NCBI GenBank assembly: GCA_900547285.1
Contig: URGF01000001.1
Span: forward strand, 1 to 44,872
Source of the DNA: an uncultured Collinsella sp.
GTDB taxonomy: Bacteria; Actinomycetota; Coriobacteriia; Coriobacteriales; Coriobacteriaceae
DNA: 44,872 nt
Direction: 5' to 3'
In this document: positions 1-44,872 of the stretch, piece by piece
Layout: each line of letters begins with the position of its first letter
How positions within the stretch are numbered: the first letter of the stretch is position 1
Notes under the pieces: model-generated
What the model was told of the DNA's origin: nothing
What the model saw: the letters and a program-made list of their open reading frames with translations, nothing else
The model's database searches: none
Made by a program: the position numbers and the translations under genes

Positions 1-579
1 GCCAGCGCCCCGCGCGCCGGCCAGCAGCAGTTTGCTGCCCCGCAGCAGCAGCGCCCCGCCGCCATGCCCCAGCAGCAGCCGACGCCTCGCGCCGCCGCTC
101 CCGACCCGCTTGCCGTGGCAGACCCCTTCGCGCCTAGCGTCCCCGACCCCGCCGCCGCACCCATCCCGGTGCCGCAGACCGTCTCGCGCGACTCGCTTGC
201 CGGCATGGGCGGGGCCGCCGCGACCGGTGCCGCCGTGGGCCTAGGCGCCGCAGCCGGCATCGCCTCCAACATGGCGAGCACTCGCGCCCCGCAGCGCCCG
301 CTCGCCCAGCTCGTCGACGTCGTGAGCGGCGAGAGCCATAGCATCACCTCCGCACAGGTGACCATCGGTCGCGAGCGCTCAGTTTCCGACATTGCCCTGC
401 GCGACCCCAACGTGTCGCGCCGCCACGCCCAGCTCACCTTTACGGGCTCGGATTGGTCGATCGAGGACCTCAATTCCACCAACGGCACACTCGTCAACAA
501 CCGCCGCATTACGCGCTGCCCGCTGCGCAACGGCGATCTGCTGACGTTTGGCCTGAGTACCTTTGAATTTAGGGGATAG
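1..579 (+). CDS. fhaA: FHA-domain protein (FhaA-like), 5'-truncated by window
   Basis: Frame open from base 1. Pro/Ala/Gln-rich linker followed by an FHA domain (IGR...VSRRHA...DLNSTNGT). First gene of the actinobacterial fhaA-fhaB-pstP-rodA-pbpA-pknB cluster. Confidence 0.85.
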   Translation, partial: ASAPRAGQQQFAAPQQQRPAAMPQQQPTPRAAAPDPLAVADPFAPSVPDPAAAPIPVPQTVSRDSLAGMGGAAATGAAVGLGAAAGIASNMASTRAPQRPLAQLVDVVSGESHSITSAQVTIGRERSVSDIALRDPNVSRRHAQLTFTGSDWSIEDLNSTNGTLVNNRRITRCPLRNGDLLTFGLSTFEFRG

Positions 580-585
580 TCGCTT

Positions 586-1002
586 ATGAACATCGATATC
601 GTCCTTTTTGCAGGCCGCATCGTCTTGGTCGCCCTGCTCTATATCTTCCTGTTCGCCGTCATGAAGACCGGCGTGGGACTTGTGCGCGGGCAGCGCCGCG
701 ACTCGGCTATCTGGACGATTGATGTGGACAAGGGTCCGCGCGGTATCCGCGGCATCCACGTAGACATGCTCGGCCCCGTCATCGTCGGTCGCTCGCCGTC
801 TTCGGACATCTGCATCAACGAACCATTCGTCTCGGCCTCGCATGCGCGCTTTTCGCTGCAGGGCCCGGCGCTCATCATCGAGGACCTCAACTCGCTTAAC
901 GGCACGCTCGTCAACGGCCGCCAGCTTGTGGAGCCCGCAACGCTGCGCGAGGGCGACGAAGTCCAGATCGGCGATGTGGTCATGAAGGTGAACCGTCGAT
1001 GA
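586..1002 (+). CDS. fhaB: FHA-domain protein with N-terminal TM helix (FhaB/FipA-like)
   Basis: N-terminal hydrophobic helix, FHA motifs VGR...VSASHA...DLNSLNGT, and cluster position. Confidence 0.85.
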   Translation: MNIDIVLFAGRIVLVALLYIFLFAVMKTGVGLVRGQRRDSAIWTIDVDKGPRGIRGIHVDMLGPVIVGRSPSSDICINEPFVSASHARFSLQGPALIIEDLNSLNGTLVNGRQLVEPATLREGDEVQIGDVVMKVNRR

Positions 1003-2933
1003 TCGACGAGGAGAACAAGTCCGCGACTATGACCGAGGCACCGGCTGCCGCCACAGCTGCGCCGGCCCACGCCGCTCCGGCGGGCTCCGCACCCGTGGAA
1101 CCCGAGGACACCGTGTTCTCCCTGCCTCTTTCGCATGTAACGCATGATATTTCGGATCTCGCCGATAACGAGGACGAAGAGGATGCCGTAGCGGCGCCCA
1201 TCGGCGCACATGCTGCGGAACAGCCCACAGCGCCCGAAGCAACCTCGGCGCCAGCTCACTTTGCAGAGCCCGTCGCCGCGGCAATCAACGAGAGCGCTGC
1301 GGTGTTTGCGGCACCCGAGCCCGCCGCGCCGGCGTTTCCCATAGCCCCGGCATCCGAGGTTGCGCCCGTGTCTACGCCGGCGCCCGAAGCGGGGCCATCC
1401 CCCGAGAACGGCCCTGCACCCAAGGCCCCGCAGCCTGCGCCCGCAAGCGAGTCCGATACCGTGGCCGAGCCCGCCGCCCAGTCGCAAAGCACGCCCGCGC
1501 CGTCGCACTTTGCGACACCCGAGCCTATAGACGTCAGCCCGCAAGACGACGAGTCGACCGCCCGCGCGTCCGAGGAGCCCGGCTCCCCGGACACCGGCGA
1601 TTCCGAATCAAGCGCCGAGACCGACACCGTCTCTCCCGGTGACACAGCCGAGATCGACGTTGCCGCCGTTGAGGCCAAGCTCAAAGACCCCGGCTCGACC
1701 ATGAGCTTTGAGCCCCTGACCGAGGAGCGCATCGAGACCGACTCGACCTATGATGCCGGCACCACCACGCAACTCATGTGGGGCGCCCGCTCCGACGTTG
1801 GCTGTGTGCGCCCGCACAATGAGGATTCCTACCTGGTGCAGTCGCCGCTCTTTTGCGTATGCGACGGCATGGGCGGTCACGCCGCCGGCGAGGTAGCCTC
1901 TTCCATCGCCGTCGAGACTATTGCCAAGACGGCCCCGCAGTCCGCCGACGCAGCACGCCTGGCCGCAGCCGTCGAGGCAGCCAACGCCGCCGTAATCGAG
2001 GCGGCCCTGAACGGCCTGGGCAAGCCCGGCATGGGCTGCACAGCCACCTGCGCCTATATCGAAAACGACACGCTCGCCATCGCCCACGTGGGTGACTCTC
2101 GCGCCTACCTGCTCCACGAGGGCACGCTCATCCGCGTGACCCGCGACCACTCCTACGTGGAGGAGCTCGTGGACGCCGGCGAGATTACGGCAGACGAGGC
2201 TCGCGTCCACCCCAACCGTTCGGTCATCACCCGTGCGCTGGGCTCGGACCCCGCCATGTATGCCGACCACTTCACCCTGCATATCGAGGAAGGCGACCGC
2301 CTGATCCTGTGCTCTGACGGCCTTTCGAGCATGATTCCCGATAGCGATATCGAGAACATCGCCACGCAGTCCTCAACCGCGCAAATCTGCGTCGACAACC
2401 TAGTGGACGCGGCGCTTGCCGCCGGCGGCCACGACAACGTGACCGTAGTAGTCGTTGACCTGGTTGACGATGGCGTTATGCGCGAGGCGCAACGCGTGCG
2501 TCGCCGCAACATTACTATCGCCGCCATCCTGGCCCTCGTCTTTGTGCTGGCAGCTGGCATCTGGGCCTACACGGGTGTCACCGGCTCGTACTACCTGGGT
2601 ACCTACCAGGGCAATGTCGCCGTCTGGCGCGGCCTGCCCGGCAAGCCGCTCGGACTCAAGCTTCACTGGCTCGAAAGCGAAACCAGTATTAAGCTGTCCG
2701 ACCTGCCCGAAGACACGCAAAACCGCCTCAAGGCGGGCATTCCGCAAACAAGTGTCGACGATGCGCAGGACACGATATCCAAGTACCGCCACCAGATCGA
2801 CGAGGAGCAGACCCGCCAGGTGATCGACGCGCAAACGATTCGCGACAACACCAATCAGGGATCGACCTCCGAATCAGATTCCGAGAAAACCGCCGAACAG
2901 TCCGCCGAGGCCGAAGCCTCCGAAAAGAACTAG
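999..2933 (+). CDS. pstP: PP2C-family Ser/Thr phosphatase (Stp1/PstP) with long disordered N-terminus and TM helix
   Basis: Motifs SDVGCVRPHNED, CDGMGGH, HVGDSRAY, LCSDGL, GGHDNVT; TM segment after RRRN; ATGA overlap with fhaB. Confidence 0.92.
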   Translation: MIDEENKSATMTEAPAAATAAPAHAAPAGSAPVEPEDTVFSLPLSHVTHDISDLADNEDEEDAVAAPIGAHAAEQPTAPEATSAPAHFAEPVAAAINESAAVFAAPEPAAPAFPIAPASEVAPVSTPAPEAGPSPENGPAPKAPQPAPASESDTVAEPAAQSQSTPAPSHFATPEPIDVSPQDDESTARASEEPGSPDTGDSESSAETDTVSPGDTAEIDVAAVEAKLKDPGSTMSFEPLTEERIETDSTYDAGTTTQLMWGARSDVGCVRPHNEDSYLVQSPLFCVCDGMGGHAAGEVASSIAVETIAKTAPQSADAARLAAAVEAANAAVIEAALNGLGKPGMGCTATCAYIENDTLAIAHVGDSRAYLLHEGTLIRVTRDHSYVEELVDAGEITADEARVHPNRSVITRALGSDPAMYADHFTLHIEEGDRLILCSDGLSSMIPDSDIENIATQSSTAQICVDNLVDAALAAGGHDNVTVVVVDLVDDGVMREAQRVRRRNITIAAILALVFVLAAGIWAYTGVTGSYYLGTYQGNVAVWRGLPGKPLGLKLHWLESETSIKLSDLPEDTQNRLKAGIPQTSVDDAQDTISKYRHQIDEEQTRQVIDAQTIRDNTNQGSTSESDSEKTAEQSAEAEASEKN

Positions 2934-2940
2934 AAAGGGA

Positions 2941-5820
2941 GTGCCGCTTATGAGTCGCCGCAACACCGAGCTGCTCTTGCTCATCGCCTCGGCGTTCCCC
3001 GTCATCCTGCTGTATGCGATGTACGTGCTCACCGCGGGCGCCGCCATCTCCTTTGAGACGCTCGCGGTGCCGATCGGCCTCTTTGCCGCCTTCGCCGCGG
3101 CACATATCGCCGTGCGCATCTTGGCGCCCGGCGCCGACCCCGCCATCCTACCCATCGTATTTATACTTTCGGGCATCGGCATCACGTTCGTGACACGCCT
3201 CGCCCCCGCTCTCGCCATCTCACAGCTCATCATCCTGTTTGTCTCGGTGGCCCTGATGGTGGGAACGCTCGCGTTGGTTAAGAACCTCGACGTAGTCATG
3301 CGCTACAAGTACACCTTTGGCATCATCGGCATCATTCTGCTGATGCTGCCGATCTTTATCGGCACCACGATCTCGGGCTCCAAGCTGTGGATTCGCATCG
3401 CAGGCTTTACCATCCAGCCCGGCGAGTTCGCCAAGGTCTTTATCGTGCTGTTCCTGGCCGGGTACCTGGCCGAGAACCGCGAGCTGCTCTCCATCTCCAA
3501 CCGCAAGATCTTGGGCTTTAAGATCCCTCGCCTGCGACTGCTGCTGCCGTTGTTTGCCGTGTGGGGTGTGTGCCTGCTCGTCGTCGTCTTCGAACGCGAC
3601 CTGGGTTCTGCCGTGCTGTTCTACACCATCTTCTTGCTGATGCTCTACGTTGCCACGGGGCGCTTTTCGTATGTCGTTATCGGCCTTGCGCTCTTAGCTG
3701 TTGGGGCCGTGGGCGCCTACAAGTTCCTGTCTCACGTTCAGGTGCGTTTCCAGGTTTGGGTCGATCCGTTTAAGGACGCCCAGGGCCAGGGCTACCAGAT
3801 CGTCCAGTCGCTCTTCTCGCTTGCCGATGGCGGTCTGGTCGGTGTTGGCATCGGCAACGGCATGGCCAACAACATCCCTGTCGTCGAGTCCGACTTTATC
3901 TTCTCGGCTATCGGCGAGGAGATGGGCCTTTTGGGCGGCGGCGCCGTGCTCATCCTGTTTATGCTCTTTGCCGTGCGTGGCCTCACCACAGCTGCCCGCG
4001 CAAAGTCCGACCTTGCCGCCTTTAGCGCCACCGGTCTTACGGCAGCCATCAGCTTCCAGGCCTTTTTGATCGTTGGCGGCGTAACCCGCCTGATCCCGCT
4101 GACCGGCGTCACCCTGCCCTTTATGAGCCAGGGCGGCTCCTCGCTGCTGGCGAGCTTCATCATCGTCGCGCTCCTGCTGCGCGCCGGTGACGAGGCGACC
4201 GGACGCGAGGCCGAGCTTACCGGCACCGGCACCATGGCCGCCATCACCGATGATCAGGTCGCATCTTCCGCCGCCCCGACGGGCACGCGCTTTGCCACCT
4301 CGTCTTCCTACGGCAGCGGCAGCCATTCCGTCGGCTCGCGCATGCGCCGTCGCCTGCTCGACACGCCTGAATCCGGTGTGCTCGGCCGCGTTGCGCTCGC
4401 CAACCGTCTAACCCGTGCGGTGCTCGCCTTTACGGCGCTGTTCGCCATCCTTATCGGCAACCTCACCTATGTCCAGGTCATTAAGGCCAAGGACTATCAG
4501 GACATGCCGACCAACAACCACACCATCGCCCGCTCCAAGTACATCCAGCGCGGCTCCATCATCACGTCCGACGGCGTGACGCTGGCCGAGTCGCTGCAGC
4601 AGGAGGACGGCACCTACGTACGCTCCTACCCCAACGGTAACCTGGCAGCGCACGTGGTTGGCTACGTGAGCCAGCAGTATGGCACCACCGCCATCGAGAG
4701 CGTCATGAACGACACGCTCACCGGTTCTAAGGACTACTCCAGCTGGAACAATGCCATCGCGTCGCTCGCGGGCCAGACCCAGCCGGGCAACACCGCCAAG
4801 CTCACCATCGACTCGCGCATCCAGACGGCGGCCGAGCAGGCACTCAAGGGCTTTAAGGGCGCTGTAGTGGTCATCGACCCGCGTACCGGCGCGGTGCTCG
4901 CATGTGCCAGCTCGCCCACCTACGACAACACCAACATCGATGCCCTGCTGCAGACGGGCGGCGGCGAGGACGGCTCCATGTACAATCGCGCCATGGACGC
5001 GCTGTACACGCCGGGCTCAACGTTTAAGGTCGTTACGCTTTCCGCGGCACTCGAGACCGGTACCGCCAGCCTTACCAGCACCTACCAGGCGCCCGGCTCC
5101 ATGGACATCGGCAACGCACCGGTCACCAACTATGCCAACGAGAGCTACGGCACCATCAGCCTGCAGCAGGCCTTTGCCGTGTCCTCCAACGTCGTCTTTG
5201 GCCAGGTGGCAAACGAAGTTGGCGCAAACACGCTCGTGCAGTTTGCCAACGCCTTTGGCTACGGCCAAAAGCTCGGCCAGGACCTGACCTCCGCGGCCTC
5301 CATCATGGCCGACCCGTCGCTCATGACCGAGTGGGAGACCGCCTGGGCCGGCGCCGGCCAGCCTGTCGGCATGGACCACACGCCCGGCCCGCAGACCACC
5401 GTCATGCAAAACGCCGTGATTGCCGCCGCCATCGCTAACAGCGGCGTGGTCATGGACCCGTACTTTGTAGCCCAGGTACTCGCCCCGGACGGAACCGTGG
5501 TCAAGACCACGCAGTCCCGCTCGCTTGGTCAGGCCGTCAGCTCCGCCACGGCCGACCAGGTCAAGCAGGCCATGCTTGCCGTCGTCCAGTCCGGCACCGG
5601 CACCGATGCCCAAATCCCCGGCGTCAAGGTCGCCGGCAAGACCGGCTCGGCCGAGACCGGCGGCACCAACGTCAACTCGATGTTCGTTGGCTTTGCACCT
5701 TACGATTCACCCACGGTCGCCATCTCGGTGGCCTTGGAGGATTTCGACAAGCATGACGTCAAGGCCGCCAAGATCGCCGGTATCGTCCTGACCGCGGCGC
5801 TTGCCGCACAGGGAGCGTGA
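2941..5820 (+). CDS. Fused FtsW/RodA/SpoVE glycosyltransferase plus class B penicillin-binding protein (RodA-PbpA)
   Basis: N-half is multi-TM with QPGEFAK, ESDFIF, LPFMSQGGSS. C-half has transpeptidase motifs STFK, SSN, KTG. One uninterrupted frame; start may be GTG 2941 or ATG 2950. Confidence 0.9.
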   Translation: MPLMSRRNTELLLLIASAFPVILLYAMYVLTAGAAISFETLAVPIGLFAAFAAAHIAVRILAPGADPAILPIVFILSGIGITFVTRLAPALAISQLIILFVSVALMVGTLALVKNLDVVMRYKYTFGIIGIILLMLPIFIGTTISGSKLWIRIAGFTIQPGEFAKVFIVLFLAGYLAENRELLSISNRKILGFKIPRLRLLLPLFAVWGVCLLVVVFERDLGSAVLFYTIFLLMLYVATGRFSYVVIGLALLAVGAVGAYKFLSHVQVRFQVWVDPFKDAQGQGYQIVQSLFSLADGGLVGVGIGNGMANNIPVVESDFIFSAIGEEMGLLGGGAVLILFMLFAVRGLTTAARAKSDLAAFSATGLTAAISFQAFLIVGGVTRLIPLTGVTLPFMSQGGSSLLASFIIVALLLRAGDEATGREAELTGTGTMAAITDDQVASSAAPTGTRFATSSSYGSGSHSVGSRMRRRLLDTPESGVLGRVALANRLTRAVLAFTALFAILIGNLTYVQVIKAKDYQDMPTNNHTIARSKYIQRGSIITSDGVTLAESLQQEDGTYVRSYPNGNLAAHVVGYVSQQYGTTAIESVMNDTLTGSKDYSSWNNAIASLAGQTQPGNTAKLTIDSRIQTAAEQALKGFKGAVVVIDPRTGAVLACASSPTYDNTNIDALLQTGGGEDGSMYNRAMDALYTPGSTFKVVTLSAALETGTASLTSTYQAPGSMDIGNAPVTNYANESYGTISLQQAFAVSSNVVFGQVANEVGANTLVQFANAFGYGQKLGQDLTSAASIMADPSLMTEWETAWAGAGQPVGMDHTPGPQTTVMQNAVIAAAIANSGVVMDPYFVAQVLAPDGTVVKTTQSRSLGQAVSSATADQVKQAMLAVVQSGTGTDAQIPGVKVAGKTGSAETGGTNVNSMFVGFAPYDSPTVAISVALEDFDKHDVKAAKIAGIVLTAALAAQGA

Positions 5821-5952
5821 TGCCCATGATCGAATCGGACACCCGAGGCGCGCCGCGGCCTAAGGGTTAGCGGCAACGCGCCACACGGCCCCAGCGGCCA
5901 CATCATAGGTACTACACACATCGTTGAGCGAATAGTTATGTTAGGAGCAGGA

Positions 5953-7914
5953 ATGGAACAGAGGGTCCTCGGGGGAAGATACCTCCTCAAGGATAAGGTA
6001 GGAACAGGCGGCATGGCGACCGTCTACCGTGCACAGGACCAGGTTCTCGACCGCACGGTAGCCGTCAAGATCATGCTGCCGCAGTATGCTGGCGACGCAA
6101 CCTTCGCCGCACGCTTTAAGCAGGAGGCCCAGGCAGCAGCCGGTCTCTCCTCCCCCTATATCGTGGGCGTCTACGATTGGGGCAAGGACGGCGACACCTA
6201 TTACATCGTCATGGAGTACCTGCGCGGCACCGACCTTAAGAGCGGCATCAAGAGCCACGGCGCCCTCGACCCCAAGAAGGTCGCCCAGATCGGCTCGCAG
6301 ATCAGCTCTGCGCTTTCGGTCGCCCACAAGCACGAGATCATCCACCGCGACATTAAGCCGCAGAACATCATGGTGCTGCCCGACGGCAACATCAAGGTGA
6401 TGGACTTTGGCATCGCGCGCGCCAAGAACAGCCACCTCACGCAAGACAACAACGTGCTGGGAACCGCCCACTACGTCAGCCCCGAGCAGACCCGCGGTCA
6501 GGACCTCGGCCCCACCTCGGATATCTACTCGCTGGGCGTCGTGATGTACGAGTGCGCCACCGGCCGCGTCCCCTTTGACGGTGACGACGCTATCTCGGTC
6601 GCACTCAAGCAGGTCAACGAGCTGCCTATTCCGCCGAGCCAGATCAACTCCGGTGTCGACGCCGACCTTGAGCGCATCATCCTCAAGTGCATGGAGAAGG
6701 ACCCGGCAAACCGCTTCCAGACCGCCGACGAGCTGCGTCAGGTGCTCAACAGCTACCTGTCGGGCCGTGCCGTCAACGTCTCGGAGCCCACGCGCATCAT
6801 CGGTGCCCCCAGTGAGCTGGGTGCCACCAAGACTCGCGAGCTTTCCGATCAGACGCGCGCCATGGTGCGTCCCGTCTCGGGCGTGAGCGGCCAGAATACC
6901 GCCCGTAGCTCGGTTTCGGGCTCCACCGGCTCCTACGAGGTCGAAGAGCCCAAATCCAACAAGAACAAGATCATCGCCGCCGTGGTGGCAGCGGTTGCCG
7001 TCATCGGCATCGTGGTGGCCTTTGCCACAGGACTCTTTGGCGGCGAGCAGGTCGCCGTGCCCGACGTACTGGGCAAGGACCAGCAGACTGCCGTCGAGCT
7101 GATCAAGGAAGCCGGCCTCGAGGTCGGCACCATCGACCAAAGCTACAACGACGATGTCGACGAGGGCAAGGTCGCCGAGCAGACGCCCAACGGCAACACC
7201 AAGAAGGCCAAGGGCACCAAGGTGAACCTGGTAATCTCCAAGGGCCCCAAGCCCTCTGAGAAGGTTGAGGTTCCCCAGCTTGTCGGCCTGACCAAGGACC
7301 AGGCAGAAGCCGCGCTGGCAAGCGTTGGCCTGAAGGGCAACGCCTCCGAGGAGGCCAACGAGGCCGATGAGGGCCAGGTCTTTGAGCAGGGCACCGGAGC
7401 CGGTAAGGAAGTCGCGAAGGGCACGACCATCTCGTACAAGGTCTCGAGCGGCCCGGATACCACGTCCGTCCCCGACCTGACCGACATGACCGAGGCCCAG
7501 GCGCGCAACGCCCTCGATATGGCAGGTTTTGGCGTCGACGTGAGCTACCAGGAGAACGACTCTGTTACCGAGGGCACCGTGATCAGCTGGAACCCCAGCG
7601 GTAAGCAGAAGCCCGGCGCCACGATTACCGTCGTCATTGCCAAGAAGTCCGGCAAGGCCACCGTCCCGGGCAACCTGTACGGCAAGAGCATTTCCGCCGC
7701 CGTTACCGCGCTCAACAACGCCGGTTTCTATAACATTGGCTTCTGTGACCAGAACGGCAATCCCGTGAGCGGTAACGAGGATGCCACCGTTACGGGCGTC
7801 TCCCCCACCGGCAAGCAGTCCACCGACAGCACGATCACGCTGACGGTCGCACTTTCTGGCTCGGGCTCGGGCACGGGCACGGGCACGGGCGACGATTCCG
7901 GTACGACCAACTAG
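5953..7914 (+). CDS. pknB: PASTA-domain Ser/Thr protein kinase (PknB/Stk1)
   Basis: GTGGMA, VAVK, HRDIKPQN, DFG and SPE motifs; TM helix; VPDV/VPQL/VPDL/VPGN PASTA repeats. AGGAG SD favours ATG 5953 (ORF track starts at 5938). Confidence 0.95.
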   Translation: MEQRVLGGRYLLKDKVGTGGMATVYRAQDQVLDRTVAVKIMLPQYAGDATFAARFKQEAQAAAGLSSPYIVGVYDWGKDGDTYYIVMEYLRGTDLKSGIKSHGALDPKKVAQIGSQISSALSVAHKHEIIHRDIKPQNIMVLPDGNIKVMDFGIARAKNSHLTQDNNVLGTAHYVSPEQTRGQDLGPTSDIYSLGVVMYECATGRVPFDGDDAISVALKQVNELPIPPSQINSGVDADLERIILKCMEKDPANRFQTADELRQVLNSYLSGRAVNVSEPTRIIGAPSELGATKTRELSDQTRAMVRPVSGVSGQNTARSSVSGSTGSYEVEEPKSNKNKIIAAVVAAVAVIGIVVAFATGLFGGEQVAVPDVLGKDQQTAVELIKEAGLEVGTIDQSYNDDVDEGKVAEQTPNGNTKKAKGTKVNLVISKGPKPSEKVEVPQLVGLTKDQAEAALASVGLKGNASEEANEADEGQVFEQGTGAGKEVAKGTTISYKVSSGPDTTSVPDLTDMTEAQARNALDMAGFGVDVSYQENDSVTEGTVISWNPSGKQKPGATITVVIAKKSGKATVPGNLYGKSISAAVTALNNAGFYNIGFCDQNGNPVSGNEDATVTGVSPTGKQSTDSTITLTVALSGSGSGTGTGTGDDSGTTN

Positions 7915-7966
7915 TCGCCACTTCACCGCTCATTACGGCTCTCGCCGCAAACATATTCGCTCACAG

Positions 7967-8004
7967 GCGCCCGCTTGCTCCCCCAGCAAGCGGGCGCTTT
8001 CTTT
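7967..8004 (+). terminator. Intrinsic terminator of the pknB cluster
   Basis: 13-bp stem GCGCCCGCTTGCT/AGCAAGCGGGCGC followed by TTTCTTT. Confidence 0.85.
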
Positions 8005-8040
8005 ATCTGAAGCAGCGAATACTACGGCATGCCTTAAACC

Positions 8041-8073
8041 AAAAGAGCCCGGCACCGTAACGGTACCGGGCTC
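8041..8073 (-). terminator. Original tRNA-Arg terminator, left beside the displaced tRNA fragment
   Basis: Minus-strand stem GAGCCCGGTACCG/CGGTGCCGGGCTC followed by TTTT, 10 bp past the duplicated tRNA CCA end. Confidence 0.75.
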
Positions 8074-8082
8074 GATATTCCT

Positions 8083-8129
8083 CTGGTGCCCCCGGGCGGA
8101 TTCGAACCGTCGACACCCGCTTTAGGAGA
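8083..8129 (-). repeat. att direct repeat (displaced 3' half of tRNA-Arg)
   Basis: 47-bp exact match to 22200-22246, running from the CCA end through the anticodon loop. Confidence 0.97.
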
Positions 8130-8320
8130 TATGATTTAATGCTACCCCCTACCATTCATCAAGCATCATTGAACATCATATAACCGCAGATAAACATAGC
8201 AGTTTGTGTCTTCTGCATCCGGTAGCTGCGCCTACGCTTTTACAAACATATTACTAACAGCTTTAGCTAAACTGCACTCATTGAATTGTTGAAAACTATT
8301 CAAAGAAACGGAGTGCAAAG

Positions 8321-9568
8321 ATGTCAGAACAGCCACTCATTAGCGGAAGAGGCACGTGTTGGAAAGACAAGAGATCACCTAACACCTATCGCTATTATTT
8401 TTCCCTTGGGGTCAAGGACCCTAAGACAGGGCGTTACAAACGATCCCCAACTTATACGGTTCGTTGCAAGACTAAAACAGAAGCTAAGGCTGCAATGCAG
8501 GCCAAGCTGGCTGAAATCAACTCCTCTGGCACGATCACTAAAACTAAAAAGCCCACTTTGCTTGCGTCCTACTGCTGGGCCTTTCATGAAAATAGGGACA
8601 CCGAGCTTGCGCCAACGAGCTATGAAAGAGAAGCGTACGATTGCAGGCATATCGAAGACCTATTCGGTGCGTTTCAGACAATTGAGGGGCTAACTCCCGA
8701 TCTAATCGAAGAAACATATGCCGAAGCTCGTCGTACGGGAAAATACAAACCATCAGAGCTTGTACGAATCAATGCGAAACTGCGTCAGATTCTGTCGAAT
8801 GCAGTCGCAAAGAGAATAATTGACCGAAACCCCTGCGCTACCGTTCATGTTCGCAGACCACGCAACAAAAGAGAATCACTTACAATCGACCAAGTAGCTA
8901 CCCTATGCACACATCTTCAACACATTGAGCTCACCGCCGAAGCTGTTGGTACGCTAGTACTAGTGTATACGGGTATGCGAAAAGGCGAGATGCTGGGCCT
9001 CGAATGGCGCGATTGGGACCCTGCCAATAAAACCTTGAAAATTGACAGGCAGTACACCAACGATCATGAACTGAGGGCACCCAAGTCACAAGAAAGCCAA
9101 CGCAAAATCCCCGTTGGAGAAACCTTGGCCGAACGTCTTCAATCATGGTCAGCCATACAAAAAGAGCTCCTGGCCTCTCTGGGGCTGTCCCAGACTGGCA
9201 GCACTCCCATCATTAGCGATATTGCTGTCGAGCAAGGGGTCCCTACTGTCTGTCACATGAAAAACTACATCTTCAACCATTGGTTTCGCGATTTCGCAGT
9301 TAGCTGCAATCTTGGAATCTATGAGCTGAACAATTCGACTGGCGGAAAACTATATAAGGGCATCTGCCCGCATCAGCTCAGGCATTGTGTAAGCACTTTT
9401 ATGCTGGCGAACGGATCGGACGTTAGAAGCGTGCAAGGTATTCTTGGCCACGCGGACCCCAATATCACGCTCAAAACGTATACAAGCCTCGTTCAACAAT
9501 CAGAAATAAAAGCAGTTAAAGGCTACGAAGACTTCATCAACGCCTATATACAGAGAAGCGAGAAATAG
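8321..9568 (+). CDS. int: Tyrosine recombinase / site-specific integrase
   Basis: Catalytic set R (TGMRKGE), K (APKS), HxxR (HQLRH), H (LGHA), Y (KTYT); N-terminal arm-binding-like region; next to the att repeat. Confidence 0.95.
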   Translation: MSEQPLISGRGTCWKDKRSPNTYRYYFSLGVKDPKTGRYKRSPTYTVRCKTKTEAKAAMQAKLAEINSSGTITKTKKPTLLASYCWAFHENRDTELAPTSYEREAYDCRHIEDLFGAFQTIEGLTPDLIEETYAEARRTGKYKPSELVRINAKLRQILSNAVAKRIIDRNPCATVHVRRPRNKRESLTIDQVATLCTHLQHIELTAEAVGTLVLVYTGMRKGEMLGLEWRDWDPANKTLKIDRQYTNDHELRAPKSQESQRKIPVGETLAERLQSWSAIQKELLASLGLSQTGSTPIISDIAVEQGVPTVCHMKNYIFNHWFRDFAVSCNLGIYELNNSTGGKLYKGICPHQLRHCVSTFMLANGSDVRSVQGILGHADPNITLKTYTSLVQQSEIKAVKGYEDFINAYIQRSEK

Positions 9569-9645
9569 CATGTTTTTCATTCATCGTATTTTTCATAATA
9601 TTACGGTACTATAATACCGTTTCCGCAGGTAGATGCTTTATTTGA

Positions 9646-9674
9646 TTGACATCTAATGAGTTTTAATACATGCT
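9646..9674 (+). promoter_or_regulatory. Putative sigma70 promoter for the xis-like/rep-like genes
   Basis: TTGACA (9646-9651), 17 bp, CATGCT; followed by the palindrome ATGACTAC-GCAT-GTAGTCAT (9686-9705). Confidence 0.45.
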
Positions 9675-9786
9675 AAAGCTGTCAGATGACTACGCATGTA
9701 GTCATAGAAACCGGCCCCCCAAGTGCTTATGAACCTGGTACGTCTTACAAGCACAGGGAGGGCCCTCATTGAAAGGATAGCTCATC

Positions 9787-10032
9787 ATGGCTACTCCAAA
9801 GATTAGCACCCAGGCGTCCACACCGACTTTCCCTACTGGTGCCGCTCAGTGCGATCGGTTGCTCCGCGTTAACGATATCCGCGAAATCACTGGCTGGAGC
9901 GAGAACACTGCACGCAAATTCATGCGCGAGTCCGGCAAGCTCATCCAGGTCCATCGCTCTAATTACATGTTTGAAAGCTCATTCTACGAACTTTTCAAAC
10001 AGCTTGAAGGTCGTACCGCCCACCTTGACTAG
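9787..10032 (+). CDS. Small HTH DNA-binding protein, excisionase/AlpA-like
   Basis: 81 aa; LLRVNDIREITGWSENTARKFM resembles an HTH_17/Xis fold; GAAAGGA SD; downstream of the integrase. Confidence 0.65.
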   Translation: MATPKISTQASTPTFPTGAAQCDRLLRVNDIREITGWSENTARKFMRESGKLIQVHRSNYMFESSFYELFKQLEGRTAHLD

Positions 10033-10041
10033 GCGGTAAAC

Positions 10042-10428
10042 ATGAGCGAGCTACCGTCAATTTCTGACAAATATCGCGATGATGTTAATGAGCAACGAGA
10101 GATTAGAAGGAAAATGGATAACGCGAATTTTATTTCGGTGCCCGACTGGGCGTGTTGTGCCACCACTGTCGCTGCCGAGCGCCTCATCCTCGGCCTAGTA
10201 TGGAAGCTTGGAAATCCTTCCAAAAACAAACGAGCCATGGGCTTTTACGCAAAAAGCAAATGGATTGAGGAGCGCTACCACCTAAGTAAGAACACGATCT
10301 CCCGGGCCTATACCTCTTTGACGGATAAGGGGTTTATTCAAAAAGCGGGCGATGGCAGCTGGATGCTTAATTACGCCGCAGTCTACCCCGCCGCAATCGA
10401 AAACGGCTGGGAGCCCAAGAAATCTTAA
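10042..10428 (+). CDS. Winged-HTH protein, possible replication initiator
   Basis: 128 aa; YHLSKNTISRAYTSLTDKGFIQK is a typical wHTH recognition helix plus wing, as in phage/plasmid Rep N-termini. Confidence 0.55.
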   Translation: MSELPSISDKYRDDVNEQREIRRKMDNANFISVPDWACCATTVAAERLILGLVWKLGNPSKNKRAMGFYAKSKWIEERYHLSKNTISRAYTSLTDKGFIQKAGDGSWMLNYAAVYPAAIENGWEPKKS

Positions 10429-10512
10429 GTCCATAGCCCGACTATCGAGGTCGTGAAGGTCGGTAATCGCCGGGCGTCTATAAGAGCATGCCGCGGATGT
10501 AAAATGAAACAC

Positions 10513-10576
10513 GGTCGAATCGAAACAGTTCCCGGACAATTGGCGTCCGGCCAGACACTTCGATTCGACCCTTTTT
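10513..10576 (+). terminator. Large hairpin with T tail after the wHTH gene
   Basis: GGTCGAATCGAA/TTCGATTCGACC arms with inner CCGGAC/GTCCGG, followed by CTTTTT. Confidence 0.5.
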
Positions 10577-10888
10577 CATGCCCGCATCTAAAACAATCCT
10601 ATAATCATTCTCGACATCTTTAACGCCATCACTCCCCCGCCACCAACACGTCGTTGGTGCCATTTTCAACGAATCGATATGGCCGTCCATTCATGGTCTT
10701 TAAGGCACGTGATATCATGAAAACGTGCGGTATTTCTCCAATCGAAAACCTGCGTGAACGCATGACTTGAGACGCCTTTTTAGAACTCACCGATCGCAGG
10801 ACGACTACAAATCAACAGCGGCCGCGTATTTGTTCCCAGCCGTACGGCGTGGCGGAGCCATGCCCATTGTTGATTGGAATGTCGCACG

Positions 10889-11464
10889 ATGACAGACGAG
10901 AGAAAAATCAGGGAGATCTACGGTTACGGCATGAAGTCCGTCCTCGATGAGGCCGCCGAGCGAATCGAGGCGAGGTGGCGGGAGAAGCTGCTGCGCGAGA
11001 CCGCCGACCGCAGGACCGAGAACGCGCTGCTCATGGCCCAGGTGGATGAATTCAGCCGCATGCTCGCCGAGGCGACGGATCGGAATGAAAAGATTGAGGC
11101 CGACTGCAATGAGCGGATTGCCTTTATAGAGGAGAAGTTCGAACTCGATACCGCGAACCTCGAACTCGAGAACAACGAGCTCCACGCCGCGAGCGTCAGA
11201 TATCTCGCTGATGCCCGGGAGCTCGACAGACAGGTCGTCCAACTCCATGCCGAGGCCGTGACCATGGTCGATGAGATCGAGCGCCTGCGCGGCGAGCGTA
11301 ACGCCGCATTGAAAACCCAGTCCGAGCTGAACGACGCACTCCTGGCCCAGCGCGACCTGATGGCCGAGGTCGCCGCCCTCAAGGACCGCCTTGCCGCCTC
11401 CGAGCAGCGTGCGGCCGTGGCCGAGGCCAAGGTCGAGGTCATGACCCAGATGAAGGACGAGTAG
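10889..11464 (+). CDS. Coiled-coil hypothetical protein
   Basis: E/A/L/R-rich heptad pattern throughout and coding-like codon usage; start uncertain. Confidence 0.65.
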   Translation: MTDERKIREIYGYGMKSVLDEAAERIEARWREKLLRETADRRTENALLMAQVDEFSRMLAEATDRNEKIEADCNERIAFIEEKFELDTANLELENNELHAASVRYLADARELDRQVVQLHAEAVTMVDEIERLRGERNAALKTQSELNDALLAQRDLMAEVAALKDRLAASEQRAAVAEAKVEVMTQMKDE

Positions 11465-11506
11465 CCCCGCGCTTCTCCTGTCAGGCTGCTGATTTCTAGG
11501 AATCTT

Positions 11507-12244
11507 CTAGAGCGCTTCCAGAAGGTTCCTAGAACCGGGCGTAGCATCTTCGATCGGCACGATGTCTTGGTAGATCAAGCGATGCCCGGCGTCGAGCCAT
11601 TCGTCACCGTGGTAATGTCCGAAGAACCAGGCGCAGTAATCGAGCCGTCCGTCGAGCTCGCCCAGGAAGGTTTGCAGCGGATCCCCGCGGTACTCACGTC
11701 CGCGTTCGCGGCACAGCCCCTCAGCAAGGGCGGCAGGAGCCTCGTGAGTCACAACGTGGTCGACTTTCCAGCCCACGCGGTCGAGCGAGGCGCGGCAGTG
11801 CTCCATCTCTTCCTCGCTCGGCATCTCCTCGGGCCACCAGCTCCTCCCCTCCCTGCGATACTGCCTGTCGTTGCTCGCGGCGCCGCCCATGGCAAGGACC
11901 GTGGTTCCCGCGATGTCGAACACCTCTCCGCGCATCAGGTGCAGCACGTGCGGTCGCACCTCATGGACGAGCCCGCCGTTCCACTCCCGTACCGGCAGAT
12001 TAGCCAGGGCGTGGTGGTTCTCATGGTTGCCGTCTACGAAACACGTGGTCCAGGGCTTCGACTCGAACCAGTCGAGCCAATACCTCTCAGCATTCGAGCC
12101 GTCCCAGACAAAGCCGAAGTCGCCCGCCACGATCACCGCGTCATCGCGCGTCAGCGTGCGCCCCGGCGGCCAAGATTTGAAGGTGAATCTGCTGGCCCCA
12201 TACTCGGCCCTGCCGTGGACATCGCCTGTCACATAGACCGTCAT
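11507..12244 (-). CDS. Calcineurin-like metallophosphoesterase (third of three)
   Basis: Motifs GDVHG, AGDFG, DGNHE, VTHE, FGHYH; TGATG overlap with the upstream paralog. Confidence 0.9.
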   Translation of the reverse strand: MTVYVTGDVHGRAEYGASRFTFKSWPPGRTLTRDDAVIVAGDFGFVWDGSNAERYWLDWFESKPWTTCFVDGNHENHHALANLPVREWNGGLVHEVRPHVLHLMRGEVFDIAGTTVLAMGGAASNDRQYRREGRSWWPEEMPSEEEMEHCRASLDRVGWKVDHVVTHEAPAALAEGLCRERGREYRGDPLQTFLGELDGRLDYCAWFFGHYHGDEWLDAGHRLIYQDIVPIEDATPGSRNLLEAL

Positions 12245-12969
12245 CAGTACGCGCCCCACGGCAGGAGTTTGTCCCCGAGCCTCACGATCCGGTCATACAG
12301 CACCGTGTGCCGTTCGTCCGGATTGCCGTCTCGGTGAAAATGTCCGTAATACCAGCGCTTGTAGTCCAGGCGGTCCTCGAGCTCGTCGAGGAATCCGGTC
12401 AGCCGGTCCACATCAGGGCGTTCCCAGCCTGGGTCCGGGTAGAGCGTCGGCGAGATCATGCGCGTGGCGCAGGTATGGGTGATGACGCAGTCGACCTTCC
12501 AGCCGACCTCGTCGAGCCTTGCCCGCGCGGTATCGAAATCGCGCTTGTCCGGGAGCTCCTGAGGCCACCAGCTGGAATACGGCACGCGGTATTCCCTGTC
12601 CACGCTCGTGGCACCGCCCATGGTGAAGATTGTCGAACCGTCGAGCTCAAAGACCTCGCCGCGCGTCAGGCGCCGAATAGACGAAGTATCCGACAGGCGT
12701 TGCGTCAGCCCGCCGTGCCACGGCTCCATGGGACGCTCCTCCCAGTGGTCGAAGCGCTCGTGGTTGCCATCCACGAAGAGAACCGTGTAGGGGCGCGACT
12801 CGAGCCAAGCGATGTCAGCGCATTCCTCGGCAGAAAAGCCCCACGGAAAGCCAAAGTCACCGGCAACGATGAGATAGTCGTCGCTGGTAAGACTGTCGCC
12901 AAGCTCCCAGTCGCGGAGCTTTTGCATGTCGAGCCCACCGTGGATGTCGCCCGTCACATAGACCGTCAT
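12244..12969 (-). CDS. Calcineurin-like metallophosphoesterase (second of three)
   Basis: Motifs GDIHG, AGDFG, DGNHE, ITHT, YGHFH. Likely start is ATG 12969 (ATGA overlap), not 13224 as in the ORF track. Confidence 0.9.
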   Translation of the reverse strand: MTVYVTGDIHGGLDMQKLRDWELGDSLTSDDYLIVAGDFGFPWGFSAEECADIAWLESRPYTVLFVDGNHERFDHWEERPMEPWHGGLTQRLSDTSSIRRLTRGEVFELDGSTIFTMGGATSVDREYRVPYSSWWPQELPDKRDFDTARARLDEVGWKVDCVITHTCATRMISPTLYPDPGWERPDVDRLTGFLDELEDRLDYKRWYYGHFHRDGNPDERHTVLYDRIVRLGDKLLPWGAY

Positions 12970-13604
12970 CGGATCGCCTCTTCCCTCTTGTACGCCGCCA
13001 GCTCGCGCTCGACCTGCCTGTCGCCGGTCTCGTTGACCCACCAGGGCCATTTCACCCGGCCGCACGGCTCGTCGACTCCGGCGAACCATTCCCTCAGCTC
13101 GTCGAGGCTCACCGGGGAGTGCCCGTTGGCATCGCAACCGACGTCGTAGCGCAGAAGGCCCTGTTTGCGGTTGAACTCGTTGTACGCGCCGCCGCTGCTG
13201 TGGATGTGCCCGTGGAGGTGCCACGATCCATGGCTCATGCCCTGCCAGTCGGCCATGGGGTAATGGCTCAGGACGATCTTCTGCCCGTCGATCTTGAGCA
13301 CGCAGATCGGCGGCTCCACGGTGAAGGCGCCCGCGACCGCCGGCTGGGTCCAGTCCTTGTCATGGTTTCCCGCGACGAGGTGGATGCGCCTGCAGACGAT
13401 CCGCTTGCGCAGCCCGTAGGCGTCCTGGGCGGTCATCTTGAATGAGAAATCCCCCAGGATGTAGAGCTCGTCGTCCACGGCAACCTTGCCGTTGATGTTG
13501 TCGACGATGGCGTCGTTCATCTGCCAAATCGTCTCCCACGGGCGGTCGGTGAACTTCAGCACGTTCTCATGCCCGAAGTGGGTGTCGCTGGTAAACCAGA
13601 TCAT
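12966..13604 (-). CDS. Calcineurin-like metallophosphoesterase, phage-type subfamily (first of three)
   Basis: Motifs FTSDTHFGH, LGDF, GNHD, LSHYP, LHGHIH, DVGCD; AAGGAGA SD. Confidence 0.9.
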   Translation of the reverse strand: MIWFTSDTHFGHENVLKFTDRPWETIWQMNDAIVDNINGKVAVDDELYILGDFSFKMTAQDAYGLRKRIVCRRIHLVAGNHDKDWTQPAVAGAFTVEPPICVLKIDGQKIVLSHYPMADWQGMSHGSWHLHGHIHSSGGAYNEFNRKQGLLRYDVGCDANGHSPVSLDELREWFAGVDEPCGRVKWPWWVNETGDRQVERELAAYKREEAIR

Positions 13605-13868
13605 ATTTATTGTCTCCTTCTGTCGCTAAAAAACGTTCTCCTTCGAGGTCAGGAGACGTTTTATGAGCGACATGAGGTGCATATCCCTCATGTTTCAAGC
13701 TCCAATCTGCCGGATTTGCCCAACTAAAAGTTTACGCCCACGCGCGAACAGGATTTGATTTTTGAAATATGGACGAATTCCTCGTCAGGAGGGTAAAATG
13801 ATGCCGACGGCAGCCCAAGTTGTGGTGAGCTGGGCAGAGCCGTTGCTTAGTAGAGTTAGGTCATCGTC

Positions 13869-13994
13869 TTAGCGACGGTGGCCTTTCTTTTTGGGCTTCG
13901 AACCCTGCTTGAGTGCCTTGGAAAGGCCGACAAGGGCCGTGAGGAGCGAGACCATAGCGGTCAGGAGCTTCACGAGCTCGGTGAAATCGGTCAT
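13869..13994 (-). CDS. 41-aa amphipathic peptide with basic tail, type I toxin-like
   Basis: Manual translation MTDFTELVKLLTAMVSLLTALVGLSKALKQGSKPKKKGHRR*; GGAGG SD 8 nt upstream; below the ORF-track length cut-off. Confidence 0.65.
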   Translation of the reverse strand: MTDFTELVKLLTAMVSLLTALVGLSKALKQGSKPKKKGHRR

Positions 13995-14238
13995 GGGCAT
14001 CACCTCCCATCAAATGGAGGGCTCTGCCCGGCACGAGGGCTGCCGACAGCAAGGATGATTCTATCAGAGCGGCTGACTCCCGCCCGATATTACCATCCCA
14101 CCGCGCCTATGCAAAAAAGAGGGCCGCCAAACAGCGACCCTCCAGCGAAAGTGCATGTTATTTAGGACAGTCAAATTCTTTGAAAAACAAATGGCTGCTG
14201 TAGAATTACAAATAAGAGTCACCCGGAAGGAGCGATCG

Positions 14239-14685
14239 ATGAAAAGCAAACGATTTGTCCTGAATGCACTTCTGGTAGTAGCAATATTGACGCTCTTGGT
14301 CTTCTCCTACTCATACGTGAATCAGCCAAGATTTGGATATGCTTTATACGCTGTTTTTTCCGGCGAAACAACTTACAACACTTACAACACTATAGGCTTC
14401 ATTGACGCACTCTTTTTCTATGTAGTCGGCCCCGTATCAAGCGAGCTGATCGCTTTTGTTGTCAGCTACAACCTGAATCAACAAAGCCAAACTCACTCAG
14501 CGACTTCGGCCAAACAAGGAATCAATCTCTTCGTAATAATGATAATTCTGCAAATTGCGACTGTGTTGATTATCGCCCTGACCGCAACAAACGTTTTGAA
14601 GTATGAGTACGGACTCGTCGCAAGCTGCCTCATGGCAATTGCCGCGGGTATAGCGGTTTCGTATACGACACCGGCAAAGAAGTAG
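14239..14685 (+). CDS. Hypothetical membrane protein (about 4 TM helices)
   Basis: GGAAGGAG SD before ATG 14239; four hydrophobic segments; AT-rich. Confidence 0.7.
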   Translation: MKSKRFVLNALLVVAILTLLVFSYSYVNQPRFGYALYAVFSGETTYNTYNTIGFIDALFFYVVGPVSSELIAFVVSYNLNQQSQTHSATSAKQGINLFVIMIILQIATVLIIALTATNVLKYEYGLVASCLMAIAAGIAVSYTTPAKK

Positions 14686-14775
14686 CTCAACTAACAGGGC
14701 CTATTTGGAATCCGAATCGTCCATGGAGCCGTCGATGCCGGTTTTGGTGTCGTCCGTATTGGAATCGTCATCCTT

Positions 14776-14812
14776 GGGGCTTATAGGACACACATTATGT
14801 CCTATAAGCCCC
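14776..14812. repeat. Perfect 15-bp inverted repeat between convergent genes
   Basis: GGGGCTTATAGGACA-N7-TGTCCTATAAGCCCC. Confidence 0.8.
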
Positions 14813-14909
14813 GATCAATTCATACTCCTCATCCTCGCCGAATTGCGAGTATGGCAGAATCGGCACTGGATGGCAGTGCGCTAGGGCACCGACGATAGGC
14901 TTTCCAAAA

Positions 14910-16109
14910 CTAGCGAGGCGTGTCTCCGCGAGCGTAATCGCCTCGGTCGACCGCGCAATCGACCTGCGGCGAGATGTCAACGTTGCCACCATGGGCTCGA
15001 CCTGCGGCGCGAACGCGATCATCGCCGGCATCGGGAACGGCGCCGGCATAGCGGTTGCGAATCTCCCTTGCGTAACCGCGACGCGCAAGAAGCTCATCGC
15101 GAACCGCCGGATCTTCGAGCAGGTCCTCATCGCACTTCGGTGCGATGAATTTGGGGAATGAATTGTAGGCGACGCCCTTGCTCGCTTTCGCTTGTTCGAC
15201 CCACGCCGAGTACGCCTTCTTAAGACGTTGAATGTAAATCTCACAGCGCTTCTCATACGGCAACGCTCGCTCGGCTTCCAACATGTTCTTTTCGAACGCC
15301 GCTTCAAGTTGTTTGACCGCGAAACGTCCGTCGAGTCGAGTCAGATTGAAAGTGCACTTCGGATTGCCGGCCTCCTTGATATCGAGATCTGTCGCATAGA
15401 CTCGATTGTTCTTGATGAAAATGTCTACGCCCCATGAGGCAAGTAGTTTTTTGAACTGCTCCATATTCTTTGGGTGACCTTCATTGATTGCAAGATGGAT
15501 TAGCTCGCGCAGATTGTTTTTATAACTGTACTCACCGCGACCGATAATCTCCTTTTCTGTGTCGCGCGGCTGGCGATCACGAATCTTCGAATTTTTCTTT
15601 CCCTTTTCAAGTTGAGTAAGATTCCAAGCCTCGTCCATTTCACGGACCCACGCAGCGCGTTCGTACTTTCCGCGTCGCCCACCCGTCTCGCAACGTTTGC
15701 CGGTTAACAAATCGGTACGGTTAATCGCCATGTGCACTGCGTAGCGTTTTCCCGCCTTATCACTTTCCTCATGCAACGCGACAATCACTTGTTGATGCGG
15801 ATAGTGCTTCGCAAGCCATTGCTCCGCGTAGGCCATACACGCATCTGGGGTCATCTTGCCTCCGTTGCAGCTGCACTCCTCGGGCAGAAACGCGAGAATC
15901 TGATGAAGCATCGTTATGTTCTTCGCGCCGGCACGCGCGGACCTGTCGTGATGAAACATCTTCCGCGTCATAGTCATCTCGGAAAACCAGTACTTTCCGT
16001 TCGCGAGGTTCCAGCCGCCGCGGGCCAAAGCACGCTTTCCGTTGATGTACTTGCGCACGTTCTTCGCGTAGCGTTCGGATGAAATACCTTTCTGCTTAAT
16101 AACGGTCAT
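14910..16109 (-). CDS. Relaxase/mobilization nuclease (MOB_P-like)
   Basis: N-terminal Tyr (VRKYI), motif II HQILAFLPEE, motif III LHEESD...AVHMAINRTD; overlaps the mobC stop. Start 16109 or 16118. Confidence 0.85.
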   Translation of the reverse strand: MTVIKQKGISSERYAKNVRKYINGKRALARGGWNLANGKYWFSEMTMTRKMFHHDRSARAGAKNITMLHQILAFLPEECSCNGGKMTPDACMAYAEQWLAKHYPHQQVIVALHEESDKAGKRYAVHMAINRTDLLTGKRCETGGRRGKYERAAWVREMDEAWNLTQLEKGKKNSKIRDRQPRDTEKEIIGRGEYSYKNNLRELIHLAINEGHPKNMEQFKKLLASWGVDIFIKNNRVYATDLDIKEAGNPKCTFNLTRLDGRFAVKQLEAAFEKNMLEAERALPYEKRCEIYIQRLKKAYSAWVEQAKASKGVAYNSFPKFIAPKCDEDLLEDPAVRDELLARRGYAREIRNRYAGAVPDAGDDRVRAAGRAHGGNVDISPQVDCAVDRGDYARGDTPR

Positions 16110-16680
16110 TGAGATCACCGCCGTCGGTGAAATAGCGCCGCTCGAGCTCTCTTATGAAGAGAGTGACTTTGCGGGCGTTCTGGTAAACCTTTTCAAGCGT
16201 ACGAAAAACAGCTTTCTCGTTGTACGCGGGAAGCCCTTGGGCGTTCACAAAATACATCAGCTGATTGAGGTTCGTTCCCTCGCGATACAGCTCGTGATAG
16301 ATTTTCGCGACTTGGCTTTTATCGAAATCGATCTTCTCGATTTTACCGGCAAGCATCACGCGGCGGGCATACGCACTGACGGTCGCACCGAGTATATCCG
16401 CCCGTTTGCGGATCGCCTCGTGCTCGCCATCGGTGACCTTAACGTAAATGACCTTCGAGCGCTTTTCGTCCGAATCACCTGAAACGGGTTGCAGCTTTTT
16501 GCTGCGGCCACCGTCATCATTTTTGGAAACTAGATTATCGAGTGATTCACTCCGATGGATCAAGTTATAACGAATGAGTTCGGCTTTCGTCCTGCCTGCC
16601 TTTTCCGCCAAAGCGGAAAACGTTTCATATTCTTCAGAAGTGAGTGTCGCCTTAACGGTGTGTGGACGCTTGCAACTCAT
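16096..16680 (-). CDS. mobC: MobC relaxosome accessory protein
   Basis: Two RHH-like segments (VKATLTSEEY; IYVKVTDGEH...TVSAYARR) and the MobC signature ELYREGTNLNQL; directly upstream of the relaxase. Confidence 0.85.
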   Translation of the reverse strand: MSCKRPHTVKATLTSEEYETFSALAEKAGRTKAELIRYNLIHRSESLDNLVSKNDDGGRSKKLQPVSGDSDEKRSKVIYVKVTDGEHEAIRKRADILGATVSAYARRVMLAGKIEKIDFDKSQVAKIYHELYREGTNLNQLMYFVNAQGLPAYNEKAVFRTLEKVYQNARKVTLFIRELERRYFTDGGDLNDRY

Positions 16681-16858
16681 ATGCCCCCCAGGAAAGCAGA
16701 GCGAATCGGTGAGGCCACCGATTCAAAAACCGATATGAGATTGCTTTCCTTTTTAGGAGCGACTGACGTCGCGCCGTTTTTTTGAAGTGACGCCGTCGCT
16801 TCCCTTAGAAATGAAGGCGAACTTCATTTCTAACTTTATCGCCGTGAGAGGTGATAAA

Positions 16859-16924
16859 CAAGATGTGTTGGCAGATAAAGGGGGCGAGTATGGCCCCATT
16901 TATCTAGCCCAACACCAATCTTGC
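16859..16924. other. Putative oriT
   Basis: Long imperfect inverted repeat upstream of mobC, ending in ATCTTGC, similar to the MOB_P nic motif ATCCTG/C. Confidence 0.55.
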
Positions 16925-17289
16925 AATCACCGGAACGGCGATTGGGCGGAGCGTAGCGTAGACACGAAATGAGAGGCCTCGTTTCGAGCGAAAGTCTTCG
17001 CGGTGTCGTAGTGTCAGCGGAGACCGTGAGCGGAAGCGAATTTTTAACGCGAAGGATGCTGAGTGTTAGAAATTCGCTGTAGCGAGAGCGGAGCGGTAAT
17101 GCGAATGCGAGGGATGCCGAGTTTTTGCATTACCGCGCAGCGGACTCCGGGCGAGGGCTGGAGCAAGTTGATGAAAGACCTTACCGATTTGCGAACGGTT
17201 TTGCCCGAAGCATCCTGCACCGCCGGATTCTTTTGGAACGGCCTCTCGTTTGATTGCTTTCCTATCGTTTGCTCCCAGACTGGGCGTCT

Positions 17290-17315
17290 AAAAAAGGCGG
17301 CCGAAACCGGCCGCC
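17290..17315 (-). terminator. Terminator of the surface protein/lipoprotein operon
   Basis: GGCGGCCG-N4-CGGCCGCC followed by a T6 tract on the minus strand. Confidence 0.8.
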
Positions 17316-17365
17316 CGCAAATAAATATTTATTTACCGAATGTAAGAGGAGAGGAACGATGTACA

Positions 17366-18037
17366 TTACTCCCAGTGACCGGCGACGTCGACAACCCAAT
17401 GCTGTCCCGTAGCCTGCTGTTCATAATGTCCCTGGTCCTCAGAGGTGGTATACGAATCATCTACAACGGATCCACCGATACCGCCGTTTTCGCCATCGTT
17501 AATAATCCAAGCGTAGGCGGCATCGGATGAATCGAAAGGCCCTACCATAGTACCACCATGATTGACCCAGAAACGAGGATGACGCGTGTATACCACGTTC
17601 GGTACCCAGACCTGGCTGTAGTCGGTTTCCCAGTGGCCCTGCTCGGCAACCCATTTCTTCTGGCTACCGCTGTTGGAAGAGGAATTATTGCTGCCGGAAC
17701 CCTGTGAATTGCCGGAATTCTGCTTCGAGTCGGAGGAGTTTCCCTTGCTGTCAGACTTCGACGAGTCGGAAGACTTGTTATCCTCTTTCTTGGAGTCATC
17801 GGACTTCTGGTCCTTGTCGTCGGATTCTTTCTTCTCCTCGGTCTTGGTTCCAGAGGTTTGCGCCGCCTTTTCTTCGCTCGGCTTCTTTTTGTCTTTATTC
17901 TTTACCGCTGTGGCGGCCTTTTCCGTAGAGCCGCTTCCTTGCTTTGCAACGCTGGCACATCCAAGTTGAGGTGCCGAAAGGCACACCAGAAGCGCAACGA
18001 TAATAGCCTTTGTTCTCACGCCGATCTCCCTGTCCAT
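17366..18037 (-). CDS. Putative lipoprotein with K/D/S-rich linker and Trp-rich C-terminal domain
   Basis: Signal peptide with lipobox-like QLGC; low-complexity stalk; repeated (Q/A)GH(W/Y)E motifs. Confidence 0.75.
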   Translation of the reverse strand: MDREIGVRTKAIIVALLVCLSAPQLGCASVAKQGSGSTEKAATAVKNKDKKKPSEEKAAQTSGTKTEEKKESDDKDQKSDDSKKEDNKSSDSSKSDSKGNSSDSKQNSGNSQGSGSNNSSSNSGSQKKWVAEQGHWETDYSQVWVPNVVYTRHPRFWVNHGGTMVGPFDSSDAAYAWIINDGENGGIGGSVVDDSYTTSEDQGHYEQQATGQHWVVDVAGHWE

Positions 18038-18084
18038 GAAACCGGGCGTTGGACACTAGCCGATATCCAACGCCCGGCTCGCTT

Positions 18085-21000
18085 TTACATCTGCTCGCGG
18101 CGCTTCTTTTGATCGAGGAAGACGCCGGCTGCCACGAGGACGGTACCGCCGATGACGAACGTCTCGCCGATGAGTCCCGCGCGGTCGCCGGTCTGGGCGA
18201 GGCTGCCGGGCTGGGCGGTATCCGTGCCGGCGAGGTGCTTCGGGGTGTATGCCGCCTGCTGCTTTGCGGCCTCCTCCGCCTCCTGTCGTGCAATTTCATC
18301 GGAAAGCTTCTGTTCCGCTGCGATGCGGTTGGACTTCGCCAACTCGTAGGCGGCGAGTGCCGCATCATAGCCGGGCTGGAGCCCGTCCACCGCGGCCTGC
18401 TTCTCGTCCAGGATAGCCTTGGCGGGCGCGACCTTGGCACGTGCCTCGACTGCTGCGGCGAAAAGCGCGTTGAGGGCGTCATCCGCGTTCGCGTCATGAC
18501 CGGAAGCGATCGCCGCGCCGGCATCGATGGAGTTCAGCTTCGACAGCTTGGCGTCTGCCTGCGCCTTTGTCTGCTCGGCGGCAGAGACCAGGGACTCGGC
18601 GGCGATGGCATCCGCCTTCGCGGCATCGAGCGCGGCCTTGGTGTCATTGACGGCCTTTACTGCATCCTGCTCACGCTGCTGTGCCTCTGCGAGCTTCGCG
18701 GCAAGACCGGTGAGGATGTCGAGGTTCGACTGTACGCCCACAAGATCGGTCTGGGAGCCGGTGAGCTTGTCGGCGGCAACGCCGGTGTCGGCCTTTGCGG
18801 CATCGACGGCACGCTGGGCATCCGCGAGGGCGCGTGCGGTGGCGTCTGCCTTTTGCTCGGCGGCGGCGAGGACGGTCGCCTCCTCGACCTGATCGGCTGT
18901 CGCCGCGTCATGGACGCTCTTTGCGGTATCGAGCGCCTTCTTGGCGTCGGCGACGTCCTGGAAGAACTTCGCGAGGTCCGCGTTCGCATCCGTAATGCCC
19001 TGCTGCTTGGATACGGTGTCCGCTTTGGCGGAATCCAACTTAGACTGTGCGGCCGTTACGGCTGCGTTGGCGGCATCAAAGGCGACCTGCTTCTGCTGGA
19101 CGGTCGACTTTGCCGTATCGACGGCTACGTTGGCGGCATCGAGGTCCGATTTCGCCGCATCAAGCTCGGTCTGGGCATCCGTGACGCCCTGCTGCTTGGC
19201 GGCGACATCAGCCTTGGCTACATCGACGGCACGCTGGGCATCGGTGACATCCTGCTTCGCGGCATCGACACCTGTCTGTGCGGCATCGAAGGCATCCTGC
19301 TTCTGCTGGACGGTTGCTGCGGCGCCGGCGGCTGCCTGCTGCTTGGCTACGAGATCGGCCTTGGCTGCGTCGAGTGCGCTCTTGGCGTTCTTCAGGCCGT
19401 TGATGTAGGAGGTCAGCTTCTGCTCGTACTCGTCGACGGAGATGGCTCCGGTATTCCAGCCCGAACCGGCCCAACCGCCGTATTGCAGCGTGAGCGAGAA
19501 CGTCAAACGGGTGTCATCGTTCAGACCGCATCCCATGACAGCATAGTCAGGGTTGATGATGTTCATGTAATGACCGATACGGTAGTAATCGAACTTGTCC
19601 TGGTTGGCGTACCAGAAGTCGTAGGCGTCCTTTCCGGAAAGATTCGTCGCACCAAGGGATGCTGCAGTCTTGTCAAACAGATCCTTTTCCTGATAGATCC
19701 AGGCCTTGCAGGGGTCGCGATAGCTCCAGGCAAGGTTTTCACCGACATCGAACTGCTGGGCATGCTCTACATTTTTTGTCGAATAGTTTGCATCTGCAAT
19801 CGCTGCCGCAATGAGCTTATAGCTTACCTCAAGCTCGGAAAGGCCGACGGACTTACGGTAGGCGTTCACGTTCTTCATGACCGTGATGGACGAAAGCATG
19901 TTTTCAAGGCCCGTTGCGTCGAGACTGTTTCCGATCTCGGTGTAGTCTTTGTACGTGCAGTTCTGGATGATCTCGATGGCTGAATCGGCACCCATGGCCT
20001 TGAAGAAACCGATGGCTCCCTGCTTGAGCTGCGCGCCTGCGAGATCCACCTTCGTTTGTGCCTCGTCGACCTTCTGCTGGGCGGCGGTCACGGCCGCGTC
20101 TGCGGTATCCTTTGCGGTCTTGGCGTTCGCGAGCTCTACGTCTGCGGCTGCCTTGGCGGACTCGGCGTCCTTGACAGCCTGCTTCGCGGCGTCCAGCTTG
20201 GCGACGGCGTCGGCATTCGCCTGCTTGGCCGCATCGAGGTCGGCGTTCGCGGCATCGAGGGCGGACTGGGCGGCGTTCACACCGGATTCGGCATCGGCCG
20301 CGGCCTGCTGCTTTACGGAGAGGGACGCCTGGGCATCATTCAGCTCGGTCTGTGCCGTTGCTGCAGCGGACTGCGCCTGCTCGAGCTCGGACTCGCACTG
20401 GGACTGCACCGCTCGTGCGACAGCGAGGGCTGCCTCTGCGTCCGCGACCTTCTGTTTTGCCGCATCGTACTCCGGGCCGCTGGCGCCTGCCTCCGCTGCG
20501 GCGAGGTCGGCTTTCGCCTTCTCGTAGGCGGCGCTGGCGGCTGCGGCCTTCGCATCCGCCGCGTCCTTGTTCTGCTTGGCTGCAGCGAGGACGAAATCGG
20601 CGGAATCCTTTGCAGACTGGGCCGCAACCAGCTTGGACTGGGCATCGGCAAGCGTCGCGTTGGCGTTGGCGAGATTGGCCTGTGCCCTGTCCACGGCAGC
20701 CTGGGCGTCGCGCACGGCCTGCTCGGCGGCACTGATTGCCTCCGGGGTGGCGCTTACGGCATCTGCCTTGGCTTTATCGAGGGCGTCCTTGGCATCCTGG
20801 GCCACCTTGAGGGCGGACTGGTACGCTTCGTCCTTCTCGGACGCATCCGCCTTGGCGTCTGCGAGACCCGCCTTCGCCTGCTCGAGGTCCTTGCCGGCGG
20901 CATCGGCGGCGTCCTTGCCCTCCGCGACCTGACGGGCGTACTCGTCCATCGCCGCACGGTCGGCTGCCGCGCCGGCGCTGACCGCCGAATCGTAGGATGC

Positions 21001-21384
21001 CTTGGCCTGGTCGCGGGCGGAAGCCGCCTCGTTGTAGGGACCGGCAGCCTCATCGTAGGATGCCTTGGCGGCGTCCTCCTTCGCCTTCGCCTCGTCGACT
21101 GCCTTCTGCAGGTCCGCGATGGTCTGTGCGGCGGATTTCGCGCCGGTACCGGATGCCGCGCCGGCGTGGGCGGCGATCGGCGACATCACGGCGGGGTGCT
21201 GCGTGCCCCCGTCACCGGTCTGGGCGAATGCCGCGAACGGTGAGATGAGGCTCGATCCGGTCATGGCGACCATGGTCGCCGCGGTGACGGTCAGACGCGC
21301 GATCCCCTTCGAAGTGTGAATCTTTTTGCTTGGCAGTGCGGCGAAGTGATCGCCACCGGCAGCGAAATGCTTTCCCTGAGTCAT
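18085..21384 (-). CDS. Sortase-anchored surface protein: coiled coil / CAP (SCP) domain / coiled coil
   Basis: Signal peptide; Ala-rich heptads; CAP motifs VNAYRKSVGL, GENLAW, GHYMNII; C-terminal LAQTG, hydrophobic stretch and KKRR. Confidence 0.88.
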   Translation of the reverse strand: MTQGKHFAAGGDHFAALPSKKIHTSKGIARLTVTAATMVAMTGSSLISPFAAFAQTGDGGTQHPAVMSPIAAHAGAASGTGAKSAAQTIADLQKAVDEAKAKEDAAKASYDEAAGPYNEAASARDQAKASYDSAVSAGAAADRAAMDEYARQVAEGKDAADAAGKDLEQAKAGLADAKADASEKDEAYQSALKVAQDAKDALDKAKADAVSATPEAISAAEQAVRDAQAAVDRAQANLANANATLADAQSKLVAAQSAKDSADFVLAAAKQNKDAADAKAAAASAAYEKAKADLAAAEAGASGPEYDAAKQKVADAEAALAVARAVQSQCESELEQAQSAAATAQTELNDAQASLSVKQQAAADAESGVNAAQSALDAANADLDAAKQANADAVAKLDAAKQAVKDAESAKAAADVELANAKTAKDTADAAVTAAQQKVDEAQTKVDLAGAQLKQGAIGFFKAMGADSAIEIIQNCTYKDYTEIGNSLDATGLENMLSSITVMKNVNAYRKSVGLSELEVSYKLIAAAIADANYSTKNVEHAQQFDVGENLAWSYRDPCKAWIYQEKDLFDKTAASLGATNLSGKDAYDFWYANQDKFDYYRIGHYMNIINPDYAVMGCGLNDDTRLTFSLTLQYGGWAGSGWNTGAISVDEYEQKLTSYINGLKNAKSALDAAKADLVAKQQAAAGAAATVQQKQDAFDAAQTGVDAAKQDVTDAQRAVDVAKADVAAKQQGVTDAQTELDAAKSDLDAANVAVDTAKSTVQQKQVAFDAANAAVTAAQSKLDSAKADTVSKQQGITDANADLAKFFQDVADAKKALDTAKSVHDAATADQVEEATVLAAAEQKADATARALADAQRAVDAAKADTGVAADKLTGSQTDLVGVQSNLDILTGLAAKLAEAQQREQDAVKAVNDTKAALDAAKADAIAAESLVSAAEQTKAQADAKLSKLNSIDAGAAIASGHDANADDALNALFAAAVEARAKVAPAKAILDEKQAAVDGLQPGYDAALAAYELAKSNRIAAEQKLSDEIARQEAEEAAKQQAAYTPKHLAGTDTAQPGSLAQTGDRAGLIGETFVIGGTVLVAAGVFLDQKKRREQM

Positions 21385-21523
21385 TGTGCTGTTCCATTCC
21401 TTTTCCGTGCCCTATCCGACTGGGCATCAGAGTGCTTTCCAATAGAGATAATTATGCGCCTTAACTGGGATTGTTGTATATAGTCCGTTGGCATAAATAC
21501 AACAATCCATGACTCTTTTTGTC

Positions 21524-21757
21524 ATGGATATCTCGCCGCTACAACAATCCTTTGGTCTACGCTGCAAAGAACTCAGATCAGAGTCTGGTTACTCACAAGA
21601 GCAATTTGCGAACCGCATTGACATGGACAGGTCTTACTACGCCTCGATAGAGGTCGGGCGAAGAAATGTCAGTCTTTCTAACCTCTCTAAAATTGCCAAT
21701 GGATTCAATATATCAATTGCTGCACTTATGACTGGTGTCACTGATAAAAAGGATTAG
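21524..21757 (+). CDS. XRE-family HTH transcriptional regulator
   Basis: FGLRCKELR...SQEQFA...DRSYYASIEVGRRNVSL; divergent from the surface-protein gene. Start 21509 or 21524. Confidence 0.88.
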   Translation: MDISPLQQSFGLRCKELRSESGYSQEQFANRIDMDRSYYASIEVGRRNVSLSNLSKIANGFNISIAALMTGVTDKKD

Positions 21758-21906
21758 TCCATCATCAGCGAACGCAGTGAGCGTGTCAATCGACGGCGTA
21801 GCCGGCGGCAAGGTCACGGCACGTGACCGCGCAGCGAGCTCTGCGAGCGAAGGGGACGGCATCGCCGTCCCTATTTCTTTATAAACTATTTCTCTATTAA
21901 TTGGTT

Positions 21907-22071
21907 TCACCAAACTGGGTATTACACAAGCTTCTGAGCAGGCTTTTTATCAAATAATTCAAAGCTACCGAATCATCAAAATGGTGAAATTATTTACCCA
22001 AAAGAGGGAAGCACATCACCAAAATGGAACCGACTAACAGCTGTTGAAAACTTTTATCCCCAAAATGGTGA
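21907..22071. repeat. Iteron-like array, five copies of a TCACCAAAATGGTGA consensus
   Basis: Copies start at 21907, 21973, 21995, 22016 and 22057; adjacent AT-rich tract at 21871-21902. Confidence 0.6.
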
Positions 22072-22200
22072 TTTCCTGTTTTCAGTGGAAAACTCGGGAA
22101 GTCATAATATTTACTTACCAGATTTACAAACGAAAGCGGTTCTTAGTCCCAAAACCAGAACAGGTCAGAAGCAAAAATAACTCCTGACCTGCGATTTTCC

Positions 22201-22276
22201 TGGTGCCCCCGGGCGGATTCGAACCGTCGACACCCGCTTTAGGAGAGCGGTGCTCTATCCCCTGAGCTACGGAGGC
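22201..22276 (-). tRNA. tRNA-Arg(CCT)
   Basis: Reverse complement folds as a cloverleaf: acceptor GCCTCCG/CGGGGGC plus ACCA, anticodon arm CCGCT-CTCCTAA-AGCGG, T loop GGTTCGAATCC. Confidence 0.97.
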
Positions 22277-22357
22277 ATGTTGTACTAGTGTAGCAGATTT
22301 ACGCCGTTGTAATACAGCGTATAGCCACTCTTCGAAGTTGCGATGGAACAGCCCTCC

Positions 22358-22555
22358 GGAAAGTGTGTCCCACTATCCAGGCAAATTCTGGGTCAAACTT
22401 TCCCAATGGGACCTCGCTGGAAACTGTGTCCCAGAATTTCGGCTCGAAACGGGACACAGTTTCCCAAACGACCCCGTTCCGGAAACTACATCCCGGAATC
22501 GGCGCTCGAACTGGGATGCACTTTCCCGATCGAGCCCCATGGGAAACTGCGTCCC
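22358..22555. repeat. Array of alternating inverted 14-15 bp REP-like units, period 61-62 bp
   Basis: GGAAA(C/G)TGTGTCCC-like units at 22358, 22419, 22481, 22542 and inverted copies at 22390, 22451, 22513. Confidence 0.8.
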
Positions 22556-22579
22556 ACTTTGGGGGGCGCTCTTTAATGA

Positions 22580-22978
22580 CTAGTTACCTTTGTGAAAGAG
22601 GTTTTTGATAACGGAGGGGATGCTCTTGGCGCCCTTGGCAGTCACATCGATAAAGTCGGGCGAACGCACGAGCTTATCCTCGTCGACGTACTTGCGGACA
22701 GCACGAAGCGTCTCTTTGTCGTCGCGCGTCGAAAACGTAAAGTGACCGTTGTCCTTGGTGAAGATGGCAAAACGCGTGATCTTCTTGGTGCCGCGTAAAA
22801 CCTCGGCGGCAATATAGTCGACCTCGTCCCACGGGATTTGAATATAATCCTCGGGATTGCGCTCGTTGTAATACTCGAACGCCTTATTGCCCACCATCAC
22901 GTTACCGTGGCTGGTAAGCCCCATCAGGCAGGTTGCCGGCGTTGCCAGATCGACCGTGCTGTTCTGAGATTGCGCCAT
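22580..22978 (-). CDS. manO: DUF956/ManO-family protein
   Basis: MAQSQN...GNVMVGNKAFEYYNERNPEDYIQIPW pattern; follows the mannose PTS genes; GGAGG SD. Confidence 0.8.
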   Translation of the reverse strand: MAQSQNSTVDLATPATCLMGLTSHGNVMVGNKAFEYYNERNPEDYIQIPWDEVDYIAAEVLRGTKKITRFAIFTKDNGHFTFSTRDDKETLRAVRKYVDEDKLVRSPDFIDVTAKGAKSIPSVIKNLFHKGN

Positions 22979-22995
22979 GCGCGCCTCGCCCTCCA

Positions 22996-23042
22996 AATAA
23001 AACAATCGGACCGCATCCAGTGTACCCACCGGGTGCGGTCCG
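22996..23042 (-). terminator. Hairpin plus T-rich tail between manZ and manO
   Basis: CGGACCGCACCC/GGATGCGGTCCG stem followed by ATTGTTTTATTT on the minus strand. Confidence 0.55.
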
Positions 23043-23098
23043 TTTCAATGGCTCAAAAGCCCTTGCCTAGCAATTCTCGGTCTTAAGCCGAAGCGTGC

Positions 23099-24019
23099 TT
23101 ACATGAAGCCGCAGAAGCGACCGATGATGCCGACGGCGAAGAGAGCCAGGATGATGACGATCGGGCTGACCTTCTTCTTGAGGAGCTTGCAGACCAGCAG
23201 GGTCAGGCACACGGCGGCAAGGCCGGGGATGAGCTGATCGAGGTTGGCCTGAAGCGTGGTGACCTTCATCTGATCAAGGGCGGTAGCACCGACGGAGTTG
23301 TACATCGTCAGCGCTTCCTTGATACCCTCGGAACCGGAGGGCAGGCTAGCCCAGTCGATAAAGGCGCCAGCAGACTGCTTGACCGTGGAGACGATCGGGG
23401 TGAAGGAAATGGACACCCAGCGCTCGACCAGGGCGCCGATGATGAACATACCCAGGATGGAAGCGCCCTCGGTGACCTTGCCCATCAGACCACCGGAGAG
23501 GTCCTTGGCGATGGAGGAGCCGACCTTGTAGCCAAACTCCTGCGTGTACCACAGGAAAGCGTAACGGATGATGTTCCACGCGAAGAAGAACAGCAGCGGA
23601 CCGACGATGCTGCCGGACATGGCCAGGGAAGCGCCCAGAGCGCCCAGAATCGGGCGAAGGGTGAACCAGAAGACGGGGTCGCCGACGCCGGCGAGCGGGC
23701 CCATCATACCGACCTTGACGCCCTGAATGGCGACGTCGTCAATCGGGGCACCGTTGGCGCGCTCCTCCTCGAGAGCGAGGGTAACGCCAATGACGGGGGC
23801 GGAAACATAGGGGTGGGTGTTATAGAACTCCAGGTGGCGCTTAAGAGCGGCAATCTGGTCATCCTTGCTGGTGTAGAGCTTCTTGATCGCAGGGATCATT
23901 GCGAAGCACCAGCCGCCGTTCTGCATACGCTCGTAGTTCCACGAGCCCTGAAGGAACTGATGACGGAAGCAAACCTTCTTGCGGTCAGCCTTGGTGAGCT
24001 GAATCTTGTTCTCTGCCAT
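23099..24019 (-). CDS. manZ: PTS mannose-family IID component
   Basis: QGSWNYERMQ, HLEFYNTHP and MMGPLAGVGDP motifs. Confidence 0.95.
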   Translation of the reverse strand: MAENKIQLTKADRKKVCFRHQFLQGSWNYERMQNGGWCFAMIPAIKKLYTSKDDQIAALKRHLEFYNTHPYVSAPVIGVTLALEEERANGAPIDDVAIQGVKVGMMGPLAGVGDPVFWFTLRPILGALGASLAMSGSIVGPLLFFFAWNIIRYAFLWYTQEFGYKVGSSIAKDLSGGLMGKVTEGASILGMFIIGALVERWVSISFTPIVSTVKQSAGAFIDWASLPSGSEGIKEALTMYNSVGATALDQMKVTTLQANLDQLIPGLAAVCLTLLVCKLLKKKVSPIVIILALFAVGIIGRFCGFM

Positions 24020-24035
24020 ATGTATCACTCCCCTC

Positions 24036-24854
24036 CTACTCGTAATCGTTCAGAATGTCGCCGAGCGGGTCGCCGGAGCCACCGCCCATGCCGCCACCCT
24101 GCTTGGCCAGATCCTTAAGGCCAAGGTAGATGAGGGCAAGGGAGATGCCGATGAGACCAAGGGCGATCAGCGTGAGCTGAGGGATGGCAGCAAGGACAAA
24201 GCCGAGGACGAAGAACGGCCAGGTCTCCTTGGTGGCCATCATGTTGATGACCATGGCGTAACCGACGGAAGCGACCATGCCGCCGCCGACAGCCATGCCG
24301 CCGGACAGCCAGTCGGGCATAGCGTTAAGCGCGTTGGTAACGGCCTCGGCCGGGATGACGCACAGAAGCACTGCCGGGATGGCGATACGAAGGCCCTGCA
24401 TGAGGATGGCAGCATACTGCCAGCGCTCGATGCCGGAGAAGTCGCCCTTCTCGGCGCAACCGTCCATGGCGTGAGCGATAGCGGTAGCAATGGTACGGCA
24501 GATCATGGTCAGGAACAGACCAGCGACCGACAGCGGGACGGCGACGGCGATAGCGGTGGTAACGGCCTTGGCCGAATCGGTGGCGCCACCGTTGAGGGCG
24601 AGCACCATGATGATCGAAGAAGCGACCGAGGCCAGAGCGGCGTCAGGCGCGACAGCGGCGCCGACGTTAGCCCAGCCAAGGGCCATCATCTGGAGCGAAC
24701 CGCCCAGGAGGATGCCCTCCTGAAGGTGACCGGTTACGAGACCGATAAGCGTGCATGCCACGAGCGGCTGATGGAACTGGAACTCATCCAAAATGCCTTC
24801 CATACCGGCAAGCAACGCGACAATCGCAACAAGCAGAATAGTGATTGCAGACAT
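24036..24854 (-). CDS. manY: PTS mannose-family IIC component
   Basis: LDEFQFHQPLVACTLIG and GWANVGAAVAPD motifs. Confidence 0.95.
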   Translation of the reverse strand: MSAITILLVAIVALLAGMEGILDEFQFHQPLVACTLIGLVTGHLQEGILLGGSLQMMALGWANVGAAVAPDAALASVASSIIMVLALNGGATDSAKAVTTAIAVAVPLSVAGLFLTMICRTIATAIAHAMDGCAEKGDFSGIERWQYAAILMQGLRIAIPAVLLCVIPAEAVTNALNAMPDWLSGGMAVGGGMVASVGYAMVINMMATKETWPFFVLGFVLAAIPQLTLIALGLIGISLALIYLGLKDLAKQGGGMGGGSGDPLGDILNDYE

Positions 24855-24872
24855 GTATCGGACCCTCCTTTA

Positions 24873-25862
24873 CTATGCTTGAGCGGCCAGTTCGGCCTTA
24901 GCTTTCTTCAACATGGCGTCGAGATCCTCGGAGGAATCCGAAGGAACCTTGCGGACCTCGAACTTGACGCCCTTGGCCTTGAGGGCCTCGAGAGTCTTGA
25001 CGTCGTCATCGCCCATAGCGACGGCGTTGGTGACGACGACCTTGCCCTTGGAGTGAGCCATGGAACCGATGTTGACTTCCTTGATGTCGACGCCGGCCTC
25101 GATGGCCTTGAGCAGATCCTGCGGGTTCTCAAAGAGCAGCATGGCCTTGGTGTCACCAAAGCGCGTGTCCTTGACGACCTCGGCCATCTTCTTGATGGGC
25201 ACGACGTTGGCATGGACTCCCGGAGGGGCAGCCTGCTCGATCATGGTCTTGCGGAGCTCGTCGTGAGCAACGCCGTCGGAAACCACGATGATGCGGTTGG
25301 GGTTGATCTGCTTGGTCCACGTGGTGGCCACCTGACCATGAAGCAGACGGGTGTCGATACGGACGTGGGCGATCTTGATGTGCCCATCGCCGATGACCGT
25401 TCCCGGAGGGATGGCGCCTGCAGGAGCAGCGGCGGCCGCAGCCGGCTTCTTCTCCTCGGGCTCCAGAGACTCGGGCTTGACACGCACGCCAGCCTTAGCC
25501 TCAGTCACGAGATGTTTTGCGATCGCATGTGCAGTGTTCTTTGCGTCAAAGCGCTGCGAATATGCCTCGATGAGCATAGGCAGGTTGACACCGGTGACGA
25601 TAGCCCAGGAATCGTGGCCCTCGATGAGCCCGCTGATCTGGTTGAACGGCGTGCCGCCCCACAGATCAACGAGGAAGAGCACCTGCTCCTGGTCTTCGAA
25701 GGAAGCGATTGCTTCCTCGACCTTGGCACGGAAGTCGTCGGGGCCCATGCTCGGCTCGAGCGAGACCACGGCAACAGACGGCTGATCGCCAAAGACCATC
25801 GAGCCCGTCTGCTTGATTCCAGCTGCCAAGTCCCCGTGGCTAGCAAGAACAATACTTACCAT
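24873..25862 (-). CDS. manX: PTS mannose-family IIAB component
   Basis: IIA motifs ASHG and DLWGGTPFN; Ala/Pro linker; IIB motif RIDTRLLHGQV. Start 25862 or 25865. Confidence 0.95.
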   Translation of the reverse strand: MVSIVLASHGDLAAGIKQTGSMVFGDQPSVAVVSLEPSMGPDDFRAKVEEAIASFEDQEQVLFLVDLWGGTPFNQISGLIEGHDSWAIVTGVNLPMLIEAYSQRFDAKNTAHAIAKHLVTEAKAGVRVKPESLEPEEKKPAAAAAAPAGAIPPGTVIGDGHIKIAHVRIDTRLLHGQVATTWTKQINPNRIIVVSDGVAHDELRKTMIEQAAPPGVHANVVPIKKMAEVVKDTRFGDTKAMLLFENPQDLLKAIEAGVDIKEVNIGSMAHSKGKVVVTNAVAMGDDDVKTLEALKAKGVKFEVRKVPSDSSEDLDAMLKKAKAELAAQA

Positions 25863-26267
25863 CACATAACCTCCTTTTTGTCTACGTATTTCCTACACGA
25901 CATGAAAGGAGTATAGCTGTTTGGTTTGTGGAATTATAGCTAAATCCGCAAAAGGTTGGATTATTTGTTTAAACGCCTAGGTTTGTTACAAGTTGATTAC
26001 GTTACTGCTTTTTGACTCATTACACGACAAGGCGTCGCTCATCAAGCCAAGCATTTTACAGATACAAGCAGGCTGTTCATTAATATCGATTTTAGGCAAG
26101 CGCGAATGCGCTTGTACTGCCGCTATTTTGTTTAAACAGACATGGCTTGACTATTTTCGTGACTTATGGTCTATGAAACCACTCAAAATAGTTGCGGTGG
26201 AATAGTTCTTGTTTAAGAGCCAGAAGGCTGGATTTAGGAACTATTTCACCGCAACTTATAGGGAATC

Positions 26268-26696
26268 CTAGGCGATGTGGAGGGGGTTGGCGGCGTCGAC
26301 GGCGTCGGGGACGTCGGAGAGGCCGTCAGGAGCAGCGTCTGCCGGGTCCTCGTCGGGGGTCTCGATCTGTTTGATCATGACCTCTTGGCCCTGCAGCAGG
26401 TATGTCTCGCCGCTACCGCAATGGGGACAGGTCTTGCCGTGCTCGACCGTCGCGTAGTCGCGGCCGCACGCCTCGCAATGTGTCACGGCCTCGACGGGCT
26501 CCACGATAAGCTCCGCGCCCTGCGCGATAGGCTTTTTATCTGCTGCCCAGCGCCAAGCGTCGAGTAGCAAGTCGGGAACGACGCCCGAGACCTCGCCCAG
26601 CAGCAGCGTGACGCTCGAAACGCGACGCACGCCATTGGCGCGCGCCACGTTCTCGACATCGCGAATGATGTGATAGACGATCCCCAATTCATGCAC
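26268..26696 (-). CDS. hypA: HypA-family nickel metallochaperone
   Basis: N-terminal MHE, GEVSGVVP, two CxxC motifs (CEAC, CPHC), GQE; acidic tail. Confidence 0.9.
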   Translation of the reverse strand: MHELGIVYHIIRDVENVARANGVRRVSSVTLLLGEVSGVVPDLLLDAWRWAADKKPIAQGAELIVEPVEAVTHCEACGRDYATVEHGKTCPHCGSGETYLLQGQEVMIKQIETPDEDPADAAPDGLSDVPDAVDAANPLHIA

Positions 26697-26722
26697 TTTT
26701 TCTTCCGCCGTTCCCGTTATGG

Positions 26723-29503
26723 CTACTTACTTGCGACCGACTTTATCTTGATGGCGCGCTTGAGCGCGTACTTGCCCAGGCTTGGGAGCTTTTGCTCGTA
26801 TTTGACCATCGTTGAGCACTCGGGGCGGTCGCGATCCAGGTGGATGGCGTCAAACGCGCACTTGGTGGTGCACAGGCCGCAGCCGATGCACTTGTTGGGA
26901 TCGACGATCGAGGCACCGCAGCCCAGACAGCGGGCGGTCTCGGCGCGTACCTGTTCTTCGGTAAAGGTCTCAACATACTCGCTAAACGGCGCAGCCTTCT
27001 CGCGCTCGCGGTCCACGTGGGCAACCTCGCGGCTCGCGTTGTCGTAGCTCTCGATCACGACATCGTCGCGGTCGAGCGCGGTGTAGCGGCGCTGGTTGCG
27101 GCCGATCGTGAGCGTGGAGCCCGGCTGCACAAAGCGATGGATGGACACGGCGGCCTCGTGGCCGGCGGCGATGGCATCGATGGCAAAGCTCGGACCGGTA
27201 TAGACGTCGCCGCCCACAAAGATGTCGGGCTCGGCGGTCTGATAGGTCTGGGGATCGGCAAGGGCGCCCTGGCCGCGGCCGAGCTCTACCTTGGAGCCTG
27301 CCAGCAGGTCGCCCCACACAATGGACTGGCCAATCGACATGACCACGCGGTCGGCATCGACGCGGCGCAGGTCGTTCTCGTCGTACTCGGGCGCAAAACG
27401 GCCTTCGTCGTCAAAGACACGCGTGCAGCGCTTGAAGGTGATACCGCACACACGACCGGCCTCGTCCAGGTGGACCTCCTTGGGGCCCCAACCGCAGCTG
27501 ATGTGCGCGCCGTCCTCGATGGCCTCGCGACGCTCTTCCTCGCTGGCGGGCATCTGGGCCTCGCTCTCCAGGCAGAACATCTCAACGTGCTCGGAACCCA
27601 GACGGCAGGCGTTGCGCGCGACATCGATAGCAACGTTGCCGCCGCCCACCACGATGGTGCGGCCGGGCAGCGCGTCAATCTTGCCGCTGTTGACCTCGCG
27701 CAAAAAGTCGACGGCCACGGTCACACCCTCGGCGTCCTCGCCCGGAATGTCGGCAAGGCGGCCGCCCTGGCAGCCAATAGCCACGTAGAAGGCCTTAAAA
27801 CCCTGCGTGCGCAGCTCATCGAGCGTCACGTCACGGCCGACTTCCACGCCATAGCGGAACTCGGCACCCATCAGGCGAATGATCTCGACCTCGGCCTCGA
27901 TAACATCCTTCTGCAGCTTAAAGCTGGGAATGCCGTAGGTAAGCATACCGCCCGGGCGCTCGTTTTTCTCGAACACGACGGGCTTGTAACCCTTCTCGGC
28001 CAGGTAGAAAGCGCAAGACAGGCCGGCCGGACCGGCACCGATGATGGCGATCTTCTGGTCGAAGCCGCCGGCACGCGTCGGGGTCACCACAGGTGGGACA
28101 TAGCGGGTCGCGGCATCCAGATCGCGCTGGGCGATGAACTTCTTGACCTCGTCGATAGCCACGGCGGCGTCCACACGACCGCGGGTGCAGGCATCCTCAC
28201 AGCGGCGGTTGCACACACGGCCGCAGATAGCGGGCAGCGGGTTCTCGCGCTTGATGAGCGCCAGCGCCTCGTCATAGCGACCCTGAGCCGCGAGCTTCAA
28301 ATAGCCCTGAACGGCAACGTGCGCGGGGCAGGCCGTCTTGCAGGGAGCGGTGCCGGACTCATGCGTCTCGATGCGGTTGTCGTTGCGGTAGTTGGGCGAC
28401 CACTTGGTGTGGTCCCACTTGGTGGCATCGGGCAGCTCCTGGCGCGGATACTCGGGCACCTGTCCGCCGGCCTTTTTGCTGCAGAGCTTCTGGCCGAGCT
28501 TGGCTGCACCAGCCGGGCACACCTCAACGCAGCGACCGCAGGCCACGCACTTGTCCTTCTCGACCTTGGCGACATAGGCCGAGCGCGACAGGTTGGGCGT
28601 GTTGAACAGCTGCGAGGTGCGCAGGGCGTAGCACACGTTGACGTTGCAGTTGCAGATGGCGAAGATCTTGTTCTCGCCGTCGATGTTGGTGATCTGGTGC
28701 ACAAAGCCGTTGTCCTCGGCCTGGCGCAAGATGTCGTAAACCTCGTCGCGGGTCACGTAATGGCCACGATCGGTCTCAACCACGTAGTCGGCCATATCGC
28801 CCACGGCGATGCACCAATCGGCCGGGTCGTCGGCGCAGCCCTCACCCATCACGCGACGGCTCGCGCGGCAGCTGCAGGTGCTAGCGGCATATTTGCCATC
28901 GTATTTGTCGAGCCAATGCTCGATATGCTCGATCGGCACCGACGTGCTCGCGGCGTCAATGGCCTTCTCGACCGGAATGACGTGCATGCCGATACCGGCA
29001 CCCCCGGGCGGCACCATCGGCGTAGCACGGGACAGCGGGCCTTTGGATGCCTGTTCAAAGAACTTGGCGTAGACCGGGTGTTCCTCGAGCTGGCTCACGC
29101 GCATGTTGAGGAACTCGGCAGAACCCGGCACCAGCATGGGCAGCACCCACTGCTTGGCGCGCTCGGGGTTTTCCCAGTTGTACTCGAGCAGACCCGTGTA
29201 GCTCATATCGTCGAGCATCTTCTCGATATCGGCCTCGGGCATGCCGGTGAGCTTGACCATCTCGGGCAGCGTATAGGGACGGCGCATCTTCATCTTGCAG
29301 AGCACTTCGGCCTGTTCGTCGGTCGCAGCCTCGGCAAACGACCAGTACTCGTAGCCCAGCAGCTCGTCGCGATGCAGCAGACGGTTGGTGCAGTGCTCGC
29401 ACAGCTTGACGATTGCCTCGCGCGGATGCTCCGGTATCGGCGGCACGAACTCCGCGCCGATATCGGGCTCGGTATAGCTAATCCCCGGTCCGTTGAGAAT
29501 CAT
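26723..29503 (-). CDS. FAD/NAD(P)-dependent oxidoreductase with multiple Fe-S clusters (GltD-like core plus ferredoxin domains)
   Basis: CVACGRCVEVCP, CKTACP, CGRVCNRRCEDAC, IGAGPAG, GGGNVAID and C-terminal CIGCGLCTTKC. Start ATG 29503 chosen from the SD. Confidence 0.88.
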   Translation of the reverse strand: MILNGPGISYTEPDIGAEFVPPIPEHPREAIVKLCEHCTNRLLHRDELLGYEYWSFAEAATDEQAEVLCKMKMRRPYTLPEMVKLTGMPEADIEKMLDDMSYTGLLEYNWENPERAKQWVLPMLVPGSAEFLNMRVSQLEEHPVYAKFFEQASKGPLSRATPMVPPGGAGIGMHVIPVEKAIDAASTSVPIEHIEHWLDKYDGKYAASTCSCRASRRVMGEGCADDPADWCIAVGDMADYVVETDRGHYVTRDEVYDILRQAEDNGFVHQITNIDGENKIFAICNCNVNVCYALRTSQLFNTPNLSRSAYVAKVEKDKCVACGRCVEVCPAGAAKLGQKLCSKKAGGQVPEYPRQELPDATKWDHTKWSPNYRNDNRIETHESGTAPCKTACPAHVAVQGYLKLAAQGRYDEALALIKRENPLPAICGRVCNRRCEDACTRGRVDAAVAIDEVKKFIAQRDLDAATRYVPPVVTPTRAGGFDQKIAIIGAGPAGLSCAFYLAEKGYKPVVFEKNERPGGMLTYGIPSFKLQKDVIEAEVEIIRLMGAEFRYGVEVGRDVTLDELRTQGFKAFYVAIGCQGGRLADIPGEDAEGVTVAVDFLREVNSGKIDALPGRTIVVGGGNVAIDVARNACRLGSEHVEMFCLESEAQMPASEEERREAIEDGAHISCGWGPKEVHLDEAGRVCGITFKRCTRVFDDEGRFAPEYDENDLRRVDADRVVMSIGQSIVWGDLLAGSKVELGRGQGALADPQTYQTAEPDIFVGGDVYTGPSFAIDAIAAGHEAAVSIHRFVQPGSTLTIGRNQRRYTALDRDDVVIESYDNASREVAHVDREREKAAPFSEYVETFTEEQVRAETARCLGCGASIVDPNKCIGCGLCTTKCAFDAIHLDRDRPECSTMVKYEQKLPSLGKYALKRAIKIKSVASK

Positions 29504-29595
29504 GGTTGTCCCTTCTCTTGCCGCAGCCCGGCGTGGCCGCGGCACCCCTCTTTTTTGCAGGCCGGGCATGCCCCCATGCCGTTCACCCGCCATTG

Positions 29596-29633
29596 TTGAC
29601 ATTGTGTCAAAAATAGTATTGACGAACCGTCAA
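29596..29633. promoter_or_regulatory. Tandem palindromic operators, probably for the adjacent TetR
   Basis: Two TTGAC-N5-GTCAA boxes (29596-29610, 29619-29633) in the divergent intergenic region. Confidence 0.7.
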
Positions 29634-29691
29634 CAATATTCAAGACTGTTAGGCGAACGGTCAAGCAAAAGAGGATGAAAGGCGGCAAAAC

Positions 29692-30354
29692 ATGGGCAAC
29701 AACACAGCAGATACCTCTGTGGTCGATGCCGTCCCCGCATCCGATAGTGCGACAAAGCGCTTGACGGGCGACGAGCGCCGTCGCGAGATCCTCGCCGCCG
29801 TGCGCACCGTGAGTTCCGAGCTGGGCGTGTCCCACCTATCGGTATCGGCCGTGACCAAGCGGGCTGGCTGCACGCGCTCGCTGTTCTACCACTACTTTGC
29901 CGATATGGACGCCGCCGTCACCGCCGTTATGGACGAGGCGATCGACGGCTTTATCGCCGAGCTCGAGCAGTGGAACGCCAGCCGCACGGTTGGTGACATC
30001 GAAGGCGCACTCGACACCGTCGCTCCGCTCTTTAAGCGCCTGGTCGTGAGCGGCCACGAGTTGCCGAGCACGCTTACCTCAAGCAGCGGCGCGCTCTACG
30101 GCGGCTTTCTGCACAACGTGGTCCAGCGCGTGGCGCAATACATTTGCGACACCACCGTGGTGGACTTTGTCGCCCATCATGACCTGCGCATCGACCATGT
30201 CTACGAAACCTTCTACACCCTCATCATGGGGTTGTTGATGTATATCCGCACGCACCCCGATGTGCCCGACGAGACGGTCAAGGAAATCATCGCCTCGACA
30301 CTCCACATCGAGGGCTATACCGCCAAGTATCCGGAGCGCAAGCCCCAGAACTAA
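29692..30354 (+). CDS. TetR/AcrR-family transcriptional regulator
   Basis: RRREIL...LSVSAVTKRAGCTRSLFYHYF HTH. Confidence 0.9.
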   Translation: MGNNTADTSVVDAVPASDSATKRLTGDERRREILAAVRTVSSELGVSHLSVSAVTKRAGCTRSLFYHYFADMDAAVTAVMDEAIDGFIAELEQWNASRTVGDIEGALDTVAPLFKRLVVSGHELPSTLTSSSGALYGGFLHNVVQRVAQYICDTTVVDFVAHHDLRIDHVYETFYTLIMGLLMYIRTHPDVPDETVKEIIASTLHIEGYTAKYPERKPQN

Positions 30355-30417
30355 CGACATTTGGCCAAACTGCCCGCGATCGGAAGAGGGGCCGCGGGCG
30401 TGTGAAAGGAGAGCAGC

Positions 30418-31425
30418 ATGCTGTTCGATGTTTGGGGTAGCGATACCCTTATCCACTGGGCCGGCTGGGCCATGGTCTTTATTGGCCTCATCGTGCTCAA
30501 CGAGGTCGGCCGCCGCACCAAGCTGGGCGCGGCAATCATCTTTGGCGTGGCTCCGCTGGCCATGACCATCTATTGTGTCGCCATCGCCGTCGGCGTTTCG
30601 CAGGGTGCCGAGTGGGCGCTCACCAACCCCACTCACGTGTACCAGAACAGCTGGTTCCACTACGCCAAGGTGTACGCGGCGCTGGCCGGTTGCTGGGGCT
30701 TCATTGCCATTAAGTACCAGTGGGGCAAGATCGGCAAGGCGCATTGGTTCCGTGCATGGCCGTTTGTGATCGTCGCCATCAACATCATGATCGCCGTCGT
30801 GTCCGACTTCGAGAGCGCCTATCACTTCTTTGTCCTGGGCCAGTCCACCTGGGTCACCTCCGAGGGTGCCACGCAGCTTGCCGGCTGGAACAACGTGTTC
30901 AACGGCATCGCCGGTCTCATCAACATCTTCTGCATGACCGGCTGGTGGAGCGTCTACGCCTCCGAGGATCAGACCGATATGCTGTGGCCCGACATGACCT
31001 GGGTCTACATCATCGCCTACGATATCTGGAACTTCTGCTACACCTACAACTGCCTGCCCACCCACTCCTGGTTCTGCGGCTTTGCGCTGCTGCTGGCGCC
31101 CACCGTCGCCGCCTTTATCTGGAACAAGGGCGGCTGGATCCAGAACCGCGCCTTTACGTTGGCTATTTGGTGCATGTTTGCCCAGGTGTTCCCGTACTTC
31201 CAGGAGGAGTCCATCTTTGTGACCCACTCCACGCTCGACCCCGGCGCCGCTACCGCGGTCTCGATCGCCGCACTGGTCGCCAACGTCGCCGCGATCATCT
31301 ATATCGCCTACCGTGCCAAGAAGCTCGGCCGCAATCCCTACAAGCAGGATGTCTTTGAGGGCACCAGCGATTGGGAGAAGGCCACCGCCCGCCGTGCCAA
31401 GGTTGATTACGCTCACGCCGAGTAA
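30418..31425 (+). CDS. Polytopic membrane protein, DUF5692-like
   Basis: Multiple TM helices; SWFHYAKVY, DMLWPDM and WIQNRA motifs recalled for DUF5692 (from memory, not searched); GAAAGGAG SD. Confidence 0.7.
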   Translation: MLFDVWGSDTLIHWAGWAMVFIGLIVLNEVGRRTKLGAAIIFGVAPLAMTIYCVAIAVGVSQGAEWALTNPTHVYQNSWFHYAKVYAALAGCWGFIAIKYQWGKIGKAHWFRAWPFVIVAINIMIAVVSDFESAYHFFVLGQSTWVTSEGATQLAGWNNVFNGIAGLINIFCMTGWWSVYASEDQTDMLWPDMTWVYIIAYDIWNFCYTYNCLPTHSWFCGFALLLAPTVAAFIWNKGGWIQNRAFTLAIWCMFAQVFPYFQEESIFVTHSTLDPGAATAVSIAALVANVAAIIYIAYRAKKLGRNPYKQDVFEGTSDWEKATARRAKVDYAHAE

Positions 31426-31492
31426 CATGTTGGCCGCTGTTGGCACTTGGGCATAGGCCCGCTCACCAGGCCTTTCAATCCAATGTCTCGCA

Positions 31493-31533
31493 GAGCCCCC
31501 GAAAAGCGTTTCGCTCGCTTTCCGGGGGTTTTT
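31493..31533 (+). terminator. Intrinsic terminator
   Basis: CCCCCGAAAAGCG/CGCTTTCCGGGGG stem followed by TTTTT. Confidence 0.7.
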
Positions 31534-31662
31534 GTCGTTGCGCCTCTATTCATCTATTCAAAAACACGCGCATATATAAAATCGGATTTCAAATCATGCG
31601 GCGGCTCTATGGAGCCCCGTTTTTGGGTACATTGTTGTCCCGATATTGAGCTTGGGGGATAT

Positions 31663-33159
31663 ATGAAAGATGAGACGATGGACCAAGAGGATGCGGTCCA
31701 AGATGCAGAAGCGTGTGCCGAGGCCCTGGAGAGTCTAGACCAGATCGCGCTGGCCGAGATTACGTTTGACGATTCGAGCGTTGATGTGCAGGATGAGCCG
31801 GAAATCGAGGCGCAGTCCGATGATCAGGATGCAGACGACGTTGAGCCTGCCAAAGATGAGGCAGGTCACGAAGACACCGAAAGCGAGGCCGGCAATCAGC
31901 TCGAATCCGACACGGGCGAGGAAACCGTCTTGCTCGACAGCTTGCCGGCCGAGGATTCGCTGACCCGCGAGCTTCCTGGCCTGGGTTCCGCACCAGCCGT
32001 GGACGAGACCATCGCCATGGGCGATATTCCCCTTCCGTCCGTCCCCTCGGCACGCGAGGCCGAGGTTCGCCATCGCAAGATGTCGCCCAAGCGCCGCAAT
32101 CTGATGGTCGCCGGTGTCGTGGCCGTCGCGCTCGTCGCCGGTGGTGCAGGCTATGCTGCCTGGAACGGATATCAGCGAGAGCAGGCTGCCGCTGTCGCCG
32201 CCAATGCCCACACGATGATGTCGGTGCAGATCGGCGTACATGCCGCGGGGCTCGACTGTTCCACCGGCTCCAAGATTCCCGTACAGGTGAGTGGCCAGGA
32301 TTCTGACGGATCCTCCGTAAGCGAAACACTCTATGTTGACGAGCACGGCCGTGGCATCAAACTACTACCCGGTGACTACACGCTCTCCATCGCTGCCTCC
32401 CCCATCGCGGCCGACGGCACCGTCTATACCGTGCCGACCACCAAGGCGCAGGTCACGATCAAGAGCGACGGACAGGACCTAGGCAGCCAGGCCGCCTTTA
32501 AGCTCAAGGTGCCTTCGGCCGACACGGTAACCGACGACCAGATCGATGCCGCCGCCAAATATGCCGAGGAGGGAGGCGCGAGCTCCTCCGCCACCGCCAA
32601 GGTGCTCCAGCAGGCGGCAACCGCGCGGCGCGACGCCGCCGTCAATGCCGTGAGCGCGCAAAAGGCACAGGCGGCCCGTGATGCCGACGCCCGTCACAAG
32701 GCAACCGACCTCTACCAGCTCGATATCCCCGTCGAGTGGTACGGCAAGGTCGAGACTTGGCAAAATGGCAGTACGCTATGCATCTATCTTGCCGGCGACA
32801 GCGATACGCCGATTGTGACGCTCGTCGCGGTGCGCGAGGGCGAGAGCTTTACGCCCGATGAGGGCGATACGGTTTTGGGTGCGGCCAACCTAGGCAACGG
32901 TTATACCGTCTACGCCAGCGGCCCCGTCTATCCGTACGTGGTGCCCCAGACCATCAACGGACGGACGCAGAATCCCGTGTCGACCTACCCCATGGACACG
33001 GCCATTGAGCTTGTCGAGCTCACGACCGGCAACCGCTACACCTATAGCCAGATCAAGAACGTACTGGTCGGCAAAGACGGCAAGGCCGACGCTGCGACCA
33101 AACTAGAGACCGACTACCTCGCCCAGATTCTCCTGCCGAGCATCAAAGCCCAAGACTAG
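31663..33159 (+). CDS. Hypothetical single-pass membrane protein with acidic disordered N-terminus
   Basis: D/E-rich N-terminus, KRR plus TM helix, beta-rich extracellular part; GGGGGA SD before ATG 31663. Confidence 0.75.
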   Translation: MKDETMDQEDAVQDAEACAEALESLDQIALAEITFDDSSVDVQDEPEIEAQSDDQDADDVEPAKDEAGHEDTESEAGNQLESDTGEETVLLDSLPAEDSLTRELPGLGSAPAVDETIAMGDIPLPSVPSAREAEVRHRKMSPKRRNLMVAGVVAVALVAGGAGYAAWNGYQREQAAAVAANAHTMMSVQIGVHAAGLDCSTGSKIPVQVSGQDSDGSSVSETLYVDEHGRGIKLLPGDYTLSIAASPIAADGTVYTVPTTKAQVTIKSDGQDLGSQAAFKLKVPSADTVTDDQIDAAAKYAEEGGASSSATAKVLQQAATARRDAAVNAVSAQKAQAARDADARHKATDLYQLDIPVEWYGKVETWQNGSTLCIYLAGDSDTPIVTLVAVREGESFTPDEGDTVLGAANLGNGYTVYASGPVYPYVVPQTINGRTQNPVSTYPMDTAIELVELTTGNRYTYSQIKNVLVGKDGKADAATKLETDYLAQILLPSIKAQD

Positions 33160-33203
33160 CGGACCATGACACCTGAGTCCTGGCCTCGCAAATCCATAGA
33201 CGA

Positions 33204-34556
33204 TTAGGAAAGGAGCCACTTCCATGCGGGCGCAGCATGTACCACGCCGTGTTTGCATGGAATATCGGCCTGCTCATCCATGGTAACGATTGTCGACTCA
33301 CCAAGATCGAATTGGGCCATCGAGGCATCAAGCGCGGCAATTTCGCGCTCGCGCGTTTTCTCGCTTGCCATATCCGCACTCACCTGAATCAGGCTATAAG
33401 CCTGCATGAGAAGTGCATCCCCGGCCACAAAGTCCACCTCATGGCTTTTATTCTTCTCTTTGATCAGCAGGCGGTAGACCGAACCGGACCGCACGGCTGG
33501 AGTCCTTCTTCTGAGCGCATTGAACACCGCAGTCTCGAGCCTCTGGCCCTGATCAAATGCCGATGCGGGAGAGAATGCTCCGAACATCGCAGGATCGACA
33601 GCGTAGACTTTAGATGCGGACCGCGCATTATTTGCAAGTGAGCGCGTGAACTCCGGCACCAAAAACAACAGGTAGGCGTCCTCGTAATACTCAAGTAAGT
33701 CGCCGAGCGAATTACGACTGACGGGTATTTGCCTACTTTTGAACTCGTTGTACACCTTGTTCACTGACAGCTCTCGTGCCGAAGATGCCATACACCGCGT
33801 CAGGAACAGTGAAGCCAAACGAGGGTTCTTGATGTCGTAGCGCTCAACGACGTCCATGGCGACCGTTCGCGACGCATATTCCTGTAGCAGCTGAATCGCG
33901 TCCGCGGGCGTCTGCTCTAGCGTCGTGATGAATCCCCCTCGCTCAAGATATCCGATCAGATGATGTCGAAGCAGTGCTGCATCGCTCGATGAAAAGGGTG
34001 CATCCGGCTCAGGAACGCTCCCCGTCTTATATCGGACGTATTCCGAAAAACTCAACGGAAACAGCTCTCGCACAAGAGAGCGGCCCCTGAACTCGCTCTT
34101 AAGTTCCGAGGACAGCATCTTAGAAGAAGATCCCGTCACGTAGACGGTCGCTTTCTCCGTATCGACCACACGCCGCAGAAACGCACCCCATTCGGGAATT
34201 TCCTGGATTTCATCGAAGAAAATGTAGGCACCCTCGGTTCGAGCAGCAGGATATAGCGCATAGAATGTATCGAGCACGTCCGCTAGCAGCGACGGCTCAT
34301 ACGGACGCAAGCGCTCATCCTCAAAATTGAAATAAAGCATCCGGTCAAGCTCGATACCTTGACCCTGAAGCCGCTGCATCTCCTGATACAGGCGATACGT
34401 CTTTCCACAACGACGGGCTCCCACAATCACATTTACGATGTTGTCGCGCTTGGGTTCCTGTGGGTTTCCCAGATCAAGGTCGCGCTCAAAGACCTGTGGA
34501 ACTCCTTGTTGCTCAAAGTCCTTTATTTTCTGGGCCACCAAGTCGTTGAATGCCAT
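33204..34556 (-). CDS. AAA+ ATPase (AAA_14 plus DUF4143-type)
   Basis: GARRCGKT, FFDEIQ, VTGSS, RGR, KVYAVDP and HEVDFV...QVS motifs. Confidence 0.88.
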   Translation of the reverse strand: MAFNDLVAQKIKDFEQQGVPQVFERDLDLGNPQEPKRDNIVNVIVGARRCGKTYRLYQEMQRLQGQGIELDRMLYFNFEDERLRPYEPSLLADVLDTFYALYPAARTEGAYIFFDEIQEIPEWGAFLRRVVDTEKATVYVTGSSSKMLSSELKSEFRGRSLVRELFPLSFSEYVRYKTGSVPEPDAPFSSSDAALLRHHLIGYLERGGFITTLEQTPADAIQLLQEYASRTVAMDVVERYDIKNPRLASLFLTRCMASSARELSVNKVYNEFKSRQIPVSRNSLGDLLEYYEDAYLLFLVPEFTRSLANNARSASKVYAVDPAMFGAFSPASAFDQGQRLETAVFNALRRRTPAVRSGSVYRLLIKEKNKSHEVDFVAGDALLMQAYSLIQVSADMASEKTREREIAALDASMAQFDLGESTIVTMDEQADIPCKHGVVHAAPAWKWLLS

Positions 34557-34716
34557 GATTCTCCAATCTTGCTTATATGCTAATCAAGATTATATCGATT
34601 CTTGATTAGCAGGAGAGCAAGATTTATGCGTATCTTGATTAATTGGTGAGCATATTTTTCTGTTACTGGTCTCCCGGAGGATGTCGAACGGCTGAGGGGC
34701 CACCAAACTCGAGAGA

Positions 34717-34792
34717 ATGATTTTTCTGGGACGGGGATTTAATAATCATTTTGTACCGAATGATTATTAAATCCCCGTCCCAGAAAAATCAT
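34717..34792. repeat. Perfect 34-bp inverted repeat (REP/MITE-like)
   Basis: ATGATTTTTCTGGGACGGGGATTTAATAATCATT, 8-nt loop, exact reverse complement; partial third copy CCCCGTCCCA near 34829. Confidence 0.9.
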
Positions 34793-34848
34793 CAGGCAGG
34801 CGGGAGGGGGCAAAAGTAGCTAAAAAAGCCCCGTCCCAAATGAGCTAC

Positions 34849-35043
34849 TTAGCGCCAGGGGTCGGCTTCGAAGAGGGGCTCGCGCTCGGGGCGGCGATCG
34901 CTGTAGGGATCGTAGCCGTCGTCGTCCTCGTTCTCGGCACGGATATAGGGGTCGCGCGGCTTGGGTGCCGGCTTAGGCGCAGGCTTGGGTGCGGCGGGTG
35001 CGGCATCGGTCGCCGGCGTGTTCGTCTTGTTCTTGTCTGTCAT
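34849..35043 (-). CDS. Small hypothetical protein (64 aa; PAPK repeats, acidic C-terminal motif)
   Basis: AAGGAGA SD; strong codon bias; MTDKNK...EDDDGYDPYSDRRPEREPLFEADPWR. Confidence 0.6.
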   Translation of the reverse strand: MTDKNKTNTPATDAAPAAPKPAPKPAPKPRDPYIRAENEDDDGYDPYSDRRPEREPLFEADPWR

Positions 35044-35093
35044 CTGCGCATCTCCTTGCATCGCATCCGTTCAACATCATCGATTGTCGCACG

Positions 35094-35130
35094 AAAAAGG
35101 GCGGCGGATCCAATTGGATCCGCCGCCCTT
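35094..35130 (-). terminator. clpB terminator
   Basis: Perfect palindrome AAGGGCGGCGGATCCAATTGGATCCGCCGCCCTT with a T tract on the minus strand. Confidence 0.85.
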
Positions 35131-35173
35131 GGCGTTTTGCGATGAGGGGCGGTTTTAGAGCCGGTCCCAAAAT

Positions 35174-37801
35174 CTACTCGGCGTCTGGAACCTCGTAGGT
35201 GGCCGTCGGCGTGTTGTCGCACACGACGGTAAAGGCGCCGTCCTTGTCGGCATCGACCGTCACCTGATCGCCCTCGCGCACCGTACCGTCGATAATAGCG
35301 GCGGCAATGGCATCCACGACCTCGCGCTGCACGAGACGCTTGAGCGGACGGGCGCCAAAGACCGGGTCCAGGCCGCCCACGGCGAGCATCTGCTTGGCCG
35401 CCGGGGTGATGGCAAGCGTCATGCGCTCCTTGGCCAGACGTGCGCGGACGTCGGCGAGCTGAATATCGACGATCTTTTCGATCTGCGCCATGCCGAGCGG
35501 ATGGAACACCACGATATCGTCGATACGGTTGAGGAACTCGGGGCGGAAGGTTTGAGCCATGGCCGCGTCGACCTGATGGCGCATCTCCTCCTCGTCCTTG
35601 CCGGACAGATCGGCGATAGCCTTGGAACCCACGTTGGACGTCATGATGATAATCGTGTTCTTGAAGGACACCTGGCGACCCTGGCCATCGGTCAGACGGC
35701 CGTCGTCAAGCACCTGCAATAGCACGTTAAAGACATCCGGATGAGCCTTCTCCATCTCGTCGAGCAAGATCACGGAGTACGGACGACGGCGCACGGCCTC
35801 GGTGAGCTGGCCGCCCTCGTCGTAGCCCACGTATCCCGGAGGCGCACCGATCAGACGCTGGACGCTGAACTTCTCCATATACTCGGACATGTCGATACGC
35901 ACGAGCGCGCGCTCGTCATCGAACAGGCACTCGGCCAGCGCCTTGGCGAGCTCGGTCTTGCCTACGCCGGTGGGGCCCAGGAAGAAGAAGCTGCCGATGG
36001 GCTTGTCCGGATCGGAGAGACCCGCACGGCTGCGGCGCACGGCCGCGGCCACGGCGGATACGGCCTCGTCCTGGCCAATGACGCGCTTATGCAGCTCGCC
36101 CTCCAGGCCCTTCAACTTGTCGAGCTCGCCCTGCATCATCTTGGACACGGGCACGCCGGTCCAGGCACTCACGACCTCGGCGATCTCATCGGAGGTCACC
36201 TGCTCGTTGAGGCCCTCGCCGTCCTGCTGCTTTTGCGCCTCGAGCGCAGCCTCGGAATCCTGAATCTGCTGCTGCAGGCCCGGAATCACGGAGTAGCGCA
36301 GCTCGGACGCACGGCCCAGGTCGCCGTTGCGCGTCGCACGCTCCTCTTCGCTCTTGGCCTCGTCAAGCTGTCCCTTGAGCTCCTGCACGTGGTCGATGGC
36401 GTTCTTCTGGTTGAGCCAGCCGGCCTTTTGCACGTTGAGCTTTTCTTGGACCTCGGCAATCTCTTGGCGCAGGGCCTCCAGACGCTCCTTGGAGGCGTCG
36501 TCGGTCTCCTTCATGAGCGCCTGCTCCTCGATCTGCAGCTGGGTGAGCTGACGCGTGGTGGCATCGATCTCGACCGGCATGCTGTCGAGCTCCATGCGCA
36601 GGCGGCTTGCCGCCTCATCGACCAGGTCGATGGCCTTGTCGGGCAGGAAGCGGTCGGCGATGTAGCGATCGGAGAGGTCGGCAGCTGCCACGAGCGCGCT
36701 ATCGGTGATATGCACGCCGTGGAAGATCTCGTACTTCTCCTTGAGGCCACGCAGGATCGAGATGGTGTCCTCGACGGTAGGCTCGCTCACCATAACGGTC
36801 TGGAAACGACGGGCGAGCGCCGCGTCCTTCTCGATGTACTTGCGGTATTCGTCAAGCGTGGTCGCGCCGATCGCGTGCAGGTCGCCACGAGCGAGCGCCG
36901 GCTTGAGGATATTGCCGGCGTCCATGGAGCCCTCGGTGGCACCCGCGCCCACGATGGTGTGGAGCTCATCGATGAACAGGATGACCTTGCCCTCGGACTT
37001 TTGCACTTCCTTGAGCACAGCCTTCAAGCGGTCCTCGAACTCGCCGCGGTACTTGGCGCCGGCGACCAGCGCGCTCATGTCGAGCTCGATGAGGTCGCGA
37101 TCGCGCAGGGTGCTCGGCACGTCGCCGGCCACGATACGCTGGGCGATGCCCTCGACGATGGCCGTCTTGCCGACGCCCGGCTCGCCGATGAGCACGGGGT
37201 TGTTCTTGGTGCGGCGGGACAGGACCTGAATAGTACGACGGATCTCGTCGGTACGGCCGATGACCGGGTCGAGCTTGCCGGCGCGGGCCAGGTCGCAGAT
37301 GTTGCGGCCATACTGCTCCAGCGCCTCAAACTGGGTCTTGTCCTCGGCAGACGTCACGCGGTCATCGCCACGCAGCTCCTCATAGACCTGCTCGATGCGC
37401 TCCTTGGTAACGCCGACGTCGCGCAGTACACGACCAGCCTCGCCCTTGTCCTCGGCAAGCGCCATCAGCAAATGCTCGGTCACCACAAAGCTGTCGCCCA
37501 TCTTGGTGGCCTTCTTCTCGGCCTTCTCGATGACGCGGACGAGCTCATTGGACAGGCCCATCTGCTGGCCCTCGCCCGAAACCTTGGGCGCGCGGTCGAT
37601 GGCATCTTGTGTGGAGCGTGCAAGCTGGGCCGGGTCGGCGCCGATGCGCTCGATGATCACGGAGATATTGCGCTCGCCGGCACCAAGCAGGGCGGACAGC
37701 AGGTGAATCGGCTCCACCGCGCCGGCCTGCGCGTCGGCAGCCGTGCTCATGGCGGTCTGCAGCGCCTCGCGCGACGTCATTGCTAGCTTATCGATTCTCA
37801 T
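35174..37801 (-). CDS. clpB: ATP-dependent chaperone ClpB
   Basis: Two AAA modules ([16 protein letters not shown]), long middle coiled coil, [17 protein letters not shown]; 875 aa. Confidence 0.97.
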
Positions 37802-37979
37802 GGAATCACCTCTCTTGGGGCGGCCGCCCTACGGGGCGGCTTCACGTTGTTCGAGAAGTATTGTTGCCAGCTTTGCGCGATCTTATACACAAATCTAAGT
37901 CTCTATATATAAGATTTTCTGAGTGATTGAGAGATAGGACTTGAGAGTGTCGGTCCGGCGCGACCGTGGAACCCAACTG

Positions 37980-38114
37980 TCTCAATCTGTAACATCTGGC
38001 AGCCCTTTTCGGTCCCAGGTGTTACAGATTGAGATGGAGCGCGGAGCCCCGCCCAAAAATCTCAATCTGTAACACCAGGCCCGCTTTTAACAGCCCAGCT
38101 GTTACAGATCGAGA
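37980..38114. repeat. REPIN-like hairpin array, 2 units of 80 bp
   Basis: TCTCAATCTGTAACA at 37980 and 38060; inverted copies at 38020 and 38100. Confidence 0.85.
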
Positions 38115-38124
38115 CAAACGGAAG

Positions 38125-38157
38125 CACCACAAAGGGGACAGGCACCTTTGTGTTGGT
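38125..38157. repeat. REP-like palindrome (CACAAAGG...CCTTTGTG family)
   Basis: Related copies at 39006-39040, 40485-40517, 40761-40795 and a half copy at 41639-41660. Confidence 0.8.
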
Positions 38158-38282
38158 CCACATCAACATCGAGCTCGCTCCTAATATCCGTTATTCCTGC
38201 TCGTATTGAGGTTAAAATGAACTGTGATTAAAGCATATTCATTTCTCTCGTTCTTGATAGCTCTTCGTCTCAAGGAGCAGAT

Positions 38283-38951
38283 ATGAAGTCGTCTTATTCT
38301 ACTGCTCGCAACGTCATTGCCATTCTCGCCATACCCATCGTGATGCTCTTTCTTATCGTCGTCACACCCTTTTCCCTGGGTATCGCCTCGCCCTTCGATT
38401 TGTGCGGGATGGTCGACGCCGGCTCGCGTGCCACCTCGCTCTCCTTTATCTGCCGCGGTGTGCTCTACGAAGATGCAATTCCCACCGGGCTTTGGCGGTC
38501 AAAGCTGCCGCTGCTCGGTCAGGTCGACGGACGTTCTCCCTACTTCAACCTTGAACCTCAAGCGATGAACTATCTGATCGATGACCAACCCCTTGCCTCC
38601 ATCACCCTCGCTTACGACTATGCTCCAAACACCGATGAGCGTCACATGAACCAAGTCCTCGACAAACTGCTTGAACAGTGCGGGCTCACCGATGAGGTCG
38701 GCCGAACCGTCGACAGCGACCAGAAATTAAAGCGAACAGAACTCCGCCGCATAGGAAAAATCAGAGAGCGAGGCAGAGCTGCCTACTGGCAGGCCTGGGC
38801 GATACGCGACAAAAGCGAATTTGGGCACAGCACCTATACGGTCACCGTCTTCACTAAAGATGGAATCAAGGACAATGTTGACGATTTCGCATCGTCCAAA
38901 CTCGGCATCCCCAAAACGACCAAATCCGCCAGCCCGGACGAAATCCTGTAG
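38283..38951 (+). CDS. Hypothetical exported/membrane-anchored protein
   Basis: AAGGAG SD; N-terminal hydrophobic helix; no recognisable motif. Confidence 0.7.
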   Translation: MKSSYSTARNVIAILAIPIVMLFLIVVTPFSLGIASPFDLCGMVDAGSRATSLSFICRGVLYEDAIPTGLWRSKLPLLGQVDGRSPYFNLEPQAMNYLIDDQPLASITLAYDYAPNTDERHMNQVLDKLLEQCGLTDEVGRTVDSDQKLKRTELRRIGKIRERGRAAYWQAWAIRDKSEFGHSTYTVTVFTKDGIKDNVDDFASSKLGIPKTTKSASPDEIL

Positions 38952-39069
38952 AGGTTTTCATTGAAATGTTGCTCAACCCGAACGGCGACATCGAGCTCGC
39001 TCCCCACCACCACAAAGGTGCCCGTCCCCTTTGTGGTGGTTTTCGGCGATCATTTCCGCCCTACGATGC

Positions 39070-39109
39070 AAGAAGCCGCCGCAGGAACCATCCCTGCGGC
39101 GGCTTCTTT
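39070..39109. terminator. Bidirectional terminator
   Basis: AAGAAGCCGCCGCAGG-N7-CCTGCGGCGGCTTCTT between convergent genes. Confidence 0.8.
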
Positions 39110-39196
39110 GGGTTGGCAGGGACCAATCGCCGGCGTTGAAGGCCGTTTTTAGTCTCTGACGTTGGCTTTTGGCCCCTTCAAGCTATCCGACAAATA

Positions 39197-40312
39197 TCAA
39201 TATCTTGATAGGATTTCATTCGAGCTCTTAAGCAGATATTCGCGCAGCAATGGAATCGAGAACCTCACCATGCCACGTGAGGGCGCATCGATAACCTGTG
39301 CCTTGATAAGTTGCCGTCGTGTCGCTGTCAGGCTCGCAGGGGGCAAGGAGAGCCCCGCTGCGATCTCTTTGGTCGGCACATTCCCCTCATGCTTGGCCAT
39401 GGCAATGAGGTACTCAATCGCGCGAAGCGGCAAATCGGCAAGGGCAACGTCGAGCACGGAGCCCTCAAACTCCCCATACGCATCTTCAATGCCCTTCTGG
39501 GCATCCTCAAGTGAAATCGACGCATCGCGGTCGGCATGCCTGCGCGCATTCGCGAATACGCGATAGCCCACGAGTTGCACGAGATACGCATATCCCCTCG
39601 TAGCACAAGCCGTCATTTCAAGCGCCTTGCCATCCAAGTGCAAACCGGCACCTTCCACGGTTGAAGCCATCGAATCCGAAACATCCGACAGCGGAATCGA
39701 GGCGAGCTCCTCAGCCTTAGCTCGTTGTAGAAATGTAAGGGCACGGCCGTTGATGAGGTCCATTACGCCCATGGTCAAGCCAGCAAATACAAACGCGATA
39801 TTCTTGCGTTCGCGGATAAGGTGCTGCACGGCCGCTGCAACGAGCCGCACGTCATCAGCATCCGCATCCTGTATTTCATCGACCGTCACCAGCAGACCGG
39901 CACCATGTTGCGTTTCCCGCGACGCCACGCTCGTCAAGACGCCCCGCAACGTCTCAGGCCCGGTCAAGGACTTAGATACGCCCGCTTTCACCACACCAAG
40001 ACTTGCTTCTAAATGAAGCTCGGTATTGTCCGAGGTGCGTGCGAGCTCATGTTGAATGGCGTCGACGATACTGCCCGCCGCAGTCACGTCAACCACGCGC
40101 CAACCATACGACTTCGCAATATCGCCGAGCTCTGTCAACAGCGCCGTCTTGCCCGACCCGCGCGGGCCGGTAATGCGCATGAGCCTTCCGGGGGCGCCCA
40201 CGCCTTCTTCGATGCCGTCCCTAAAATCATCAATAACCCGCTCGCGTCCGATAAGGACCGGAGGTTCAGCGCCAGCGGTCGGCTTAAACGGGTTGATTAT
40301 CGTGCGCTTCAA
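39197..40312 (-). CDS. P-loop ATPase (AAA_16/archaeal-ATPase-like) with C-terminal wHTH
   Basis: NPF.P..G..PP.LIGRE, GPRGSGKT, VDEIQ, GYAYLVQL and a C-terminal HTH (TKEIAAGL...RRQLIKAQVI). SD spacing favours TTG 40312 over GTG 40321. Confidence 0.85.
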   Translation of the reverse strand: MKRTIINPFKPTAGAEPPVLIGRERVIDDFRDGIEEGVGAPGRLMRITGPRGSGKTALLTELGDIAKSYGWRVVDVTAAGSIVDAIQHELARTSDNTELHLEASLGVVKAGVSKSLTGPETLRGVLTSVASRETQHGAGLLVTVDEIQDADADDVRLVAAAVQHLIRERKNIAFVFAGLTMGVMDLINGRALTFLQRAKAEELASIPLSDVSDSMASTVEGAGLHLDGKALEMTACATRGYAYLVQLVGYRVFANARRHADRDASISLEDAQKGIEDAYGEFEGSVLDVALADLPLRAIEYLIAMAKHEGNVPTKEIAAGLSLPPASLTATRRQLIKAQVIDAPSRGMVRFSIPLLREYLLKSSNEILSRY

Positions 40313-40537
40313 TGTCCCCACCTTCCTACTGTCGTCGTTATCGTGATTATAGTATCAATAGTGCAAATAGTGAAAGTAGTGAGAATAGTTCAACTATTTA
40401 ATCATGCGGCCGTTTCCCGCCGCTAACAACTAAAGGTGCCAACAGTCCGCGTTGGACTCTAACAGGAAAACATTTGGCCCCTCAAAAACCACCGCAAGGG
40501 GCCTTTGTGGTGGTTTTCGCTCCAACACACCCCGCTG

Positions 40538-40752
40538 TCTCAACCTGTAACATCCAGCGGCCCTTTTCGGTCCCAGGTGTTACAGATTTAGATGAAGCGA
40601 TCGACGGCAACCGTTTGTCTCAATCTGTAACAACTACTCGGCAAATTGGGGTCCAGATGTTACAGATCGAGATTAACCGCGGAGCCCCGTCCGAAAATCT
40701 CAACCTGTAACACCAAACCCGCTTTTTGCAGCCCAGCTGTTACAGATTGAGA
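40538..40752. repeat. REPIN-like hairpin array, 3 units of 80 bp
   Basis: TCTCAA(T/C)CTGTAACA at 40538, 40618, 40698; inverted copies at 40578, 40658, 40738. Confidence 0.85.
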
Positions 40753-40981
40753 CCAATGAAACCACCACAAAGGCGCCTGCCCCCTTTATGGTGGTCCAGA
40801 GAAGAATCAGCCCCAATTACAAGAGGCGGCATCAAGCCCAGCCTACGTTTGGCGACCCCAAATCGAAGTCCAATGGGGCCTTTCAGCCCCCTCATTCCGG
40901 GCGGTCGCTTGCTTTTGAATATTGTCTTAAGATGGTATCATTTATCTTAATGATTGCATACTGTTTGCGAGGTGCCCCACC

Positions 40982-41629
40982 GTGAAACGCTCCACCTATA
41001 TCGGCCTACTCGTCTTAGCGTTTGCGATTACCGCAGTCGGCGTGGGCATTATCTATCTCGCATTTCTCCCCGCCTCTGCAACGCAGGCGGTGATTGAGAC
41101 CGTAAGCTATCCCATCGAAATCCTCACCGATATCGTCAAACCCGATTCGATCACCGTCGATTTTGACGGTACGCCCGCAGCGCTTGGGGTCAGCAACTAT
41201 CCCCGAATCGAACTTGGGGCCACGCGCTATACCCAAGATGAGCAGCTTATCGGCAAGGCAACCAATTTACTCAAAGGCAAAACGTTTACGCGGTGGTACG
41301 GCGCCGCAATATATCGAGCCAAGAAAGGCCAAATGAATGGCGGGTATTATTCGACCCTTGAACTCGATGCGGCAAACGGGAGCAGACTGTGCAACGTCTC
41401 ATACGACCCCGGCTACGTGGACAACGAAGGGCCGGGGGTCTATATCTCGGATGGCGACGTAATCTACGTCATGGAAGGCGACCAGACGGCAGTCGTCGAT
41501 TTTATGGATCGGTGTACCGAGGATGCCTACGAACAAACCTGCGAGCCCGATCCACAGACAGCGCGCGACAGCGGCTCAGCACGCACTTGGCTATTTGACG
41601 ATGAGATAACCTGGACCCCATCGAAATAA
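40982..41629 (+). CDS. Hypothetical exported/membrane-anchored protein
   Basis: GAGGTG SD with GTG start; N-terminal TM helix; no recognisable motif. Confidence 0.7.
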   Translation: MKRSTYIGLLVLAFAITAVGVGIIYLAFLPASATQAVIETVSYPIEILTDIVKPDSITVDFDGTPAALGVSNYPRIELGATRYTQDEQLIGKATNLLKGKTFTRWYGAAIYRAKKGQMNGGYYSTLELDAANGSRLCNVSYDPGYVDNEGPGVYISDGDVIYVMEGDQTAVVDFMDRCTEDAYEQTCEPDPQTARDSGSARTWLFDDEITWTPSK

Positions 41630-41747
41630 GAACCCGCCGGACAGGCACCTTTGTGGTGGTCCAAAAAGAAGCCGCCCCAATAAAAAGAGGCGGCATCAAG
41701 CAAGTCTATTTATTAGCGTCCCTCAAAACCCAACGAGAACGCGGAAA

Positions 41748-41830
41748 TGTCGCCCGGGGCTTTTCCTTTCCCGAACGCGACCCTCGCGAAGCGCGTGAGC
41801 GGGCGGGAAAGGGTAAGCCCCGGGCGGACA
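41748..41830. repeat. Long imperfect hairpin downstream of the hydratase (terminator or REP-like)
   Basis: TGTC-GCCCGGGGCTTTTCCTTTCCCG ... CGGGAAAGGGTAAGCCCCGGGC-GGACA. Confidence 0.55.
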
Positions 41831-41840
41831 ATTAAGTGCG

Positions 41841-44141
41841 TTACTCGGCAGCGGCCTTGAACTTGTTGTAGTTGATCAGGCAGCCGGCCTTGACGATGGC
41901 ACGTTCTTCGGCTGTCATATCGGCAATGTAGAGCTCAATCTGCTCGACCGCACCATCGGCGCGCACCACGTAGGCGGCGATGTTCTTGAGGTCGCCATCG
42001 AGCGCGGCACGGATGCCCGGCACAAAGACGTAGTCGCCCACCTCAAAGTTGGGCTCGGCCTCCATCTGGAAGGGCACCATGCCCCAGTTCATGACGTTGG
42101 AGCGATAGCGCTTGGTGGCGTACTCGTGAACGATGTTGGCCAGGCCGCCAATTACGCGCTGGCAGCTCGCGGCCTGCTCGCGGGCGGAACCGTCACCGGG
42201 CTTCTTGGCATAGAGCATGGAGCCAAACTCGGTCGCCTTGGCATCGGCCGCGACACCCACGCCGGCCAGTGCCTCGAACACACCGGCAAGCTCGGCATCG
42301 AGTGCCGCCAGGTCACCCGCGGCCTCGCCGGCCACGCGACGCTTCTCCACGGCGTCGACCTCCTTGGAGCGGCCCACGTAGGCCGGGTCGCGACGGCTCA
42401 GCGTAAACTCGGCCAGGCCCAGCGGGTTGGAGCGGAAGGAGCTCGTCTCGCCCGATGGGATCAGCTCGTCGGTCGTGGTGACCGGGTCCATGATCTTGGA
42501 GCACACCTTGAGCAGGATATCGTCGCCGAGGGGCTCCATCGCGGGCCACGGCTTGATGTTGGGGCCTTCGACCAGCTCGTCGGCAGGCTCCGCCTTGCCA
42601 AAGCCCCAGTACACGCGCTTTTTGTACGGCACGTCGTCAAAGGTGTACTCGCAGGCCTCGTCCCAGGTGTCCTCGGGCAGGTCGGTCGCCGGCGTCAGGA
42701 TGCCGCCGTTGGCAGCCGTCGCCGCAATGGAACGGGCGTCCATCAGAGCCACGGCGCTCAGCTGGCCATTGCCCGGCTTGGAGCCCTCGCGGTTGGGGAA
42801 GTTGCGCGTAGTGTGGCGGATCGACAGGCCGTTGTTGGCGGGCGTGTCGCCGGCACCAAAGCACGGGCCGCAGAATGCCGTGCGCACGATCGCGCCGGCC
42901 TCCATAAGGTCGTAGATATAGCCGCGGCGTGTAAGCTCGAGTGCCACGGGCTGGCTCGTGGGATAGACCGACAGCGAGAACTCGCCGCAGCCGGTGTTGG
43001 CGCCCTTGAGCACGCGGGCAGCCTGGACCACGGAGTCGTAGTTGCCGCCCGAGCAGCCGGCGATAACGCCCTGCTGCACGTGCAGCTTGCCGTCGACAAT
43101 CTTGTCGAGCAGGCTAAAGTGCGTCTTGCCCTCGCCGATCTTGGCGGCCTCGAGCTCCACCTCGTGAAGGATGTCCTCGAGGTTCTCGTTGAGCTCGTCA
43201 ATCTCAAAGCCGTTGGAAGGATGGAACGGCAGCGCAATCATGGGCTTGATGCTCGACAGATCGACCTCGACGCAGCCGTCGTAGTAGGCAACATCGGCAG
43301 GCTTGAGCTCGCGGTAGTCGTCGCCGCGGCCGTGCATGGCCAGGAATGCGTGCGTGTCCTCGTCGGTGGCCCAGATGCTCGACAGACAGGTGGTCTCGGT
43401 GGTCATGACGTCGACGCCGTTGCGGTAGTCGGTCGTCATGCTCGCGATGCCGGGGCCCACAAACTCCATGACCTTGTTCTTGACGTAGCCCTTGGCAAAG
43501 ACAGCGCGGATGATGGCGAGCGCCACATCGTGCGGGCCGACGCCGGGGCGCGGGGCACCCGTGAGGTAGATGGCGACAACGCCGGGATAGGCGACGTCGT
43601 AGGTGTCGCGCAGCAGTTGCTTTGCCAGCTCGCCGCCGCCCTCGCCCACGGCCATAGTGCCCAGAGCGCCGTAGCGGGTGTGCGAGTCGGAACCCAAGAT
43701 CATCTTGCCGCAACCGGCAAAGTTCTCGCGCATAAAGGAGTGGATGACGGCGATGTGCGGCGGGACGAAGATGCCGCCGTACTTCTTGGCCGCAGAGAGG
43801 CCAAAGACGTGGTCGTCCTCGTTGATGGTGCCGCCCACGGCGCACAGCGAATTATGGCAGTTGGTGAGCACGTAGGGCAGCGGGAACTGCTCCATGCCCG
43901 AGGCGCGCGCCGTCTGGATGATGCCGACAAAGGTGATGTCGTGGCTCGCCATGGCGTCGAAGCGAATCTTGAGCGCCTCGGGGTCGCCGGACGTATTGTG
44001 TGCCTGAAGGATCGAATACGCGATGGTGCCGCGCTTGGCATCCTCGGGCGTCTGCGTAATGCCGCGCTCAGCGGCCTCGGCTGCAGGCACAACCTCGCTG
44101 CCGCCGCGCAGGTAGATGCCGTCCTCGTACAGCTTAACCAT
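41841..44141 (-). CDS. Aconitase-family hydratase (YbhJ-like)
   Basis: [47 protein letters not shown] before ATG 44141. Confidence 0.9.
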
Positions 44142-44383
44142 ACTGTCTCCCACTCTGCCCGAAAGGCTCGGGCGCATAGCATACATTCGTTCAATATCGT
44201 GCCATAGAACGGTTGCGAGCGGGTTACGAATCTGCGCGTTCACTTTATCTCAGTAAAGCAAAGGACGAGCCCGGTGTGGGCCGACAGATTTGGCGCAAGA
44301 GTGTCCCTTTCGACTAGTCATTTAAGAACGTCCATTACAGTCGAAATTGTCAGCCCGGGACCGTCTCGGGCTACGATTGAGGC

Positions 44384-44545
44384 GCGCCCAGAACGGGCCG
44401 CCGACCGGGCGCCCGCGCACGGCCGAACGTCCCTGCCCCCGAGAGGGCCCGTTGGGTGCTGCCGGCGCGGGACGCGCCGCCCCCGACGGCTGATAGGAAA
44501 GTGCCGGGCAGGTGCCGCGGCTGGTAATGTGAGTGCCGAGGGGGA
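44384..44545 (+). ncRNA. Putative IS110 bridge RNA
   Basis: 5' hairpin (44386-44398) plus two stem/internal-loop modules. GAACGTCC (44425-44432) equals the left flank 44326-44333, and GTAATG (44524-44529) is complementary to 44333-44338. Upstream TTGTCA-N19-TACGAT promoter. Confidence 0.7.
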
Positions 44546-44582
44546 GGCCATCCGGTCGAACGACTACCGGAAGGATACCACC

Positions 44583-44872
44583 GTGAAAGCGCCATCCACC
44601 AGGCCCGCGGCCGTGCTCGGCCTGGACGTCGGCAAGTCATCGCACTGGGCCTGCCTGGTCGACCGCGACGGGGAGGTGCTGGCCAGCGCCCCCGTCCGCA
44701 ACAGGGAGGCCGAGCTCGACGCGCTGTTCGCCTCCGCGCCCGCCGGCACGCTCGTCGTCGTCGACCAGTTCCGCAACATAGGGTCCCTCGCCGTGAGGCG
44801 GGCCCGCGCCGCGGGGCTCGGGGTCGCCCACCTGCCCGGGCTCGCCGCCAGCCGCGCCGCGGGCCGGTTCGC
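44583..44872 (+). CDS. IS110-family transposase/recombinase, 3'-truncated
   Basis: Manual translation MKAPSTRPAAVLGLDVGKSSHWACLVDRDGEV...LVVVDQ shows the RuvC-like GxDxGK..H motif; GGAAGGA SD; absent from the ORF track because no stop falls in the window. Confidence 0.9.
   Translation, partial: MKAPSTRPAAVLGLDVGKSSHWACLVDRDGEVLASAPVRNREAELDALFASAPAGTLVVVDQFRNIGSLAVRRARAAGLGVAHLPGLAASRAAGRF

Follow-up and report, generated by a model that had tools for sequence, protein, structure and literature searches.

A left-end bridge RNA and its REP-like repeat target in an IS110-group insertion sequence of Collinsella

A GC-rich leader followed by the start of an open reading frame stands at the right edge of a Collinsella contig. 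The question raised by this locus is whether the leader is the bridge RNA of an IS110 element and, if so, which DNA its guides specify and which promoter serves it. The window, that is the whole stretch of 44,872 nucleotides that was analysed, is contig C1:1-44872 of a 195-contig, 85%-complete assembly. Within 43900-44872, a minus-strand aconitase-like gene (ending near 44243) is followed by a short intergenic stretch, by the leader, which begins at 44334, and by the frame. A preliminary description, made from the letters of the window, had proposed an IS110 element with a bridge RNA in its left end, the target GAACGT-CC-AACGG, a CC core common to target and donor, and a complete internal promoter. 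Positions 44334-44872 are the left part of an IS110-group insertion sequence, and this is a new example of an already described system. The overall reading reached here, namely an IS110-group element with a left-end bridge RNA, the target GAACGTCC^CCAAYG and a junction-formed promoter, is very probably correct.

The element and its target site

The element and its coding part occupy the following positions.

44334 to 44872, plus strand: leading 539 nt of an IS110-group insertion sequence 1413 bp long, which the contig end truncates (extent from the full copy L015)
44569 to 44575, plus strand: ribosome-binding site GGAAGGA (in 7/7 leaders the conserved AGGATAC lies 7-8 nt upstream of the start codon)
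44583 to 44872, plus strand: IS110 recombinase, first 96 codons with the N-terminal DEDD/RuvC-like domain, running off the contig (PF01548, 51.7 bits)

The recombinase frame begins with the start codon GTG at 44583 and runs off the contig, and the part present in the window scores 51.7 bits against PF01548 (cut-off 29). The full copy at L015 (1501-2913, 1413 bp) carries the same base as the window at 538 of 539 positions. Its protein of 377 aa matches PF01548 (5.9e-33, 114.3 bits) and PF02371 (5.6e-22, 78.4 bits), and scores 199.5 bits against the NCBI family model NF033542, 'IS110 family RNA-guided transposase' (cut-off 140). This model already names the protein class an 'RNA-guided transposase', and the element is an ordinary case of a well-described system. 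The only matches of the protein in the PDB were the IS621 and ISCro4 recombinases, at E about 1e-7 and over the C-terminal domain only; this Tnp domain (PF02371) aligns with the IS621 region around the serine.

The 539 bp were matched in 95 of the 151 genomes that were sampled within this family, many of them at 98-100%. Full copies of the element, with the same range of identity, are present in many Collinsella genomes, and Collinsella aerofaciens ATCC 25986 carries a copy at 98%. Of the 65 full loci, 60 measure 1413 bp. In the assembled contigs of three RNA libraries and one DNA run, the element is contained as one unitig (L015 1482-2917 in X15, 1493-2923 in X17), and empty-site versions are found in the assembled contigs of the same four runs, in which no right end joined to a left end was seen. 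A profile search of the window's own 85%-complete assembly gave no match to PF02371, and the rest of the element is therefore not assembled there. The strings CTATAGGAACAC and TTGACAAAACTATAG likewise have 0 occurrences each in the window's own genome. The right end, which the window's own assembly does not hold, was read from relatives.

In the full copy the non-coding ends measure 249 nt at the left and 30 nt at the right. A long left end with a short right end is the layout of the IS110 group (Durrant 2024, PMC11208160). The IS1111 group and the seekRNA elements have a DEDD recombinase of the same family and are also guided by RNA, but in IS1111 elements the RNA is described in a long right end, with long subterminal inverted repeats (Durrant 2024, PMC11208160). 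By its protein and by the structured RNA in its long left end, the Collinsella element belongs to the IS110 group and not to the IS1111 group. The supplements of Durrant 2024 (PMC11208160) list thousands of predicted bridge RNAs; the element may already be among them, or may be named in ISfinder.

The boundary region is made up of two features.

44297 to 44333, plus strand: left half of the REP-like hairpin repeat that is the target, with the left target GAACGTCC at 44326-44333 (from repeat matches and empty orthologues)
44334 to 44341, plus strand: left terminus ATTACAGT, with the right donor ATTAC at 44334-44338 and a -10-like TACAGT at 44336-44341 (columns invariant in 7/7 leaders)

The left boundary is 44334 in 20 of 20 related loci, as had been proposed, and each of these loci starts ATTACAGTCG directly after ...ACGTCC. 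A second locus set (n=80) provided 80 readable right ends, 75 left flanks, 71 right flanks and 65 full copies. The left flanks end in GAACGTCC in 62/75 cases and in CC in 74/75. The right end, which reads ...TTGACAAAACTATAGGAACAC in the full copies of relatives, is ...CTATAGGAACAC in 80/80 loci and has the terminus GGAACAC. Seven sufficiently long loci align up to ...CCCCGACGGTTGACAAAACTATAGGAACAC and diverge exactly after GGAACAC. The preliminary description had expected a right end ...GAAAGTG-CC. The motif GAAAGTG is not in the right end, and the circle junction that had been predicted is not upheld. That description had named the left boundary, the right end and the flank as the points on which it would stand or fall; the boundary stands, while the right end and the flank differ from it in detail.

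The target was read from sites that lack the element. Among 26 related loci with a flank anchor, the orthologous site is empty in 22 and filled in the window, G193, G238 and G042. Seventeen of the 22 empty sites read GAACGTCC followed directly by CCAATG, and the other five are single-site variants (CAAATG once, CCCATG twice and CCAATGG twice). The right flanks of filled sites begin CCAA in 68 of 71 cases. The 65 copies with both junctions represent 59 distinct sites, as judged by their outer flanks.

The sequence at 44314-44333, searched at up to three mismatches, has 35 matches in the window's own genome, most of them continuing CCAATGACTA. The hairpin unit is TAGTCRTT-(T/C)AAGAACGTCCCC-AAYGACTA, with the target motif in its loop, and units often lie head to head. 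Of the 14-mer GAACGTCCCCAAYG there are 22 exact copies in this genome; base composition would predict 0.04, and the reversed control occurs once. The element therefore targets a dispersed REP-like hairpin repeat. The real target is GAACGTCC^CCAAYG, within the loop of this repeat, and not GAACGT-CC-AACGG. The proposed target went wrong because the CC that ends the left target was fused with the CC that begins the right target.

The bridge RNA and its guides

The 249-nt left end encodes a predicted bridge RNA of about 200 nt, from about 44348 to about 44560. Folded as a single sequence, the leader has z = -2.42. A consensus fold was obtained with RNAalifold from 7 leaders of 6 subfamilies (70% mean column identity), namely those of the window, a 99% variant of the window's type (G141), the second IS of its own genome, and the types from G144, G019, G014 and G101. 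Of the 52 pairs in this fold, 15 show compensatory changes, and the stems of the preliminary description match it. A scan of 43800-44872 against Rfam with E up to 10 gave only chance-level matches to two unrelated families, chrB-b and SNORD23. The structural features are listed below.

44353 to 44371, plus strand: 5' stem-loop of the bridge RNA (minimum free energy fold of the single sequence)
44402 to 44408 with 44552 to 44558, plus strand: closing stem enclosing both modules (alifold columns 90-96 with 259-265, 3 compensatory pairs)
44412 to 44423 with 44461 to 44471, plus strand: outer stem of the target-binding loop (columns 103/156, 106/153 and 108/152 change on both sides)
44435 to 44448, plus strand: inner hairpin of the target-binding loop, GCCC...GGGC (alifold columns 123-126 with 133-136, conserved)
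44477 to 44490 with 44535 to 44547, plus strand: outer stem of the donor-binding loop (columns 172/248, 173/247, 174/246 and 180/241 change on both sides)
44503 to 44521, plus strand: inner hairpin of the donor-binding loop (alifold columns 194-201 with 217-225)

In place of the stem-loop at 44353-44371 the other subfamilies have different hairpins that cannot be aligned with it.

The IS621 RNA carries its left guides in the sense of the DNA and its right guides in antisense (Durrant 2024, PMC11208160). The loop strands of the window were compared with the flanks and the element ends on this layout, and four guides were assigned.

44425 to 44433, plus strand: left target guide GAACGTCC(C), in the sense of the left flank (8-nt identity to 44326-44333)
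44450 to 44458, plus strand: right target guide CGTTGG + GTG, antisense to CCAAYG of the right flank and CAC of the right end (9-nt antiparallel run)
44493 to 44499, plus strand: left donor guide ATAGGAA, in the sense of the right end ...ATAGGAACAC (7-nt match and covariation)
44524 to 44531, plus strand: right donor guide GTAAT + GTG, antisense to ATTAC preceded by the right end's CAC (invariant in 7/7 leaders)

The strings on which the earlier code had been built were found at 44326-44333 (GAACGTCC), 44449-44455 (CCGTTGG), 44497-44505 (GAAAGTGCC) and 44524-44529 (GTAATG). Its order of modules, target-binding loop before donor-binding loop, was borne out. It had also equated the left strand of loop 1 with the left flank, and paired the right strand of loop 2 with the element start. 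Both assignments agree with the guides listed above, the former through the 8-nt identity and the latter through GTAAT, which is antisense to ATTAC.

The significance of each match was assessed with shuffled leaders. The leader copy of GAACGTCC lies at 44425-44432, and 31/5000 shuffles gave a sense match to the left flank as long as this 8-nt one; the register of this guide slips by one C between sites. Between the strand CGTTGGGTG (44450-44458) and the right junction that occurs naturally in L015, CAC+CCAATG, there is a run of 9 pairs that includes one G-T (13/2000 shuffles). ATAGGAA equals the right end just before its final CAC, a 7-nt match that was reached in 126/5000 shuffles. The strand GTAATGTG (44524-44531) forms an 8-nt Watson-Crick run with the end-to-end junction (6/2000 shuffles). 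Pairing of the leader with the empty target alone was not above chance (1023/2000 and 1127/2000 shuffles), nor was pairing with the left junction alone (570/2000 and 1827/2000), and exact matches to the right flank or to the left end alone were not significant (4766/5000 and 2510/5000). The right guides are significant only when the CAC of the right end is included. Both 3' strands carry GTG, the complement of this CAC. The three bases after the left donor guide are AGU in the window and ACU, GAU or UGU elsewhere, and mismatch the donor CAC (7 leaders). Each guide match alone is only moderately rare, and the places and strands of the guides follow the IS621 layout.

Covariation of the guides with the DNA is stronger evidence than the single matches. 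A second IS110 element, 66% identical, stands at the start of contig C2 in the same genome and is likewise cut by a contig end. Its loop strands are GTCAGCCCC at the left target position (the guide given as GUCAGCCCC), GGGAC+GTG and ATAGAGA. From this RNA, GTCCC as right flank and ATAGAGACAC as right end were predicted before any copies had been inspected. Full copies of this type in relatives are 1530-1535 bp long and have the right end ATAGAGACAC in 14/14 readable right junctions. The CAC is followed there by GTCCC in 13/14 and by GCCCC in 1/14. The left flanks of this type end in CCCC, several of them in CAGCCCC. The empty target of this type is GCCCC^GTCCC, a site within another family of hairpin repeats, and the 10-mer occurs 19 times in the own genome, about 11 of them in hairpin context. 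The type from G014 also joins the guide ATAGAGA to the right end ATAGAGACAC. At the scale of a single base, the guide variant GAATGTCCC (also given as GAAUGUCCC) is accompanied by GAATGTCC flanks in 2/4 loci, against 0/71 for the common guide. Together with the domain scores and the fold, this covariation upholds an IS110 element with a left-end bridge RNA.

The donor assignment of the preliminary description is altered by the same evidence. It had taken GAAAGTGCC as the left donor guide, and covariation places the guide at ATAGGAA (44493-44499). The GCC of GAAAGTGCC, which it had read as loop strand and core, is paired in the inner stem (44503-44505 with 44519-44521).

On the model established for IS621, the Collinsella element would form a circle, and its RNA would be transcribed and would act in a complex with the recombinase. 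The RNA would present, in order, the 5' hairpin, the target-binding internal loop and the donor-binding internal loop, with one long-range stem around both loops. The 5' strand of the target loop, GAACGTCC, has the sense of the left target and therefore would pair with its bottom strand. At the 3' strand of this loop, G-U pairing would permit CCAAC as well as CCAAT. In the donor loop, AUAGGAA on the 5' side matches the right end, and GUAAU on the 3' side would pair with the first bases of the element, ATTAC. Both 3' strands would be continued by GUG, complementary to the last three bases of the right end, CAC.

The promoter and rival explanations

The right end contains TTGACA. From this hexamer there are 15 nt to the end of the element, and with 2 nt of the left end they make a 17-nt spacer to TACAGT at 44336-44341. 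The TTGACA in the right end and its constant 17-nt spacing to the invariant TACAGT were seen in 5/5 subfamilies for which the right end was found. An excised circle would thus place TTGACA 17 nt upstream of TACAGT and could provide a promoter for both the RNA and the recombinase. Promoters formed across joined ends are known for IS110 elements (Durrant 2024, PMC11208160). A sequence scan of 44200-44700 for promoter-like sites with spacers of 16-18 nt gave none. As judged from these motifs, the predicted promoter is junction-formed and not internal.

The preliminary description had held that an apparently complete internal promoter serves the element, in which case the bridge RNA would be transcribed from the integrated copy and a junction promoter would be unneeded. 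The candidate is TTGTCA (44347-44352), a 19-nt gap and TACGAT (44372-44377). TTGTCA agrees with the -35 consensus at 5/6 positions, and TACGAT is kept in 6/7 aligned leaders (TACCAT in G014). The whole element is also present in the contigs of the RNA libraries, but these indicate neither an RNA start nor a strand. The 19-nt spacer lies outside the 16-18 nt range within which the scan found no site, the -35-like hexamer is present at this place only in the window's own type (window and G141), and an RNA that began after TACGAT would lack the 5' hairpin. Set against the perfect TTGACA of the right end, at its conserved distance from TACAGT in all five subfamilies, an internal promoter is unlikely, and the junction-formed promoter is preferred. 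The remaining rivals concern the RNA itself. The code could be exactly as first read, with the target GAACGT-CC-AACGG, the donor ...GAAAGTG-CC-ATTAC and the CC core duplicated at both ends. In its favour, GAACGTCC and the reverse complement of CCGTTGG do occur in the loop strands, CC closes every left flank except one, and the empty orthologous site of L065, alone in having the two-C version, reads GAACGTCCAATG. The other 21 of the 22 empty sites differ from the predicted GAACGTCCAACG (17 with GAACGTCC+CCAATG, 4 single-base variants), and the predicted 12-mer GAACGTCCAAYG has 0 copies in the own genome against 22 for the four-C 14-mer. The right junctions, with GGAACAC in every one of the 80 loci and without GAAAGTG, refute this code; the pairing of GCC in the inner stem and the covariation that sets the donor guide at ATAGGAA or ATAGAGA also speak against it, and we consider it very improbable. 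Thus the IS110 guide code can be read from one end, but it is misread without the right end: two adjacent CC pairs were merged and a stem was taken for a guide.

A further rival dispenses with guidance. The leader could be an ordinary structured 5' UTR that controls translation of the transposase, with the protein alone picking the site and the guide matches being by-products of repeated insertion into one repeat. The closing stem does end 10 nt before the ribosome-binding site, and the guide matches, taken one at a time, are rarer than chance by only a modest margin. Against this, two IS types in one genome keep the stems while their loop strands differ together with the corresponding flanks and right ends, and a single-base guide variant tracks a single-base flank variant. 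The protein family, moreover, is the one that has been shown to be RNA-guided (PMC11208160, PMC11208158). A plain 5' UTR is thus the least probable of the explanations weighed, and hardly to be credited; the leader is read here as a bridge RNA.

Crossover and comparison with known elements

The filled site equals the empty site plus ATTACAG...GGAACAC, and there is no 2-nt repeat. The last two bases are AC in the right end of the donor and CC in the left flank; the two thus have one C in common at the crossover, and not the CC core that had been assumed for both sides. In IS621 both partners contain a CT core, and the top strands are cut immediately behind it (Hiraizumi 2024, PMC11208158). For the Collinsella element, no shared core of 2 nt accounts for both junctions. 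A shared core CC was tried at target positions 7-8, 8-9 and 9-10, and each placement predicts a left or a right junction other than those found. The same is true of CA as a donor core, two bases upstream, which a 7+2 rule would give from ATAGGAA.

If the scheme of IS621 holds here, the observed junctions would be the top-strand product, with the target CC at the left and the donor AC at the right. That scheme, with 2-nt staggered cuts and exchange of both strands, would, given AC and CC, therefore leave a mismatch at the first position. In the absence of a repair bias, half of the insertions would therefore be expected to have the left flank AC and the right end CC. This alternative pair of junctions was seen in 0/80 right ends and 0/75 left flanks (the 65 full copies among these loci represent 59 distinct sites), and the alternative right junction of the second IS type in 0/14. 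It is conceivable, although we hold it to be rather doubtful, that the population records only the top strand setting the product, i.e. a single-strand transfer completed by replication. Copy-and-paste models of CazIS110-1 and IS621, in which the top strand alone is transferred (10.1101/2025.10.25.684509, 10.64898/2026.08.31.748434), would be in line with the junctions found here, which fit a top-strand product. Those studies are experiments on other elements, whereas the present result is a population pattern.

The closest points of reference for the Collinsella element are IS621 (PMC11208160, PMC11208158, PDB 8wt6) and ISCro4. With IS621 it shares the RuvC-like DEDD domain and the Tnp domain, the long left and short right end, and an RNA composed of a 5' hairpin, a target loop and a donor loop, with sense left guides and antisense right guides. 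It also shares a sigma70-type promoter across the joined ends, which is seen here at the level of sequence, and, with IS621 and other IS110 members, the use of a REP-type repeat as target (Durrant 2024, PMC11208160). The cleavage positions and the handshake guides of IS621 are given in Hiraizumi 2024 (PMC11208158). The Collinsella protein is distant from that of IS621 and aligns with it only in the C-terminal domain (E = 8.4e-8). The dinucleotide before the crossover is CC in the target and AC in the donor, unlike IS621, which has CT in both. In IS621, as described, one core is read by all four guides, whereas the left donor guide of the Collinsella element omits the bases next to the crossover. 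Relative to the IS621 RNA of these accounts, the same GUG stands after both right guides and matches the donor CAC, and an extra long-range stem surrounds both modules.

ISCro4 / IS622 (Perry et al., 10.1101/2025.05.14.653916, PDB 9t56) resembles the Collinsella element in family and guide logic, and its handshake guides lie 3' of the right guides; it differs in having a CT core (in ISCro4), and the protein match is distant (E = 1.2e-7). The insertions of another IS110 element, ISPpu10 (10.64898/2026.03.19.712850), are all in copies of one conserved intergenic repeat, in another host and another repeat than here. A structural 'dual-match' is claimed for ISPpu10.

If single-strand transfer were true of the Collinsella element, the GUG after both right guides would be a device that hands the donor 3' end to the target loop. 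The unequal dinucleotides, with an outcome that is one-sided over dozens of sites, are relevant to the current debate on whether both strands or only the top strand are transferred. The two IS110 types of one gut bacterium, which address two hairpin repeat families through changed loop strands, are an example of natural reprogramming.

Target repeat of the element

The element that begins in the window inserts into the loop of a REP-like hairpin repeat. A second conserved block, AAGAGTGTCCCC(A/T)..GA, is often found 5′ of this repeat, and the repeat family is thus longer than the hairpin. The combination is present in the window and on other contigs of the same assembly:

Window 44297-44313: AAGAGTGTCCCC(A/T)..GA block; copies on C3, C28, C31, C69, C84, C117 and C130

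In a related genome (L065, G191), the position orthologous to window 44326-44333 is empty; its sequence, GAACGTCC and then AATGACTA, has two Cs in place of four. This two-C site may represent either a sequence variant or the footprint of an excision.

Atypical sites and altered copies

One copy (L104:134-370, genome G089) is nested in the left end of another copy, after nt 235, with the flank ...GAACGACTACC. The site matches the guide poorly, and the event is therefore an off-target or nested insertion. Imperfect sites were also seen at three rare insertions (L132, L149 and L123); the right flank is CTAACTGCC, within another hairpin repeat, in two of them, and the left flank is ...GTTGCGTTC in one.

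An internal tandem duplication of 395 bp was observed in three copies of a related subfamily in G019 (L038, L040, L041), doubling the donor loop as well as the ribosome-binding site and ORF start. In L038 the duplication spans the entire left end, and hence two bridge-RNA modules are present in these G019 copies. Within the recombinase gene of L021, an 18-nt tandem duplication (GGCTCAGGGCGATATACG) lies near the ORF 3′ end. Among the 65 full copies, another one has a length of 1464 bp.

A second IS110 type and its target

A second IS110 element (66% identity) is carried by the same genome, and this copy too is truncated by a contig end:

C2:1-655, minus strand (L002): second IS110 element
Window 34828-34837: GCCCCGTCCC, within gtagctaaaaaa...aaatgagctac; hairpin at about 34806-34860

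The guides of the C2 element are unlike those of the window's element, and its insertion point comes after ...ACAACAGCCC. The 10-mer GCCCCGTCCC occurs in 19 copies genome-wide, about 11 of them in the same hairpin context as in the window. Window 34828-34837 is one target of this second IS110 type, in an unoccupied state.
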